Below are positions 1 to 64,000 of a stretch of DNA of 64,000 nucleotides, piece by piece. The stretch comes from Escherichia phage Es2: sequence record OR515477.1. One strand, 5' to 3'. Made by a program: the position numbers and the translations under genes. The number at the start of each line of letters is the position of its first letter. Position 1 is the stretch's first letter. The notes under the pieces were generated by a model that worked only from the letters and a program-made list of their open reading frames with translations, was not told where the DNA came from and did no database searches.

Positions 1-23
1 ATAAATTGAACTGGAGAAGCAAC

Positions 24-248
24 ATGACAGAACAAGAATTGAATGAACGTAAGCTGGTAATGCTTCGCTTACTAAATATTTTCTCTGGTATGGACGGTGG
101 AATTGACTTTGTTCATCTACGTTCTTTCGTAGAAGAAGCTGAAGGCGAATCTATCACTAAAATCCTTAAACACATGGGATTACTTTTAGATGCTGCTAAT
201 GTGGCTACTGAATATAAAATAGAAGATCTACCGGAGCGTGTTAAATGA
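24..248 (+). CDS. hypothetical early protein
   Basis: Track ORF 6..248 (begins at TTG); in-frame ATG at 24 has a GGAGA RBS upstream. Confidence 0.5.
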   Translation: MTEQELNERKLVMLRLLNIFSGMDGGIDFVHLRSFVEEAEGESITKILKHMGLLLDAANVATEYKIEDLPERVK

Positions 249-436
249 AACGATTAGTTAGATTTAAGTGTTGTGGTTCCGAGCACATTTTCACACATCT
301 TCGTGAATTTAAAATGTGTGATTGTGGTAAATCAGGCTATGACTCAGGAGATGGGTTCTACACCCGTACTCTAGGGAACTTCAATGATCTAGAATTTGAA
401 GATCTCGAAAAACAAGATAAACCGACCGTTGGCTGA
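245..436 (+). CDS. hypothetical Cys-rich small protein
   Basis: Track ORF; ATGA overlap with upstream ORF; 3' end overlaps predicted tRNA by about 14 nt. Confidence 0.4.
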   Translation: MKRLVRFKCCGSEHIFTHLREFKMCDCGKSGYDSGDGFYTRTLGNFNDLEFEDLEKQDKPTVG

Positions 437-498
437 ATGGCTTAGGCGAAGGATTGCAAATCCTTTTTATGTGAGTTCAAATCTCATGCGGTCGTCCA
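423..498 (+). tRNA. tRNA-Cys (anticodon GCA)
   Basis: Hand-folded: acceptor CGACCGT/GCGGTCG, anticodon stem AAGGA/TCCTT with loop TTGCAAA, T-arm GTGAG-TTCAAAT-CTCAT, encoded CCA. Confidence 0.65.
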
Positions 499-650
499 AT
501 TTGCTGAAAGAATTGTTAAATCAATTCAGGCACGCGTAGGAACACTGTCTCCGTAATTGAAAGATGAGGCACGGTTTGGAGAGGTATGCCGCTACACGCT
601 ACGGTGCTAACTCCGTCTAGGTGAAAATCCTAGTCAGCAATATAAATTTA

Positions 651-733
651 GGGTCGTTAGCCAAGCGGTTTGGCGGTGGACTGTTAATCCATGTCGAAAG
701 ACAACGTAGGTTCGAATCCTACACGGCCCGCCA
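651..733 (+). tRNA. tRNA, anticodon GTT (Asn-decoding) with unusually long variable arm
   Basis: Acceptor GGGTCGT/ACGGCCC, D stem GCCA/TGGC, anticodon loop CTGTTAA, 13-nt variable region, T-arm GTAGG-TTCGAAT-CCTAC, CCA. Confidence 0.6.
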
Positions 734-835
734 AATTCTGTGTAGAGTTAAGTAAACCGGTAGCCAACCAGCTATCATTGCTGATATCGAATTCAGCCAC
801 AGATACCATTTTCATTAATAACTGAGGAAACAAGC

Positions 836-1021
836 ATGTCCAAGAATGTAATTGCACAGCTAGAAGTTCATCGTGATAACACAGCTAATAACATTAAGTG
901 CCGACAAAAAGATATTGAAGCTCGAAAGGCTGATCTTTTAATGAGTATTCGAGAGCTTAATGTACGGAAAGAGTTTCTTAAAGAACTTAATGCAGCTATT
1001 GAAAAACTCAAAGTTGAGTAA
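836..1021 (+). CDS. hypothetical coiled-coil protein
   Basis: Track ORF with GAGGAAA RBS. Confidence 0.55.
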   Translation: MSKNVIAQLEVHRDNTANNIKCRQKDIEARKADLLMSIRELNVRKEFLKELNAAIEKLKVE

Positions 1022-1030
1022 ATAAATTAT

Positions 1031-1107
1031 GCGACCGGGGCTGGCTTGGTAATGGTACTCCCCTGTCACGGGAGGGAATGTGGGTTCAAATCCCATCGGT
1101 CGCGCCA
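1031..1107 (+). tRNA. tRNA-Asp (anticodon GTC)
   Basis: Perfect acceptor GCGACCG/CGGTCGC, anticodon stem CTCCC/GGGAG with loop CTGTCAC, T-loop TTCAAAT, CCA. Confidence 0.8.
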
Positions 1108-1132
1108 AATTAATTTAGTATGAGAATATACT

Positions 1133-1480
1133 ATGCGTAATGCTAAAGAAGAGTTGTTACTTGCCTTAAAAAATACTAATTCTGAAGTTAAATGTATTAA
1201 AATAGAATTCGGGTATTATGGGGATAAAAAAGTTTGGGTATTACCTTTAGGTTATACAGAAAAAGATATTGAGGATTTTCTTAATAATCTAGACTTTAAG
1301 TACGATTCTGGGTATGGTGGGCAATTACTTTATGGTAATGTATGGTTTGCCGACGGAACTTGGCTAGAACGTGGGGAATACGATGGTGCTGAGTGGTGGG
1401 AGTACAAAGCTACCCCGGAAATTCCAGAGGAATGCCGAACAATTAATGGTGAAGTAGATAATACTTTACTATTAAACTAA
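1133..1480 (+). CDS. hypothetical early protein
   Basis: Track ORF, 115 aa. Confidence 0.55.
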   Translation: MRNAKEELLLALKNTNSEVKCIKIEFGYYGDKKVWVLPLGYTEKDIEDFLNNLDFKYDSGYGGQLLYGNVWFADGTWLERGEYDGAEWWEYKATPEIPEECRTINGEVDNTLLLN

Positions 1481-1872
1481 AAGAATTTCAGTGCAGAACA
1501 CGGAGCTAGCAATTCGGAAGTGCTGACTCATGATAAGCTGCCTATGTACTTGCTAAGCGGTCGTGTCCAAGACTCGGACTCTTGCACTGAAAACAATCAA
1601 ACATTCTAGCGTGGTTGATGGGGAAACCAGCTTGGCTAGGGCAGAAGCTCGTTCGATTCGAGTGAAAGAATGGTTCTCGTAAGTCCGCACAAGTGATAGC
1701 AGGTTCGAGTCCTGTCTAGAATGACACTATAAAGTTTACTTATTATGTAGGTTCCGATAGATCGGCGGGTCTATTCTGGCATTTAAGAGAAGTCTCGCAA
1801 ACTTCTTTGTCAGCCGTGGGGTTGGTAGCCTCCAGGTGGCCTACACAATAAGTAAATTTATTAAAAATTCAT

Positions 1873-1901
1873 TTGCTATTTTTCTTAATTATCTGTATAA
1901 T
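1873..1901 (+). promoter_or_regulatory. early-type sigma70 promoter (TTGCTA - 17 bp - TGTATAAT)
   Basis: -35 TTGCTA at 1873, extended -10 TGnTATAAT at 1894-1901, conserved AT-rich leader and GAGAAGG RBS. Confidence 0.7.
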
Positions 1902-1933
1902 ATATTTTATAAAGTGAAGAGAAGGAAAGCAAA

Positions 1934-2083
1934 ATGAAACACAAGATAGCCCAAGTTTTTATGGCATTATGGTGTATGCCAATAGCTATAACAGCATTTA
2001 ATCTAGATACTTTTACTATAGAAGAAAAATGTATCGGATTAGTTAGCGGCTTTAGTATGCTTGGCTTATCTTTGTTGTGGTTG
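1934..2083 (+). CDS. hypothetical 49-aa hydrophobic peptide (below ORF-track size cutoff)
   Basis: Hand translation MKHKIAQVFMALWCMPIAITAFNLDTFTIEEKCIGLVSGFSMLGLSLLWL; directly downstream of promoter and RBS. Confidence 0.5.
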
Positions 2084-2096
2084 AAGAAATAATATT

Positions 2097-2174
2097 CTCC
2101 GTGTAGCTCAGTTTGGCCAGAGCGTTTCGTTTGGGGCGATAGGGTCGGGGGTTCAAATCCTCCCACGGAGACCA
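2097..2174 (+). tRNA. tRNA-Pro (anticodon TGG)
   Basis: Acceptor CTCCGTG/CACGGAG, anticodon loop TTTGGGG, T-loop TTCAAAT, CCA. Confidence 0.65.
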
Positions 2175-2180
2175 AACAAT

Positions 2181-2258
2181 TGCGGGTTAGATCTCTGGTA
2201 GAGATCGCTAGTCTCATAAGCTAGAAAGAGGTAGGTTCGATTCCTGCACCCGCTTCCA
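2181..2258 (+). tRNA. tRNA-Met (anticodon CAT)
   Basis: Anticodon stem CTAGT/GCTAG with loop CTCATAA, T-arm GTAGG-TTCGATT-CCTGC, CCA. Confidence 0.65.
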
Positions 2259-2278
2259 TTTTAATAGAGGATTTCGAA

Positions 2279-2446
2279 ATGAAAGTATTTCGATTAGTAG
2301 TAAGTGACAAACGGTTAGGTAAGAATACATCAAAATCCCTACTCGCTCATTACGGTAAAAATTGGGATGAAGTAATGGCAGAGTTTAGTACTAATCACCC
2401 TTACTTGAAAGTTCACTCTATTAAAGAAGTATATAATGGTTACTAA
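2279..2446 (+). CDS. hypothetical 55-aa protein (below ORF-track size cutoff)
   Basis: Hand translation MKVFRLVVSDKRLGKNTSKSLLAHYGKNWDEVMAEFSTNHPYLKVHSIKEVYNGY; AGAGGA RBS; sits between two tRNAs. Confidence 0.45.
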   Translation: MKVFRLVVSDKRLGKNTSKSLLAHYGKNWDEVMAEFSTNHPYLKVHSIKEVYNGY

Positions 2447-2447
2447 T

Positions 2448-2526
2448 AGATCGCTAGCTCAATAGGTTTAGTAGCATCCGACTTTTAATCGGAAGGTTCT
2501 GGGTTCGAGTCCCAGGCGATCTACCA
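2448..2526 (+). tRNA. tRNA-Lys (anticodon TTT)
   Basis: Perfect acceptor AGATCGC/GCGATCT, anticodon stem TCCGA/TCGGA with loop CTTTTAA, T-arm CTGGG-TTCGAGT-CCCAG, CCA. Confidence 0.75.
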
Positions 2527-2530
2527 AATT

Positions 2531-2604
2531 GCTCGGTTAGTTTAATGGGAGAACCCCGTCTTTACACGGCGGTTGAGATAGTTCAATTCTATCACCGAGT
2601 ACCA
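2531..2604 (+). tRNA. tRNA-Val (anticodon TAC)
   Basis: Acceptor GCTCGGT/ACCGAGT, anticodon stem CCGTC/GGCGG with loop TTTACAC, T-arm GATAG-TTCAATT-CTATC, CCA. Confidence 0.65.
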
Positions 2605-2623
2605 ATTAACTCAAAATAAGGAA

Positions 2624-2983
2624 TTGCAAATGCAATTATCAAGCAAGATTCAAGGTTATTTCGGTCATGTAACAATGGAGTTCGCTATCTCTAAAGGTTG
2701 GGACTTCGAACAAGATTTAGCTGAGTTCTACAAAGATATTGATCTGAACGTACCGTACATGGGACTTTCTACTGGTCAGGAGATCACAGAAGCCGATGTA
2801 TTCAAGGCAAGTCAAGGTGAGGTAACACCTAGTTTTGCCGAGTTCTGGTTAGGCATTACGTTAAAAGAAGATGCACCAGATAGTGGTGTACTAATGTCTA
2901 GTATGCACTCTGGAAGTTCCGATTACCTTTTCATTAGCGATGTTAAGGAAATACAAGAAGTCTGCAAAAATGTACTTGCTTGA
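2624..2983 (+). CDS. hypothetical early protein
   Basis: Track ORF, 119 aa, AAGGAA RBS. Confidence 0.6.
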   Translation: MQMQLSSKIQGYFGHVTMEFAISKGWDFEQDLAEFYKDIDLNVPYMGLSTGQEITEADVFKASQGEVTPSFAEFWLGITLKEDAPDSGVLMSSMHSGSSDYLFISDVKEIQEVCKNVLA

Positions 2984-3004
2984 TGCTTAATTTCTTGTTA
3001 TAAT
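2976..3004 (+). promoter_or_regulatory. early-type sigma70 promoter feeding the tRNA block
   Basis: TTGCTT - 17 bp - TATAAT; leader contains hairpin GATGAGGAGAAATCCTCATC; no ORF follows, tRNAs downstream. Confidence 0.65.
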
Positions 3005-3242
3005 ATTTATATAAATTGATGAGGAGAAATCCTCATCATAGTTCACTAAGGTATTAGCTCGACCTAGGACTGGCTGCCAAAAAGCACGATCCCTACGATT
3101 CGGGAAAAGTTCTAGATTGGTCCACTAGATTCAGCGGCAACTGAATAGTGTATTGGGTTTGCGAGATGACGTAGTTCCTTCCGCTCTAAGCGAAGGTGCT
3201 GTAGTTACGCCGAGCTAATAGCCTTAGTAAACTAAAGAATTT

Positions 3243-3321
3243 GGGGAATGGGTCTGCATGGAGTGGACACCTCGCTTGCACCGAGGACATCAGAACGGTT
3301 CGATTCCGTTATTCTCCACCA
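3243..3321 (+). tRNA. tRNA-Ala (anticodon TGC)
   Basis: Acceptor GGGGAAT/ATTCTCC, anticodon stem CCTCG/CGAGG with loop CTTGCAC, T-arm AACGG-TTCGATT-CCGTT, CCA; 7-nt variable loop. Confidence 0.65.
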
Positions 3322-3326
3322 AATAC

Positions 3327-3403
3327 GCGTGATTGATGGAATGGGCATACATACCGTCCTTAGAAGTCGGGTTTTGAGGGTTCGAATCCCTTGTCACGCA
3401 CCA
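3327..3403 (+). tRNA. tRNA, anticodon TAG (Leu-decoding) with short variable loop
   Basis: Acceptor GCGTGAT/GTCACGC, anticodon loop CTTAGAA with one stem mismatch, T-arm GAGGG-TTCGAAT-CCCTT, CCA; isotype uncertain. Confidence 0.5.
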
Positions 3404-3515
3404 AATTTGATGGTCAGAGTAAATTAAACCTACTATCTCGGTTGAGCTGTTTTAATGGGTTCGAATCCCAGCGGGGCGTAACTGCCTGGTGTGATAGAGG
3501 CATCATCTTATTATT

Positions 3516-3606
3516 GGAAGAGCAAATCGAATTGGCGACGAAAACCGCTTGGAAAGTGGCTGACTGGTAAAACGGCTTGAGAGTTCAAATCTCTCCTCTT
3601 CCGCCA
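3516..3606 (+). tRNA. tRNA-Ser (anticodon GGA), type II
   Basis: Perfect acceptor GGAAGAG/CTCTTCC, anticodon loop TTGGAAA, long variable arm, T-arm GAGAG-TTCAAAT-CTCTC, CCA. Confidence 0.7.
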
Positions 3607-3618
3607 AACAATTTATAT

Positions 3619-3713
3619 GGTAGGTCAATCCAATGGCTGGCGCTGGACTCCGACTTGAAATCGGTTGATCGTAGTGATACGGTGTAAGGGTTCGATCCCC
3701 TTACCTACCTCCA
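3619..3713 (+). tRNA. tRNA-Ser (anticodon TGA), type II
   Basis: Perfect acceptor GGTAGGT/ACCTACC, anticodon loop CTTGAAA, long variable arm, T-arm AAGGG-TTCGATC-CCCTT, CCA. Confidence 0.7.
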
Positions 3714-4079
3714 AATCTTGAAGTATGCCGGAATCGGTAGACGGGGCTGCCTAAAAGGTTTATAGGGAACATCCACTCCCTGCAACATACCTCATAAAGC
3801 GGCTGAGATAAATGGTCTATCTCGTGAAGGTTCAAGTCCTTCTGCTTCTTGATACATCTATGGCTCAAAGTGTAACGGTGCTATTTGATGCTCTTGGTAA
3901 GACTTCCCCGACATGCGTTCGGGAGTAAGCTGCTAAGACTAGAGTAGAAGAGTTTCTGAGAGCCGCCACAATTGAAAATTCGTACTCGTCTTGAGCTGCG
4001 CGCAATAGGAGATAACTTGATTAGTATTCTAGAACATGCTAATTGAGGAAGGTTTCGCTAACCCTGCGAGTTTTCAATT

Positions 4080-4156
4080 GTGGCTATATCATAATTGGTT
4101 AATGATCCTGATTGTGAATCAGGCCTATGTGGATTCGAATTCCACTAGCCACCCCA
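4080..4156 (+). tRNA. tRNA-His (anticodon GTG)
   Basis: Perfect acceptor GTGGCTA/TAGCCAC, anticodon stem CCTGA/TCAGG with loop TTGTGAA, T-arm GTGGA-TTCGAAT-TCCAC, CCA. Confidence 0.8.
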
Positions 4157-4180
4157 AATTAACTTAAATAGGAAATAAAT

Positions 4181-4387
4181 ATGGCTGATTTCTGCAAACA
4201 ATGCTCCATTGATATGTGGGGTAAAGATACTGGTGATCTTTCTGGTTTGATTACAGAAGCTGAAGTTAAAGAAGGCTACGGTGCTGCTGTGATCTGCGAA
4301 GGATGCGGAGTTATTCGAGTAGATCATGAAGGCAAACGTTTAGAAGATCCAAAAAGTATTAAGAAGAAGGTTAGCCAAGTAGGTTAA
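4181..4387 (+). CDS. hypothetical CxxC-CxxC small protein
   Basis: Track ORF 68 aa, AGGAAA RBS; 3' end overlaps next tRNA by about 23 nt. Confidence 0.5.
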   Translation: MADFCKQCSIDMWGKDTGDLSGLITEAEVKEGYGAAVICEGCGVIRVDHEGKRLEDPKSIKKKVSQVG

Positions 4388-4440
4388 GGCTGGGGTCTCT
4401 GAAATCCTGATCAGTGGTTCGAATCCACTACCTTCTGCCA
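4365..4440 (+). tRNA. tRNA-Gln (anticodon CTG)
   Basis: Perfect acceptor AGAAGGT/ACCTTCT, anticodon loop CTCTGAA, T-arm AGTGG-TTCGAAT-CCACT, CCA. Confidence 0.65.
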
Positions 4441-4446
4441 AACAAT

Positions 4447-4524
4447 TGGGGATTAGCTTAGCTTGGCCTAAAGCTTCGGCCTTTGAAGTCGAGATCATTG
4501 GTTCAAATCCAATATCCCCTGCCA
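4447..4524 (+). tRNA. tRNA-Gln (anticodon TTG)
   Basis: Acceptor (T)GGGGAT/ATCCCCT, anticodon stem TCGGC/GTCGA with loop CTTTGAA, T-arm ATTGG-TTCAAAT-CCAAT, CCA. Confidence 0.65.
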
Positions 4525-4535
4525 GCTAAATTAAT

Positions 4536-4610
4536 GCGTGATTAGTTCAGTGGCTAGAATAACTGGCTTCCAACCAGTAGACACGAGTTCGACTCTCGTA
4601 TCCCGCACCA
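4536..4610 (+). tRNA. tRNA-Gly (anticodon TCC)
   Basis: Acceptor GCGTGAT/ATCCCGC (one mismatch), anticodon stem ACTGG/CCAGT with loop CTTCCAA, T-arm ACGAG-TTCGACT-CTCGT, CCA. Confidence 0.65.
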
Positions 4611-4624
4611 AATAAGGAAACGTT

Positions 4625-4846
4625 ATGCACGTTTTTGAGTTTCGTAATAAAAATACTGATAAGCGAGTTATCATTATTGGAGAAACATACCGAGCATATG
4701 AACAAACTGACGGCTCTGTTATCTTGAATGATGAGAAAGGAGGTTTTAGCTTTTATCCAGAAGAACCTTATGAAGAGTTTCGTACTAAGTTTCTTTTACC
4801 AGACTGGCTAGCAGTAGCCGAGCAACGAGAATCCGAAGATGGCTGA
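4625..4846 (+). CDS. hypothetical early protein
   Basis: Track ORF 73 aa, AAGGAAA RBS. Confidence 0.55.
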   Translation: MHVFEFRNKNTDKRVIIIGETYRAYEQTDGSVILNDEKGGFSFYPEEPYEEFRTKFLLPDWLAVAEQRESEDG

Positions 4847-5003
4847 TAACCTAAAATTAAGGGTCGACAAACAAAAGAAATACATTGAGGTTGAATTAGG
4901 CGAAGAACGATTAAAGCTAACTTTCGAGTTTCTTCAGCAGTTGGCTATGACAGTTATGACTGATAAGTCTCCTGTTATTGAAAAAGAAATCCCGTTGAAA
5001 TAA
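4839..5003 (+). CDS. hypothetical 54-aa protein (below ORF-track size cutoff)
   Basis: Hand translation MADNLKLRVDKQKKYIEVELGEERLKLTFEFLQQLAMTVMTDKSPVIEKEIPLK; start overlaps upstream stop (ATGGCTGA). Confidence 0.45.
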   Translation: MADNLKLRVDKQKKYIEVELGEERLKLTFEFLQQLAMTVMTDKSPVIEKEIPLK

Positions 5004-5013
5004 CGGGATCATC

Positions 5014-5088
5014 GCTCCTAAAGCATTGCTGGCGATGCAGTTGCCTTGTAAGCATCTGAACCGGGTTCGATTCCTGGTGGGAGCACCA
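5014..5088 (+). tRNA. tRNA-Thr (anticodon TGT)
   Basis: Acceptor GCTCCTA/TGGGAGC, D stem GCAT/ATGC, anticodon loop CTTGTAA, T-arm CCGGG-TTCGATT-CCTGG, CCA. Confidence 0.65.
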
Positions 5089-5103
5089 AATTTAAAAATT
5101 CAT

Positions 5104-5132
5104 TTGCTTTCTCTCTTATTTATTGTTATAAT
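5104..5132 (+). promoter_or_regulatory. early-type sigma70 promoter
   Basis: TTGCTT - 17 bp - TATAAT, then conserved leader ATAAATTAATGAGAGG. Confidence 0.7.
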
Positions 5133-5162
5133 ATTCATATAAATTAATGAGAGGGAAGCCAA

Positions 5163-5456
5163 ATGAAACGTTATCTTTCTGTTGTGTTCCAAACTGGTGG
5201 TCAACGCTATACTTACGAATTTCCTGGCTCTTGGAAGATCAAAGAAGGTGATCAAGTAGTAGTGTTAACACCGCGTGAGGGTTTTAAGGTAGTAACGGTT
5301 AAGCAAGTATTTCCAAAAGAGCGTGAACCAGCTAAAGGCATTCGCTATAAGATGATTCATGGTGTAGTTCGTCAAGTACCACGAGCGGAAGTCGAAATCA
5401 AAGTAGATAAAGATGGTAAACTTAAATATACCTCTTGCTTAGACGAGTTGCTATAA
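5163..5456 (+). CDS. hypothetical early protein
   Basis: Track ORF 97 aa, promoter and RBS upstream. Confidence 0.6.
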   Translation: MKRYLSVVFQTGGQRYTYEFPGSWKIKEGDQVVVLTPREGFKVVTVKQVFPKEREPAKGIRYKMIHGVVRQVPRAEVEIKVDKDGKLKYTSCLDELL

Positions 5457-5662
5457 TGAGGATTACTTTTACAGAAAAGATCATGAGTAATGGTGTTATG
5501 ATCATTACCGCATGGGATGGTAATCAGTGGTGTAGTGTTTCAGGTATTAAGCCTGAAGAACAAACACTAGATAATATCTCAAAGATTAAGCGAAGAATGA
5601 CAGAACGTGCACGACTTCCAGGTGCACCTAGAAATGGCAAACGTTCTGCTGCAAAATGTTAA
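5456..5662 (+). CDS. hypothetical early protein
   Basis: Track ORF 5435..5662 trimmed to in-frame ATG at 5456 that overlaps upstream stop (TAATG). Confidence 0.5.
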   Translation: MRITFTEKIMSNGVMIITAWDGNQWCSVSGIKPEEQTLDNISKIKRRMTERARLPGAPRNGKRSAAKC

Positions 5663-5663
5663 T

Positions 5664-5740
5664 GCTTCGGTAGCTTAGCGATCTAAAGCACTCGGCTGAT
5701 AACCGAGAGATCGGGGGTTTAAATCCCTCCCGGAGTACCA
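5664..5740 (+). tRNA. tRNA-Ile (anticodon GAT)
   Basis: Perfect anticodon stem CTCGG/CCGAG with loop CTGATAA, T-loop TTTAAAT, CCA. Confidence 0.65.
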
Positions 5741-5836
5741 AATTTAGGAATTAAGACTATGCGTCCAGGAAAGTTTAAAAAAGCTAATTGGTCTAAAGAG
5801 TATAAAGAATACTTACTTAGTCTAGTAAAACATAAT

Positions 5837-5912
5837 AGTTAGTTGGCAGAGTGGTTATGCACCTCCTTCATACGGAGCGACTACAGTGGTTCAAATCCAC
5901 TACTAACTACCA
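5837..5912 (+). tRNA. tRNA-Met (anticodon CAT), second copy; initiator/elongator/Ile2 not resolved
   Basis: Perfect acceptor AGTTAGT/ACTAACT, anticodon loop TTCATAC, T-arm AGTGG-TTCAAAT-CCACT, CCA. Confidence 0.65.
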
Positions 5913-5949
5913 TTAAAAGAGCTAGAGATAGCTAACTTTAGGAGCAGCT

Positions 5950-6144
5950 ATGTTAACAATTAAAATAATGTCAGCCAAGAATGGGGAACAGATTCATACA
6001 GGCAAAAGTGTAAGCTTTAATCCTAGAAATAAAAGACTGGCTATAGTTGGAGTAGACCAAGCCATCTTTTTAAAAGAAGATGAAGTAGCATATGTCATGA
6101 ACCAAACTGGTAAGACAGTTTCCGTATACTATGGAAAAGTATAA
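5950..6144 (+). CDS. hypothetical early protein
   Basis: Track ORF 64 aa, AGGAG RBS. Confidence 0.55.
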   Translation: MLTIKIMSAKNGEQIHTGKSVSFNPRNKRLAIVGVDQAIFLKEDEVAYVMNQTGKTVSVYYGKV

Positions 6145-6186
6145 AGAATAAATAGCTGAGCCAAATTCTAACATCGGGGAGATCTA

Positions 6187-6555
6187 ATGAAAGCATATCA
6201 AAACCTTAAATCTGGCGTAATTAATATTGTTCATAATAATCAGATCATTCAGCTATATTCCGATAATGGTGAACTTAAACAGAAAGTTCTAGTTGAAGAT
6301 CTAGAAGGTATCACACCTCACTTTGACCCTGAGGCCTTTCGCATTGTAGATGTGGAAGTGGTTCCTCAAATCGAAGGTGGTCAGCACCTAAATGTCAATG
6401 TATTAAGCCGTGATCAGCTTTTGGATGCGCAGAAACATCCTGAAAAATACCCTCAATTAACTATCCGTGTTTCAGGGTACGCTGTTCGATTTAATGCACT
6501 GACTCGTGAACAACAGAACGACGTTATTAGTCGTACATTTACTCAGGCGATGTAA
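6187..6555 (+). CDS. hypothetical early protein
   Basis: Track ORF 122 aa. Confidence 0.6.
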
Positions 6556-6636
6556 TGGGGTTTGGGTACGATTTCTCCCAGCTACGCAAGGTAGTCGAGC
6601 AAACTCCGTTTATCTCCCAAGTTTTAGGAGAAATGT

Positions 6637-6951
6637 GTGGATCGAGCATTAAGACGTCATCACAGGCAACGTGTAAAGAACAACCGCAAGAAGTACTGGA
6701 CAGTCTTTCCACATGAAGAAAGCCCTAAGCGGTTAGGTATTATCACTACTACTCCTTGCATCTGTTCTTGTTGGATGTGTGGGAACCCTCGCAAGTACTA
6801 TAAGAATAGTAAAGCAGGCATGAAAACCTCGGAGATCAGGAAAATGGAAGCGATGATTATGGGCATCTCAAATGATGAATTTGATGGCTTTGTAGGATTC
6901 GGAGAAGGAATCAGCTCAGGCTGTTTAGAAGATGAACGCCCCGACCTGTAA
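6637..6951 (+). CDS. hypothetical Cys-rich protein
   Basis: Track ORF 104 aa, CICSCWMCG motif. Confidence 0.5.
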   Translation: MDRALRRHHRQRVKNNRKKYWTVFPHEESPKRLGIITTTPCICSCWMCGNPRKYYKNSKAGMKTSEIRKMEAMIMGISNDEFDGFVGFGEGISSGCLEDERPDL

Positions 6952-6961
6952 TTAATAACAA

Positions 6962-6996
6962 ACCCCAGCTATTGAATAAGTAGTCTGGGGTTTTTC
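6962..6996 (+). terminator. intrinsic terminator
   Basis: Hairpin CCCCAG...CTGGGG followed by TTTTT. Confidence 0.6.
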
Positions 6997-7072
6997 TGTA
7001 TAAAGGTACATAATATATGTATAATAAAATTCATCCACATTAGGTTAATTTAAAAGACTTAATGGAGGTAAT

Positions 7073-7420
7073 ATGAGCCGTACTTATCGTAGACAATCTG
7101 GTGATCAGTGGTGGAAGTCTAAAGAACAATTCTCTCAAGAATATTCTTTCCTCAAAGAAAATGGCTACTGGATTCGTGTTATTTATGCCAAATCCTGGGA
7201 CGACATCAAAAAAGAAATGAAGGAAGCAACCATTCGTAATGAGAAAAAGGATGGTTATAACTGGAATTCCATTAGTAAGAATGTTAAGTGGCATTCTAAT
7301 AAAATGGTTCGTCAAGGGAATCGTCAAGAACTCCACCGCGTGATGAAAGATCCAGAAAATTACGACTATAATCGCGACCATGACATGCGTAAGCGTGGAT
7401 TATGGTGGTGCTATGACTAA
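7073..7420 (+). CDS. hypothetical early protein
   Basis: Track ORF 115 aa, GGAGG RBS. Confidence 0.6.
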   Translation: MSRTYRRQSGDQWWKSKEQFSQEYSFLKENGYWIRVIYAKSWDDIKKEMKEATIRNEKKDGYNWNSISKNVKWHSNKMVRQGNRQELHRVMKDPENYDYNRDHDMRKRGLWWCYD

Positions 7421-7437
7421 ATTCTGAAATAATTCAT

Positions 7438-7466
7438 TTGCTAAACCTCTCTTTTCTTGCTATAAT
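7438..7466 (+). promoter_or_regulatory. early-type sigma70 promoter
   Basis: TTGCTA - 17 bp - TATAAT, conserved leader TTTATAAATTGATAAGAGAGG. Confidence 0.7.
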
Positions 7467-7496
7467 ATATTTATAAATTGATAAGAGAGGTTTGAA

Positions 7497-7778
7497 ATGA
7501 AAAATCGCCTAGACTGTGCCATTCATGTTCTTGAACATGATGTTACGGGAACCTGTATGTCTTACCACGAAGCAGGTCGTTTAATTAAAGAACGCGTGGC
7601 AGATGTGTGCGGATTGAAGATTACTGCTGAGGAAGCTGATGATCTTTTAGGTCAAGCACTGGAGAAAACCGAAATGTTCCTCTGCGATTCTTGTTCTTGG
7701 TGGTGTGAAGCTCACGAACGTTCTTTCAACGATTATGATGTATGTCGTGATTGTAGTGGGGAGGATAAAGATGAATAA
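7497..7778 (+). CDS. hypothetical Cys-rich protein
   Basis: Track ORF 93 aa; CDSCSWWC and CRDCSG motifs. Confidence 0.55.
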   Translation: MKNRLDCAIHVLEHDVTGTCMSYHEAGRLIKERVADVCGLKITAEEADDLLGQALEKTEMFLCDSCSWWCEAHERSFNDYDVCRDCSGEDKDE

Positions 7779-8067
7779 GTTTATTATTGCACTGATGATC
7801 TCCGCAGTTAGTTTCGGTTCTCTGGCGTCTACCAAAGTTTCTATGAAAAATGGTAATGTTAAAGTCCAACAGAACGGTATTATTACTGAGTATGGTAAAG
7901 TTCGTGATGTTAAAGAACGTAATGGTAAGGTAGAAATCTATACTAATAAAAACTTCTCTACTCCAGCCGTTACTATTAGCAAACGCGGTGAAATAACCAC
8001 TCAACGTACTAATAGCTCCAGTTCTTTTACTTGTCGTTATGATTGCGACTTTGAAGGGGAAGAGTAA
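7771..8067 (+). CDS. hypothetical secreted protein (signal peptide)
   Basis: Track ORF 7705..8067 trimmed to ATG at 7771 with GAGGA RBS; N-terminus MNKFIIALMISAVSFGSLAS. Confidence 0.55.
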   Translation: MNKFIIALMISAVSFGSLASTKVSMKNGNVKVQQNGIITEYGKVRDVKERNGKVEIYTNKNFSTPAVTISKRGEITTQRTNSSSSFTCRYDCDFEGEE

Positions 8068-8068
8068 C

Positions 8069-8377
8069 ATGGAAAAGAACGTGAAAAAACTAAACATCAA
8101 CAGCACAGTGCAGATTCCAGCAACTAAGGATGTTTTAACATTCCTACGGAGTGAAAACGCTCAGTTTTGGCATGATCATGTTGTAAAGAACGGTAGTACT
8201 CCAGATGTAGTTTACTTTGCTAAAAAACGTATCGAAGAATATAAAGATCCAGAGATTAAAGATGGGATGATAACTATGCAATTGTGGGTAGCCATGAATA
8301 CGTTTGGACCTACTATGAGTCTAGGAGTTACTCCACTGTTTACTAATATTCTAATTAATGAAAAGGATCTGAAATGA
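8069..8377 (+). CDS. hypothetical early protein
   Basis: Track ORF 8039..8377 trimmed to ATG at 8069 with GAAGAG RBS. Confidence 0.5.
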   Translation: MEKNVKKLNINSTVQIPATKDVLTFLRSENAQFWHDHVVKNGSTPDVVYFAKKRIEEYKDPEIKDGMITMQLWVAMNTFGPTMSLGVTPLFTNILINEKDLK

Positions 8378-8658
8378 TTATCTCTCCATTTGCTCTTTGG
8401 TTCGTCATCGGATCTATAGTAGCTATTTACAGCTTGGTTGATGATCTGTATATTTCTAAGAATAAAGATGTAATATTATACATTATACATAAAACTCGAC
8501 CGTTAGATCTGCCTCCTCTTGATGATAAAACATTACTGAGATGTGCTAGATCTATGATATTTATTGTGGATATTCTTCTAGGCCCAACATCTGTGTTTTT
8601 CTTTTATAGAAAGACTCGTAATATGAAAAAATTTAAAGCTGAAATGCAGAATACCTAA
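8374..8658 (+). CDS. hypothetical membrane protein
   Basis: Track ORF 94 aa; two hydrophobic segments; ATGA overlap. Confidence 0.55.
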   Translation: MIISPFALWFVIGSIVAIYSLVDDLYISKNKDVILYIIHKTRPLDLPPLDDKTLLRCARSMIFIVDILLGPTSVFFFYRKTRNMKKFKAEMQNT

Positions 8659-8768
8659 AGAACTCGCGTAGGACCGAGTTGCGTCACCTGCAACTGTTAC
8701 GGATAAGGGAGTCGTGCCCCTTAGTGCGGTAAGTGGTGAGGTGGCTGCTAGCCCTAACTGGAGATAAT

Positions 8769-9113
8769 ATGACTATATTACTAATTCTTGTTACAACTTG
8801 GTTTTTAATCGGTGCTGGATATGCGATAGCTATTATTAGACATTTGGATGAACATTCTGCTGAATGGTTTGTTAAGTATCTACGTATTGATGGTCAAGAA
8901 CAGAAGTTTAAAGACGAAAAGCAGAAAAAAGCAGTAAATAATATGACAGCCAAAGAATGCTTGTTCTACATGCGTATTGTAGGGTTCTTTGGACTATTAG
9001 TTGCTGGCCCAATTGGTTCTACCATTGCCCCATATAAAGAAACAGTTGCTGACATCAAATTGTGGAGAAATGCAGGGGTACTGCACAAAGCTAGAAAAAC
9101 TAATATTACATAA
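8769..9113 (+). CDS. hypothetical membrane protein
   Basis: Track ORF 8733..9113 trimmed to ATG at 8769 with GGAGA RBS; hydrophobic N-terminus. Confidence 0.55.
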   Translation: MTILLILVTTWFLIGAGYAIAIIRHLDEHSAEWFVKYLRIDGQEQKFKDEKQKKAVNNMTAKECLFYMRIVGFFGLLVAGPIGSTIAPYKETVADIKLWRNAGVLHKARKTNIT

Positions 9114-9156
9114 GATTGACACTAAGTCAGCTTACTAGCAAAAGCAAATAATGACA

Positions 9157-9193
9157 AAGCCCAGCCTGCACTTTTGCGACTGGGCTATTTTTA
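9157..9193 (+). terminator. intrinsic terminator
   Basis: Hairpin GCCCAG...CTGGGC followed by T-run. Confidence 0.6.
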
Positions 9194-9207
9194 TAATAAA
9201 ATTTTAG

Positions 9208-9236
9208 TTGCTTAGATGCCCAAACTTTTGTATAAT
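9208..9236 (+). promoter_or_regulatory. early-type sigma70 promoter
   Basis: TTGCTT - 17 bp - TGTATAAT, RBS AAGAGGA. Confidence 0.7.
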
Positions 9237-9267
9237 ATGTTTATAGATTGAGGCAAGAGGATTAAAT

Positions 9268-9966
9268 ATGAGGATTATTTCTAAGTTCGCCGATGTGTAT
9301 GATTTGCAGAACAGTTTGTTTGACCCAGATCGTGTGTGGGAACGTAAAACTGAGGAGTTACTGGTTAAAGTAACCGATGATGCAGAAAAGAACATTGTGC
9401 ATACTCGCCAGGTATTTCGTGATGGTTCGCTATCTTTCCGTGGTGATTTCGAATACTTTGTAAACCCACTATTTGTTGCAGGTGAAGTTTACTGGTTACA
9501 CGAGCTGTACTGCTGGCATCCAGCATTTAGCTTCAAAACGTTCAACCTCGACACTATGTTCGATAAAATGGAAGAGATGGGATTGCATGCTCGCTCTTAC
9601 TTAATGGATAAGAGTCGCGGAGATGTTCGTGAAACAATGCGTGATTTGCTCGCTGAAGCAAAACCTAAAGCAGAACGTATCTTATCCGAACTGCGTGTAC
9701 CGATTGCATATGTGAAAGGTATTAAGAAGAACGATAACGATGATGTTCGTAACTTCGTGATTCAGACTAACATTCGTTTCCATCAGTCAGGTATTCCGTG
9801 GCAGGAAATTGAAAGTAACTTATACCGTTTACACCAAGTTCTCGAACAGTATATCTTCGGTGTACTAGGAACTGGTGAGCCTGATATGATTAAAGTATCA
9901 GATAAAGACAGGTTAGCAGCGCATGGATTTGATACAAAAACTTCTTTCAGGAATATGGCAAGGTAA
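9268..9966 (+). CDS. hypothetical early protein
   Basis: Track ORF 232 aa. Confidence 0.65.
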   Translation: MRIISKFADVYDLQNSLFDPDRVWERKTEELLVKVTDDAEKNIVHTRQVFRDGSLSFRGDFEYFVNPLFVAGEVYWLHELYCWHPAFSFKTFNLDTMFDKMEEMGLHARSYLMDKSRGDVRETMRDLLAEAKPKAERILSELRVPIAYVKGIKKNDNDDVRNFVIQTNIRFHQSGIPWQEIESNLYRLHQVLEQYIFGVLGTGEPDMIKVSDKDRLAAHGFDTKTSFRNMAR

Positions 9967-10372
9967 GTGGTATATCCTGGGAGCAGGTCTAGCGATAGGC
10001 ATCGGGTTCGGTGCTTATCACTTAGTAGATAAAGTGGAGACTTTAGCGGGAGATCTTGCGGTAGCTACTAAAAAGATCTCTTCTCTAGAAACTTCCCTTA
10101 ATAAGGTGAAAGCTGAGAGCGAACTTCGGGAGACTCGAATGAACCAGTATTTCACAATGAATAATATTTCGCAAGCAGATCTAGACAAAAAGATTAAGCA
10201 GCTAGATAAAGCTCTTAGTCGTCAAGATATTATAGCTGCAAAGCCTGGATTGGTAACATTAATAGCTAAAAAGCAGAGTAGAGAGTTCGAGGAAAGATTA
10301 GCATGTTTAACTGGAAACTTGGAATACTGCTCGCAGCCGCAATCACAATCACAGGCTGTGCAGAAGAAATAA
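9923..10372 (+). CDS. hypothetical membrane-anchored coiled-coil protein
   Basis: Track ORF 149 aa; N-terminal TM helix; start uncertain (overlaps upstream ORF). Confidence 0.5.
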   Translation: MDLIQKLLSGIWQGKWYILGAGLAIGIGFGAYHLVDKVETLAGDLAVATKKISSLETSLNKVKAESELRETRMNQYFTMNNISQADLDKKIKQLDKALSRQDIIAAKPGLVTLIAKKQSREFEERLACLTGNLEYCSQPQSQSQAVQKK

Positions 10373-10656
10373 AACCAGAGCCTTCTCATGAGTTAAAGCA
10401 AGCTCATGTAGACTGGCCTAAAGGACTTCAACCTTGTAGCTTTGACTTTAAGTTTGAAAAGAAATTAGCTACAAATGGGGAAGATGGCGTAGTAGTTGTT
10501 GTACCATATAAAGATTGGAATGCAAAAGCAAAATGTGAGGAAGCAGTTTACTCTTACATTTCACGACTGACTGGTATGGTTTGCTTCTATCGCCAAGATT
10601 TACAAGAAAAACGTTGCTTAGTTTACTATCCACCAATTAACAATAGGAAAGATTAA
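10303..10656 (+). CDS. putative lipoprotein
   Basis: Track ORF 117 aa; signal peptide ending in lipobox-like ITGC. Confidence 0.5.
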   Translation: MFNWKLGILLAAAITITGCAEEIKPEPSHELKQAHVDWPKGLQPCSFDFKFEKKLATNGEDGVVVVVPYKDWNAKAKCEEAVYSYISRLTGMVCFYRQDLQEKRCLVYYPPINNRKD

Positions 10657-11408
10657 TGTCAGTATTAGTCGGTTTACATGGTGAAGCTGGTTCGGGAAAA
10701 GATACCGTTGCAAAATTAATTATCGATTGGTGTAATGACACGTATCCAACGTGTTTATCCCGTCGTTATAGTTTTGCTAAGCCCGTTTATGAACTTGCAT
10801 CCGTAATCCTCGGTGTAACTCCAGAGTTTCTAGGAGAGCGCAGAGGAAAAGAGATTGCTCAATGGTTTACGGTCACACAATCTCAATTGGAGCGAGCTAG
10901 AGATGTGTGGTTTAAATACGGTATCGATAAGTTTGAAGACTTCTCGTACGTTTGGCCTATTTTTGAGGAAAAATATCTTAATCCTCAACAACTTATCTCA
11001 GAGAATAAAGAAGACGGACTTTATAGTTTATTTATTTCTCCGAGAAAAATGTTACAGCTCGTAGGGACAGAGCTAGGAAGGCAGCTGGTGCATGAACGCA
11101 TTTGGCTCATAATTCTGGAGCAATCCATCGCTAAAGACGACCCAGACGTCGCCGTAATAACAGATGTTAGATTCCCCAATGAAGGAGAGCTACTCAGAGA
11201 AACAAACCATTTAGATATGGATTCTTTGATAGTAAATGTAGTACCCGCTGAGCAGAAGTTTACTATTAAATCAGATCATCCATCTGAAAGTGGTATTCCT
11301 GCAAAATATATTACTCACGAATTAGTTAATAAATTCGATGGTATCAATAACCTTAAACTAGAAGTTTATAACTTCTGTGACTTAGAGCTAGAACCACTAG
11401 TTGGATAA
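10656..11408 (+). CDS. dnk: deoxynucleoside monophosphate kinase
   Basis: 250 aa; P-loop GEAGSGKDT; size matches my recollection of the T5 enzyme. Confidence 0.75.
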   Translation: MSVLVGLHGEAGSGKDTVAKLIIDWCNDTYPTCLSRRYSFAKPVYELASVILGVTPEFLGERRGKEIAQWFTVTQSQLERARDVWFKYGIDKFEDFSYVWPIFEEKYLNPQQLISENKEDGLYSLFISPRKMLQLVGTELGRQLVHERIWLIILEQSIAKDDPDVAVITDVRFPNEGELLRETNHLDMDSLIVNVVPAEQKFTIKSDHPSESGIPAKYITHELVNKFDGINNLKLEVYNFCDLELEPLVG

Positions 11409-11420
11409 TCAAGGATCGCT

Positions 11421-12020
11421 ATGACTAATAAAAAAGAAGAAAAGACTAACCTGTTTCACTCCATTCGCCAATCTAACGAGTATACCTTTTTCTTTGATGA
11501 AGAATTAGGCCCACCAGATGAATACCGTGATTTATCAATGGTACTTATGCAGGCAAATGAGGACGACGAAATTAATCTGATGATTAATGGTCCGGGTGGT
11601 TATGTTGATACTGCTGCACAGTTATCTAACTTAATTGCTAATTGCCGTGGAACAGTTATAGGGCATCTGATTGGTCCTAGTGCTTCTGCTTACTGCACAA
11701 TTTTCCTATCCTGTCATGGGTGGGTAGTACATCCACATGCTACGCTAATGGGGCACACGTTCTCTGGCGGATTCTGTGAGAAGGGTCAAGAAATTAAGAA
11801 AGCCTATGAATCTTACAACAAGTTCGTAGAAGATATGATGCTAGATGTCTACTATCCGTTCTTCTCAATAGACGAAATCGACGAGATGGTAAAAGACAAC
11901 AAAAATATCTATCTAGATAGCAAAGAAATCCATAAGCGTATTGAAATCTTGGCAAAATATCGATCTGAGCAATATAATAAAGCCCAGTTACCTCAATTAG
12001 AGGAGCACAGTGAAGAGTAA
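11421..12020 (+). CDS. ClpP-like serine protease (putative)
   Basis: 199 aa; MINGPGGYVD and GPSASAY segments resemble the ClpP/S14 fold; no search run. Confidence 0.5.
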   Translation: MTNKKEEKTNLFHSIRQSNEYTFFFDEELGPPDEYRDLSMVLMQANEDDEINLMINGPGGYVDTAAQLSNLIANCRGTVIGHLIGPSASAYCTIFLSCHGWVVHPHATLMGHTFSGGFCEKGQEIKKAYESYNKFVEDMMLDVYYPFFSIDEIDEMVKDNKNIYLDSKEIHKRIEILAKYRSEQYNKAQLPQLEEHSEE

Positions 12021-12030
12021 GTAGTTTTAA

Positions 12031-12062
12031 GCCAGGGTTTAACGACCCTGGCTTTTCTTTTA
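12031..12062 (+). terminator. intrinsic terminator
   Basis: Hairpin GCCAGGG...CCCTGGC followed by TTTTCTTTT. Confidence 0.65.
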
Positions 12063-12123
12063 TCTAAAATTCTTCTTGACAACGACAAAATTTTATGCTC
12101 CAGAAGTGATCTTTAAAAACACA

Positions 12124-12152
12124 TTGTAATTTTCCTCCAAAATTAGTATAAT
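12124..12152 (+). promoter_or_regulatory. sigma70 promoter upstream of lysis genes
   Basis: TTGTAA - 17 bp - TATAAT; a consensus TTGACA also lies at 12076. Confidence 0.55.
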
Positions 12153-12176
12153 GGTACTGGTTAGAGGAGGTTACAA

Positions 12177-12833
12177 TTGGAAAAGTTCTTACAATTATTA
12201 ACGGTACTGCTCCAAGAAGCGAAAGATCCAGCATCGCTTCTTAAACGTCTGCTAACTATCTTAGTTGCTGTCATTATTTTCTTATTTGTTAGTAATACTA
12301 GCGAGGTGATGTCATTCTTAAAGACTTTCTCCACGTCTGCGGTTCTACAGGATGTTCAAACTCAAAGGATAGATAACTTTCCTAATGTAGCTAGAGAAAA
12401 AAGCATGGTACTCTTTTCTCAAACGGGTGCGGATGCTGTTTTTGTCGTCAAGTATAAACCCGATGCCATTAATGATTATTCTAACATTATTGCATGGGAA
12501 AGCAATGCGCAATTAGATAGGGCTGACTTGGCCGATAAAGCGGTAAATAAAACGTCTGAGCTATATAGACGTCACTTGGAAGGCTTTAACTACGCATCGG
12601 ATTTAAGTGTAAAAGTAAATAAATACATGGGGTTAGATATACCTGCGTTTAAGAACGTTACTTTTAATTACATATACACTTGTCCATATTTCAATCTAAA
12701 CAATATCTATGCTGGATATATTGGTATTGCTTGGAAAGATAATCCTGTAGATGCAGCCGATTCTGAGAAATTTAACGAGTATTTAACAAAGCTCTGTTCC
12801 CCACAACAGAGATCTTTAGGTAGATCAATATGA
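12177..12833 (+). CDS. hol: holin (putative), TTG start
   Basis: 218 aa; TM segment near N-terminus; directly upstream of endolysin; GAGGAGG RBS before TTG. Confidence 0.6.
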   Translation: MEKFLQLLTVLLQEAKDPASLLKRLLTILVAVIIFLFVSNTSEVMSFLKTFSTSAVLQDVQTQRIDNFPNVAREKSMVLFSQTGADAVFVVKYKPDAINDYSNIIAWESNAQLDRADLADKAVNKTSELYRRHLEGFNYASDLSVKVNKYMGLDIPAFKNVTFNYIYTCPYFNLNNIYAGYIGIAWKDNPVDAADSEKFNEYLTKLCSPQQRSLGRSI

Positions 12834-13243
12834 GTTTTAAATTTGGTAAAAATAGTGAAAAACAATTAGCTACCGTTAAGCCAGAGCTACAAAAAGTAGC
12901 TCGTAGAGCTTTAGAATTATCTCCATATGATTTCACGATCGTACAGGGTATTCGTACAGTAGCACAAAGTGCCCAGAATATTGCTAATGGTACTTCATTT
13001 TTAAAAGATCCTAGTAAAAGCAAGCATATTACTGGGGATGCCCTTGATTTTGCTCCATATATTAATGGCAAAATTGATTGGAATGATTTAGAAGCATTTT
13101 GGGCAGTTAAAAAGGCTTTTGAACAAGCAGGTAAAGAACTAGGCATTAAACTTCGTTTTGGTGCTGATTGGAATGCTTCGGGAGACTATCACGATGAAAT
13201 AAAACGTGGTACCTATGATGGCGGTCATGTCGAACTAGTTTAA
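12830..13243 (+). CDS. lys: endolysin, L-alanyl-D-glutamate peptidase type
   Basis: 137 aa; H..D..H zinc-peptidase-like motif positions (HITGDALDF, DGGHVE); size matches my recollection of T5 Lys. Confidence 0.75.
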   Translation: MSFKFGKNSEKQLATVKPELQKVARRALELSPYDFTIVQGIRTVAQSAQNIANGTSFLKDPSKSKHITGDALDFAPYINGKIDWNDLEAFWAVKKAFEQAGKELGIKLRFGADWNASGDYHDEIKRGTYDGGHVELV

Positions 13244-13254
13244 TTGATAACTGA

Positions 13255-13278
13255 GGCGGGAATATTCCCGCCTTTTTA
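13255..13278 (+). terminator. intrinsic terminator
   Basis: Hairpin GGCGGG-AATATT-CCCGCC followed by TTTTT. Confidence 0.7.
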
Positions 13279-13320
13279 GGCAAAGGGGGCTTTAATAATT
13301 TTTGAAGATAGGAGAAAGCC

Positions 13321-13737
13321 ATGTTTGCAGAACTATTCACTATGATGCTGCTAGGTATCTGGAAAATAAGTCTAGTAGTATTCGTTTTAATGATAGTTTT
13401 TACTATCCTTGCATTAACTACCCGAAATAGCTTACTAATAAAGGTTATTCACGGACTAGAGTATATAATTATGGGTTCATTCGGCGTTTGTAAATGCAAT
13501 TGCCATAGAGATACGAAATATTGTTGGTTATGGATGGAACTAGAGAATCCTATATCCATAGCTTTGGCTGTTTCATTCGGCATGATTCTTATGGCCCTTA
13601 CTCTAGCATTAATTCCTTTGATGTTAGCTGGGGGAGTTACAGCGTATTTCACCCTTTTCTCCCCGATACTTATGTACTCAATTTACCCAATAACTATGTA
13701 TCTAGTTAGGAAAAGATTTATACATGCAGTAGATTAA
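13321..13737 (+). CDS. hypothetical multi-pass membrane protein
   Basis: Track ORF 138 aa, several hydrophobic segments. Confidence 0.55.
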   Translation: MFAELFTMMLLGIWKISLVVFVLMIVFTILALTTRNSLLIKVIHGLEYIIMGSFGVCKCNCHRDTKYCWLWMELENPISIALAVSFGMILMALTLALIPLMLAGGVTAYFTLFSPILMYSIYPITMYLVRKRFIHAVD

Positions 13738-13750
13738 GATAAAAAAGTAG

Positions 13751-13779
13751 TTGACTTTTAGCCCTAGTTATTATATAAT
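13751..13779 (+). promoter_or_regulatory. early-type sigma70 promoter
   Basis: TTGACT - 17 bp - TATAAT, leader CATAAATTAGTTAAGAGAGG. Confidence 0.7.
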
Positions 13780-13812
13780 ATATACATAAATTAGTTAAGA
13801 GAGGTATATATT

Positions 13813-14244
13813 ATGTCTGATCGTTTCTATACTCAAATGGCGGAACATTTTCGTATACCACATTACGAGCTAAACATTGCACTCCGTGATCATGACTCTC
13901 CTGAGTACAAAAAGCTCGAAAAGAAAGCGGAAAAATCTATTGATACAAAGGTAGGTGCATCTATGTCTAAGGGCAAAAAGTTAACTCGTCTTGATCTTAA
14001 TAAAATTTTAACTGAACTTTTGGGTACTGATATTGAAGGTGCTAAATTACCGCTTCTTGTACTAGAGACTATGATTAAAAAGGTCAAAAATAAAGAGTAT
14101 AAAAAGGTAGAAGTCCCAGAAGGCAGATTAAAGGCTCCTTATCAGGAAGCATTAACCGAGTGTTTGGGTGTAAATCTTGATCTGAGCACCGCAACCGTAA
14201 AAACTATGAAAAACTTCTTAGAGGCCATTAATAACTATGAGTAA
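13813..14244 (+). CDS. hypothetical early protein
   Basis: Track ORF 143 aa. Confidence 0.6.
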   Translation: MSDRFYTQMAEHFRIPHYELNIALRDHDSPEYKKLEKKAEKSIDTKVGASMSKGKKLTRLDLNKILTELLGTDIEGAKLPLLVLETMIKKVKNKEYKKVEVPEGRLKAPYQEALTECLGVNLDLSTATVKTMKNFLEAINNYE

Positions 14245-14527
14245 ATTAGTATATCTATTGAAAGGTTCTACTTGCAACCCTTGCAAAATGTTTGAGCCAG
14301 TATTTGATAAAGTAGTCAATGAATATAATTTGGAAGTCCATAAAGAGACTGATAATACAGAATTAATGCAGAAATTTGGCGTACGCCAAGTTCCTGTAGT
14401 AGTTCTGGCAGATCGCTTACCTAATGGTCGAGTAGAAGCTAATCATATTTTGATTGGACGTCAGCTTCGTAAAGAAACTATGCACGAAGCTATTAAAAAT
14501 TTCCTGGATGATAATCCAGAGGATTAA
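14237..14527 (+). CDS. thioredoxin/glutaredoxin-like protein
   Basis: 96 aa; CNPC active-site-like motif near N-terminus. Confidence 0.55.
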   Translation: MSKLVYLLKGSTCNPCKMFEPVFDKVVNEYNLEVHKETDNTELMQKFGVRQVPVVVLADRLPNGRVEANHILIGRQLRKETMHEAIKNFLDDNPED

Positions 14528-14534
14528 TAAACCA

Positions 14535-14566
14535 AGCCTGATCTTAGCGGATCAGGCTTTTATTTT
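14535..14566 (+). terminator. intrinsic terminator
   Basis: Hairpin AGCCTGATC...GATCAGGCT followed by T-run. Confidence 0.65.
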
Positions 14567-14568
14567 AC

Positions 14569-14597
14569 TTGCTTTCAGCTAAAAATTTTGGTATAAT
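14569..14597 (+). promoter_or_regulatory. early-type sigma70 promoter
   Basis: TTGCTT - 17 bp - GGTATAAT, leader TATAAATTGATTGGAGG. Confidence 0.7.
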
Positions 14598-14624
14598 ACT
14601 TATATAAATTGATTGGAGGATTAA

Positions 14625-14870
14625 ATGTTAGCGGAACAAGCAAAACGTTTAGCTAGGATAAATAGAGCTGCTCTTCTCAAGAGCAGAAAGAAGCCGTATA
14701 GATACGTTAAAAGACGGATTCTAGCTTCTGTAGAGGCTGGGGGTTCTTTTATACAATTTAATCGTGATGAAATTAGTTATGAAGCTATAAAAGCCCTCTA
14801 TAAAGATGGTTATACTCTAAAACTATCAAATAATTATGGTACAACTATTTTAAATGTTATTTGGGAATAA
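14625..14870 (+). CDS. hypothetical early protein
   Basis: Track ORF 81 aa. Confidence 0.55.
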   Translation: MLAEQAKRLARINRAALLKSRKKPYRYVKRRILASVEAGGSFIQFNRDEISYEAIKALYKDGYTLKLSNNYGTTILNVIWE

Positions 14871-15736
14871 TTATGAAAAAAGAATTTAATGTACATAAAA
14901 CACTAGTAGTACCTGATGATGTTAACTTATTCTTTGTTGGTGATATTCATGGATGCAACGATTTACTAGAAGATGCACTACAATTAGCTGGATATAACGG
15001 CAAGAAAGATTGCGTTGTATGCGTGGGAGATTTAATTGATCGAGGCACGCAGAACCTACAAGTTTTAGCTAAATTCCTGTATAATCCACGCTTTATCAGT
15101 GTCCGTGGTAATCATGACCAATTTATGATTGTGGGAGATTGGGCTAACTGGATGTATAACGGTGGTATGTGGGCTATGAATGAACTAGATGCAGATACCA
15201 TTAAAAATATTGCCGAAGACATGGCTGAAAAAATGCCAGTATTCCTAACTGTTAAACATCGCGGCAAGAAGTATGGTGTTGTTCATGGTGGTGTACCTTT
15301 TACATACAAAGAATGTGGTAATGAAGTAGAAACCCCAGTATGGGATAATCTTATTGCACAAGTAGAAGCAGCTAAGGAAGACCCACACGACCATCCTGGA
15401 TACCATGTTGAGCCATACTTATGGGATCGAGATGTAATCCAAGAAATAGGTTTTCACTTAGCTAAAAATGGTGAAGAACACTCATATTTCCAGCGTTATG
15501 CAGGGTTTAAAGAGAAATACATGGTAGAAGTACCTCCAGTTAATGGGGTAGACTTTGTATTTCATGGACATACCGGAGTACCTTACCCGATTTTATACCA
15601 GAACCGTGTTTATCTTGATACTGGCGGTGTTTTCAACGGGCAGTTGACGGTTGCGCAAGTTAATGATGAAACTGGGAAAATCACAACATTTACCACGCTT
15701 CGAGAAGATAGCTGTGGTGTACAGAGGATTCTTTAA
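14861..15736 (+). CDS. Ser/Thr protein phosphatase (calcineurin-like metallophosphatase)
   Basis: 291 aa; GDIHGC, GDLIDRG and RGNHD motifs. Confidence 0.75.
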   Translation: MGIIMKKEFNVHKTLVVPDDVNLFFVGDIHGCNDLLEDALQLAGYNGKKDCVVCVGDLIDRGTQNLQVLAKFLYNPRFISVRGNHDQFMIVGDWANWMYNGGMWAMNELDADTIKNIAEDMAEKMPVFLTVKHRGKKYGVVHGGVPFTYKECGNEVETPVWDNLIAQVEAAKEDPHDHPGYHVEPYLWDRDVIQEIGFHLAKNGEEHSYFQRYAGFKEKYMVEVPPVNGVDFVFHGHTGVPYPILYQNRVYLDTGGVFNGQLTVAQVNDETGKITTFTTLREDSCGVQRIL

Positions 15737-16023
15737 TGAATGATAGAATGAAAGAAGTACAAGAAGAATTACGAGCAATGCGTATTGATGCCCTTCGTTG
15801 GAGAGCATTAGTTAATGCTTTCGTCAAAGGAGATACCGGAGTAATATATTCTGGAATAGCAGTCAATTTTTGTTTTAATTCTCCTGCTGAAATAGAGATA
15901 GAAACAAGGCTTACTACCTACCTTAATGAGGTAGACCTTAAGGAAGGAGAGACTCCCGGGGAGTTTAAAACTAGAGTATTAACTACCTGGGTTGATAATT
16001 TAATACAAAAAAGGAGTAAGTGA
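15736..16023 (+). CDS. hypothetical early protein
   Basis: Track ORF 95 aa. Confidence 0.55.
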   Translation: MNDRMKEVQEELRAMRIDALRWRALVNAFVKGDTGVIYSGIAVNFCFNSPAEIEIETRLTTYLNEVDLKEGETPGEFKTRVLTTWVDNLIQKRSK

Positions 16024-16613
16024 TGAAGGTTAAATTCTGGTCAGACTTGCACTTAGACCACCCTGGAGCACTACGTTTCCGTCCGTGGTTTAAGAACATG
16101 AAAGAGCACGATGAGTATATTCTAGATACTTTATCCAAGCATATTGGTAAACGAACAAAACTTATTTTGCTAGGAGATATTGCAGTAGGTCGTGAAGGTC
16201 TGGCCAAATTAAAGTCGGTTATCCACAATGTCCCTAATCAACTCATTATGGGTAATCATGATGCGGAGCGTCAAGGACTGAGTATTAGGGACTTAGCGGA
16301 AGTTTATGACGATATTCAAGCTCTAGGCAAACAGACTGGAGGTGGCAAAAAGTTTTGGCTATCTCACTGCCCTTTGCACCCTAATGAACTTCGTGGCAAA
16401 CTAAATATTCACGGACATGTACATACTACTTCTTTACGTGATCCACGTTATATTAATGTCTCATTTGAAATGAGTAGAACTCCAATTCCACTAGAGGATA
16501 TTGTGTCTGGTAAGTTTACTAGTTACGATAGAGTGGTTAATTGTACTACCGGCGAGGTATTACAAATAGGAGAAGACGTAGCTGCTGTATTGCGTGGCGA
16601 TATAAATGTCTAA
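16020..16613 (+). CDS. metallophosphoesterase (second copy)
   Basis: 197 aa; GDIAVG and GNHD motifs, GHVH near C-terminus. Confidence 0.6.
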   Translation: MMKVKFWSDLHLDHPGALRFRPWFKNMKEHDEYILDTLSKHIGKRTKLILLGDIAVGREGLAKLKSVIHNVPNQLIMGNHDAERQGLSIRDLAEVYDDIQALGKQTGGGKKFWLSHCPLHPNELRGKLNIHGHVHTTSLRDPRYINVSFEMSRTPIPLEDIVSGKFTSYDRVVNCTTGEVLQIGEDVAAVLRGDINV

Positions 16614-16720
16614 GTATATAGCTAGGGCTATTATTAAACGAATTATACAAGTGATAGCAATACTTATAGTTATTTGTATTGCCATTGGCACAGGACTAGG
16701 CATTTTAATTAAAAGTTTTA

Positions 16721-16749
16721 TTTGCTAAAATGCCTAAATTTCTGTATAA
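16721..16749 (+). promoter_or_regulatory. early-type sigma70 promoter
   Basis: TTGCTA - 17 bp - TGTATAAT, leader TTTATAAATTGATGAGAAGG. Confidence 0.7.
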
Positions 16750-16780
16750 TTACTTTATAAATTGATGAGAAGGAATAAAA

Positions 16781-17212
16781 ATGAACAAAGTCGATAAAGC
16801 CTTAGTTTTCGCAGCAGCAGATAAGTTTGAACAAGTCAAGGCAACTTTCCGAACCTTGTTCCAGTCTTACGTTCAAGATAAGTCTAATCCTATTTCTGAA
16901 CGCTTAATGGTTTGGGAATGTCATGCTTGCAATGCCCTGCTAATTGCGGATTATCGTAGTGATATAGATAAAGATCTCTGTGAAATCCTCATCCCTGAGG
17001 AAGCAGAACGTTATCAGCTAATCTCTTTTCAAGATTTGGCAGAGCACATAATCCCTGATGATCTTTGGGATAAATACTATGGTGATCCTGAAGATGAGGG
17101 GATGACTCCAGAAGCATGTATTGAGTTAATCTGTAAGGATCATCCTGAAATTGCAGAAAAATTTGAAAAAGTTTTTGCTTCTGAGTTCTCTGGTGTTGTT
17201 AACGATTGGTAA
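16781..17212 (+). CDS. hypothetical early protein
   Basis: Track ORF 143 aa. Confidence 0.6.
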   Translation: MNKVDKALVFAAADKFEQVKATFRTLFQSYVQDKSNPISERLMVWECHACNALLIADYRSDIDKDLCEILIPEEAERYQLISFQDLAEHIIPDDLWDKYYGDPEDEGMTPEACIELICKDHPEIAEKFEKVFASEFSGVVNDW

Positions 17213-17228
17213 GTAATTAAAAAATTCA

Positions 17229-17257
17229 GTTGCTTTAAGCCTTAAAATTCTGTATAA
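17229..17257 (+). promoter_or_regulatory. early-type sigma70 promoter
   Basis: TTGCTT - 17 bp - TGTATAAT, leader TCATAAATTAATGAGAGAGG. Confidence 0.7.
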
Positions 17258-17272
17258 TAAGTTCATAAATTA

Positions 17273-17542
17273 ATGAGAGAGGAAATTCTAATGGAAAACA
17301 TGACTAAAAATGAAATGGCTAACGTTCTGGCAATTCTCCTCGACATGCAGGGTTTTGAGGGTCAGCTCATGAAGATGTCTATTCCGGCAATGAAAAAGAT
17401 GTATGATTCTCTGAATAAGAATGCTATGGCATTCAACCTTGCAAAACAGGAAGCACGTTTTGCTAAAGAGCATCAAGCGACTGCCGAACGTCGTGCAGCA
17501 TCTTTTGAGCGTGAAGTTAAGCAACTGAAAGGTAAGAAATAA
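17273..17542 (+). CDS. hypothetical early protein
   Basis: Track ORF 89 aa. Confidence 0.55.
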   Translation: MREEILMENMTKNEMANVLAILLDMQGFEGQLMKMSIPAMKKMYDSLNKNAMAFNLAKQEARFAKEHQATAERRAASFEREVKQLKGKK

Positions 17543-17564
17543 GGACTAAGGGAGTATATAATTA

Positions 17565-17846
17565 ATGTTGATTGAAATTCTTATTGGGTTACTAGTTCTT
17601 ACTACCCTAGTAGCGATTGGCGGAGTTATTGGGATTGTGAATGCACGAAAAAGCATGGAAAATATGCTTATTACTAATGATGGACTACACCACCGTTTGC
17701 TAGAGCAAGAGCAGGATATTGAATTAGCACAAAGACGCTCGGATATTCTTAAGGAAAAATTAAATAATATAGAAGCAATAGTTGGGAATAATAAATTACC
17801 TGCTAAAGTAATGCGTACACAGATAATCACGGAGATTAAAAAATGA
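17565..17846 (+). CDS. hypothetical membrane-anchored protein
   Basis: Track ORF 93 aa, N-terminal TM helix. Confidence 0.55.
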   Translation: MLIEILIGLLVLTTLVAIGGVIGIVNARKSMENMLITNDGLHHRLLEQEQDIELAQRRSDILKEKLNNIEAIVGNNKLPAKVMRTQIITEIKK

Positions 17847-18088
17847 TGATGTTTATTCTAGCGTTTTATCTAATTGTGGTTGGTGTACTGGTTACTAAGT
17901 ATCACACATGGACACCAAAGAATGTAGGTAAGGTAGCACTGTTTGTTATCCCAGTTCCACTTATTATCTTTTCTATGTTACTGGTGATGTTAATTGGTAA
18001 AGTAACAAAAACTGATATTAAACGTATTGCTGATGAATTGCAACAGTCTTGTGATATGGTAGAGGATATTATTAAAGATGAAGCTTAA
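17843..18088 (+). CDS. hypothetical membrane protein
   Basis: Track ORF 81 aa, two hydrophobic segments. Confidence 0.55.
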   Translation: MMMFILAFYLIVVGVLVTKYHTWTPKNVGKVALFVIPVPLIIFSMLLVMLIGKVTKTDIKRIADELQQSCDMVEDIIKDEA

Positions 18089-18404
18089 TTTTAATGAATT
18101 AAATACCTTACATGAGATATTACAGTTTGTGAATAATAATATTAGTATTCCAGATGATACTCTAGAAGTTCTCATGTTAATCGAGAAAAAGGTAGGAATT
18201 GAAATTGAGGATTCTTGGAAACCACTTTCTGTATTAACACCACTTAATATAAAAGTGATAGTTAAAAATATTGATACTGGTGAAGAGTGTGAAATGATTC
18301 GTAAAGAACTAGCTGATAGTTATTCACCAAAGTCTGTAGTAATGTACCATGATGATACTCCTAAGGTTCTACAGACAGCTAATTACGTATGGCGTCTACC
18401 ATGA
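18078..18404 (+). CDS. hypothetical early protein
   Basis: Track ORF 108 aa. Confidence 0.55.
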   Translation: MKLNFNELNTLHEILQFVNNNISIPDDTLEVLMLIEKKVGIEIEDSWKPLSVLTPLNIKVIVKNIDTGEECEMIRKELADSYSPKSVVMYHDDTPKVLQTANYVWRLP

Positions 18405-18503
18405 TTGATCTAGTACCAGTTACTGCGGGGCTAATAGCATTGCTAGTATTAGCAGTATTCATTATTGTGGAGCAGGCCAAAGTAATAAGGAGACTTAAAA
18501 ACA

Positions 18504-18704
18504 ATGATAAAACGTCTTGTTTATCAGGCACCAAAGATTGTAACTGAGTATTTTGTATTACTGCCTCAGATTGTATTTCTAACAGCATTATTTAATATAC
18601 TTTTTCGACATCTAGGAATAACGGAAAATATCTTCTACACTTCTGAACTACTTCCCTTTATGTACGAAGGCATCATCGTGGCAATTAACGGAGTTCGTAA
18701 ATGA
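18504..18704 (+). CDS. hypothetical early protein
   Basis: Track ORF 66 aa with AGGAGA RBS. Confidence 0.5.
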   Translation: MIKRLVYQAPKIVTEYFVLLPQIVFLTALFNILFRHLGITENIFYTSELLPFMYEGIIVAINGVRK

Positions 18705-19162
18705 CAGCACTACAACAACTACAGAATTACTGGTTTGATAACCAATTTAACGATCTCTTTATCCAGTTGTTTGTCGAAACGAACGGACGCTTCAACTACC
18801 GATTCTTTAATAAGTTTCACGAAACAAAATTCTCCCATACAGAAATTAACGCAGCAATTCAGGACTTAACAGGTTCTAAGGTAATTCAGTATCGTGAAGT
18901 AGACTTTACACCAGATTGTTTTGGATTTGAATTGTTTAAGAAAGCGTATAAATTTGGCAAGTTTGAGGATGCTCGTCAATGGGTTCATGATTTCTGGTAT
19001 AATACCGATATTGTTCCTAGTCGTGTGCTGATTCTTAACTGGATTGCTAAACAACACCCACCTAAAGCTCAATCGTCCTTCTTACCAACTGACACAGGAA
19101 ACCTTTACCATGACAGAAAAGAAAAATCCATTGCTGGAGCAGATGAAGGAATGGGAGAGTAA
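18701..19162 (+). CDS. hypothetical early protein
   Basis: Track ORF 153 aa. Confidence 0.6.
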   Translation: MTALQQLQNYWFDNQFNDLFIQLFVETNGRFNYRFFNKFHETKFSHTEINAAIQDLTGSKVIQYREVDFTPDCFGFELFKKAYKFGKFEDARQWVHDFWYNTDIVPSRVLILNWIAKQHPPKAQSSFLPTDTGNLYHDRKEKSIAGADEGMGE

Positions 19163-19481
19163 TATTGAAACTGGTCTAGTAGACGGAGAAGATATTGTTA
19201 ACTCTATGCTAGAAGTAACAGTGGATAATATTAACCCTATTTTGGCCGGGGAAACCTCAGATCTTATAGGACTTTCTAGTACATTCGATTCTTTGGCTAA
19301 ATTAGCCTTAGATAACGAAGAGATAACCAAAGAAGATCTCGCTACAGCTATGAATATGGCTATTAACGCCTATATTGGTAAACGTACTGATGAACTCGAT
19401 AAACAAATCAAAAAGCGTGATACAACGTTAGATCTTATGGAAATGGCCACTATGTTAAGAAGTGGTAAACAACTTCATTAA
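19110..19481 (+). CDS. hypothetical early protein
   Basis: Track ORF 19044..19481 trimmed to internal ATG at 19110; start uncertain. Confidence 0.45.
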   Translation: MTEKKNPLLEQMKEWESNIETGLVDGEDIVNSMLEVTVDNINPILAGETSDLIGLSSTFDSLAKLALDNEEITKEDLATAMNMAINAYIGKRTDELDKQIKKRDTTLDLMEMATMLRSGKQLH

Positions 19482-19486
19482 TTTTA

Positions 19487-19517
19487 GGGGCCAGGACTTA
19501 ATTGTTCTGGCCTTTTG
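19487..19517 (+). terminator. intrinsic terminator
   Basis: Hairpin GGCCAG...CTGGCC followed by TTTT. Confidence 0.6.
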
Positions 19518-19535
19518 TGTTTCAAGGAACTCCAA

Positions 19536-19739
19536 ATGCAAGTATACGTCCTTACTAGAGACATAAATGAGTATAATCAGGATGGTGAGTATTTTGTAAA
19601 AGTGTTCGCTGAAAAGCCAAGTAAACAACAACTATTAGACGCTGGAGTACCAGAAGACCAGGCTAAGTATATACTACAAGATAAAGAATTTACTGGAGAT
19701 GCTTACGAATGCTTCCATCTTAGTTGTGAGAATATCTAA
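19536..19739 (+). CDS. hypothetical early protein
   Basis: Track ORF 19515..19739 trimmed to ATG at 19536 with AAGGAA RBS. Confidence 0.5.
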   Translation: MQVYVLTRDINEYNQDGEYFVKVFAEKPSKQQLLDAGVPEDQAKYILQDKEFTGDAYECFHLSCENI

Positions 19740-19740
19740 T

Positions 19741-20187
19741 ATGAGAGAAAAAGTAAATGAATTATTAATCGAGGAAGCGAACAACTTCCCAATAAATAGG
19801 TTTATCAAATCGGATGGATCTATTAATAGAACTAAGATTAAGCAGTTACACCCCGACTTTCAACAAGAAGCGCTAAATCTTATATTTGTCAAGAAAGCTG
19901 TTGCAGCTCATGGGGTTTTCTTCGGGTATGAGCGTGTAAATTATAAGACAATGCAACAGCAGGTTGAGATATATTGTCCAGACCACAAGGGTTATTACTG
20001 GCAAACTGCTAGATCTCATTTAGAAGGGCATGGTTGTCGACTGTGCGCACACAAGGTTGTGCAGCGTATCACGGATTATGGAACTTATACCGTACCAGCA
20101 TGTTATCATAAATTTGTAATTGACGATAACCATATAGTTTGGTATAATAAGTTTTCAAAGTTAAGAATGGAGATAAATAGTGAGTAG
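19741..20187 (+). CDS. hypothetical protein with Cys/His cluster
   Basis: Track ORF 19699..20187 trimmed to ATG at 19741; CPDH...HGCRLCAH motif. Confidence 0.5.
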   Translation: MREKVNELLIEEANNFPINRFIKSDGSINRTKIKQLHPDFQQEALNLIFVKKAVAAHGVFFGYERVNYKTMQQQVEIYCPDHKGYYWQTARSHLEGHGCRLCAHKVVQRITDYGTYTVPACYHKFVIDDNHIVWYNKFSKLRMEINSE

Positions 20188-20470
20188 CTACATTGTATGG
20201 TCAAATCCATTAGCAGCACTTAGTAATAAATTATTTAAAACAGAATGGGGTAAAAACGAAATAGACTTAGGTAGTCGCCCAATACCAAATAAGCACCCAT
20301 TAGTACCCGAGCTATATAGGGTAGTTATAAATGGCACAGAGTATTTGGTCGATAAATTTGACAGAAAACGTTTACTAGAGGGTATCTACGATAATTCTAT
20401 ATCAATAAATGAATTAGTGGAACATGCCCAAATATATGATAAAAGCTGGATGTTAATATGGAAATCATAG
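20180..20470 (+). CDS. hypothetical early protein
   Basis: Track ORF 96 aa. Confidence 0.55.
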   Translation: MSSYIVWSNPLAALSNKLFKTEWGKNEIDLGSRPIPNKHPLVPELYRVVINGTEYLVDKFDRKRLLEGIYDNSISINELVEHAQIYDKSWMLIWKS

Positions 20471-20691
20471 CAATTATTTTAGTAGTTATGTTATTCATCG
20501 TAGTACTTGTATCTTTTGCTATTATGAGCAGAGCTAGAGAACTAGCAGAAGATCTAACAAAATTACGTGGTGAAGTGGCCGCCCTTAAACTACAGCGTGA
20601 GGCTTTAAAGTTGTTTGTAGTTCAGGGTAGCGTAGCTCATACACCAGAAGACTTCATCATATACCTCAAACGCTATATGGGGATTAAATAA
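20458..20691 (+). CDS. hypothetical membrane protein
   Basis: Track ORF 77 aa, N-terminal TM helix. Confidence 0.5.
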   Translation: MEIIAIILVVMLFIVVLVSFAIMSRARELAEDLTKLRGEVAALKLQREALKLFVVQGSVAHTPEDFIIYLKRYMGIK

Positions 20692-20876
20692 TGGAAACAC
20701 TTTTTCTTTTAATGCTCGTAGGTTCGTTAGTAGTTATATTAGCACTCCTATTAATCTGTAATATTCTTAATAATAAGAATTTAGGACTAAAGTGTGAGAA
20801 CCAAATCCTTAATCGTGAACTTGAGCAATATAACCTAGCAGCCCATAAACTATTAGACAAACTGGAGAATAAATAA
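20691..20876 (+). CDS. hypothetical membrane protein
   Basis: Track ORF 61 aa, N-terminal TM helix. Confidence 0.5.
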   Translation: METLFLLMLVGSLVVILALLLICNILNNKNLGLKCENQILNRELEQYNLAAHKLLDKLENK

Positions 20877-21475
20877 TGTTCACACAACAACCTATTCAAG
20901 TAGTACCAGACCATGAACTGAACACATGGGATTATAGCTTTAAAGATTTAACTGCTACTGTACAATTCAAATCTATGAAGCTAACATTTGCACACACTGA
21001 CCTTAGAGCATGTAAAGATCTTGAAGGTAAGCTAGAAGATGCTCGTAAGATTTTTGGCAAGGCTCGCATCCCGGCTGATAACCTGATTAATGCACTGATC
21101 GATGCAGGATACAAACTCGTGAAGGCTGAGGTTAACCGTCCTAGTACTCCAGTGACTATTAGAGATCCGTGGCAATCAGGGCCAATCGCAATGCTAAATA
21201 AATCATCGGATTTGCACAATGTTCCATGTGGCGGTACGCTGTCGTCTAATCAATCCTATCGAGTTGGGGAAGATTATGGGCCTTCTATACAGTTGAAACA
21301 TACTCAAGAAGCTCTTGAGTCTGACATGAAAAGCGTAGCACCGGGGAACTCTGGAGTTTCTAGGAATTCTGTCTATACTGTTCATTTAAACAATCCTGGT
21401 AATCATGGAAGTTTAGAGGATGCTATTATGGAGGCGTTGGGAGCTGTCATTAATGAAGATAAGAGAGGTAATTAA
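20876..21475 (+). CDS. hypothetical early protein
   Basis: Track ORF 199 aa. Confidence 0.6.
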   Translation: MFTQQPIQVVPDHELNTWDYSFKDLTATVQFKSMKLTFAHTDLRACKDLEGKLEDARKIFGKARIPADNLINALIDAGYKLVKAEVNRPSTPVTIRDPWQSGPIAMLNKSSDLHNVPCGGTLSSNQSYRVGEDYGPSIQLKHTQEALESDMKSVAPGNSGVSRNSVYTVHLNNPGNHGSLEDAIMEALGAVINEDKRGN

Positions 21476-21822
21476 TGATATTTGGTAAAACAAAAATAGC
21501 CCCTGCTGGGGAAAATTTAATTACTCTTAGCCTCTACTATAAGGATGAAAATGTAGAAATAGAAACATTAGAGTATGTTCTTATAAATACTAATAAGCCT
21601 AAAATAGGAGAGTTACTTGGTATAATCTCTAATATCTCTGATAGGGAAGATATTCCAAGTATAACACCAAAGAATATAGCTCACTTAGCACAACAATTAG
21701 GAATCTTGTGGTATAAAGTAGATCTTCCAGCTAAAGAAAGAACCAAAGGAACCTTTGCAGAGATCGCAAGAAAACCTAAGTCAGAAAAGAAAGAAACAGG
21801 GGAGCAAGCGTCTGATATATGA
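21475..21822 (+). CDS. hypothetical early protein
   Basis: Track ORF 115 aa. Confidence 0.55.
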   Translation: MIFGKTKIAPAGENLITLSLYYKDENVEIETLEYVLINTNKPKIGELLGIISNISDREDIPSITPKNIAHLAQQLGILWYKVDLPAKERTKGTFAEIARKPKSEKKETGEQASDI

Positions 21823-22532
21823 TTAAAGAAGCCGAAAAATTAAAACGTCTCATCCAGCTAGCGCGGGGTGCTACACAAAAGAGTCTTTCCCAGCTAACTA
21901 ATGAAGAAAAATATGCAGTAATGTTTTTAGGAGATCATTATCCTGCTAGGTGGGATAAAGGTAAGATCAAGTATGATCGTGATGCAAAACAAGTTGTTTG
22001 GTCAGGCTCATATGTAGAAGTGAATAAAGCATTAAAGGCTTTAGATCCTGAAGCAAAAGGTTTCTCTTCTAATGCTATTCATATTCTAATTGATGAAGAT
22101 CTCCCAAGATTTAAGGAAGCATCATTTAAAGAAGCATTAGCTAGTGAAGATCTTATTCCTTTTAAACACGGTAAGTATGCACATCTTCCACCACTAGAAA
22201 AAGAGAAACCTACTCTAGTTAAAGATGAAGTTTATCGTGGGATTGGCACAATGCTAGCGAGTTTGACTGTAGCTCTCCATAAAGATCTAGAGTTAACGCC
22301 CCTAGAAAACGCTGTGCATTTCATGTGCCATAAGTACGAGGATACATTTAAAGAGCTATGTAAGTCGCTAGGAATGCCAAGTTACACGATATTAAACTAT
22401 GCTCCTGAATATACTAGAGCAGCTCGTGGAACTATGGATTACGATGATACAGGATCCACTGCTTCCTATTTAGCAACTTATATCTACTTCGCATCCTTAG
22501 GTATCAAACTCAAATCCAAGAAGGAGGAATAA
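21819..22532 (+). CDS. hypothetical early protein
   Basis: Track ORF 237 aa; last coding gene before the repeat region. Confidence 0.6.
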   Translation: MIKEAEKLKRLIQLARGATQKSLSQLTNEEKYAVMFLGDHYPARWDKGKIKYDRDAKQVVWSGSYVEVNKALKALDPEAKGFSSNAIHILIDEDLPRFKEASFKEALASEDLIPFKHGKYAHLPPLEKEKPTLVKDEVYRGIGTMLASLTVALHKDLELTPLENAVHFMCHKYEDTFKELCKSLGMPSYTILNYAPEYTRAARGTMDYDDTGSTASYLATYIYFASLGIKLKSKKEE

Positions 22533-22549
22533 AAGTTAACAAAAAGTTC

Positions 22550-22579
22550 TTGCATTCTCATACCCAAACATGTTATAAT
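22550..22579 (+). promoter_or_regulatory. sigma70-like promoter firing into the non-coding repeat region
   Basis: TTGCAT - 18 bp - TATAAT; no ORF downstream. Confidence 0.45.
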
Positions 22580-22918
22580 AATCTCATAGATTAACAACTA
22601 CTCTAGTTGATTAACTCTAGGGGCGATGATTATTACACGAATGTCTCGTATAGCTTGCGGCCTAGCAACAGCGGTATGACGGCATGAGTACTCACGTAAT
22701 TAATCACGCGCCCACAGGAGAGACTCTCATGAAATTGGGGGTCTCTTTTTCTTTATATTATTTAAATATTTTTAATGGCAATATCTGTGTTCAAGATGAT
22801 ACACCTGTTGCCGCTCATCTGCTAGGATGGCACAACACTTTCTTCTAGACTCCTAAGTTTCTAGGAATAGTTGAGCACTAACTCTAGAGTTTACATTAAA
22901 CTTTAAATCTGTTTCTCT

Positions 22919-23075
22919 AGTCAACTCAGGCGGTTTTCATATTCCTAGAAACTCTAGCAATAGGCGGTTAATACAGGGCGGTTTTAGGGAGGGCGGTTAT
23001 TTCTAGAAGACATTTTTTGAAAACACATTTCTAGAAATTACTGTCGTATTTGCACACTGCATTTCTAGAAATTTA
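22919..23075. repeat. GGCGGTT direct repeats and ATTTCTAGAAAT palindromic 12-mers
   Basis: Four GGCGGTT(T/A) copies between 22919 and 23000; TTTCTAGAA(A/G) palindromes at about 23010, 23030 and 23062. Confidence 0.7.
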
Positions 23076-23643
23076 TGGTCGGATTTGCACAAACGCCTAA
23101 GTTTTTAGGAACATATAATCTCTTGAAAATGGCAGCATTATTTCGGGCCGAAGGCCCGTGATTGCCTGAGTTTTTAGAGCCACAAGAATTTTCACTTGTC
23201 AAGCTATTTTGCCCCATTTAGCAAATAAAATTTTACTTTATCTCCTCTAATCTCAAATTAACCCAAATCTTCTCAACTCTTCCCCAAAATACCCGCAAAT
23301 CAGGTGCTCCGCACCAAACATGCGCCTCTCCCACAGTTCCCCCAAAATTTCTCTCGCTCTCTCAACTTCTCCCCAAACATACACAATCACACACCCTCCA
23401 ATCGAAGCCACAAAAATCTTGTCGGATTCGCACATCTTAATCCTAGAAAAACCGTGTCGGATTTGCACATACCCCACAGGATTCGAACGCAGTTCGAGAT
23501 TGCTGGAGTTTTTAGGAAAATTCATTGTCGGATTCGCACACTATAAAAATTTTTCGGGTCGGATTTGCACACTACCAAAAATTGTCGGATTCGCACATAC
23601 ACGCCCGCACGTAACACCCGTGGAGCAATGTCGGATTTGCACA
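23042..23643 (+). repeat. eight direct copies of 15-bp motif (T/G)GTCGGATT(T/C)GCACA
   Basis: Copies at 23042, 23077, 23420, 23455, 23525, 23556, 23582 and 23629, all in the same orientation. Confidence 0.85.
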
Positions 23644-23667
23644 AAAGCGCAGGGCAATTGCCCTGCG
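23644..23667. repeat. perfect 24-bp palindrome AGCGCAGGGCAATTGCCCTGCGCT
   Basis: Read directly; centred on CAATTG, immediately after the last 15-bp repeat. Confidence 0.85.
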
Positions 23668-23880
23668 CTAAATGAGAATAAAAATAAGAATCATTCTCAT
23701 TTAGAAAGCGGAATGAGAATGATAATAATTCGCATTTAGAAAGCGAAATGAGAATCAATCTCATTTAAGAACGGAAACGAAAATTATTCAGGAAGTGAAA
23801 CGATTCTCATTTAGAAAGTGGAATGATTCTCATTTAGAAAGTGGAATGCAAATGATAATGATTCGCATTTAAGAATGGAA
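23668..23880. repeat. degenerate repeat family TCATTTAGAAAG(C/T)GGAATGA(T/G)
   Basis: At least six related copies with internal dyads (GAATGATTCTCATTC-like); a further copy at 24207-24232. Confidence 0.7.
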
Positions 23881-24012
23881 GTGAGAAACACTGTTATTTA
23901 AGTTATCCACAGACTTATCAACAGCACGATTTGACTTGACAAAATTCTAGCCATTTTGAGGCGTTATCAACAGACTTATCAACAGCTTATCCTACTGTAT
24001 AAATATACAGTA
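23880..24012. repeat. inverted-repeat arm L with DnaA-box-like 9-mers
   Basis: TTATCCACA at 23903 and TTATCAACA at 23915, 23964 and 23976; palindrome CTGTATAAATATACAG; reverse-complementary to 27111-27245. Confidence 0.8.
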
Positions 24013-24378
24013 TTCCTATGCAGTGAATAATTCTAATATACAGCTAAAACGCTCTCAAACGCATTCTAACGCGTTTAATTTTGGTGGGGATACTAAAACA
24101 CGGGCAAAATTGGAGGAGGCTTAGAAATTAGTTAGCTCGCTAACGATCACACAAGGCGACACGTAACATCCTAACCATTAGCAGGCTAACCATCGCGGGC
24201 GCGGTCAAATGAGAATGATTCTCATTTGAGAATTGGGGGCACTTCCTGATAGTTGCGCCCCGTGATTATTACAGTAGTGGGCAACCTTTACGCTTTGCCC
24301 ATTCCCGCCACTCATCTTGATGTCTAGACTTGCGACGGCGTACTAAAAACCATTTATACCAGTGATTAAACCATCGTT

Positions 24379-24582
24379 TCATAAATCCTCCTCCGGTAGT
24401 CGGTGCGTGATTTTTTCCTCCTCTCCGTAGGAATCCACTAAATGCTGATAATAACCATCGTGATCATAAATCACTTTATCATATTCGCCACGCTCGACCG
24501 CTTGTCGGTTTTCCGGCGTATCTGGCACGTAAAAAACATCAACCATTGTACTGATTTTGGTTACAACAATTTTATTGCTCAT
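24379..24582 (-). CDS. hypothetical small acidic protein
   Basis: Track ORF 67 aa; about 15 Asp/Glu against 7 Lys/Arg; last gene of the leftward operon. Confidence 0.55.
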   Translation of the reverse strand: MSNKIVVTKISTMVDVFYVPDTPENRQAVERGEYDKVIYDHDGYYQHLVDSYGEEEKITHRLPEEDL

Positions 24583-24607
24583 AATAACGCTCCGTTATTA
24601 TATAATC

Positions 24608-24952
24608 TCATTGTGCCACCTTTCGAAACGCTGTTTCAATACTTTCCGCAGTTGACTGAATATACGCGCCTTTCATGATCAGGCGCTCAGTGCATACCTT
24701 ACGGAAGATATTAATAAAATCATCTTCATTTTCTGCAATTAACGCTTCACCCATAACCTGAACGTCACAAGATGCAAAGGTCAAAAATTGAAACGCTAGT
24801 TCACGGGCAACGACCTCATTGATTTTATAATGCGCCTTGCCCTCATAAATATTAATAACGCCCTTATATGTTGGGGAAAGCTGATTTAAATAATTTGCTA
24901 ATAATGCTGGGCGGCAATTAGCAATAAAACGATTGCCTTCATAAATAACCAT
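24608..24952 (-). CDS. hypothetical protein
   Basis: Track ORF 24608..24967 trimmed to MVIYEG start with GGGAGG RBS. Confidence 0.55.
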   Translation of the reverse strand: MVIYEGNRFIANCRPALLANYLNQLSPTYKGVINIYEGKAHYKINEVVARELAFQFLTFASCDVQVMGEALIAENEDDFINIFRKVCTERLIMKGAYIQSTAESIETAFRKVAQ

Positions 24953-25079
24953 TTGACAGCCTCCCAATTAGATAGCCAGATAATAACATAAAGATCCCCA
25001 ATGAAAGGGGGTCATTTTTAAATAGGGTGGCGGTAAAACCGCCAGCCATTGCAAGGATGATAACAATAACGCTTTTCAT
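24939..25079 (-). CDS. hypothetical 46-aa membrane micro-protein
   Basis: Hand translation MKSVIVIILAMAGGFTATLFKNDPLSLGIFMLLSGYLIGRLSNGYL; overlaps neighbouring genes; below track cutoff. Confidence 0.4.
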   Translation of the reverse strand: MKSVIVIILAMAGGFTATLFKNDPLSLGIFMLLSGYLIGRLSNGYL

Positions 25080-25288
25080 AGTACCCCACGAAACGCAGCG
25101 TAAAAGGTGGCAAAATGTTTAACTGTTTCAGCTATCACGTTGCCGCGCTTGTCAAATTTCTTTTCTGTAACACGAAAGGCATTCTTATTACGTGCTACAT
25201 ATTCAATTTTACAATCTTCCCGCTCGAACGTGTTAACATCCACCAGCTTAAAGCCTTTCGAACGTGCAAGAGAAACATTGCGGATCAT
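25076..25288 (-). CDS. hypothetical basic protein
   Basis: Track ORF 70 aa; AGGAG RBS 8 nt upstream. Confidence 0.55.
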   Translation of the reverse strand: MIRNVSLARSKGFKLVDVNTFEREDCKIEYVARNKNAFRVTEKKFDKRGNVIAETVKHFATFYAAFRGVL

Positions 25289-25293
25289 TTTTA

Positions 25294-25440
25294 TTCTCCT
25301 TTACTAGTCATGCAGCCCAGCAGATAAGAAAATGCAGCGATACCCGCGCCAATAATAACCGCGTGAACACCGAAAGCTATTGCAAAAAGGGATAAAATAG
25401 CGCCCAAGATACCTGCTAGAATAGCTCGAAAAATAACCAT
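25294..25440 (-). CDS. hypothetical 48-aa membrane micro-protein
   Basis: Hand translation MVIFRAILAGILGAILSLFAIAFGVHAVIIGAGIAAFSYLLGCMTSKGE; GGAGA RBS; below track cutoff. Confidence 0.45.
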
Positions 25441-25486
25441 TTTCATTCTCCTAGTTTGCGGGGCGAAAGTAACGCCCCGTTATTAC

Positions 25487-25717
25487 TTACATTAAAACAA
25501 TTTTTGCCGCTTGTTTTTTAGTACAGTGTTCCGCTTTCAGGGTATCCAGCAAAAAGCCGGCCGTTTGCTGATCGATTTTATCGGCGTTGTATAGTTCTTG
25601 GATGGTGTTATAAGTTTTAGCAATGCCGAACTCCTGCACCATTTCATGAATGATGGCGCGATTAGATACCCAGCCTTGCGCGGTGAACAGATGACTAGCA
25701 GAAGAATAAGCAACCAT
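25487..25717 (-). CDS. hypothetical protein
   Basis: Track ORF 25487..25750 trimmed to MVAYSS start with GGAGG RBS. Confidence 0.55.
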   Translation of the reverse strand: MVAYSSASHLFTAQGWVSNRAIIHEMVQEFGIAKTYNTIQELYNADKIDQQTAGFLLDTLKAEHCTKKQAAKIVLM

Positions 25718-25835
25718 TTTAAACCTCCAAATTTTTGGGAAAATTTTCAACCGTCCTCAAACGGTGTAAAGGCATTATAACAAAAAAGGTCGCCATAAAA
25801 GGCGACCTTTACAAAACTTTACATTAGATTATTTA

Positions 25836-26846
25836 TTACTCGTTTTCGGTGTTAGTGGTAAAAGTAGAAATATCGATACCTTTTACCATTTCATCAATCA
25901 TTTCAGCGATGTTAAAACTTTGCACCATTTCCAACATTGCCGCTTCCATAGCTGCCCCTGCTACCGCTTTCGCTTTCTGGTTGCTTGGGGCATACTGGTC
26001 AACCGCTACGCTCAGCAGGTTGGCAATTACTACTCGACCGATAGGCGTATCAATATAACCTTTAATCATGAACGGTGCTTTTTTAGCCGCTACTTTCGTA
26101 ATTTGAGTCAGTGCAATTTTACCCGCTTCCAGTTTTGCAGCGTTTACAACGGCGGATTTATTAGCGGCAACGATGTTAGCAATCTTGGTCATGGTATTTT
26201 TTCCTTTATTTTCAGTGATTTGAGTATTAACGCTTTGAGTGTTAGAATTTACAGCATGGTTTTCTACGCTGTCAATAATCTGATCTTCATCTTTCCAGAA
26301 AGAAAAACCAGCGCTTTCTATATCCCCATCATAAATATACGGGTATAGCTCCCGTGGTAACAAAAAATTACCGTCGCCATCAAAAGCCATTATACCGGTA
26401 TATTGAGATCCGTCGTTATCCGGCTTATACCATCCAGCGGGTAAATACTTCCAGATAACATCTAAAAATCCCTCAATGCTAGAAAGTCCATTTATCAGAT
26501 CAAGCCCAATAAGCTCAAAACCATTTATATTAAATGATTGACGGCCTGAATTGCTATGATACGCAACAATAGTATTGCCCTGCGCAACAATAAAATCGGT
26601 ATCCGGCCCCGCTCCCCTGCCCGTAAAGATATGGCAATCCCGATTATGTAAAACTAGCGTTGCCCCTTGCTTATATAAGGGTAGAAAACTATCCATATCA
26701 TAGGCGTCATATTCATCAAAAAAGTTTTGATGAATAGTTTCAACCTTGTTAATAAAATGTTTAATGCTGGTTGACTTGCTACCGTCCAGCAGGTTACGCA
26801 ATGCACCTTTTAAGACGGTTGCGTTATCTGGTTTATAAAGCCTCAT
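25836..26846 (-). CDS. hypothetical protein with Ala/Lys-rich C-terminal half
   Basis: Track ORF 336 aa; first gene of the leftward operon. Confidence 0.65.
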   Translation of the reverse strand: MRLYKPDNATVLKGALRNLLDGSKSTSIKHFINKVETIHQNFFDEYDAYDMDSFLPLYKQGATLVLHNRDCHIFTGRGAGPDTDFIVAQGNTIVAYHSNSGRQSFNINGFELIGLDLINGLSSIEGFLDVIWKYLPAGWYKPDNDGSQYTGIMAFDGDGNFLLPRELYPYIYDGDIESAGFSFWKDEDQIIDSVENHAVNSNTQSVNTQITENKGKNTMTKIANIVAANKSAVVNAAKLEAGKIALTQITKVAAKKAPFMIKGYIDTPIGRVVIANLLSVAVDQYAPSNQKAKAVAGAAMEAAMLEMVQSFNIAEMIDEMVKGIDISTFTTNTENE

Positions 26847-27110
26847 TTGTTCGGCCTCCTCGTTAATCGGTGAGTGAATGATAAAGGTATTTTCTTTCTA
26901 GGGGCAAATATTATTTTACCTTTTTATTTTCTTTGCCTAACTCCTAGTTTTATGCTAATCGCGCAGCGGTACAGTAAAGAGCAAAACACGGCGAAGCCAC
27001 CAGGGCGACGGGTGAAGGCTTTACTTTAATATTACCCCACTGCATTTAGCTCGTTAGAAAGCGATTTAGGCCGCTTAAAATTGATTGCAGTTGTTAACAC
27101 TACCTTTTTA

Positions 27111-27245
27111 CCCTGTATATTTATACAGTAGGATAACCTGTGGATAAGTCTGTGTAAAAGTCCTTATATCGCCGCCTATCATGTCAAGTTATTTTACAAA
27201 ATGTATAAGTCTGTGGATAACTTAAATAATAGTGTTTCTCACTAA
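27111..27245. repeat. inverted-repeat arm R with DnaA-box-like 9-mers
   Basis: TGTGGATAA at 27139 and 27212; palindrome CTGTATATTTATACAG; reverse-complementary to 23880-24012. Confidence 0.8.
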
Positions 27246-27410
27246 CTAATTTATGCAGTTATTATATCGTAAAATATAGTTAGTTGGCTAATAGGATTTT
27301 AAAGTGATTATGAGTCCGCTAATTAAACCTGAAAAACTCATTAGCTAGTCTGCTAATCATTTTGATATAATATAATAGAGATTAAATTAATAACATAAGG
27401 AAACAATTAG

Positions 27411-27929
27411 ATGCCTAAATATAAACATATAGATTATGACCTTTTTAATAGTTACTTTTATTATGATGAAACATCGTTATCATTTTTACGCTGGCGAGAA
27501 GATCATGCCATCGCTGGTGGTTTAAATGGTAATTATTGGCAAGTTGAATTATTAGATAAAGGACAATTCAAAGTACATAGAATTATTTTTTGTATAATGA
27601 ATGGTGGTATAGATAGCGAGCTAATGATTGATCATATTGATCGTAACCCCCGTAATAATAACATTTGGAATCTTCGCGCGGTTGATAGTTCCCAGAATAA
27701 CTATAATAAGACTCCTAGTGAGTATGAAAACTATAAGCGTGCTAATGGTATCCCTAGAAACATTTACGTTAATAAAATTCGCCCCCGTGATAGTTTCGGG
27801 CGTGATTATTTAACTGCTCAAATTAAGAATCCTATTACTAACAAGCGTGTTAGTAAGTCTGGTTATGATTTACAAGAGTTATTATTATGGCTTGAAGCTA
27901 AAAAAGCTGAATTCGGAATTGTCAATTAA
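27411..27929 (+). CDS. HNH endonuclease (homing-endonuclease-like)
   Basis: 172 aa; HIDRNPRNNNIWNLR...SQNNYNK His-Me finger pattern; AT-rich gene inside a more GC-rich module. Confidence 0.65.
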   Translation: MPKYKHIDYDLFNSYFYYDETSLSFLRWREDHAIAGGLNGNYWQVELLDKGQFKVHRIIFCIMNGGIDSELMIDHIDRNPRNNNIWNLRAVDSSQNNYNKTPSEYENYKRANGIPRNIYVNKIRPRDSFGRDYLTAQIKNPITNKRVSKSGYDLQELLLWLEAKKAEFGIVN

Positions 27930-28154
27930 TTTATTTTATAAATTAACTCGTTTAGTCTTGATTTTTAAAAGTCAAGACCTTTTTCAACTATTTTTCAATT
28001 TTGCGGTTGTTAAATATTTGTTAAACCGAAAATAAGCCGCCTAAAACGCCCCAGAACGCGATGAAAGTTTTAGTCATGCCATTGCATTGCCTACCCTCGT
28101 TTATCGCTACCACGAGCTTTTTAGATTTTGTCAAGTAGGGGAAAGCAAATATAA

Positions 28155-28445
28155 ATGAAAAAATTACTTGCCTATCTGCTATGTTTTGTGGTATTCACGC
28201 GCCCGTTTCTTTTAATTTTAGTGTGCCGCGCCCTAGTCGCCGCACGCCGTCCGGTGAATCGTGTCTTTACGTTTCTTTACAAAAATAAGGTTGCGCCATT
28301 TTCGGGAATCCCCTATTATTTATCACGTAGGGCGGCAATGACGAACTACACGGCGGGAAGTTTACCGCCACGCTCTTTAAAAATTGGGTATATCTTAAAG
28401 CCTATCGGCGGTAAACTTATTCATTATAAGGAATCGACGATATGA
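28155..28445 (+). CDS. doubtful ORF (possible small secreted protein)
   Basis: Track ORF 96 aa with hydrophobic N-terminus, but GC-rich and structured region; could be non-coding. Confidence 0.25.
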   Translation: MKKLLAYLLCFVVFTRPFLLILVCRALVAARRPVNRVFTFLYKNKVAPFSGIPYYLSRRAAMTNYTAGSLPPRSLKIGYILKPIGGKLIHYKESTI

Positions 28446-28645
28446 AACAAACGCTTTTGATAACTGGTAAACCAGCTAAAAAATTAGATGGTACTACTAA
28501 AAAATTGTTGACAGTAGCGCAAAGATCCATAAGATATAGATTCACGCAGTACAAGAAAGGCCGCCAGCAAGGTTTAGAAATGATCTGGCGAAATATTATG
28601 ATTGACCTGAAAGAAAATCATAAAAAACTGCAAAAAATTGTTTGA
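28442..28645 (+). CDS. hypothetical small basic protein
   Basis: Track ORF 67 aa; bracketed by a 17-bp perfect inverted repeat. Confidence 0.5.
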   Translation: MKQTLLITGKPAKKLDGTTKKLLTVAQRSIRYRFTQYKKGRQQGLEMIWRNIMIDLKENHKKLQKIV

Positions 28646-28670
28646 CACCCTAGCCGATAGGCTTTAAGAT
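28642..28670 (+). promoter_or_regulatory. sigma70 promoter overlapping an inverted-repeat arm
   Basis: Consensus TTGACA at 28642, 17-bp spacer, TAAGAT at 28665; overlaps IR arm 28653-28669. Confidence 0.5.
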
Positions 28671-28875
28671 GTACCCAGTTCGATGAGAGCGATAACTTGA
28701 TACAATTTGACGGTCGGTGCTTACCATAATGCATCCCGCCCCCTAACTGGGATATAGCGGCCTGAGTGGAGTTCTTTAAATTGATTATAATGGCGAGCGG
28801 ATTGTTACTTATTACCTGCTACTATTTTCTAGTAGGTAATGCGAAACAATCCCCTAAATAACTGGAGTTTATACT

Positions 28876-29127
28876 ATGCAAAACGTTACTAATGCGCCGA
28901 AAATTGGTCAATCCGTTTTTATCCCTTTCGTTACCAAAACGGATGAATTAACCGGAAAAGCCGAACGTATTAAAGGTGCGGCGCTTATGCCGTTCGATAC
29001 AATCGACGCGGTATACGCTGAAAATGAACGCAGTAACAACGGCAAGCCGATTTATAACGTTCGCGTTAAATCCGGCGACGTTGTAAAGGTTGTTCAACGC
29101 AACGAAAAATGGGAAGCTGTACTGTAA
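28876..29127 (+). CDS. hypothetical pre-early protein
   Basis: Track ORF 83 aa, GGAG RBS; followed by a 9-bp-stem hairpin at 29143-29168. Confidence 0.6.
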   Translation: MQNVTNAPKIGQSVFIPFVTKTDELTGKAERIKGAALMPFDTIDAVYAENERSNNGKPIYNVRVKSGDVVKVVQRNEKWEAVL

Positions 29128-29225
29128 TCTAGTGTTAACTTTATATTCCCCTGAAATATGGGGAATATAACGATTAACATTAGTTAATCATAATCCCTTA
29201 AATTAAACTAATAGGAGTTTATATC

Positions 29226-29633
29226 ATGACTAACGCAAAAACCGCAAAATTCGCATGGAATGAAGAAAACACCCAAAAAGCTGTTACCATGTACCAGCAG
29301 TTAATCAACGAAAACGGTTTAGATTTCGCAAATAGTGACGGGCTGAAAGAGATTGCAAAAGCAGTAGGCGCGGCTTCTCCCGTATCCGTTCGCTCAAAAT
29401 TGACCAGTGCAAAAGCCTACCAGAAAAGCGATAAGCCGCGTAAAGTTGGCGGCGGCAGTTCTGTACGCAAAGCGCATTATGTGCGTGTTATTGCTAAACA
29501 TGCCATTGATTCCGGCATTATCAAAGACGCTGACGATCTGGCATCACTGGAAAGTGCAAAACTTGAAACGCTGGACGCGGTAGCGCAATTGCTAGGCGTT
29601 GCCGATGAAGTGAAACAAGCCGCAGGCGAATAA
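29226..29633 (+). CDS. A2: A2-like pre-early protein (putative DNA-binding)
   Basis: 135 aa; position immediately upstream of the A1-like gene; assignment by synteny and size only. Confidence 0.5.
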   Translation: MTNAKTAKFAWNEENTQKAVTMYQQLINENGLDFANSDGLKEIAKAVGAASPVSVRSKLTSAKAYQKSDKPRKVGGGSSVRKAHYVRVIAKHAIDSGIIKDADDLASLESAKLETLDAVAQLLGVADEVKQAAGE

Positions 29634-29722
29634 TAGTTATACATTGCCCTTCCTAGTGGGAGGGCAATAATATAACTGTTTAGCGATAGTTATTTTCTTC
29701 CCTTAAATCAGGAGTTTTAAAA

Positions 29723-29920
29723 ATGATTTTCTTTCCTACTGAATCATTAATTTTAGGCTTGTTTATTATGGCGGCCTCATTATTGTTCGCTTATTTTCAA
29801 AATGATTTAGATTCATATTATTTTAAACGTAAATCTAAGTTAGCAAAGCGTTTAGGTCTGATTTGTTTTATTGCCGCCGTTGCTTGTGGTGTTAGTTCTA
29901 GCCTTATGCCTTTAAATTAA
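29723..29920 (+). CDS. hypothetical membrane protein
   Basis: Track ORF 65 aa, two hydrophobic segments. Confidence 0.5.
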   Translation: MIFFPTESLILGLFIMAASLLFAYFQNDLDSYYFKRKSKLAKRLGLICFIAAVACGVSSSLMPLN

Positions 29921-30016
29921 TGTTGCAAATTATAACGCCTATTATTCAAGGCGTTATATTTGGCAATATTTGCCAATAACAAACGTTTTTTAATCCCTTT
30001 AATGGAGTTTATTACT

Positions 30017-31681
30017 ATGATTATTTCCGCAGAAAAACAAACCGTTATCCTGAAAATGGCCGCTGACTTTAATTTCTATGGTAAACGTCTGCGCGCCACT
30101 AAACTGGAGGTCTGCGACGATATATCAAAAGCGGTCTACGATACAACAAAACACTCGACCGCCATTTGTGATTGGCTGGAAGCAAATAAACCAGTTAAAC
30201 CAAAAGCTGCAAAAGTAGCAAAAGCTATTAAAAACGATGAGCGCCCCGAAGCGGCTGGGATCGTTTCTAGCACGGTTGAACAGTGGGAAGTAAAACAAGG
30301 CAAACGCTTTATTATTACGTCGATTCAGAATAATACTTTCCCGCATAAAAACTTTTTGGCCTCGCTTGAACAGTATGCTAAATACATCGGCGCTGATTTG
30401 CTTGTTTCTAAGTATATTTATAATAAAAACGGCTTCCAAAATGGTGAAGGTGCGGATGGAATCAAATATGATTCCGCGTTCGATAAGTATATTTGCAGCA
30501 AAAACGTGTTTTTAAACAACCGCCGTTTTGCTTTCATGGCTGAAATTAACGTTTTGCCTACCGCAGATTATCCGCTTTCTGGATTCGCTGAAACTGCAAC
30601 GGCGCTTAATCTTGAAGGTCTGGCAATTGGTCACGCTAAAATCACCGCCGAAAGCGTGCCAGCTTTAAAAGGTGAAGTAGTACGCCGCATGTACTCAACC
30701 GGAACGGCAACGCTAAAAAACTACATTCAGCAGAAAGCAGGGCAAAAAGCGGAAGCGCTGCATAACTTCGGTGCGCTGATTGTTGAGTTCGACGAAGACG
30801 GTGAGTTTTTTGTACGCCAGCTTGAAACAATGGACGAAAGCGGGGTGTTTTATGATCTGAATGTTTGCGCTACTCCCGCAGGATGCTATGAAACATCGGG
30901 GCATGTTTTAGGTTTACAATATGGCGACATCCACGCAGAAAAATTAGATGATGATTGTGCCGTTGCGTCATGGGCTGGCGAAAATAGCTTGCTTGATATT
31001 CTTAAACCAAAATATCAGTTTATCCATGACGTTCACGATTTTACATCTCGCAATCATCATAATCGTGCGTCCGGTGTATTCCTAGCGAAACAGTACGCCG
31101 CCGGACGTGATAAAGTTCTGGATGATCTTATCGATACGGGGCGCGTGCTGGAATCAATGGAACGTGATTTTAGTCAAACGATCATTGTTGAATCGAATCA
31201 CGATTTGGCGCTATCCCGTTGGCTGGATGATCGTAATGCTAACATTAAAGACGATCCAGCAAACGCCGAACTATATCACCGCCTGAATGCTGCAATTTAC
31301 GCGGCAATCGGTGAACACGACGAAACGTTTAACGTGTTAGATTATGCGCTGCGCAAGGTTGCAGGTTGCGAGTTTAACGCCATTTTCCTAACAACTGACC
31401 AATCATTTAAAATTGCAGGCATCGAGTGTGGCGTACACGGTCACAACGGCATTAACGGAAGCCGTGGCAATCCTAAACAGTTTAAGAAATTGGGCAAACT
31501 GAACACGGGGCATACGCATACGGCAAGCATTTACGGCGGGGTATACACCGCTGGCGTGGCTGGTAGTCTGGACATGGGTTACAACGTTGGCGCGTCAAGC
31601 TGGACGCAAACGCATTTAATTACCTATGCAAACGGTCAGCGCACTTTGATTGACTTTAAAAACGGTAAATTCTTTGCGTAA
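30017..31681 (+). CDS. A1: A1-like pre-early protein with metallophosphatase motifs
   Basis: Track ORF 29960..31681 trimmed to ATG at 30017 with GGAG RBS (554 aa); ESNHD and GHTHT phosphoesterase-like motifs. Confidence 0.7.
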   Translation: MIISAEKQTVILKMAADFNFYGKRLRATKLEVCDDISKAVYDTTKHSTAICDWLEANKPVKPKAAKVAKAIKNDERPEAAGIVSSTVEQWEVKQGKRFIITSIQNNTFPHKNFLASLEQYAKYIGADLLVSKYIYNKNGFQNGEGADGIKYDSAFDKYICSKNVFLNNRRFAFMAEINVLPTADYPLSGFAETATALNLEGLAIGHAKITAESVPALKGEVVRRMYSTGTATLKNYIQQKAGQKAEALHNFGALIVEFDEDGEFFVRQLETMDESGVFYDLNVCATPAGCYETSGHVLGLQYGDIHAEKLDDDCAVASWAGENSLLDILKPKYQFIHDVHDFTSRNHHNRASGVFLAKQYAAGRDKVLDDLIDTGRVLESMERDFSQTIIVESNHDLALSRWLDDRNANIKDDPANAELYHRLNAAIYAAIGEHDETFNVLDYALRKVAGCEFNAIFLTTDQSFKIAGIECGVHGHNGINGSRGNPKQFKKLGKLNTGHTHTASIYGGVYTAGVAGSLDMGYNVGASSWTQTHLITYANGQRTLIDFKNGKFFA

Positions 31682-31735
31682 TTAAATTATTACCCTAGCG
31701 GCTTGAAATACAGCCGCTATTATAGGAGTCAAAAA

Positions 31736-31993
31736 ATGAAAGTTACATTACCCAAAACATTAGACGAAAAAGCGTTTATTTCCCCCGATGAAATGGAATC
31801 CGATAAAGTTTACAGCTTCGGGCCTATCCTAGCCGCCAAAACTAATACTGATGGAATTATTACAGTCGATTATCGTGATAATGATATTGTTCCCTTTGAC
31901 GATGATGACGCTTTTTACGAGTGGTTAAGCGATAATAATTTACCCGTAAGTGGTGAATTAACGCCGTATCAGATGCAAATCATTATCAAATAA
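31736..31993 (+). CDS. hypothetical pre-early protein
   Basis: Track ORF 31703..31993 trimmed to ATG at 31736 with AGGAG RBS. Confidence 0.55.
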   Translation: MKVTLPKTLDEKAFISPDEMESDKVYSFGPILAAKTNTDGIITVDYRDNDIVPFDDDDAFYEWLSDNNLPVSGELTPYQMQIIIK

Positions 31994-32032
31994 TTTAAAT
32001 CCCCTTATTAAACTAATTGGAGTTTTATAACT

Positions 32033-32425
32033 ATGAAAAAGCAAAATATCCCATTCGACCGCGCTCAGTCCTCAATTGTTCTGGTTTATTCCAACGGCGA
32101 ACGTTACCACGTCGAGGCGGGGCACGTTATTGATGACCTATTAGATTTCAATGACGCTTTGCAGGTTACTACCTTTGCATATACGCAGGGCAAACTAACC
32201 AGCCATATTAAAGCAAAAGGCGTTTATGTTGACACGGTGAAACAAGAAACGATTATCATCGACGCCGTAAAATCCGGCCTAGCCTTTGCAGTTGTCGCGC
32301 CTTGCCTCGCTTGCCTTGATGATCAATTGATTAGTGCAAAGGTCTACACATGTGCGGGGATTCGTTCTAGCGTATCCGGTGAGGATGTTAGTTTTATCGC
32401 TGATGCGTTGGCTTATGGTCTTTAA
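32033..32425 (+). CDS. hypothetical pre-early protein
   Basis: Track ORF 130 aa, GGAG RBS. Confidence 0.6.
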   Translation: MKKQNIPFDRAQSSIVLVYSNGERYHVEAGHVIDDLLDFNDALQVTTFAYTQGKLTSHIKAKGVYVDTVKQETIIIDAVKSGLAFAVVAPCLACLDDQLISAKVYTCAGIRSSVSGEDVSFIADALAYGL

Positions 32426-32505
32426 TAGTTGATTTATTATTGCCCGCTTATAAATAGCGGGTAATGCTGAATTAATCTAATCCCTTAAATGGAGAACGTA
32501 ACAAA

Positions 32506-33240
32506 ATGAGTCAAGTTAAAACGAATATTACCCGCTCTTTCCCGCATATTTCCCGCGTTATGATTTGGGATCTGGACGGCACTATCATTAATTCTTTCCA
32601 TCGTGTAGCGCCTTGTTTTGATAGCGAGGGCAATTTAGATTTAAATAAATATAAAAATGAAGCCTGCAAACATCATTTAATAATGCAGGATTCATTATTG
32701 CCATTAGTTGAATATATGCGCCAGTGTATGAATGACGCTAACACGTTAAACATTATTTGCACCGCTCGACTGATGAGCAAGTCAGATTATTATTTCTTGC
32801 GTAAACAAGGATTGCGGGGGCGTGGAAATAGCAATATCCGCGTGTTTTCCCGCGATACCCTGCACAAATACTTTAAAGCTGATAAAGTTAGCGAGATATA
32901 CCACAGTAAGGACGCAGTTTATAAATCTTATTATTTTGAATTATTTAAACAATTATATCCGAACGCTGATTTTACAATGATTGATGATCATAAAGGCGTG
33001 TTAGCGGCGGCGGCATCATACGGATTTAAAACGCTGGACGCACAAGCCGTTAACGATATTCTATCAATCGGTGTTACATTGATTGGTGAAACCTTTATTG
33101 ATGAATCGCTCGACGATGATAATGATTATCAGTTCCTAGCAGACCGCCTGCAATTATGTTGGGAAGGTATGACCGAGGAAGAACGCGCAGAATATAGTTG
33201 CAGTCCTCAACAGTACATCGAGAAATTAAAAGTTGCATAA
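32506..33240 (+). CDS. dmp: 5'-deoxyribonucleotidase, HAD family
   Basis: 244 aa; HAD motif I IWDLDGTIINS; size and position match my recollection of T5 dmp. Confidence 0.75.
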   Translation: MSQVKTNITRSFPHISRVMIWDLDGTIINSFHRVAPCFDSEGNLDLNKYKNEACKHHLIMQDSLLPLVEYMRQCMNDANTLNIICTARLMSKSDYYFLRKQGLRGRGNSNIRVFSRDTLHKYFKADKVSEIYHSKDAVYKSYYFELFKQLYPNADFTMIDDHKGVLAAAASYGFKTLDAQAVNDILSIGVTLIGETFIDESLDDDNDYQFLADRLQLCWEGMTEEERAEYSCSPQQYIEKLKVA

Positions 33241-33397
33241 TAATTAAAGTTGAAATAGTCACGGTGTGTAATGATAACATGCCGTGACTATTAGTCTGCT
33301 AAGTACCGGGCGGTAATGAGACTCATTCTCATCTGGTGGGCCACTGGACACACCTCCATGTGTAATCTTATGAAATTTGGCAAAAAGGTAATTAGCG

Positions 33398-33601
33398 CTA
33401 TTTACGGACTGACTGCTCAAAGACTTCCCGCCACAGAGGGTCAGTCTTAACTAGATTATTAATATGCTCAATAGCTTCATCAAATCTCATGAATCCTTCC
33501 GGGATTTCCGAAGACTTAGGAAAAACTTGCAGCATCTCCTGTGTGATACCCATCTTTTCAAGATCTTCTTGGGTTAACTTAAACTGTCCGAATTCTTTCA
33601 T
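33398..33601 (-). CDS. hypothetical protein
   Basis: Track ORF 67 aa. Confidence 0.5.
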   Translation of the reverse strand: MKEFGQFKLTQEDLEKMGITQEMLQVFPKSSEIPEGFMRFDEAIEHINNLVKTDPLWREVFEQSVRK

Positions 33602-33843
33602 GAACTTCTCCTGTCTACCGGCTTATCTCCAGATTCTGACATACGAAATCTCTTTCGTGACGCCCGAGAACCGTCCGCCCACTCCCTCTCAAACTCCGCA
33701 CGTTTCTTCGCAAACCTCCGCTCTCTTTCCGCAATCTCCCGCGACACTTCCGCAATATATTTACGATGCGTATTAATAGCCGCAGTCATTCCGAAAACTC
33801 CCGCGATTACCCCGATAATAAAAGCAATTACAATACTAAACAT
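33598..33843 (-). CDS. hypothetical single-pass membrane protein with charged tail
   Basis: Track ORF 81 aa; N-terminal TM helix then Arg/Glu-rich region. Confidence 0.5.
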   Translation of the reverse strand: MFSIVIAFIIGVIAGVFGMTAAINTHRKYIAEVSREIAERERRFAKKRAEFEREWADGSRASRKRFRMSESGDKPVDRRSS

Positions 33844-34030
33844 CTAGTTCTCTCTCAATTTGCAGAATACGAGTGCTATCACAACGTTGCAATTCTACTA
33901 ATTTTTCTATAGCAAATTGTTGTTGTTTTACCTGGGCCTCTAGAGTTTTTAGGCGAACGTACACGGTGTAAGAAATAATGAAAGCTGACCAAACTGCTAG
34001 TACTATTAATATAGCTACTACTTCCATCAT
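33836..34030 (-). CDS. membrane micro-protein, paralog c
   Basis: Track ORF 64 aa MMEVVAILIV...; TM helix plus coiled-coil tail; ATGA overlap with paralog b. Confidence 0.5.
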   Translation of the reverse strand: MMEVVAILIVLAVWSAFIISYTVYVRLKTLEAQVKQQQFAIEKLVELQRCDSTRILQIERELDV

Positions 34031-34134
34031 TTACGTTTCTCCAGTAACAGAGTTTCAATTCTAGCTAAGTGGTTATCTAAAATACATTGCCCGATAATCA
34101 CAATCCCTAGTAGTGCAATAATTACCCATTCCAT
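34027..34134 (-). CDS. membrane micro-protein, paralog b (35 aa)
   Basis: Hand translation MEWVIIALLGIVIIGQCILDNHLARIETLLLEKRK; below track cutoff. Confidence 0.45.
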   Translation of the reverse strand: MEWVIIALLGIVIIGQCILDNHLARIETLLLEKRK

Positions 34135-34289
34135 TGTTTACGCTCCTCTAATAAAATTTCAATCCTAGATAATCTGTTACTCAACTGCATTAATTTAGCT
34201 TCTACTTGTGTTATAGAGGTATCTATTACACGTAAGCCTACAAAGAGAAGTATCAGTAAGATGAATATGCCAATAATTACCCATTCCAT
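34122..34289 (-). CDS. membrane micro-protein, paralog a (55 aa)
   Basis: Track ORF 34122..34319 trimmed to MEWVIIGIFILL start that overlaps upstream stop (TAATG). Confidence 0.5.
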   Translation of the reverse strand: MEWVIIGIFILLILLFVGLRVIDTSITQVEAKLMQLSNRLSRIEILLEERKQWNG

Positions 34290-34480
34290 TAAATCCACCC
34301 CGCCATAGCTGCTAACCAAAAACCTACGAAAATAAAGAATAGGATAGTTCCGAACCCAAAACTATTTATCCAGCTATCATATACCTCTCCACGTCTGCTC
34401 TTTCTTTTGTTTGACATATCTTTCATGCTCCTATAAATGTGATTTTTGAAATATTCTATAATTTGTGCACAACCGACCAT
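34289..34480 (-). CDS. hypothetical membrane protein
   Basis: Track ORF 63 aa; C-terminal hydrophobic segment. Confidence 0.5.
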   Translation of the reverse strand: MVGCAQIIEYFKNHIYRSMKDMSNKRKSRRGEVYDSWINSFGFGTILFFIFVGFWLAAMAGWI

Positions 34481-34593
34481 GCCTGTGAACTCATAGAAGG
34501 ACTTCTACTTTTCTTACATAGTGGTTTCTGCCAATATACCATCCAAGAAATAAAAAATTTAGTTTACTTGGATGTCTTTTTGTTTTATACTAA

Positions 34594-34860
34594 TTACAGG
34601 TAATTAGATTGCTCTAGTTTAAATTTACAATCACCGTATTTAAGGTCAAACTGACTGAGATCCCACCACCCAAACTTAGTACGGAGCTGTACTACTGGAA
34701 AGCGATCTCCCTTAATACGAACTTTTTGAACCTTGAGGCCGTAATGTTCCTCTCCAGCACCACCAAAAGATTTTACAAACCCCGTACAAAATGGTTTGGG
34801 GGCAGGTGCACAACCAGATAACATAACTGCGGCAACTAGTGCAATCACAAACTTTTTCAT
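34594..34860 (-). CDS. llp: Llp-like lipoprotein (candidate receptor-blocking lytic-conversion protein)
   Basis: 88 aa; signal peptide with lipobox LSGC; divergent from the receptor-binding protein gene. Confidence 0.65.
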   Translation of the reverse strand: MKKFVIALVAAVMLSGCAPAPKPFCTGFVKSFGGAGEEHYGLKVQKVRIKGDRFPVVQLRTKFGWWDLSQFDLKYGDCKFKLEQSNYL

Positions 34861-34945
34861 ATTTATCTCTCCATTTCTAATTTATGAATCTATTATAGCA
34901 AAATAGAGAGATGAAAGCAAATACATTTTTATAATAGGAGATTAT

Positions 34946-36703
34946 ATGGGTTTTTTCGCTGGAAAATATAGCGATGGTAAGACCGTACTATCTTTAAATA
35001 CTGAATCTGGTGGTGACATTAATCGTCACTATAGCCCAAATGCCAATAGTATTTTTCATAGTGATATGCCATTTGTCCTAGTTGATGGTACTTACGAGGC
35101 TGGGTTAGGTAATGCCGGGAATGGGTTTTTTGTATGTCAAATGCCCTCTGACATAATAAATATTAAATCTAATGACCCGGGTAGAGTTATACTAACTGCT
35201 ATTGAAATTAATGGTACTCACAGAGCTTTTCTTAATGGTACTCAGAGTAAGGTTGGTCAAACTATAGTTGCCACTCAGGCAGACCCCTTTAGGTCTTTTG
35301 CCAGTGTTTCTCAAACCAGTGGATTTGCATTTGGTAATAGTCTAGCATCTGGCACTTATAACTACAACCCCTCTCTAGGGCATGAAGAATCTATCTCTAG
35401 AAGTGGCACAGGGGGTACTACGTTACATAGTACGTATCATGGTATAGTTAGGCCCGGTGGTGGAGCACCTGTAGGAGTTACTGTTGCAGAAGCCTTTGCA
35501 CAATTAGGTTTTCCTACTAATAGTAGCACAGTACCTGTAGATGGTAATAACCCATACTATTGGGATCCTGGATGGATGGCTCCTCTAGGAGCAGCATATA
35601 GGGGGCATGATTGGTTTTATGTTTGCAATTCTAATATACGTGGATATGGTGGGGTTAGGCAAGGGCTCCCTGGTAATGTAAATACTATGTACCATGATGG
35701 TGGTAATAGATTTGTTTGTAGAGGGTCTACTACTAATTTAGCTAACCAGTCGGGTGACTCTACAATACTACAGGACTGGTATAATATAACTCCTACTAAG
35801 GTTATTTGGTATGTTCTTAATTTAAGGTACTCAAATGGTGGAATGAGTATTTCAGGTAACCCTTTCACTGGTTCTGATATTCTTATATCTCCTTCTAATT
35901 TTATAATTAAAGGGGTAAGTCTCCCTAATACCGGGTATAAATTTATTAATCAGAATGCTTTTGGTAACCTAGGTTACCGTCCTGATATGGAGTATATAGG
36001 GAATAACGCTGCGTATACTGGGGTTTTTGGGGATACCACTGCAAGGTGTGAACTTGTAGGATCTAGTAATGGAGGGTTGTGGTCTCCTGTAGATTATGGA
36101 GGTGCCAAATCACAGATTAGCATTTACAAATTTGGAGCAGGTAAACAGTGGTATGTAAACTCTAACGATAATACTATTGGTAATGAGCATGGGGTTGTTT
36201 GGGGACCATCAGCAGTTCCATTACGACTTTTTGGAGGAAATGTAGGTAGCTCTTACATGGGGGATGATATTACTCCTAGCTATCCAGGAACTGGGGATAG
36301 GTACGTTGGTTTATCAACTATTGGGCTAGGTATACCTGGTGGCAATGCTACAGTAATTCTTACTACTGAAGTTATATCAGGTAATCTTAACTGTGCAGGT
36401 GTCCCAGCTAACACATGGAATAATGGTGTGTTTCAAGTACAAGGAAGAAAAGCGCATAGTTATAGTAATGGAGATGCAATATTCCACCAGATTCTAACGC
36501 TACCTGTGGGCTATCTAGTACCTTTTCATACTACAGCAGCTTTTAGATACACCCCTAATAATGCTTTAAGCAGGAATAGTTTTATATATACCGCTAAAAA
36601 CCTAGGAAATGGAAATGTAGAGTTAGGGGTAGTTATGCATGTCAGTTTAGGTAGTGCAGTTTTCTTACCTAGACTAAGAGTAACAGTTCAACGCCTTACC
36701 TAA
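34946..36703 (+). CDS. oad: receptor-binding tail protein (pb5-like)
   Basis: 585 aa, Gly/Asn-rich; position next to llp and before terminase; receptor identity not determinable here. Confidence 0.65.
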
Positions 36704-36713
36704 AGGAGGAAAT

Positions 36714-37196
36714 ATGGCAAATGATGTACTAGTACCAGATCTTATGTCCCCTGAAGGGATGGATGTGATTGAAGCTTATTTACAGTGCGGCAGCGATGTG
36801 CCTTCTGCCGCACGTAGTCTTGGAATGTCCGAAATTGCTTTCCGAGATATTATGAATCGTAGTGAAGTTAAGAACTACTTAAATGATATTTTTATGGAGA
36901 GTGGTTTCCGTAATAGGGATCGTTTATTTGGTGTTCTAGATGAAGTTATTAAACGTAAGCTAGAGGAGCTAGAAGAAACTGGCATGGGTTCTGACCAAGA
37001 TATTATGGATATTCTCTGGAAAGCACATAAAATGAAAATGGAAGAAATGAAGATGATGGTAGAGTTGGAAAAAGCTAAAGCTGCTGTCCGTGCTCCTGCT
37101 AATCAGACCAATATTCAGAATAACATTATTGCTGGAGCTGGGGATCAAAACTACATGGATTTAATTACTTCCCTAGCTACTGGAGGTAAAAAGTAA
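36714..37196 (+). CDS. terminase small subunit
   Basis: 160 aa, directly upstream of and overlapping the large terminase gene. Confidence 0.7.
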
Positions 37197-38512
37197 TGGA
37201 AGTATCAAGACCCTATGTTAATACAGTAGACGTTATTGACTTCGGAATAGATAAACGTTTCTTCCGTCTACCTGTTTCAGGAATACTAGCACAAGAGGGT
37301 ATTACACCTAATGGTCCTCAAATAGCAATTATTAATGCACTAGAAGACCCTAGACATCGTTTTGTAACAGCGTGTGTGTCACGTCGTGTAGGCAAATCCT
37401 TCATCGCATACACACTTGGGTTTCTAAAATTGCTGGAACCCAATGTGAAGGTGTTAGTAGTTGCCCCTAACTATTCACTGGCTAATATTGGTTGGTCACA
37501 GATTCGTGGTCTTATCAAGAAATATGGGCTACAAACAGAACGTGAGAACGCTAAGGATAAAGAGATTGAGTTAGCTAATGGTTCTCTATTTAAACTAGCT
37601 TCTGCAGCGCAGGCTGACTCCGCAGTTGGACGTTCATATGACTTTATCATTTTTGACGAAGCTGCAATTTCTGATGTAGGTGGTGATGCTTTTAGAGTTC
37701 AGTTGCGACCTACTCTGGATAAGCCTAATTCTAAGGCTCTGTTTATCTCTACTCCTCGTGGTGGTAACTGGTTTAAAGAGTTTTATGCCTACGGATTTGA
37801 TGATACGCTACCTAACTGGGTATCTATTCATGGTACATATCGTGATAACCCTCGTGCCGACCTGAATGACATTGAGGAAGCACGTCGTACTGTTAGTAAA
37901 AACTACTTCCGCCAGGAATATGAGGCTGATTTCTCTGTATTCGAAGGACAGATCTTTGATACCTTTAACGCTATCGATCATGTTAAAGACCTCAAAGGTA
38001 TGCGTCACTTCTTTAAAGATGATGAAGCATTCGAAACATTACTTGGTATTGACGTTGGTTATCGTGATCCTACGGCAGTTCTTACTATTAAATATCATTA
38101 CGATACAGATACTTACTATGTATTAGAAGAGTACCAGCAGGCGGAGAAAACTACAGCTCAACATGCCGCTTATATTCAGCACTGTATAGATCGTTATAAT
38201 GTAGATCGTATCTTTGTTGACTCTGCAGCAGCTCAGTTCCGTCAGGACTTAGCTTATGAACATGAAATTGCATCAGCTCCAGCTAAAAAGTCTGTCCTAG
38301 ATGGCCTAGCATGTTTGCAAGCGCTATTCCAACAGGGTAAGATTATTGTAGATGCTTCATGTTCCTCCCTAATTCATGCATTGCAGAATTATAAGTGGGA
38401 CTTCCAAGAAGGCGAAGAGAAATTATCACGTGAAAAACCACGTCATGATGCTAACTCTCACCTTTGTGATGCACTGCGCTATGGAATTTACTCTATTTCC
38501 CGTGGTAAATAA
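37196..38512 (+). CDS. terminase large subunit
   Basis: 438 aa; Walker A-like RRVGKS and Walker B DFIIFDEA. Confidence 0.85.
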   Translation: MEVSRPYVNTVDVIDFGIDKRFFRLPVSGILAQEGITPNGPQIAIINALEDPRHRFVTACVSRRVGKSFIAYTLGFLKLLEPNVKVLVVAPNYSLANIGWSQIRGLIKKYGLQTERENAKDKEIELANGSLFKLASAAQADSAVGRSYDFIIFDEAAISDVGGDAFRVQLRPTLDKPNSKALFISTPRGGNWFKEFYAYGFDDTLPNWVSIHGTYRDNPRADLNDIEEARRTVSKNYFRQEYEADFSVFEGQIFDTFNAIDHVKDLKGMRHFFKDDEAFETLLGIDVGYRDPTAVLTIKYHYDTDTYYVLEEYQQAEKTTAQHAAYIQHCIDRYNVDRIFVDSAAAQFRQDLAYEHEIASAPAKKSVLDGLACLQALFQQGKIIVDASCSSLIHALQNYKWDFQEGEEKLSREKPRHDANSHLCDALRYGIYSISRGK

Positions 38513-38626
38513 ATAAGTATAGGATGGGATACTACTCAGTTGGTATCCCATTCCTGCATTTTAAAATCCCCTTTACAAATTCGATACGATTATGTATACT
38601 ATATTCATACAGTTGAGGAGAACACT

Positions 38627-39064
38627 ATGGCAAGCAATATAAAATATAAACGCGATGCTATATCCCTTATGAGAGACGGAATAAAAAGTCAATATAAAAA
38701 AGACTCTCAATGTGCTATCTGCGGTTGTGCTGAAGAATTAGAGCTTCATCATTACCATACGGTGTCTCTACTAGTTAAAAAATTTGCTAAAGAACTCCAA
38801 TTGGATTTCACTGACGAAGAAACAGTCCTCTCAAATAGGACGGCATTCTATGATCGATATAGGCATGAGCTAGTAGAAGACACTGTTACCCTTTGTGTAC
38901 ACCATCACCAATTATTACATAAGGTTTACACAAAAGAACCTCCTTTATTTTCTGCTAATAAGCAAAAAGTGTGGGTTCAAAAGCAGAAAGACAAATTACA
39001 GAATCCTCAAGAAAAGACACAAGTCAAGACTGAAACAAAATCAGGATTCGCAAGGTTCTTATAA
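38627..39064 (+). CDS. HNH endonuclease
   Basis: Track ORF 38540..39064 trimmed to ATG at 38627 with GAGGAG RBS; CAICGC...HHYH...CVHHHQLLH. Confidence 0.65.
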   Translation: MASNIKYKRDAISLMRDGIKSQYKKDSQCAICGCAEELELHHYHTVSLLVKKFAKELQLDFTDEETVLSNRTAFYDRYRHELVEDTVTLCVHHHQLLHKVYTKEPPLFSANKQKVWVQKQKDKLQNPQEKTQVKTETKSGFARFL

Positions 39065-40275
39065 TGGGTTTTAAAAGCTGGATTACTGAAAAGCTAAATC
39101 CGGGTCAACGTATTATAAGAGACATGGAACCAGTTAGTCACCGCACTAACCGTAAGCCTTTTACCACTGGACAAGCCTATAGCAAGATTGAGATTCTCAA
39201 TCGAACTGCCAATATGGTTATAGATAGTGCGGCGGAGTGTTCTTATACTGTCGGAGATAAATATAATATTGTCACGTATGCCAATGGCATCAAGGCAAAG
39301 ACTCTAGACACTCTCTTAAATGTACGACCTAATCCATTCATGGATATAAGCACATTCCGTAGACTTGTAGTCACTGACCTACTTTTTGAAGGTTGTGCGT
39401 ACATCTATTGGGATGGCACAGCACTTTATCATGTCCCTGCTGCACTAATGCAAGTAGAGGCAGATGCCAATAAGTTTATCAAAAAATTTATATTTAATAA
39501 CCAGATAGACTATCGCGTAGATGAGATTATCTTTATAAAGGATAACAGTTACGTGTGTGGCACAAATTCTCAAATTTCTGGACAATCTCGTGTTGCCACT
39601 GTTATTGATTCTCTTGAGAAGCGTTCTAAGATGCTTAACTTTAAAGAGAAGTTCCTCGATAACGGAACCGTGATTGGTCTTATTCTTGAGACGGATGAAA
39701 TCCTGAACAAGAAATTGCGTGAGCGTAAACAAGAAGAATTACAACTAGATTATAATCCTAGTACTGGTCAGTCCTCTGTCCTGATTCTAGATGGTGGTAT
39801 GAAAGCTAAACCGTACTCCCAAATATCCTCTTTTAAAGATCTAGACTTTAAGGAAGACATTGAAGGATTTAATAAATCTATCTGTCTAGCCTTTGGTGTT
39901 CCGCAAGTGCTACTTGATGGTGGTAATAACGCGAACATTCGACCAAACATCGAACTGTTCTATTACATGACTATCATTCCTATGCTGAACAAACTGACTA
40001 GTTCTCTAACTTTCTTTTTTGGTTATAAGATCACTCCTAATACAAAGGAAGTCGCAGCATTAACACCAGATAAAGAAGCAGAGGCTAAACATTTAACCTC
40101 ATTGGTTAATAATGGTATTATAACCGGTAACGAAGCTCGTTCAGAGCTGAACCTGGACCCTTTAGATGATGAGCAGATGAATAAGATTCGTATTCCTGCT
40201 AACGTCGCTGGTTCCGCAACAGGTGTATCTGGTCAAGAAGGTGGCAGACCCAAAGGTTCCACCGAGGGAGATTAA
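39064..40275 (+). CDS. portal protein
   Basis: 403 aa; position between terminase and protease. Confidence 0.8.
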   Translation: MGFKSWITEKLNPGQRIIRDMEPVSHRTNRKPFTTGQAYSKIEILNRTANMVIDSAAECSYTVGDKYNIVTYANGIKAKTLDTLLNVRPNPFMDISTFRRLVVTDLLFEGCAYIYWDGTALYHVPAALMQVEADANKFIKKFIFNNQIDYRVDEIIFIKDNSYVCGTNSQISGQSRVATVIDSLEKRSKMLNFKEKFLDNGTVIGLILETDEILNKKLRERKQEELQLDYNPSTGQSSVLILDGGMKAKPYSQISSFKDLDFKEDIEGFNKSICLAFGVPQVLLDGGNNANIRPNIELFYYMTIIPMLNKLTSSLTFFFGYKITPNTKEVAALTPDKEAEAKHLTSLVNNGIITGNEARSELNLDPLDDEQMNKIRIPANVAGSATGVSGQEGGRPKGSTEGD

Positions 40276-40277
40276 GA

Positions 40278-40760
40278 ATGATTGATTATAGTGGTCTAAA
40301 GACCATTTTTGGTGAAAAACTGCCAGAATCTCATATCTTCTTTGCTACGGTTGCTGCACATAAATATGTTCCTAGCTATGCTTTTCTTCGAAGAGAACTA
40401 GGGCTTTCATCTGCGCATACTAACCGTAAAGTATGGAAGAAATTTGTAGAGGCTTATGGTAAAGCAGTTCCTCCGGCCCCACCATTAACTCTTTCTAAAG
40501 ATTTAACTGCTAGCATGTCAGTTGAAGAAGGAGCAGCATTAACACTTTCTGTTACTGCAACTGGTGGTACTGGTCCATATACTTATGCATGGACTAAAGA
40601 TGGTTCTCCTATTCCTGGTGCTTCAGGGGCTACCTATACTAAGCCTACAGCAGCAGCTGAGGATGCTGGCTCTTATAAAGTAACTGTAACAGATAGTAAG
40701 CGAGTAAGTAAGGATTCTACTGCGTGCACTGTGACAGTTAACCCTGGGGTTGGAGGCTAA
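40278..40760 (+). CDS. capsid decoration protein with Ig-like domain (pb10-like)
   Basis: 160 aa; C-terminal Ig-like segment ATGGTGPYTYAWTKDGSPIPGA. Confidence 0.65.
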   Translation: MIDYSGLKTIFGEKLPESHIFFATVAAHKYVPSYAFLRRELGLSSAHTNRKVWKKFVEAYGKAVPPAPPLTLSKDLTASMSVEEGAALTLSVTATGGTGPYTYAWTKDGSPIPGASGATYTKPTAAAEDAGSYKVTVTDSKRVSKDSTACTVTVNPGVGG

Positions 40761-40763
40761 TAA

Positions 40764-41396
40764 ATGACACAAGCTGCGATTGACTATAATAAGTTAAAAT
40801 CAGCACCGGTTCATTTAGATGCTTATATTAAATCTATTGATAGCGAATCCAAAGAGGGTGTTGTAAAAATCCGTGGATTCGCTAATACAATTAGTAAAGA
40901 TCGCGCTGGTGATGTAATTCCTGCTTCTGCATGGAAAACGTCTAATGCACTTACTAACTACATGAAAAACCCGATTATTCTTTTCGGACACGATCATCGT
41001 CGTCCAATCGGTAAGTGTATTGATCTTAACCCTACTGAAATGGGCCTCGAAATCGAATGCGAGATCTATGAAAGTTCTGACCCGGCTATCTTTTCACTAA
41101 TTAAAAACGGTGTACTGAAAACTTTTAGTATCGGATTCCGCTGCCTAGATGCAGAGTGGGATGAAGCTACTGATATATTTATTATTAAAGATTTAGAACT
41201 ATACGAAGTTTCGGTAGTTTCTGTACCTTGTAATCAGGACTCAACATTCAATCTCGCTAAGAGTATGAATGGTCATGATTATACTGAATGGCGTAAATCT
41301 TTTACTGCAATAAGTTCTAAAGCTGCCCCAGCTCAAGAACGTAATCTTTCTGAACTAGAAAAACTTGCGATAGCTTTAGGCTACGTTAAAGAATAA
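40764..41396 (+). CDS. prohead protease
   Basis: 210 aa; position immediately upstream of the major capsid gene. Confidence 0.75.
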   Translation: MTQAAIDYNKLKSAPVHLDAYIKSIDSESKEGVVKIRGFANTISKDRAGDVIPASAWKTSNALTNYMKNPIILFGHDHRRPIGKCIDLNPTEMGLEIECEIYESSDPAIFSLIKNGVLKTFSIGFRCLDAEWDEATDIFIIKDLELYEVSVVSVPCNQDSTFNLAKSMNGHDYTEWRKSFTAISSKAAPAQERNLSELEKLAIALGYVKE

Positions 41397-41413
41397 CGGA
41401 GAATTATTTAAAA

Positions 41414-42790
41414 ATGACTATTGATATTAATAAGCTGAAAGAAGAACTTGGTCTGGGTGATCTGGCTAAATCTCTGGAAGGTCTGACCGCTGCTCAGAAA
41501 GCTGCTGAAGCTGAACGTATGCGTAAAGAGCAGGAAGAAAAAGAACTGGCTCGTATGAATGACCTGGTTTCTAAAGCAGTTGGCGAAGATCGTCAGAAAC
41601 TGGAACAAGCTCTGGAACTGGTTAAGTCTCTGGATGAGAAATCTAAGAAGAGCGCAGAACTGTTCGCACAGACCGTAGAAAAACAACAGGAAACTATTGT
41701 TGGTCTTCAGGATGAAATTAAATCTCTGCTGACAGCTCGTGAAGGTCGTTCCTTCGTCGGTGATAGCGTAGCTAAAGCACTGTATGGTACTCAGGAAAAC
41801 TTTGAAGACGAAGTAGAAAAACTGGTTCTGTTATCTTATGTAATGGAAAAAGGCGTATTCGAGACCGAGCATGGTCAGAGACACCTGAAAGCAGTGAATC
41901 AGTCTTCTTCCGTAGAAGTTTCTAGTGAAAGCTATGAAACTATTTTCTCTCAGCGTATTATCCGCGACCTGCAGAAAGAGCTGGTAGTTGGTGCACTGTT
42001 CGAAGAACTGCCGATGTCTAGTAAGATTCTTACTATGCTGGTTGAACCGGATGCTGGTAAAGCTACTTGGGTTGCTGCTTCTACCTATGGTACTGATGCA
42101 ACTACTGGTGATGAAGTTAAAGGCGCTCTTAAAGAAATTCACTTCAGTACTTACAAACTGGCTGCTAAGTCCTTCATTACTGATGAAACTGAAGAAGATG
42201 CAATCTTCTCCCTGCTGCCACTGCTACGTAAGCGTCTGATTGAAGCACACGCTGTTTCTATCGAGGAAGCGTTTATGACCGGTGATGGTACTGGTAAGCC
42301 TAAAGGTCTGTTGACTCTTGCTAGCGAAGATGGTGCTAAAGTTACTACTGAAGCTAAAGCTGATGGTACTGTTCTGGTAACTGCTAAAACCATTTCTAAA
42401 CTACGTCGTAAACTGGGCCGTCATGGTCTGAAACTGAGCAAACTGGTACTTATCGTATCTATGGATGCTTACTATGATCTTCTGGAAGATGAAGAATGGC
42501 AGGATGTTGCACAGGTTGGTAACGATGCTGTTAAACTGCAAGGTCAGGTTGGTCGTATCTATGGTCTGCCGGTTGTAGTTTCTGAGTACTTCCCAGCTAA
42601 AGCAGCTGAGAAAGAGTTCGCAGTTATTGTTTATAAAGATAACTTCGTAATGCCACGCCAGCGTGCTGTTACTGTTGAACGTGAGCGTCAAGCTGGTAAA
42701 CAGCGTGATGCATACTACGTTACTCAGCGTGTTAACCTGCAACGTTACTTTAGTAATGGTGTTGTATCCGGTGCTTACGCTACCGCTTAA
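41414..42790 (+). CDS. major capsid protein precursor with N-terminal scaffolding-like domain
   Basis: 458 aa; coiled-coil-rich N-terminal third. Confidence 0.85.
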   Translation: MTIDINKLKEELGLGDLAKSLEGLTAAQKAAEAERMRKEQEEKELARMNDLVSKAVGEDRQKLEQALELVKSLDEKSKKSAELFAQTVEKQQETIVGLQDEIKSLLTAREGRSFVGDSVAKALYGTQENFEDEVEKLVLLSYVMEKGVFETEHGQRHLKAVNQSSSVEVSSESYETIFSQRIIRDLQKELVVGALFEELPMSSKILTMLVEPDAGKATWVAASTYGTDATTGDEVKGALKEIHFSTYKLAAKSFITDETEEDAIFSLLPLLRKRLIEAHAVSIEEAFMTGDGTGKPKGLLTLASEDGAKVTTEAKADGTVLVTAKTISKLRRKLGRHGLKLSKLVLIVSMDAYYDLLEDEEWQDVAQVGNDAVKLQGQVGRIYGLPVVVSEYFPAKAAEKEFAVIVYKDNFVMPRQRAVTVERERQAGKQRDAYYVTQRVNLQRYFSNGVVSGAYATA

Positions 42791-42810
42791 TACAGGCTTT
42801 TCAGCCGATA

Positions 42811-42836
42811 AGGAGAGCTTCGGCTCTCCTTTTTTA
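42811..42836 (+). terminator. intrinsic terminator
   Basis: Hairpin AGGAGAGC-TTCG-GCTCTCCT followed by TTTTTT. Confidence 0.8.
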
Positions 42837-42849
42837 TTGGGAAAAATAA

Positions 42850-43362
42850 ATGCAAATAATCACAGCTGAAGACTATAGATTATACGGTGGGTTAAAACGA
42901 CCGGAACTAGAATCTGGTGTAGAAATGATGATTACTGCTGCCAATGCGCTGATTACTAGCCTTCTAGGCATGGATGATGCTGATGCGGTAGACCAGTTAA
43001 TCAATACAAAACCTACTCGTAAAAAATACTTTTTAAGTTCTCCCTCAGCTACTTCAGTAACCAAAATGACTATTAATGATAAGGAGATAGATCCCGAGCA
43101 ATACAAGTTATACTCAGATGGGGTTATACTTCTTAAATTTAATCCTCCAGAAGGTTATATGGATGTAGAATACACACAAGGTGGATTTAATCCAATACCT
43201 GAGGATCTCAAACTTGCAGCATGCATGCTAGTAGATCATTGGCACAAACAGGATTATCGCCAAGCTAAAACAATTGGTGGAGAAACAGTTACTTTTAATA
43301 ATACTAAGTCTGGTATACCAGAGCATATTCGTACTATTATTGAAGTCTACAGGAGAGTATAA
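42850..43362 (+). CDS. head-tail connector / head completion protein (putative)
   Basis: 170 aa; position after capsid gene. Confidence 0.55.
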   Translation: MQIITAEDYRLYGGLKRPELESGVEMMITAANALITSLLGMDDADAVDQLINTKPTRKKYFLSSPSATSVTKMTINDKEIDPEQYKLYSDGVILLKFNPPEGYMDVEYTQGGFNPIPEDLKLAACMLVDHWHKQDYRQAKTIGGETVTFNNTKSGIPEHIRTIIEVYRRV

Positions 43363-44129
43363 TGTCTCTTTCTGATTTAGCTACACAAATTATTAAGGAG
43401 CAACTAGATACTGCGGGACGTTCCGAGAATAATAAGAATACCGTTGTATATTCTGTTGAAACAGGACTGAAAGATCCTACTAGAGATGGTACTGTTGCTC
43501 AGGTATCTTTTAAATTCTCAAAACCTGTATCCCAAGACCTCCTTAATGTTAGGACCGCTTCTATTCTAAAAGCAGTTTCTTCTAGCTTAGATCTAACAGG
43601 AGACTTAGGTGCTTTAGAAAGTCTTATTCAAGCAACCGCTGGTAAAAAATCCTCTGTAGGTAAAAAACGTTCTACTGGTAGAGTTCAAGTAAACTTTGGG
43701 GATCCTAGAGACGTAGAAGATGGATATTCTGGTGCAGTAACAGGTGCTTCAGGACGTTTTGTATCTAATAGCAATATGAAGGTTATTCTGGAGTTGGTTG
43801 CTAAAGAATACCTTATAAAGGATATGAAAAAAGCAGGAGCTCCACTTAAATTTAGAACAGGTCGTTTTGCAAATTCTCTAAAAGTTAAAGATGTTATGCT
43901 TAGAGATGCTGGAACTAGCAAAGGTGCTCCTGAATTAAATGTTACATATAATTATATGGTACGTCCATATTCAGTATTTAATCCTGCAGTATCTACATAT
44001 CGAAGGTTGTCATTACGACCCTACCCAGGTGCTAGAAACCCTCAAAGACTAATTGGAGAGGCGATAGCTAAAGCTGCAAGAGACTTAATTCACTCCAGAT
44101 ACAAAATTAAGGTTAATCAAGGAACCTAA
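43362..44129 (+). CDS. head-tail joining / tail completion protein (putative)
   Basis: 255 aa; position. Confidence 0.5.
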   Translation: MSLSDLATQIIKEQLDTAGRSENNKNTVVYSVETGLKDPTRDGTVAQVSFKFSKPVSQDLLNVRTASILKAVSSSLDLTGDLGALESLIQATAGKKSSVGKKRSTGRVQVNFGDPRDVEDGYSGAVTGASGRFVSNSNMKVILELVAKEYLIKDMKKAGAPLKFRTGRFANSLKVKDVMLRDAGTSKGAPELNVTYNYMVRPYSVFNPAVSTYRRLSLRPYPGARNPQRLIGEAIAKAARDLIHSRYKIKVNQGT

Positions 44130-44132
44130 TAA

Positions 44133-44618
44133 ATGGATCACAGAACAAGTATAGCACAAGCTCTGGTTGACCGAATAGCCAAACAAATGGATGGCTCCCA
44201 ACCAGATGAATATTTTAATAACTTGTATGGAAACGTCTCACGTCAAACTTATAAGTTTGAGGAGATAAGAGAGTTTCCTTATGTTGCAGTTCATATCGGA
44301 ACTGAAACTGGGCAGTATCTTCCCTCAGGTCAACAGTGGATGTTTTTAGAACTTCCTATCCTGGTGTATGATAAAGAGAAAACAGACATTCAAGAGCAAC
44401 TTGAAAAACTCGTAGCGGATATAAAAACCGTTATTGACACAGGTGGAAATTTAGAATATACTGTTAGTAAACCTAATGGATCGACCTTCCCATGTGAGGC
44501 GACTGATATGAGCATTACATCAGTTAGTACAGATGAGGGTCTACTGGCCCCATATGGTTTAGCAGAAATAAATGTAACAGTGAGGTATCAGCCTCCACGT
44601 AGGTCACTTCGCAGATAA
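44133..44618 (+). CDS. tail terminator / completion protein (putative)
   Basis: 161 aa; position immediately upstream of the tail tube gene. Confidence 0.5.
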   Translation: MDHRTSIAQALVDRIAKQMDGSQPDEYFNNLYGNVSRQTYKFEEIREFPYVAVHIGTETGQYLPSGQQWMFLELPILVYDKEKTDIQEQLEKLVADIKTVIDTGGNLEYTVSKPNGSTFPCEATDMSITSVSTDEGLLAPYGLAEINVTVRYQPPRRSLRR

Positions 44619-44644
44619 GTTACAGATTAGGAGAAAATAATTAA

Positions 44645-46051
44645 ATGTCTTTACAACTATTACGTAATACTCGAATCTTCGTGTCTACGGTTAAGACTGG
44701 TCACGATAAGACCAACACGCAAGAGATTCTAGTTCAGGATGATATTTCTTGGGGTCAGGACAGTAACTCAACAGATATTACTGTTAACGAAGCTGGTCCG
44801 CGTCCTACTCGTGGTTCTAAACGTTTTAACGATTCTTTAAATGCGGCTGAGTGGAGTTTTTCTACTTATATCCTGCCATACAAGGATAAAACTACTAGCA
44901 AACAAATTGTCCCTGACTATATGTTATGGCATGCACTTTCTAGTGGTAAAGCTATTAACCTTGATGGAGATACCGGAGCACATAATAATGCTACTAACTT
45001 CATGGTTAACTTCAAAGATAACGCATATCACGAACTGGCTATGCTGCATATTTACATTCTAACTGACAATGCGTGGAGTTACATTGACTCTTGCCAGATC
45101 AACCAGGCAGAAGTTAACGTTGATATTGAAGATATTGGTCGTGTAACTTGGTCTGGTAATGGTAATCAGCTCATCCCGTTAGACAGCCAACCATTTGACC
45201 CTGATGCATTAGGTATTGATGATGAAACCTATATGGCTATTCAGAGTTCTTACATTAAGAACAAGTTAACTATCCTAAAAATTAAGGATATGGATTCTGA
45301 TAAGGCATATGATATTCCTATTACTGGTGGTACTTTTACCATTAATAACAACATCACGTACCTAACCCCGAATATTATGTCACGTGTAAATATTCCAATC
45401 GGCTCATTTACTGGTGCGTTTGAACTAACGGGTTCTTTGACAGCATACCTTAATGATAAGTCTCTAGGATCTATGGAATTATATAAAGATCTAATTAAAA
45501 CCCTTAAGGTAGTTAACCGTTTTGAAATCGCACTTATTTTGGGTGGTGAATATGACGAGGAACGTCCGGCAGCTGTGTTAGTTGCTAAACAGGCGCACGT
45601 TAACATTCCTACTATTGAGACTGATGATGTACTTGGTACTTCAGTAGAGTTTAAGGCTATTCCTACAGATTTGGATACTGGTGACGAGGGTTATCTCGGA
45701 TTTTCTAACAAGTATACAAAAACTACTGTGGCTAATCTGATTGCTACGGGGGATGGTGCTAAAACTCCACCAAAACTAGTTGAATCAATCACAGTTAAAT
45801 CTGCTGGTGAGGCTACTTCTGTAACAAATAGTAATACTTTACAGATGTCTGTTGAGGTAACACCTCCAGAAGCTACTAATAAGGCTGTAACTTGGTCTAT
45901 TTCTAGCGGTAACGCAGCTACGATTGATGCAGAATCAGGGTTATTAACAGCTGATGCTTCTAGAACTGGTGCAGTTACTGTGAAGGCTGTAGCTAAAGAC
46001 GGTTCTGGTGTAGAAGGTACTAAAACTATCACAGTTAGTGCTGGTGGTTAA
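44645..46051 (+). CDS. major tail tube protein with C-terminal Ig-like domain (pb6-like)
   Basis: 468 aa; C-terminal Ig-like segment VTVKAVAKDGSGVEGTKTITVSAG. Confidence 0.8.
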   Translation: MSLQLLRNTRIFVSTVKTGHDKTNTQEILVQDDISWGQDSNSTDITVNEAGPRPTRGSKRFNDSLNAAEWSFSTYILPYKDKTTSKQIVPDYMLWHALSSGKAINLDGDTGAHNNATNFMVNFKDNAYHELAMLHIYILTDNAWSYIDSCQINQAEVNVDIEDIGRVTWSGNGNQLIPLDSQPFDPDALGIDDETYMAIQSSYIKNKLTILKIKDMDSDKAYDIPITGGTFTINNNITYLTPNIMSRVNIPIGSFTGAFELTGSLTAYLNDKSLGSMELYKDLIKTLKVVNRFEIALILGGEYDEERPAAVLVAKQAHVNIPTIETDDVLGTSVEFKAIPTDLDTGDEGYLGFSNKYTKTTVANLIATGDGAKTPPKLVESITVKSAGEATSVTNSNTLQMSVEVTPPEATNKAVTWSISSGNAATIDAESGLLTADASRTGAVTVKAVAKDGSGVEGTKTITVSAGG

Positions 46052-46055
46052 ATAA

Positions 46056-46955
46056 ATGTACTACTCTCTAATGCGAGAGTCAAAAGTTATAGTTGAGTAT
46101 GATGGTAGGGCATTTCATTTTGATGCCCTATCAAACTATGATGTACAAACCTCCTACGAGGAATTCAAGACTCTTCGTAGGACTGTTCATCGTAGAACTA
46201 ACTATGCAGACTCTATTATAAATGCTCAAACCCCTTCTTCTATCTCTCTAGCAGTAAATTTTAGTAATACTCTTACTGAAGCTAACTTCTTTGAATGGTT
46301 AGGTTTTGATAGAAAAGGTAATACTTTCTTACTCCCATTATATAGTAATAATATTGAACCTATTATGTTTAATATCTATATAGTAAATAAAGATAATAAC
46401 TGTGTATATTTTGAAAACTGCTATGTATCTACAGTAGATTTTTCTTTAGATAAAAATATACCAATTCTTAATGTTGGTATTGAATCGGGAAAATTTTCCG
46501 AAGTATCTACGTATAGGGAAGCAGCTTCTATTATACAGGGTGAAGTAATGTCTTACAGCCCAGTAATAGCTTCTACTAATGGCAGCATCTTACCAGGTCT
46601 TATTTCTGCCTCTTTATCTTTCCAACAGCAGTGCTCCTGGAGAGAGGATAAGAGTGTTTTTGATATAAATAAAATTTATAATAATAAAAGAGCTTATGTA
46701 ACTGAAATGAATGCTTCGGCAACCATTTCTCTGTACTACTTAAAACGTTTTGCAGGAGACATGGTTTACAATATCGAACCGGAGATAGATGTACCATTAA
46801 ATATAAGAAATAATAATATTTCTATAGATTTTCCTTCAGCACGTATTACAAAACGCCTAGATTTCTCAGATGTGTATAGAGTTGAGTGGGATATTATACC
46901 TACTGCTTCTTCAGACCCAGTGAGAATAGATTTCTTTGGAGAAATTAAAAAATGA
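46056..46955 (+). CDS. tail tip ring protein (p140-like)
   Basis: 299 aa; position and size. Confidence 0.6.
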   Translation: MYYSLMRESKVIVEYDGRAFHFDALSNYDVQTSYEEFKTLRRTVHRRTNYADSIINAQTPSSISLAVNFSNTLTEANFFEWLGFDRKGNTFLLPLYSNNIEPIMFNIYIVNKDNNCVYFENCYVSTVDFSLDKNIPILNVGIESGKFSEVSTYREAASIIQGEVMSYSPVIASTNGSILPGLISASLSFQQQCSWREDKSVFDINKIYNNKRAYVTEMNASATISLYYLKRFAGDMVYNIEPEIDVPLNIRNNNISIDFPSARITKRLDFSDVYRVEWDIIPTASSDPVRIDFFGEIKK

Positions 46956-47356
46956 TTAATTTAAAAGATATTACTCTCGATACTCGTACTATTACTCTTT
47001 CCTACCCGGGTATGCCGAACTTTAAACTAGAACTTAACTATATGTCTCGTGCTACCTCTAAACGTGTTATTTCTTCTGCTAAACGCGATGAATGGGTTAA
47101 TGGTACTTTGATTCAGGTACAGGATGATGATAAGTTCATTGAAGCCTTTGTTGACGCAGCTATTAAAGGTTGGACCGGTTTGACTGTAGGTGATGTTGAA
47201 AAACTGATGCTGATTGAAACAGATGCTGATCCTGCTACTGAAGTTCCTTTTAGCCGCGATAATGCTGTAATGCTCATGCAGAACTCTGCTGCGTTTGATT
47301 CTTGGATCAACCAGACAGTGTTCCACTTAGATACTTTTCGTAGCCCAAAAGCGTAA
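46952..47356 (+). CDS. tail assembly chaperone (putative)
   Basis: 134 aa; position upstream of tape measure. Confidence 0.5.
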   Translation: MINLKDITLDTRTITLSYPGMPNFKLELNYMSRATSKRVISSAKRDEWVNGTLIQVQDDDKFIEAFVDAAIKGWTGLTVGDVEKLMLIETDADPATEVPFSRDNAVMLMQNSAAFDSWINQTVFHLDTFRSPKA

Positions 47357-47417
47357 AGAACTTCTAGATGCTGTTGCTGATTTCGCAGATAAATGTATTA
47401 AAAGCTCAGCATCTAAA

Positions 47418-47786
47418 ATGACCAAACAACAATATTTAATACTTTGTGAGTCAATGGGTATAGAACCTGATCCTAAGGCTATGCCTGTTGAACTCGAAGA
47501 TTTTCCACCTATTGTGGCTATTAGTATGAATATTTATAATAGTCTGATTGACTGCTTCATACCAAGTGACTTTCCTATCTTTATAGGTAAAGATAAGGCT
47601 GCTCTAGGTGTTTTATTTGATATTTATGGGATTACTGATCCTATAGAGAAAGAATTTGTTCTACACATTATCAATATATTTGATGCTAAAGCTGTAGATG
47701 CTGCACGTAAACGTGCTGAGAAGCATAAACCGCAAAACGGAAGGATTCCTAACGTTAAGCCACATGCTAGATCTCGTGCACGGTAA
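47418..47786 (+). CDS. hypothetical tail assembly protein
   Basis: 122 aa; basic C-terminus; position upstream of tape measure. Confidence 0.5.
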   Translation: MTKQQYLILCESMGIEPDPKAMPVELEDFPPIVAISMNIYNSLIDCFIPSDFPIFIGKDKAALGVLFDIYGITDPIEKEFVLHIINIFDAKAVDAARKRAEKHKPQNGRIPNVKPHARSRAR

Positions 47787-47821
47787 AAGTTTCCTCCAAT
47801 GGGCGTTCCACGATGAGGCTT

Positions 47822-47853
47822 GGCTCTGGGTGATTTGCCCAGAGCCTTTTTTA
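47822..47853 (+). terminator. intrinsic terminator
   Basis: Hairpin GGCTCTGGG...CCCAGAGCC followed by TTTTTT. Confidence 0.8.
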
Positions 47854-47869
47854 TTGGGAAAAATAAAAT

Positions 47870-50800
47870 ATGACTGACAAGCTAATACGAGAATTACTAA
47901 TAGACGTTAAACAGAAGGGGGCAACTCGTACTGCAAAGTCTATTGAAAACGTATCTGATGCATTAGAGAATGCTGCTGCTGCTTCTGAACTAACAAATGA
48001 GCAGTTAGGTAAAATGCCCAGAACTCTTTATTCCATTGAGAGGGCAGCAGACAGAGCAGCGAAAAGTCTTACTAAAATGCAAGCTAGTAGGGGTATGGCT
48101 GGTATCACTAAATCCATTGATGGTATTGGTGATAAGCTAGACTACCTAGCTATCCAGCTTATTGAAGTAACAGATAAACTAGAAATTGGATTCGATGGAG
48201 TTTCTAGATCTGTTAAAACAATGGGTAATGATGTTGCAGCTGCAACAGAAAAAGTCCAGGATAGATTATACGATACTAATAGAGCATTAGGTGGCACAGC
48301 TAGGGGTTTTAATGATACTGCTGGTGCCGCTGGTAGAGCTTCTAGAGCTATTGGTAATACTTCTGGTTCAGCACGTGGTGCAACTCGTGATTTTGCGGCA
48401 ATGGCTAAGATCGGTGGTAGTCTACCTATTATGTACGCAGCTCTTGCTTCCAACATCTTCGTTTTGCAATCAGCATTTGAACAACTTAAACTAGGTGATC
48501 AGCTAAATCGTCTAGAAAAATTTGGTGTTATAGTAGGTACTCAGACAGGTACTCCTGTTCAGACCCTTGCTAGATCGTTACAAGAAGCTGCCGGATATGC
48601 TATTTCTTTTGAGGAAGCAATGAGACAGGCATCTTCAGCATCTGCTTATGGATTTGATGCTGAACAACTTAATAAATTTGGTTTAGTAGCTCGTCGTGCG
48701 GCTGCTGTTCTTGGCGTTGATATGACTGATGCACTTAACCGTGTAATTAAGGGCGTATCTAAACAAGAAATCGAACTTCTGGATGAACTTGGTGTTACTA
48801 TTCGCCTTAACGATGCTTATGCTGATTACGTTAAACAGTTAAATGCTGCAAACACAGGTATAACATATAATGTTAATAGTCTTACCACTTTCCAGAAACA
48901 ACAAGCATACGCTAACGCGGTAATTGCTGAATCTACTAAGCGGTTTGGCTACCTAGATGAAGTACTACGTGCAACTCCATGGGAGCAATTTGCTGCTAAT
49001 GCAGATGCTGCACTAAGAAAAATACAACAAGCTGCTGCTAAGTATTTAGGGCCAGTAATTGATGCTATCAATACAGTATTTTATACATCTCAGGCTTCTA
49101 TATCTGCGGAGGCAGCTAGAGCTCAAGAAAAAACTAATAGACAGATAGACCCTACCAACGTTGGTGCTGTTGCTTTAAGTTTAGCTGCTTCTGAAGAAGG
49201 CTATAATAAAGCTCTAGATATGTATAAGGAATCTCTTGATAAGCGTAATAAGCTAAAATCTGAGTTCGATAAACGAATGGAACAAGCAGATTTCTATACA
49301 AAACTAGCTATACGTCAAGTTGGTGAAGGTATTCCTGTTGGTCTCGCAGCAGCAGGTGCTTCGGAGGCCAATAAGCAATTTGTAGCAGAAACTGCAGCTA
49401 TGGGTCTACAAGTAACTAGACTTGGTAAGGAAGTAGAGGATTCTACAGAGAACCTCAATGCTTGGAAATCAGCGTATCAAGCTGCTGGGGCTGCTGCTGC
49501 AAAGGCTAGTCCAGAGTTTCAGAAGCAAATTAATCTACAGAGAGATACTACTGATCCTGATGCTGTATACGATTTTAATTCTACTGTATTAAAAGGTCTA
49601 ACTGAGCAACAGAAAGCGTACAATCAGACTAAGAAAACTGCTAGTGACTTAGCTAATGATATACAGAACGTTGCTCAGAATACAGATACTGCTGCTAAAA
49701 CTAGTGCTACTTTAGCAGATGCTATAAAAAACATAGAATCTCTATCTCTAGGTACTGGTAAGAGTGCTGATGAATACGTTAAAAATCTTAACCTAGGCTA
49801 CAACACTCTGTCTGAAATGAAAACTGCGTCTCAGGCCTTATCTGAGTACGTTAAACTAACCGGTAATGAGACTAAGAACCAGTTAGCAGTTCAACAGAAG
49901 ATAGCTGACGTATACAACCAAACTAAAGATAAAGAAAAGGCACAGGAAGCCGGTAGGCGTTTAGAACTCCAACAGTTAGAAGAGCAAGAAGCTGCTTTAC
50001 GCCGTGTTCTTCAAACAAACCAGGGAAATAAAGCTGTTGAGAAAGAAATTGAAAAAATTCAGCTGGAGAAACTTAAACTTACTAATCAGGGTATGGAGGC
50101 TCAGAAGAAAGTTAAGGATTATACAGATAAAATTCTGGGTGTAGACCGTGAGATAGCTCTTCTGAATGACCGTACTATGACTAGCACTCAGTATAGATTA
50201 GCACAGTTAAGGTTAGAACTAACCATAGAGGAAGAAAAATACGAGTGGTACTTAAAACAAGCGGATAAACAAAAAGAGGCAGAGCAGTCTAGACGTGCTC
50301 AAGCACAGATAAGTAGAGAGTTATGGGAAGCAGAGAAACAAGCTACTGCTACTCATGTATCCGCCCTTATGGATGCCTTAGAGGTTAGCCAAACGCAGAG
50401 AAATGTCACTGGTCAGTCACAGATTCTCACTGAAAGGTTATCTATTCTGCAGCAGCAGCTGGAACTGTCTAAAGGTAATACTGAAGAAGAAATTAAATAT
50501 CGTAATGAGATTTATAAAACTTCAGCAGCCTTAGAGCAGCTTAGAAAACAGAGAGATAGCCAGATGCAGCAACAGGTAGGGTCTTCTGTAGGTGCTGTAT
50601 ATACTCCTACAACTGGACTATCTGGAGAAGATAAAGATTTTGCTGATATGGGAAATAGAATGGCTTCTTATGATCAGGCAATCTCTAAACTATCTGAGCT
50701 AAACTCTGAAGCAACCGCTGTAGCTCAAAGCATGGGTAACTTAACCAATGCTATGATTCAATTCTCTCAGGGATCTTTAGATACTACATCTATGATTGCT

Positions 50801-51550
50801 TCCGGTATGCAGACTGTGGCCTCTATGATTCAATATAGTACTAGTCAACAGGTTAGTGCAATTGATCAGGCTATTGCAGCAGAGCAGAAACGAGATGGTA
50901 AATCTGAAGCATCTAAAGCTAAACTGAAAAAGTTAGAAGCTGAAAAGCTGAAGATTCAACAAGACGCAGCTAAGAAGCAGATTATCATCCAAACTGCCGT
51001 AGCTGTAATGCAGGCGGCAACAGCTGTACCTTACCCGTTCTCTATCCCTCTAATGGTAGCGGCAGGTTTGGCAGGTGCATTAGCTCTTGCTCAAGCATCT
51101 TCTGCATCTGGTATGTCAAGTATTGCTGATTCTGGAGCGGATACAACTAGTTACCTAACCTTAGGAGAGCGCCAGAAGAATATAGATGTGTCTATGTCTG
51201 CTAATGCTGGTGAATTATCTTATATTCGTGGCGATAAAGGCATAGGCGGTGCTAATTCATTTGTGCCTCGTGCCGAAGGTGGTAATATGTACCCTGGGGT
51301 TAGCTATCAAATGGGGGAGCATGGTACAGAAGTAGTTACCCCTATGGTTCCTATGAAAGCTACGCCTAATGATGAGCTAAAAACCTCATCCAACTCAACT
51401 TCAGGAAGACCTATCATCCTGAATATTAGTGCTATGGATGCTGCAAGTTTTAGAGAGTTTGCTTCTAGTAATAGTGGTGCTCTAAGAGACGCGGTAGAAT
51501 TAGCTCTGAATGAGAACGGTGCTAGTCTGAAAACATTAGGAAATTCTTAA
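47870..51550 (+). CDS. tape measure protein (pb2-like)
   Basis: 1226 aa; long coiled-coil regions, Ala/Gly-rich hydrophobic stretch near C-terminus. Confidence 0.85.
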   Translation: MTDKLIRELLIDVKQKGATRTAKSIENVSDALENAAAASELTNEQLGKMPRTLYSIERAADRAAKSLTKMQASRGMAGITKSIDGIGDKLDYLAIQLIEVTDKLEIGFDGVSRSVKTMGNDVAAATEKVQDRLYDTNRALGGTARGFNDTAGAAGRASRAIGNTSGSARGATRDFAAMAKIGGSLPIMYAALASNIFVLQSAFEQLKLGDQLNRLEKFGVIVGTQTGTPVQTLARSLQEAAGYAISFEEAMRQASSASAYGFDAEQLNKFGLVARRAAAVLGVDMTDALNRVIKGVSKQEIELLDELGVTIRLNDAYADYVKQLNAANTGITYNVNSLTTFQKQQAYANAVIAESTKRFGYLDEVLRATPWEQFAANADAALRKIQQAAAKYLGPVIDAINTVFYTSQASISAEAARAQEKTNRQIDPTNVGAVALSLAASEEGYNKALDMYKESLDKRNKLKSEFDKRMEQADFYTKLAIRQVGEGIPVGLAAAGASEANKQFVAETAAMGLQVTRLGKEVEDSTENLNAWKSAYQAAGAAAAKASPEFQKQINLQRDTTDPDAVYDFNSTVLKGLTEQQKAYNQTKKTASDLANDIQNVAQNTDTAAKTSATLADAIKNIESLSLGTGKSADEYVKNLNLGYNTLSEMKTASQALSEYVKLTGNETKNQLAVQQKIADVYNQTKDKEKAQEAGRRLELQQLEEQEAALRRVLQTNQGNKAVEKEIEKIQLEKLKLTNQGMEAQKKVKDYTDKILGVDREIALLNDRTMTSTQYRLAQLRLELTIEEEKYEWYLKQADKQKEAEQSRRAQAQISRELWEAEKQATATHVSALMDALEVSQTQRNVTGQSQILTERLSILQQQLELSKGNTEEEIKYRNEIYKTSAALEQLRKQRDSQMQQQVGSSVGAVYTPTTGLSGEDKDFADMGNRMASYDQAISKLSELNSEATAVAQSMGNLTNAMIQFSQGSLDTTSMIASGMQTVASMIQYSTSQQVSAIDQAIAAEQKRDGKSEASKAKLKKLEAEKLKIQQDAAKKQIIIQTAVAVMQAATAVPYPFSIPLMVAAGLAGALALAQASSASGMSSIADSGADTTSYLTLGERQKNIDVSMSANAGELSYIRGDKGIGGANSFVPRAEGGNMYPGVSYQMGEHGTEVVTPMVPMKATPNDELKTSSNSTSGRPIILNISAMDAASFREFASSNSGALRDAVELALNENGASLKTLGNS

Positions 51551-51554
51551 AACT

Positions 51555-51584
51555 GGAGGAGGACTTTGAGTCCTCCTTTTCTTT
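51555..51584 (+). terminator. intrinsic terminator
   Basis: Hairpin GGAGGAC-TTTGA-GTCCTCC followed by TTTTCTTT. Confidence 0.75.
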
Positions 51585-51659
51585 ATGGAAAAATAAAAAT
51601 TTCTTGATAAAATTTTCTAATACTATTATAATAATTGTATCTAAGAGGAGAAATTAACT

Positions 51660-52274
51660 ATGAGATTACCAGACCCATACACGAATCCAGAACTTTCAGG
51701 ATTAGGATTCGAAAGTGTTAACCTGATTGATAATGACCCAGTAATTCGTGATGAGTTACCTAATGGTAAAGTTAACGAAGTTAAGGTATCTGCTCAGTAC
51801 TGGGGTATAAATATTTCTTACCCAGAATTGTTTCCCGATGAATATAGTGTTCTCGATTCCTTTATTCTAGAGTATAAGAGGACAGGAGGCTATATTGATG
51901 TTATATTACCTCAGTATGAGGCTTTTAGGGTTAGGGGTAATACTAACTTAGTAAATATACCAGCAGGACAAAAAGGCTCCAATATTACTATGGATACAAA
52001 AGGTATTCTTACGGGTATCCCTAAACCAGGTGATTTATTTAAGTTATCCAATCACCCAAAAGTTTATAAAATAACATCATTTAATAGATCTGGTAATTCA
52101 TGGTCTATTAACGTATATCCTGACCTATTTATAACTACTACTGGAGCTGAAAAACCAGTATTTAATGGGATACTATTTAGAACAAAACTCATGAATGGTG
52201 ATGCTTTCGGATCTACATTAAATAATAATGGAACATACTCCGGCATCTCATTAAATTTACGGGAAAGTTTATGA
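51660..52274 (+). CDS. distal tail protein (Dit, pb9-like)
   Basis: 204 aa; position after tape measure. Confidence 0.75.
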   Translation: MRLPDPYTNPELSGLGFESVNLIDNDPVIRDELPNGKVNEVKVSAQYWGINISYPELFPDEYSVLDSFILEYKRTGGYIDVILPQYEAFRVRGNTNLVNIPAGQKGSNITMDTKGILTGIPKPGDLFKLSNHPKVYKITSFNRSGNSWSINVYPDLFITTTGAEKPVFNGILFRTKLMNGDAFGSTLNNNGTYSGISLNLRESL

Positions 52275-55120
52275 AAAAAATACTAGATAGTGCTAGAAAC
52301 TACTTAAAAAATAATAGCAGAATAAAAACTGCTAGTCTAATTTCTTTAGAATTACCTGGCTCTACTGGTACTAGTACTGCTTTTATTTACTTAACTGACT
52401 ATTTTAGAGATGTACTATATAATGGTATTTTGTACCAGGCCGGTAAAGTTAAGTCTATTAGCACACATAAACAAAATAGAGATTTATCTATTGGCAGCCT
52501 ATCTTTTACTATTACAGGTACAGCGCAGGATGAAGTACTGAAATTAGTGCAGAATGGTGTATCTTTTTTAGACAGATTAGTATCAATTCACCAAGCAATT
52601 ATTACAGAAGATGGTTCTATTTTATCTGTAGACCCAGACACAAATGGGCCTTTATTATACTTTAGAGGTAGAATTACTGGTGGAGGTATTAAGGATAATA
52701 TTAGCACTTCGGGAGTTGGAACCTCCACAATTACTTGGAATTGTTCTAACCAATTCTATGATTTTGATAGGGTTAATGGTAGATTTACTGATGATGCTTC
52801 TCATAGAGGGCTTGAAGTTGTAGCAGGACAATTACTTCCATCTAACGGGGCTAAAAGACTTGAGTACCAAGAAGACTACGGTTTCTTTCATGCCAATAAA
52901 AGTATCTCTATTCTAGCAAAGTATCAGGTACAGGAAGAAAGATACAAACTAAAGTCTAAGAAAAAGCTATTTGGACTATCTAGAAGTTATAGTCTTAAAA
53001 AGTATTATGAGACTGTTACTAAAGAAGTAGATATAGATTTTAACCTTGCTGCTAAGTATATACCAGTAGTTTATGGTGTACAGAAAATACCAGGAATACC
53101 TATTTTTGCGGATACGGAATTACATAATCCTAACATAGTTTATGTAGTATATGCTTTTGCTGAAGGAGAGATAGACGGTTTTCTTGACTTTTCCTTTGGG
53201 GATAACCCTATGATTTGTATGGACTCTAATGATAGCTCCGCTAGAACCTGCTTTGGTACTAAAAAAGTGGCTGGGGACACCATGCAAAGAATAGCGTCAG
53301 GAACACCTTCTAGTAGTCCTTCCGTTCATGGGCAGGAGTATAAGTATAATGATGGTAATGGTGACATAAGAATTTGGACGTATCATGGAAAACCTGACCA
53401 AACGGCTTCTGAAGTACTAGTAGATATAGCTAAAGAACGTGGGTTCTACCTTCAGAATATGAATGGCAATGGACCGGAGTATTGGGATGCTAGGTATAAA
53501 CTACTAGATACTGCATACGCAGTGGTGCGCTTCACTATTAATGAAAATAGGACTGAGATTCCTGAAGTTAGTGCTGAAATTCAAGGTAAAAAAGTAAAAG
53601 TCTATCATTCTGATGGTAGAGTAACTGCTAATAGTACTAGTTTAAATGGTATTTGGCAAACACTTGATTACTTAACCTCTGATAGATATGGCGCTAATAT
53701 TACCCTTGATCAGTTCCCTCTTCAGCAACTAATACAGGAAGCAGCTATTTTAGATATTATAGATGAATCCTATCAGGTATCTTGGCAGCCGTATTGGAGA
53801 TACGTTGGGTGGACTGATCCACTAGCAGAAAATAGACAAATAGTACAAATGAATACTATTCTGGATACATCTGAATCAGTATTTAAAAATGTGCAAGGTT
53901 TATTAGAGTCCTACGGTGGGGCTATTAACAATTTATCTGGCCAGTATAGAGTTACTGTAGAAAAATACTCTAATACTCCGCTAGAGATTAATTTTCTAGA
54001 TACTTACGGTGATTTGGAGCTATCAGATACTACTGGTAGAAATAAATTCAATTCAGTTCAAGCATCTATCGTAGATCCCGCCCTTAGTTGGAAAACTAAT
54101 TCCATTACATTCTATAATTCCAAGTATAAGGAACAGGACAAGAACCTAGATAAAAAATTACAACTGTCTTTTGCTAATATTACTAATTATTATACTGCAA
54201 GAAGTTTTGCTGATAGGGAGCTTAAGAAATCCAGATACTCAAGAACACTCTCTTTCTCATTACCATATCAATTCATTGGTATTGAACCTAATGATGCTAT
54301 TGCATTTACATACGACCGTTATGGGTGGGATAAGAAGTATTTCCTAGTAGACGAAGTGGAAAACTCTAGGGAAGGAAAAATAAATGTTACCCTACAGGAA
54401 TATGGAGAAGATGTATTTATCAATTCTGAGCAGGTTGATAATAGCGGTAATGATATTCCTGATATTAGTAATAATGTCCTTCCTCCTAGAGACTTTAAAT
54501 ATACTCCTACTCCTGGCGGTTTAGTAGGCTCTATAGGTAAAAATGGTGAGTTATCTTGGCTTCCGAGTCTAACCAATAATGTAGTCTATTACTCTATCGT
54601 GCATTCCGGTCATGCTGAACCTTATATTGTGCAGCAACTAGAAACAAATCCCAACGAACGGATGATCCAAGAGATAATTGGAGAGTCTGCAGGTTTAGCA
54701 ATATTTGAAATAAGGGCTGTGGATATAAACGGTAGAAGAAGTTCTCCAGTAACATTATCTATAGAACTTAACTCTGCTAAAAACCTAAGTGTAGTATCTA
54801 ATTTTAGGGTAACTAATACGGCTTCTGGGGATGTAACTGAGTTTGTAGGCCCAGATGTAAAACTAGCTTGGGATAGAATACCAGAAGAAGATATAATAGA
54901 GAGTATATTCTATACTCTGGAGATCTATGATTCCCAGAATAGAATGCTAAGAAGTGTACGTATTGAAAATCAGTATACTTATGACTATTTATTAACGTAT
55001 AATAAGGCAGATTTTGCTCTTCATAACAGTGATGCTCTAGGAATCAATAGAAAACTATATTTTCGTATTAGAGCAGAAGGAGATGATGGAGAACAGTCTG
55101 TGGAGTGGGCATCCATTTAA
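52271..55120 (+). CDS. baseplate hub protein (pb3-like)
   Basis: 949 aa; position and size. Confidence 0.8.
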   Translation: MKKILDSARNYLKNNSRIKTASLISLELPGSTGTSTAFIYLTDYFRDVLYNGILYQAGKVKSISTHKQNRDLSIGSLSFTITGTAQDEVLKLVQNGVSFLDRLVSIHQAIITEDGSILSVDPDTNGPLLYFRGRITGGGIKDNISTSGVGTSTITWNCSNQFYDFDRVNGRFTDDASHRGLEVVAGQLLPSNGAKRLEYQEDYGFFHANKSISILAKYQVQEERYKLKSKKKLFGLSRSYSLKKYYETVTKEVDIDFNLAAKYIPVVYGVQKIPGIPIFADTELHNPNIVYVVYAFAEGEIDGFLDFSFGDNPMICMDSNDSSARTCFGTKKVAGDTMQRIASGTPSSSPSVHGQEYKYNDGNGDIRIWTYHGKPDQTASEVLVDIAKERGFYLQNMNGNGPEYWDARYKLLDTAYAVVRFTINENRTEIPEVSAEIQGKKVKVYHSDGRVTANSTSLNGIWQTLDYLTSDRYGANITLDQFPLQQLIQEAAILDIIDESYQVSWQPYWRYVGWTDPLAENRQIVQMNTILDTSESVFKNVQGLLESYGGAINNLSGQYRVTVEKYSNTPLEINFLDTYGDLELSDTTGRNKFNSVQASIVDPALSWKTNSITFYNSKYKEQDKNLDKKLQLSFANITNYYTARSFADRELKKSRYSRTLSFSLPYQFIGIEPNDAIAFTYDRYGWDKKYFLVDEVENSREGKINVTLQEYGEDVFINSEQVDNSGNDIPDISNNVLPPRDFKYTPTPGGLVGSIGKNGELSWLPSLTNNVVYYSIVHSGHAEPYIVQQLETNPNERMIQEIIGESAGLAIFEIRAVDINGRRSSPVTLSIELNSAKNLSVVSNFRVTNTASGDVTEFVGPDVKLAWDRIPEEDIIESIFYTLEIYDSQNRMLRSVRIENQYTYDYLLTYNKADFALHNSDALGINRKLYFRIRAEGDDGEQSVEWASI

Positions 55121-57177
55121 TGATTTCGAATAATGCACCAGCCAAAATGGTCTTAAATAGTATAATGACTGGATATACAATGGCATATGTCCAGCACTCT
55201 ATATATACTGACTATGACGTTATTGGTAGATCTTTTTGGTTAAAGACAGAAGAAAGTATAGATAGACGTGATTATACTGGTATAGATACTTTCTTCGTAA
55301 TGATTAATAATCTAACCCCTTCTACCTCCTACGGGGTTCAGGGGGCTTTCTATGACTCAATTATTGACTCAGAGTTACTGGAAGCTAAGATTGGTATCAA
55401 CCTCTCTAATGAAACTAACTTTAGAACAAAGGAAAAGCCAATAATTACTGCAGCAAGATCTGAATCAGAACCCGTCGACGTGGGTGTTGGTGCTCCAATA
55501 GTTGTTGTAGATACTACTGGGGAAGCTAGTTACTGCACTATTGAATTAAAAAGTACTGCATCAGAAGATAGTGAATGGGTTAAGTATTATATAGGCGCAT
55601 TGGGATCTACTATCAAATTTGGTGGTGTTCCGGTTGGCGACTATAAGATCAGAATATCGGGTCAAGTTACGATGCCAGATGGTGTTACAGTTGACTCATC
55701 TGGTTATTATGAATACCCTAGCGTTTTCACTGTAGCTTATAATTTCGTACCACCTACTGCACCTACTAACATTGCCTTTAAAGCTGCACGAATCGCAGAC
55801 GGTAAGGAACGATATGATGTTAGAATAGAGTGGGACTGGGAACGTGGTGCTGGTGCTAATGTCCGTGAATTTCTAGTCACTTATATAAACTCTGAGGAAT
55901 ATGCTAAGACTGGCTGGGCTAAAGCTCAAAAGATAAACGTTGGGGCTGCTAGAGCTGCAACGATCATATCATTCCCATGGAAAGTTGAGCATACTTTTAA
56001 GGTATCATCAATTGCCTGGGGACCAAATAAGCAAGATATAACAGAATCAGCTCCTGTAACATTTATATTGAATGAAGATACTCCTCTAGACAACAGCTTT
56101 GTCAATGAGACGGGTATTGATGTTAATTATGCCTTTATTAAAGGTAGTATGAAAGATGGAGAAATCTGGAGGCAGACATTCTTAATCGACGCAGCCACTG
56201 GCGCTATTAACATTGGTCTGTTAGATGAAGAAGGAAAAGCACCTATTTCTTTTGACCCTATAAACCGTGTTGTTAACGTTGATGGGAAAGTAATTACTAG
56301 AGATATTAATGCTGCAAACTTTATTATGACTAACTTATCCGGTAAGGATAATCCAGCAATTTACACTCAAGGTAAATCTTGGGGGGATAATAACTCCGGT
56401 ATTTGGATGGGCATGGATAATACCTCTGCCAAAGCTAAGTTAGACATTGGTAATGCCACACAGTGGATTCGTTATGATGGTGATGTGCTACGTATTTCTA
56501 GCGGTGTAGTAATTGGAACACCAAATGGTGACGTAGATATTGAAACTGGTTTGCAAGGCAAACAAACCGTATTTATTTATAAACTTGGTAAAAGTTTGCC
56601 AGCAAAACCATTAGAGCAAGATTATCCCCCTCCTGGTTGGTCTAAAACACCGCCTAATCGTACTGATATGACTCAGAATATCTATGCTACTACTGGTACT
56701 TTAGATCCTGTTACTAATAGATTATTAGAGGGTACTAGCTGGTCTGATGTAGTTCAGTGGAGTGGTACTGAAGGTACTATAGGGCATGACGGACAACGTG
56801 GTCCTGGGATGTACTCCTTAGGCATACCTGGTCTTGGGGGCTGGGATGATGGACAAGCTAATTCCTTCTTCCAGAATAACTTTGGTAGTCCCCCTGTTAA
56901 ATATGATGTATTAACTGAATTTAATAGTAATGCCCCACAATCAGCATTTACACGGCAATGGAATGGTTCTAGTTGGGTTAACCCTGCAATGGTTCTCCAC
57001 GGAAACATGATTGTTAATGGAACAGTGACGGCAGATAAAATTGTAGCAGGAAATGCTTTCTTGTCTCAAATTGGTGTTAATATCATCTATGATAGAAATG
57101 CTGCGTTATCCGGGAATCCTGAGGCATACTACAAGATGAAGATAGACCTAAATAGTGGGTATATCCATATAAGGTAA
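55105..57177 (+). CDS. central straight fibre protein (pb4-like)
   Basis: 690 aa; position and size. Confidence 0.75.
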   Translation: MGIHLMISNNAPAKMVLNSIMTGYTMAYVQHSIYTDYDVIGRSFWLKTEESIDRRDYTGIDTFFVMINNLTPSTSYGVQGAFYDSIIDSELLEAKIGINLSNETNFRTKEKPIITAARSESEPVDVGVGAPIVVVDTTGEASYCTIELKSTASEDSEWVKYYIGALGSTIKFGGVPVGDYKIRISGQVTMPDGVTVDSSGYYEYPSVFTVAYNFVPPTAPTNIAFKAARIADGKERYDVRIEWDWERGAGANVREFLVTYINSEEYAKTGWAKAQKINVGAARAATIISFPWKVEHTFKVSSIAWGPNKQDITESAPVTFILNEDTPLDNSFVNETGIDVNYAFIKGSMKDGEIWRQTFLIDAATGAINIGLLDEEGKAPISFDPINRVVNVDGKVITRDINAANFIMTNLSGKDNPAIYTQGKSWGDNNSGIWMGMDNTSAKAKLDIGNATQWIRYDGDVLRISSGVVIGTPNGDVDIETGLQGKQTVFIYKLGKSLPAKPLEQDYPPPGWSKTPPNRTDMTQNIYATTGTLDPVTNRLLEGTSWSDVVQWSGTEGTIGHDGQRGPGMYSLGIPGLGGWDDGQANSFFQNNFGSPPVKYDVLTEFNSNAPQSAFTRQWNGSSWVNPAMVLHGNMIVNGTVTADKIVAGNAFLSQIGVNIIYDRNAALSGNPEAYYKMKIDLNSGYIHIR

Positions 57178-57183
57178 TAAATA

Positions 57184-57606
57184 ATGAGTACTGAAAATAG
57201 AGTTATAGACTTAGTAATAGATGAGAAAGTGCCTTATGGTCTACTAATGCAATTCTTAGATGTTGATGATAGTACTTATCCCCCTACAAATACCCCTGTT
57301 AACTTAACGGGGTATTCTCTAAGGGGTACTATAAAGAATAGCCTTGATGAGACTGCGGAAACTTTAGCATCTTTTACTACTAAAATTATTGATGCTGCTC
57401 AAGGTGCTATAGCTATAAGTTTACCCATAGAAGCGGTAGAGAATATTGGTGAAAAAGCCACCAAAGAAAGAGATAGATATAACCCTCGTCAGCGATTCGC
57501 AGGATACTATGATATAATTATGACTAGAGATGTTATAGGATCTGCAATTAGCTCCTTTCGTATAATGGAGGGTAAAGTATTTATCAGTGATGGGGTAACT
57601 AAATAA
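57184..57606 (+). CDS. collar protein (p132-like)
   Basis: 140 aa; position immediately upstream of fibre genes. Confidence 0.6.
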
Positions 57607-59960
57607 TGGCAGTAACTACTAAAATTATCGTACAGCAGATATTAAATATTGATGATACTAAAGCTACTGCTAGTAAATTTCCTAGATATACAGTAACTCT
57701 AGGTAATTCTATTAGCTCTATTACTGCAAGTGAGTTAGTATCTTCTATTGAGGCAGCAGCTAAGTCTGCTGCAGCTGCAAAAGATTCTGAGATAGCGGCT
57801 AAAACTTCGGAGCTTAACGCTAAGAACTCTGAACAGGAAGCTGCTATTTCTGCTGGAGCTTCTGAAGCTTCTGCTACTCAGTCTGCTACCTCTGCTACTC
57901 AGTCTGCCACTTCTGCTACTAAATCTGCAGAATCAGCTGCAGCTGCAAAAACCTCTGAAACCAATGCTAAGTCTAGTGAAACAAAAGCTAAAACCTCCGA
58001 GACTAATGCAAAAACTAGTGAAACTAATGCAAAGTCTAGTGAAATCAAAGCTAAGGCCTCCGAGACTAATGCTAAGGCTAGTGAAACTAATGCTGCTGCT
58101 TCGGCTGCAGCGGCAAAACTTAGTGAGGATAATGCAAAAATCAGTGAGACTAATGCTGCTGCATCCGCTGCGGATTCCAGTGGTTTTAGGAATGAGGCGG
58201 AAACATTCTCTACACAAGCTGCCACATCAGCTTCTGCTGCAAAAACCTCCGAAACAAAGGCTAAAACTAGCGAAACTAATGCAAAAGCTAGTGAGACTAA
58301 AGCCAAAGCTAGTGAGACTAACGCAGCTAGTTCCGCAACTTCAGCTAGTCAGTCAGTAACTACTATTCAAGGCTTAAAATCAGATGTTGAGCAGCTAAAA
58401 TCAGATACTCAGGCCATTAAAAACAGTGCTGTAACAGAGACAACAGCTATAAAGGCAGATGTTGCGCAGTTAAAAACGGATACACAAGGTATTAAAGATA
58501 GCGCGGTAGCTGAGACAACAACTTTAAAAAACCAAGCTGCAACTTCTGCAACTAATGCTGCTAATTCTGCAGCAGAAGCGGGGAGACAGGCTACTGCTGC
58601 TGCTAATAGTACTAATACTGCTAAAACTGAAGCCGATCGTTCAAAAACTGAGGCTGATAGATCAGAAGCTGCTGCCAATGCTACTCCTGACATTCAGCCT
58701 CTTCCAGATGTATGGATACCGTTCAACGATTCACTGGATATGATTACGGGCTTTTCTCCATCTTATAAAAAGATTGTTATTGGTGACGATGAAATTACGA
58801 TGCCGGGCGACAAGATTGTTAAATTTAATCGAGCGTCTACTGCAACGTATGTTAATAAGTCTGGCGCGTTCACAATTGCTGAAATCGATGAACCAAGATT
58901 TGAACGTGAAGGTTTGCTTATTGAGGGGCAGAGAACTAATTATCTATTAAACTCAAATAAACCGCAGTCGTGGCCTATACACTCATCACTAAATAAAGAG
59001 TTTAGTAGCGACAATTTTAACTTCAACTATGCAACAGTATCGCCGACTAATGGTATTATAGGGACAACAGGTGGCTACATGATAATCAATGTTGCCACCA
59101 GAGATAGGTTTAATCTACCTAACGGTGAAAGTTTTACTTTTTCTTGTCGTGCAAAAGGTAGCAAGTGCAGACTCAGAGCGCGTGTAGCTTACGCTGGTGA
59201 TGGTGGTGCTGATGTTTTTTCGGCAGACGCATACCTTGACTTTGATTCAGTATCGGCTTCAGTAAGCGGTCAAACCAATCTTATTAGATCAAAAGTTGAA
59301 CAGCGTGGAGAATGGCTTTATTTTGAAGTGACATACACGGCGGACGCTGATCGCAACGCCATAAACTGTGCTTTCTTTTTTGCTAACAAGATTAGAGAAG
59401 AACCATTTTATGAAGATTCAACGATTACGCTAGCTACATCACAAATTGAGCTTGGCTCCTGCGCATCATCGTTTATTGTATCAGGTGGCACTCCAACCAC
59501 AAGAGCAAGTGACGTTGTGACCATTCCAGCACAAAACAACCTTGCTATTAGGCCATTTACTGTTCTTTGCGAAGTAAACAAAAATTGGACTACTCCACCA
59601 AATGTAGCCCCACGTATATTTGATGTCGGTGGGCACCAGATTGATGATAATTATTTGTCACTTGGGTTTGTATCAACAGGAAAGCTGGCTGCAAATGTCG
59701 GAATGATTCAACCGCAGATTGCTGTTGATGGGGATAAGTTTGTTGTTGGTTTAAGGGCTAAATCAGACTTATCTGTTAATGCTATATTCAATGGCAATTA
59801 TACAACTAACCCTAATGGTAAAGAGTTCGGAATCACGGCAACATCGTACCGATTCGGAGGGCAAACTGCGGCGGGAACTCGTCACTTATTTGGCCATATC
59901 CGCAATTTAAGAATCTGGTTTAAAGAGCTAACTGATAGACAAATGAAGGAGTATGTATGA
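57606..59960 (+). CDS. long tail fibre protein, proximal part (LtfA-like) with tandem repeat shaft
   Basis: 784 aa; tandem SETNAK(A/T) repeats (aa about 90-250) and Ala/Thr-rich coiled coil. Confidence 0.7.
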   Translation: MAVTTKIIVQQILNIDDTKATASKFPRYTVTLGNSISSITASELVSSIEAAAKSAAAAKDSEIAAKTSELNAKNSEQEAAISAGASEASATQSATSATQSATSATKSAESAAAAKTSETNAKSSETKAKTSETNAKTSETNAKSSEIKAKASETNAKASETNAAASAAAAKLSEDNAKISETNAAASAADSSGFRNEAETFSTQAATSASAAKTSETKAKTSETNAKASETKAKASETNAASSATSASQSVTTIQGLKSDVEQLKSDTQAIKNSAVTETTAIKADVAQLKTDTQGIKDSAVAETTTLKNQAATSATNAANSAAEAGRQATAAANSTNTAKTEADRSKTEADRSEAAANATPDIQPLPDVWIPFNDSLDMITGFSPSYKKIVIGDDEITMPGDKIVKFNRASTATYVNKSGAFTIAEIDEPRFEREGLLIEGQRTNYLLNSNKPQSWPIHSSLNKEFSSDNFNFNYATVSPTNGIIGTTGGYMIINVATRDRFNLPNGESFTFSCRAKGSKCRLRARVAYAGDGGADVFSADAYLDFDSVSASVSGQTNLIRSKVEQRGEWLYFEVTYTADADRNAINCAFFFANKIREEPFYEDSTITLATSQIELGSCASSFIVSGGTPTTRASDVVTIPAQNNLAIRPFTVLCEVNKNWTTPPNVAPRIFDVGGHQIDDNYLSLGFVSTGKLAANVGMIQPQIAVDGDKFVVGLRAKSDLSVNAIFNGNYTTNPNGKEFGITATSYRFGGQTAAGTRHLFGHIRNLRIWFKELTDRQMKEYV
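57880..58350 (+). repeat. in-frame tandem repeats (about 21-bp units) within the fibre gene
   Basis: Repeated ACTAGTGAAACTAATGCAAAA-like units encode the SETNAK heptads; generates spurious ORFs in other frames. Confidence 0.8.
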
Positions 59961-60235
59961 GAGATATAATCCTAAAATTCACGGATAAATCAGCATATAA
60001 AGATTTTCTCTTAAAAATAGAGTGGGATACTAATGAAACTTTGCAAAACCAAATAATGCTTGATGAAATTGGATATACTTATACTGAAATCTCTCCGCTA
60101 GGTGATGATGAGCCTAGATGCATCCGTAATGAGGGGTATTATGTTAATGTAAGGATTCTTGATGAATCCTTTACTTACGAATACTTTGAGCCTTTTATAG
60201 TTCAGCTAGAACAGCCTCTTAGAGAGTGGGCATAA
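59957..60235 (+). CDS. hypothetical protein between the fibre genes
   Basis: Track ORF 92 aa; ATGA overlap with upstream gene. Confidence 0.5.
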   Translation: MRDIILKFTDKSAYKDFLLKIEWDTNETLQNQIMLDEIGYTYTEISPLGDDEPRCIRNEGYYVNVRILDESFTYEYFEPFIVQLEQPLREWA

Positions 60236-60244
60236 GGTTTTATA

Positions 60245-61990
60245 ATGGTAACTAAAACAGTAATTCCTACGGATATTACAAAACTTAAAAACGAGTCACT
60301 TAATAAGAATAATAACCTGAGTGACTTAGCAGACCGTGCAGCAGCATGGCTAAATGTGCGTCCTATTGGATCCACCCCTCTTGCGGGGGATCCTGTTGGG
60401 GACTATGATGCCGCAACTAAACGTTGGGTAGAGAATAAGATTAACACTGGTACAGTTGGACCCACTATGAATGGTGTTATGAACTACGGTGTTGGTGATT
60501 TTCACCTCCGAGATAGTCGTGCATATATTCAACCATACGAAGTCGTTTCTGACGGACAGCTTCTTAATAGGGCTGACTGGCCTGAGCTTTGGGCTTATGC
60601 TCAGATGGTTGGGCTTATAGAGGATTCCGTCTGGTTAGCGGATAAATTCCAGCGTGGTAAATACTCATCAGGAGATGGAACAACAACTTTTCGTGTTCCA
60701 GATAGGAATGGGGTACAGCAAGGGTCAATACGTGCTCTTTATGGTCGTGGTGATGGCGGTATGTCCGACGCTAACGGTCGTGCTTTTGAATCCGCTGCAC
60801 CGAATATTACAGGTGCTGTTCCTAGCTACTCAGGAGGTATGTATGCTCAGGTATTCGGTTCTGCTGCTAGAGGTGCATTCTTTTCTGATAATATGCTTTT
60901 TCCTAACGGGGATGGGGATGTCATCCCTGCAGGTAAGACACCGCTTACTGGCCGTTGTAACACGCTAAATTTTGACGCCTCACGTTCAAGTCCAATTTAC
61001 GGAGCATCAAATGATGAGATTCTTACACGAAATTTTGTAGGTGTATGGGTGATTCGTGCATCTGGTGGTTTCGTTGCAGCAAATACATCATGGAGTGTTA
61101 TTAACGGCGATGCGACCAGACCGATAGACGGCACAAGAGTTGAATCAGGGAAAGTAAGCGTAGAATATAAGATTGGAACGGCTATTGAGGCGCAGGGTAA
61201 TGTCTATACTGCTGCAACAATGGGTGGGGCATATTCTACCCAGCTCTCTGTTAAAAATGCCACTACGGGCAAAGAGAAAGATATCAGCGTCACAGAAGAT
61301 GGTGATCTGTGGTCCGACCGCTTTAAGGCTAGATTTGGCACCCGTATGGCTTGGGCTCAGACCGGCTGGGCCTATGGCACATTTTCCCAAGCCAACCAAT
61401 CCATCGGTAACGACTACAATTTCTACAGTATTCTTAGCGGCTCCCAAAGTTCAAGCACGGGCTATAAAACTCATACCCATATTGGTCAAATCCACAATGA
61501 CAACGGTTCATTTGCTGATAGCTGCTGGCATGTTGCAGGTGATGATGATAACAAATATGGTGTACGTTTAAAAATTCAGCCTAATAATAATAGTATTTAT
61601 TTCTATTCTTGGTGGCCTGGTGCTTCAGCAGTCTATACTTTGCAATTAAATGCTGTATCTGATTCTCGCTTAAAGCATGATATTAAGGCTATAGACGCAA
61701 CTAAGTCCATCGAGGTATTAAAAGGATTAGAATTCCAATCCTTTGTATATAATAACGATGAAAAATCTCGCGTCCGACGTGGGGTTATTGCTCAGCAAGT
61801 AGAGACTATAGAACCACTTTATGTAAAAACTAGAAGATTTTATAATAATGATGGGGTGGAGCAAGAACAGAAGGAATTAGATACGACTCCAATGCTTCTT
61901 GACACTATGCATGTCGTGCAAGAACTTATAAAACGGATTGAATCTTTGGAAGAAGAACTCAAACAATTAAAAGTACAATTAGTACAGTAA
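60245..61990 (+). CDS. long tail fibre protein, distal part (LtfB-like) with C-terminal intramolecular-chaperone-like domain
   Basis: 581 aa; C-terminal SDSRLKHDI...RRGVIAQQVE segment and terminal coiled coil resemble self-cleaving fibre chaperone domains. Confidence 0.65.
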   Translation: MVTKTVIPTDITKLKNESLNKNNNLSDLADRAAAWLNVRPIGSTPLAGDPVGDYDAATKRWVENKINTGTVGPTMNGVMNYGVGDFHLRDSRAYIQPYEVVSDGQLLNRADWPELWAYAQMVGLIEDSVWLADKFQRGKYSSGDGTTTFRVPDRNGVQQGSIRALYGRGDGGMSDANGRAFESAAPNITGAVPSYSGGMYAQVFGSAARGAFFSDNMLFPNGDGDVIPAGKTPLTGRCNTLNFDASRSSPIYGASNDEILTRNFVGVWVIRASGGFVAANTSWSVINGDATRPIDGTRVESGKVSVEYKIGTAIEAQGNVYTAATMGGAYSTQLSVKNATTGKEKDISVTEDGDLWSDRFKARFGTRMAWAQTGWAYGTFSQANQSIGNDYNFYSILSGSQSSSTGYKTHTHIGQIHNDNGSFADSCWHVAGDDDNKYGVRLKIQPNNNSIYFYSWWPGASAVYTLQLNAVSDSRLKHDIKAIDATKSIEVLKGLEFQSFVYNNDEKSRVRRGVIAQQVETIEPLYVKTRRFYNNDGVEQEQKELDTTPMLLDTMHVVQELIKRIESLEEELKQLKVQLVQ

Positions 61991-61995
61991 TAAAA

Positions 61996-62030
61996 GAAAA
62001 CCCCAGTGGACAAAATCCACTGGGGTTTTA
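61996..62030. terminator. bidirectional intrinsic terminator between convergent genes
   Basis: Hairpin CCCCAGTGGA...TCCACTGGGG flanked by an A-run upstream and T-run downstream. Confidence 0.8.
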
Positions 62031-62034
62031 TTAC

Positions 62035-62295
62035 TTATTTACTGCCTTCTATAATACCAAGATTATAAATGGCTAAAAGGAATTTTAAATGCTCATTGTC
62101 ACTATTAGTGCAAAGTTCTATAAAACCTTCAGGATCCCAAAAAGTAACATTACCTTCTTTATCTGTTTTCAGCACAAACTTTTCGGATTCAGTGGTTTTA
62201 ATCTGATAAGTAGACATATTGGTATTAACAATACCTACCATACTAGGGTTAGTAAAATTATTTGTTTCCTGAACTTCCAAATCCACCTTCTCCAC
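62035..62295 (-). CDS. hypothetical protein
   Basis: Track ORF 86 aa; overlaps start of dUTPase gene region. Confidence 0.5.
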   Translation of the reverse strand: MEKVDLEVQETNNFTNPSMVGIVNTNMSTYQIKTTESEKFVLKTDKEGNVTFWDPEGFIELCTNSDNEHLKFLLAIYNLGIIEGSK

Positions 62296-62704
62296 GTTCT
62301 GTCTCCTCTAGTTCATCAACGATTTCAAAATGATGAGTTGAATAGTGTGGTAGTACCACTAGCTGACAAAGTCTTTCAAAATTTTCCAGGGTTTGCATTT
62401 CGGAACCGTAATTGAATAGGTTCATCTTAATAGTTCCACGATAGTCTGAGTCGATCACTCCTGCGGTGTTTGCAATCATCAGATGACGCTTACCTAAGGA
62501 GCTACGAGGAACTACCAAACCGAACCAACCTCGCGGAATTTCTACCGCGACACCGGTGTCAATCATTAAGGATTTGCCTGGTGCAATAGCACGTAAATCT
62601 GCAGCAGGGTTAGTACCAAAGAATGCTCGCAGATCCATACCTGCAGCATCTTCGGAACCAATCTTAGGCATACAATCTGGATGAGTTAATTTAATTTTAA
62701 TCAT
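62258..62704 (-). CDS. dut: dUTPase
   Basis: 148 aa; GVIDSDYRG and C-terminal RGEGGFGSSG motifs. Confidence 0.9.
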   Translation of the reverse strand: MIKIKLTHPDCMPKIGSEDAAGMDLRAFFGTNPAADLRAIAPGKSLMIDTGVAVEIPRGWFGLVVPRSSLGKRHLMIANTAGVIDSDYRGTIKMNLFNYGSEMQTLENFERLCQLVVLPHYSTHHFEIVDELEETERGEGGFGSSGNK

Positions 62705-63576
62705 TGTTCTGCAATCTCCAAAATATCTTTTGTAAACTTATCTAATACATCTTGACCTACAGCGGCGATAGCATCTACACAGTAGGTTGGTAAATCAACC
62801 AGAATTAAGTTTCGATAAAGTAATTCTTCCGAAGCATTTAAATTCTGTATATATTTCTGTTTTCCAGGTAGTGGAAGCTGATCAATAATATCCAGAACGT
62901 TACCAAATTCACGAATAATATTATACCCGCGTTTTGCCCCAATACCTTCAACACCTCGGATATTATCCCCTAAATCACCCATAATTGCTTTCAGAGAGAT
63001 AAACTGCTCTACATCGTCAACATTATGATGCTCATACATATCACGAAGATGATATTCACGACGTGTTGTAAAAGAAAAACGAGAAACTTTATCAGTTAAT
63101 AAAGTATCCCAGTCACCATCAGTAGAAATCAACCAAACGTGATCATACAGATGTCCAATGAGTTTAACAATATAAGCCGCCATATCATCTGCTTCTACAC
63201 CACGAATAGTGAAAGTTGGGAATGTAGTTTCACATAATTCGAAAGCATCTTTCAAATACTCGAAGAACTGCTCATCTAATGCTTTCTCCTCTTCCGTACG
63301 CTGAGAGTATTTCTCATCTCGGTTCCCTTTATACTCGGGGAGATGCTCTAAGCGGAATGCAGACTTTCCTTTATCTCCTAAAACTATTGTAGTTCTAGCG
63401 GAATAAGATTTTGCTAGAGACTGAATAGTGGAAACATAACTTGAGGCAAATGGTTTTTTACTGTTATTATGCTTGAAGCGAAAGCCTAAGTTAGTTCCAT
63501 CGACAATCATTAGGTTACGACGGGAAGCCATTTCAGCTTCCTCTTCTTCAATAAATTTTCCCCAGGATTTACTCAT
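62701..63576 (-). CDS. D15: 5'-3' exonuclease / flap endonuclease (D15-like)
   Basis: 291 aa; N-terminus MSKSWGKFIEEEEAEMASRRNLMIVDGTNLGFRF matches my recollection of T5 exonuclease; acidic PIN-like residues. Confidence 0.9.
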   Translation of the reverse strand: MSKSWGKFIEEEEAEMASRRNLMIVDGTNLGFRFKHNNSKKPFASSYVSTIQSLAKSYSARTTIVLGDKGKSAFRLEHLPEYKGNRDEKYSQRTEEEKALDEQFFEYLKDAFELCETTFPTFTIRGVEADDMAAYIVKLIGHLYDHVWLISTDGDWDTLLTDKVSRFSFTTRREYHLRDMYEHHNVDDVEQFISLKAIMGDLGDNIRGVEGIGAKRGYNIIREFGNVLDIIDQLPLPGKQKYIQNLNASEELLYRNLILVDLPTYCVDAIAAVGQDVLDKFTKDILEIAEQ

Positions 63577-64000
63577 TATTTAATTAAGTCCTCAACAGAT
63601 GCATGATGTAGCCACGGCTCAAATAAACCAATTACGATTTCCATGTCTTTCTTATTTAACACCATATGGGTACGACTCATTAAGTTGTCAACCATCGGGT
63701 CTGAGCTATCCAAAGCTATTAACCACTGTCCTCTGTCTTTCTTGAATATTAATGCAGGTTTGGAGTTCATCTGCTCACCTTCACGTGAGCATTGCTGCCA
63801 CCACTTCTCTAGAGTGGATTCACCAACATTAAATAAATTACTTGATATATTATCATCTTTATACCACTTAACTTCGAAGCAGTATTTACTAATGTGTCCA
63901 CTTTGTGGTGGAAGGTAGATGTCACCTTTTAGTCCATGGCTCTGGCCAAAAGCACCAGAGCCAGGAACACGTTCCCACTCAAGACCTGTACGCTCACGTA
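63576..64000 (-). CDS. hypothetical replication-region protein, partial (5' end beyond window)
   Basis: Hand translation shows the frame of track ORF 63576..63770 stays open to the window edge. Confidence 0.5.
   Translation of the reverse strand, partial: RERTGLEWERVPGSGAFGQSHGLKGDIYLPPQSGHISKYCFEVKWYKDDNISSNLFNVGESTLEKWWQQCSREGEQMNSKPALIFKKDRGQWLIALDSSDPMVDNLMSRTHMVLNKKDMEIVIGLFEPWLHHASVEDLIK

Follow-up and report, generated by a model that had tools for sequence, protein, structure and literature searches.

Composition of the lateral tail fibre of the T5-like Escherichia phage Es2, with a candidate junction between its proximal and distal parts

The lateral fibre of phage T5 is formed by a single 1396-aa polypeptide (pb1, or Ltf) that functions in O-antigen binding. 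Two-gene fibres in T5-like phages were established by AKFV33 (2012) and DT57C (2016, PMC4728585). In Escherichia phage Es2 (OR515477.1), of which a 64,000-nucleotide stretch was analyzed (the window), the corresponding position is occupied by genes for two large proteins, here called A and B, with a 92-aa open reading frame (ORF) between them. How would a fibre be put together from such parts, which of them would contact the host, and what would the small protein contribute? The analysis presented here addresses gene structure and homologies, the co-occurrence of the parts, and the variability of alleles and of shaft length.

A three-gene lateral fibre locus

The window is a T5-like (Tequintavirus) genome, in which the three ORFs have exactly the coordinates and sizes (784, 92 and 581 aa) given in an earlier note on this DNA (Table 1). 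The gene order is pb4, LtfC, protein A, the 92-aa ORF and protein B, and a bidirectional intrinsic terminator separates the end of the fibre operon from the dUTPase unit, which is convergent with it; the genes for protein A, the 92-aa protein and protein B have no such terminator between them. The locus is placed between pb4 and downstream ORFs for dUTPase and flap endonuclease, an order identical in phages IrisVonRoten and DT57C. The product of the LtfC gene bears the PHROG label ‘collar tail protein for L-shaped tail fibre attachment’; LtfC is a dodecameric ring in DT57C (Nat Commun 2023, PMC10713586), and this ring holds the N-termini of the lateral fibres. With this neighbouring LtfC/p132 gene, the pb4-dUTPase/flap endonuclease setting, and an anchor homologous to pb1 and LtfA on protein A, the locus encodes the lateral (side, L-shaped) tail fibre of a T5-like phage, with a long protein as its proximal part, a receptor-binding protein as its distal part, and a small protein of 92 residues.

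Table 1. Features of the Es2 fibre locus, in window coordinates (TRF, Tandem Repeats Finder).
Feature	Position	Strand	Basis or remark
PB4 domains	55105-57177		upstream of LtfC gene
LtfC/p132 collar protein, 140 aa	57184..57606	+	Pfam PF23926 LtfC, E 7.1e-14
Protein A ORF	57606-59960	+	784 aa
Protein A aa 1-40, N-terminal collar anchor	57606..57725	+	DT57C LtfA homology
Protein A aa 41-361, Ala/Ser-rich alpha-helical shaft	57726..58688	+	heptad register, TRF arrays
Heptad array, protein A aa 51-253	57756-58364		within shaft
Period-21 arrays	57861-57929, 57956-58094, 58113-58156, 58250-58325		TRF
Period-63 array	57944-58093		TRF, score 216
Two 25-aa repeats in protein A shaft	58381-58528		75-bp x2 repeat, TRF
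Protein A aa 362-444, conserved ‘neck’ (QPLPDVWIPFNDSLDM...EPRFER.GLLIEGQRTNY)	58689..58937	+	allele conservation
Protein A aa 445-784, lectin-like C-terminal module	58938..59957	+
92-aa ORF and protein	59957-60235	+	ATGA overlap (4 bp) with protein A gene; PHROG 1361
Protein B ORF	60245-61990	+	581 aa
Protein B aa 1-20, conserved N-terminal ‘plug’ (MVTKTVIPTDITKLK...)	60245..60304	+	shared motif
Protein B aa 21-471, stem and variable receptor-binding regions	60305..61657	+	homology, variability map
Protein B aa 472-581 and stop, Peptidase_S74 chaperone and C-terminal coiled coil	61658..61990	+	PF13884
Bidirectional intrinsic terminator	61997..62029		14-15 bp GC-rich stem, T runs on both strands

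The earlier note itself named a sequencing frameshift in one long fibre gene as what would overturn its two-gene reading, and a sequencing or assembly error of this kind could appeal to DT57C LtfA, a single 1076-aa protein whose N-terminal half matches A and whose C-terminal half matches B. Protein A, however, contains ~420 residues (neck and lectin-like module) that are not in LtfA, the 92-aa ORF represents a conserved protein family, the same three-gene order and 4-bp overlap recur with identical gene boundaries in 86 independent loci from several phage lineages, and mass spectrometry of phage proteins from SIA3lw detected homologues of both A and B, as separate 82- and 64-kDa products. The conservation of gene boundaries refutes the frameshift, to which we assign practically no chance.

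The complete cassette (A module, 92-aa gene, plug-bearing B) is found on T5-like, Queuovirinae, Drexlerviridae, lambdoid and P2-like backgrounds. The arrangement, treated in the earlier note as unusual, is common, and it has already been published: in the closest relative, IrisVonRoten (Bas32), an AlphaFold-Multimer model combines a T-shaped distal fibre with a proximal one whose C-terminal domain is lectin-like (BASEL-II, PLoS Biol 2025, PMC11990801). Es2 and IrisVonRoten belong to the same genus and their fibre genes are collinear (Gp22-Gp23-Gp24, genes 22-24, of 796, 92 and 574 aa in the latter); the shaft is the same without indels, the lectin-like domain (in Es2 recognized by NF048003, 6tb9 and the AF2 jelly-roll described below) is located on the proximal protein, and the intramolecular chaperone (IMC) on the distal one. 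The layout is real, but known from a close relative and largely ordinary.

Protein A: anchor, adjustable shaft and lectin-like module

The N-terminal anchor of protein A matches PHROG 24369, a profile of pb1 length (E 3.3e-48), and residues 1-218 match residues 1-233 of DT57C LtfA (PDB 8hqz_d; E 1.3e-37). In LtfA, the portion before T40 forms a lasso within the collar, and the helix from T40 onward a trimeric coiled coil (PMC10713586). Protein A would be the proximal part of the Es2 fibre, its first ~40 residues inserting into the LtfC collar and its Ala/Ser-heptad coiled coil forming a shaft of evolutionarily adjustable length. The anchor family is shared with T5 pb1, as are the genomic position and a C-terminal S74 chaperone; in contrast to pb1, the Es2 fibre is divided between A and B and includes an extra lectin-like module and a small junction protein.

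The shaft maintains an A-x-x-S-x-x-x register, uninterrupted over the 29 heptads of the array. The array of about 20 tandem SETNAK(A/T) heptads proposed earlier is real as a repeat array, but the strict motif SETNAK[AT] occurs in only 3 heptads and the looser SE[TIDL][NK]AK[ATSI] in 10, while about 16 heptads, in three blocks, are of AKxSExx type (as read from the heptad listing). The predicted length variation is borne out: shafts differ among relatives by whole heptads, an observation we count as new; the indels amount to 7, 84, 98 or 112 aa, or to a single 25-aa unit, and the neck motif lies at positions from aa 126 to 365.

Beyond the shaft, the neck exhibits a mean pairwise identity of 76-94% and many invariant columns across 14 alleles that are otherwise 38-95% identical, making it a candidate site at which the 92-aa protein, the B plug, or both could dock. 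In the module that follows, aa 445-604 form a jelly-roll that is hypervariable; behind it come a second region, weakly resembling ConA/LamG, and a tail that is conserved (...FGHIRNLRIWFKELTDRQMKEYV). Protein A has no Pfam match, its C-terminal part reaching only Laminin_G_3 at E 0.034; the module does match NF048003 (RcGTA head spike fibre, NCBIfam) at 64.9 bits against a cut-off of 36, and, in a profile search, 6tb9_F3 (Rcc01080) at E 6.6e-11. AF2 models the jelly-roll confidently, matching CBM folds, and gives low confidence in the monomer for the neck and the last ~170 residues. Homology to the RcGTA head spike fibre and a carbohydrate-binding-type jelly-roll are new for this module, which, judging from profiles and model, is probably a glycan-binding domain; the jelly-roll would bind a surface glycan. 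Rcc01080 of Rhodobacter capsulatus (PDB 6tb9), homologous to the central part of the module, decorates the capsid rather than the end of a tail fibre, and neither a 92-aa partner nor a plug-bearing distal protein is known for it.

Module alleles are intermixed across tail types, hypervariable at the centre and conserved in the neck. The Es2 allele shares 45% identity with its Bas32 counterpart but 95% with the allele of JenP2, an unrelated phage of ~60 kb.

Protein B and its attachment

Protein B has no tail-specific anchor. It begins with the plug motif M-x-[TS]-x-T-x-IP-x-DI-x-x-LK, which heads distal fibres of three unrelated body classes on five phage backgrounds; these otherwise unrelated fibres have only this ~15-residue N-terminal segment in common, which is new here, and comparison of the sequences suggests that it serves as a docking peptide. 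The stem that follows (aa 21-120) is 89-98% conserved and leads into two regions named in BASEL-II as Gp12-like RBD1 (~aa 121-280) and T5-like RBD2 (~aa 281-471), the IrisVonRoten distal fibre having been modelled with two receptor-binding domains (PMC11990801). For RBD1 the label rests on 76% overall identity to Gp24 and the BASEL-II analysis, since Pfam Collar reaches only E 0.035, below cut-off, and a profile search of the PDB with protein B did not reach T4 gp12 or gp37. Divergence from Gp24 is found in the variable receptor-binding regions.

The C-terminus matches PF13884 Peptidase_S74 at aa 472-524 (46.7 bits, cut-off 22; E 3.9e-12), beginning with an SDSRLK motif at aa 472-477 (Ser472, Lys477), and has profile matches to the distal subunit of the S16 long tail fibre (6f45) and the MYRF ICA domain (7dc3). 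The chaperone-like segment proposed in the earlier note is confirmed by this match, and so is its restriction to the distal protein. The segment is predicted to be removed by autoproteolysis: the S74 chaperone would fold protein B and then cleave itself off at Ser472.

DT57C and DT571/2 (PMC4728585; PMC10713586) provide a further comparison: they are T5-like, with an LtfC collar, an LtfA-type anchor and coiled coil, and two fibre proteins, the second attached via the first. Distal bodies are ~45% homologous, protein B being ~45% identical to the distal parts of both LtfA (511-1073) and LtfB (206-785), and being as good a counterpart of the LtfA distal half as of LtfB. However, S74 domains occur on both DT57C fibre proteins, there is no 92-aa gene, and docking pairs a region of LtfA (aa 223-471) resembling phiEco32 gp14 with an LtfB N-terminus resembling phiEco32 gp15. 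Es2 has neither docking element: in BLASTP, protein A aligns only to LtfA 1-252 and protein B to LtfB from residue 206 onward, and there is no relationship between the plug and the LtfB N-terminus. With docking elements that differ in this way, the Es2 locus is not of the DT57C LtfA/LtfB type.

Protein B would instead attach to the end of A via its plug of ~15-20 residues and present further variable receptor-binding regions. Could A and B be two independent fibres, A forming the lateral fibre alone and B located elsewhere on the tail tip? Many prophages encode A and the 92-aa gene without B, and cryo-EM of DT57C revealed weak densities near the tail tip, which its authors tentatively assigned to LtfB folded back (PMC10713586). 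We nevertheless regard this separation as very improbable: plug-bearing B always follows the A-module cassette, it resembles none of the non-fibre tail proteins of T5, the plug (its only conserved element) is alike across backgrounds with different baseplates (siphovirus, lambdoid, P2-like myovirus), and the BASEL-II model places Gp24 on Gp22 (PMC11990801). The collinearity with IrisVonRoten genes 22-24 and the same model also support the suggestion that this is a two-component fibre with its own receptor specificity. The locus probably encodes a multi-protein lateral fibre, in which A is the collar-anchored proximal part with a lectin tip, B is a distal, S74-folded part attached by its plug, and the 92-aa protein belongs to the A side.

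The 92-residue protein and a possible portable junction

The 92-aa family (54-95% identity, 25 invariant columns) is present in 206 phage records, in every one of which it is annotated as ‘hypothetical’; the BASEL-II paper (PMC11990801) treats neither this protein nor the docking interface. Searches of Pfam, NCBIfam and PDB sequences returned no match, including none that would make it a Caudo_TAP/Tfa member. Its AF2 model (pLDDT 80) has an alpha/beta fold that is not Ig-like, and a structure search with this model found no relatives informative for function. The gene is an obligate neighbour directly after the protein A module in 86 loci, and the module always travels with it, which has not been described before. 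In many E. coli prophages the pair occurs without any B (45 prophage loci); A and the 92-aa protein can thus evidently make a complete fibre, and the latter need not be an adaptor for B. Since B bodies come with a means of folding, be it an IMC or a separately encoded Caudo_TAP (locus L091 encodes a genuine Caudo_TAP besides the 92-aa protein), it is not the chaperone of protein B either.

Two roles on the A side may be considered, a structural adaptor or clamp at the junction and an assembly factor. As a non-structural chaperone for the lectin-like module, in the manner of Tfa or gp38-type helpers, it would leave B to dock directly on A. Fibre chaperones are typically encoded in such a position, directly downstream with a 4-bp overlap; the 92-aa gene accompanies the A module without exception, including loci that have no B; and protein A lacks an intramolecular chaperone of its own; we hold this role to be plausible, if somewhat short of an even chance. 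The parallel with lambda-type Stf and Tfa extends to a small gene after the fibre gene and to prophage versions of A, which carry the same PF08400 N-terminal domain and follow gpJ and lom. The two systems differ in that a third, plug-bearing fibre gene often follows in A loci, and in that neither the lambda Stf tip nor Caudo_TAP-type Tfa is related to the A C-terminal module or the 92-aa protein.

As a structural adaptor, the protein would sit on the neck of the A trimer, offer a socket for the B plug, and be a virion component needed for B attachment. Its gene lies between A and B in one operon, uninterrupted by a terminator; neck, 92-aa protein and plug are each conserved across alleles and co-occur in five tail lineages; B proteins already have chaperones; and a remote similarity to PKD-type extracellular repeat domains is possible (hhalign 88.6%). 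Against this, Pfam PKD models do not match and the modelled fold is not that of an Ig-like domain, the gene is kept in prophages that lack B, the co-variation of the junction parts is inseparable from simple linkage, and the protein has never been reported in virion proteomics, the gels used for which would miss a protein of ~11 kDa. The adaptor role is possible, with the balance tilted against it. A broader proposal, which we make tentatively, is that neck, 92-aa protein and plug constitute a portable fibre junction exchanged among at least five tail lineages, the 92-aa family being an unrecognized class of junction or adaptor proteins, possibly divergent PKD-like.

For Es2 itself, the combination of a JenP2-like lectin module on A with a B protein 76% identical to that of Bas32 bears on host range. 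IrisVonRoten can infect E. coli K-12 with restored O16 O-antigen (PMC11990801); given the divergence of the Es2 lectin allele and B receptor-binding regions from Bas32, a receptor specificity other than O16 is expected. As it is the lateral fibre that decides through which O-antigens a T5-like phage can pass, this combination predicts a host range unlike those of characterized relatives, which is of use in choosing or engineering phages, though the principle is not new. Of more general bearing is the junction: the same neck, small protein and short plug would join proximal and distal fibre parts from different phage families. If the junction is portable, any plug-headed distal fibre could be mounted on any proximal fibre ending in the module; if the plug suffices for attachment, this would offer simple guidance for exchanging distal receptor-binding proteins from one phage to another, and a small protein family annotated as ‘hypothetical’ in about 200 phage genomes would gain a function.

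Organization of the lateral fibre locus

The window comes from a T5-like (Tequintavirus) genome, and the three ORFs of its lateral fibre, encoding a proximal protein (protein A), a 92-aa protein and a distal protein (protein B), have exactly the sizes and coordinates stated in an earlier note on this DNA. No terminator comparable to the one that closes the unit was found between the A, 92-aa and B genes. The 86-aa ORF that follows is an ordinary T5-like hypothetical gene, conserved in 343 T5-like records and absent from IrisVonRoten.

Features of the lateral fibre locus and its surroundings
Feature	Position	Remarks
pb3 and central fibre protein pb4	upstream of the fibre genes	pb4 with four PB4 Pfam domains
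LtfC collar protein, 140 aa	upstream of the fibre genes	PF23926
Protein A, 784 aa	57606-59960	
Period-21 arrays	57861-57929, 57956-58094, 58113-58156, 58250-58325	Tandem Repeats Finder
Period-63 array		in the A gene; Tandem Repeats Finder
75-bp duplication	58381-58528	Tandem Repeats Finder
92-aa ORF	59957-60235	overlaps the A gene by ATGA
Protein B, 581 aa	60245-61990	
Strong bidirectional terminator	61997-62029	closes the fibre unit
86-aa ORF	62035-62295	- strand; between terminator and dUTPase
dUTPase and flap endonuclease	downstream of the fibre genes	opposite strand

In phage DT57C, LtfA is a single 1076-aa protein whose first ~230 residues match protein A and whose residues 511-1073 match protein B, at first sight suggesting that the ORFs of the window are one fibre gene broken by a frameshift, a possibility that the earlier note had itself raised. 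Protein A contains about 420 further residues without a counterpart in LtfA, and the gene boundaries, including the 4-bp overlap, are shared with IrisVonRoten (796/92/574 aa) and JenP2 (688/92/348 aa), recurring in 86 loci in total; this conservation rules out a frameshift artefact. In SIA3lw, homologs of A and B (predicted masses 82 and 64 kDa) are separate products by mass spectrometry of phage proteins.

Protein B lies in the reading frame of the 92-aa ORF (59957-60304), the two being separated only by a TAA stop and three codons, with B starting 288 nt past the 92-aa start, as in JenP2 and most prophage loci. Since this spacing is 289 nt at two of the collected loci that carry the 92-aa gene (L067 and L068), read-through of the stop into B is unlikely to be of any importance.

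The fibre architecture of the window is already published. A two-gene lateral fibre was reported for the T5-like phage AKFV33 in 2012, where ORF137 and ORF135 flank an undiscussed ORF136, and was analysed genetically in DT57C in 2016 (PMC4728585); BASEL-I noted fibres made of ‘2 (or more) separate proteins’, and BASEL-II (2025) contains AlphaFold-Multimer models for a locus of exactly this type, that of IrisVonRoten, in which the proximal Gp22 has a galectin-like domain at its C-terminus and Gp24 is T-shaped, bearing two RBDs as well as an intramolecular chaperone (IMC) (PMC11990801). The two-gene fibre described in the earlier note is confirmed, and its interpretation as a two-component fibre with its own receptor specificity is supported. 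Membership in the DT57C LtfA/LtfB type was rejected: LtfB has a phiEco32-gp15-like N-terminus and LtfA a gp14-like docking region, neither of which is found in protein B or A, respectively, and A also lacks the Peptidase_S74 chaperone (S74).

Shaft and probable receptor module of the proximal protein

Residues 1-218 of protein A align with DT57C LtfA over its anchor and coiled coil (8hqz_d, E 1.3e-37); in the DT57C structure, the stretch preceding Thr40 is a lasso lodged within a dodecameric ring of LtfC, and from Thr40 onwards the helix forms a trimeric coiled coil (PMC10713586). Strict SETNAK[AT] heptads number only three, but some 16 conform to AKxSExx, and an A-x-x-S-x-x-x register runs unbroken across 29 heptads (aa 51-253), so that the ‘about 20’ heptads first counted are fair as a loose description. 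The repeat array does vary in length, as had been predicted: among 16 T5-like A proteins, the motif of the neck that follows the shaft lies at residue 126, 203, 217, 253, 263, 267, 358 or 365, and most shaft indels span whole numbers of heptads (7, 84, 98 or 112 aa) or a single 25-aa unit.

From residue ~362 on, protein A is a separate, mobile module (hereafter the A module), consisting of the conserved neck and a lectin-like region. It shares 94-95% identity with the C-terminal end of a 688-aa tail protein from the ~60-kb phage JenP2, and 74% with side tail fibre proteins of E. coli prophages whose N-terminus is of the lambda type (PF08400); its alleles are spread irrespective of tail type. 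Residues 438-634 match the NCBIfam ‘phage head spike fiber domain’ (NF048003; 64.9 bits vs. a cut-off of 36), the module profile matches the RcGTA head spike fibre of known structure, Rcc01080 (6tb9, E 6.6e-11), and a comparison of 14 alleles gives 76-94% identity for the neck (aa 365-444) vs. 22-45% for the jelly-roll (aa 445-604). Together, these observations fit a glycan-binding receptor domain mounted on a conserved connector. AF2 models the central jelly-roll alone with confidence, the neck and last ~170 residues scoring low. At the DNA level, this allele is common to JenP2 only (93%), and at most 66% of the 5-kb fibre region is covered by any one record of the phage collection; hence the allele combination is new and, presumably, so is the glycan specificity.

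Body and chaperone of the distal protein

Peptidase_S74 is recognized at aa 472-524 of protein B (46.7 bits vs. a cut-off of 22), in a segment that opens with an SDSRLK motif (Ser472, Lys477), and the B profile reaches the distal subunit of the long tail fibre of phage S16, as well as the MYRF domain, both in the S74 region. Protein A has no match in Pfam, its C-terminal part giving only a weak ConA-like (Laminin_G_3) signal at E<=10; the earlier assignment of a chaperone to the distal protein only is correct.

Protein B shares ~45% identity with the distal portions of LtfA and of LtfB in DT57C, and 76% with IrisVonRoten Gp24. Within its class, residues 21-120 are nearly invariant, residues 181-240 only about 20% identical, and the remainder up to the chaperone moderately variable. 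BASEL-II names the two variable parts Gp12-like RBD1 and T5-like RBD2 (PMC11990801). Sequence methods did not reproduce the link to Gp12: Pfam Collar scores below its cut-off at E 0.035, and a sequence-profile search of the PDB found no likeness to T4 gp12 or gp37, so the Gp12-like label for RBD1 rests on that paper.

The 92-aa protein and the proposed junction between fibre segments

The 92-aa ORF belongs to a conserved family of proteins (54-95% identity, with 25 invariant columns), present in 206 phage records, where it is annotated as hypothetical every time, and without a sequence match in Pfam, NCBIfam or the PDB. It may be an adaptor within the virion or an assembly factor; published proteomics relied on gel bands, in which an 11-kDa protein would be missed. 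In an uninformative scan of one genome per species, only one marginal match to the gene was found. Against 1.84 billion representatives, its profile matches stand-alone ~90-aa proteins and tandem repeats within giant proteins; the latter were dropped as candidate fusions, being PKD_4 repeats whose single units reach only 5-15 bits and whose E-values are inflated by summation over the repeats. The profile aligns in one register with the PKD_4-type repeats (WGDG...HQYLDD...YTVNVRV.DDDGG) of these 1,100-6,100-aa proteins (P0285, P0287, P0291, P0299, P0310 and others), and in an hhalign profile-profile comparison the probability is 88.6% across 66 columns. The phage protein is not detected by Pfam PKD models, and AF2 does not model it as all-beta; a distant relationship to PKD domains is possible but unproven.

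At all 86 loci with upstream sequence available, the gene preceding the 92-aa gene ends in an A module, whereas the downstream gene is a B-type distal fibre with the N-terminal plug described below at 35 loci and an unrelated 97-aa membrane-like ORF at 45, these being highly redundant prophages of E. coli; at five, there is no downstream gene. The 92-aa protein is therefore tied to the A module, not to B. A role as folding chaperone of B is ruled out, since the B classes have an IMC or a separate Tfa-type tail fibre assembly chaperone (Caudo_TAP).

The first ~15 residues of B (MVTKTVIPTDITKLK), here termed the plug, recur at the N-terminus of otherwise unrelated distal fibres, namely a 348-aa S74 protein in JenP2, 224-234-aa and ~346-aa proteins in Drexlerviridae and lambdoid prophages, and, in a P2-like prophage, a P2-type tip of 303 aa with a Caudo_TAP chaperone of its own encoded behind it. 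BASEL-I describes Drexlerviridae distal fibre subunits as conserved at the far N-terminus only. This sharing, with the survey of neighbouring genes, leaves the plug as the only candidate for the element that attaches B.

Several loci depart from the arrangement in the window. A large group of near-identical E. coli lambdoid prophages (L003-L005, L015-L062) carries a Stf-like protein A (673-689 aa) together with the 92-aa gene but lacks a distal fibre, in place of which stands the 97-aa ORF (MDISPLLHALCAVAAQ...); in L003-L005 this ORF adjoins an operon for an ABC metal transporter at the edge of the prophage, and in prophages possessing B the same ORF comes after it. The distal fibre gene is broken in the T5-like IMGVR_UViG_2974655058 (109,654 bp; L009:6289-7231), where a 64-aa ORF bears the plug and an overlapping 277-aa ORF carries the protein on in another frame, either a pseudogene or a sequencing error. 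The 92-aa protein also has distant homologs, sharing about 35% identity across 70 residues, beside tail fibre genes in the about 136-kb rV5-like myoviruses LL12, ime and APECc02 (H150-H159), members of the Vequintavirinae, whose multi-fibre loci are poorly assigned. Several records labelled as Listeria or Campylobacter phages (OR847733, OR848352, MG065676 and others), some of them fragments of a few kb, contain the enterobacterial fibre cassette at 35-94% protein identity, and these organism labels look doubtful.

In the P2-like prophage of E. coli GCA_024165985.1 (L091:1-3999), the A module, the 92-aa gene and the plug-bearing 303-aa distal fibre, a gene missing from the source annotation, are joined to a fibre N-terminus of myovirus type (PF12571/PF03406), with the Caudo_TAP chaperone coming next, an arrangement in which the cassette crosses the boundary between siphoviruses and myoviruses. 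As the fibre architecture itself is already published, the locus is of modest interest; the potentially useful point is the conserved three-part junction and the 92-aa protein.
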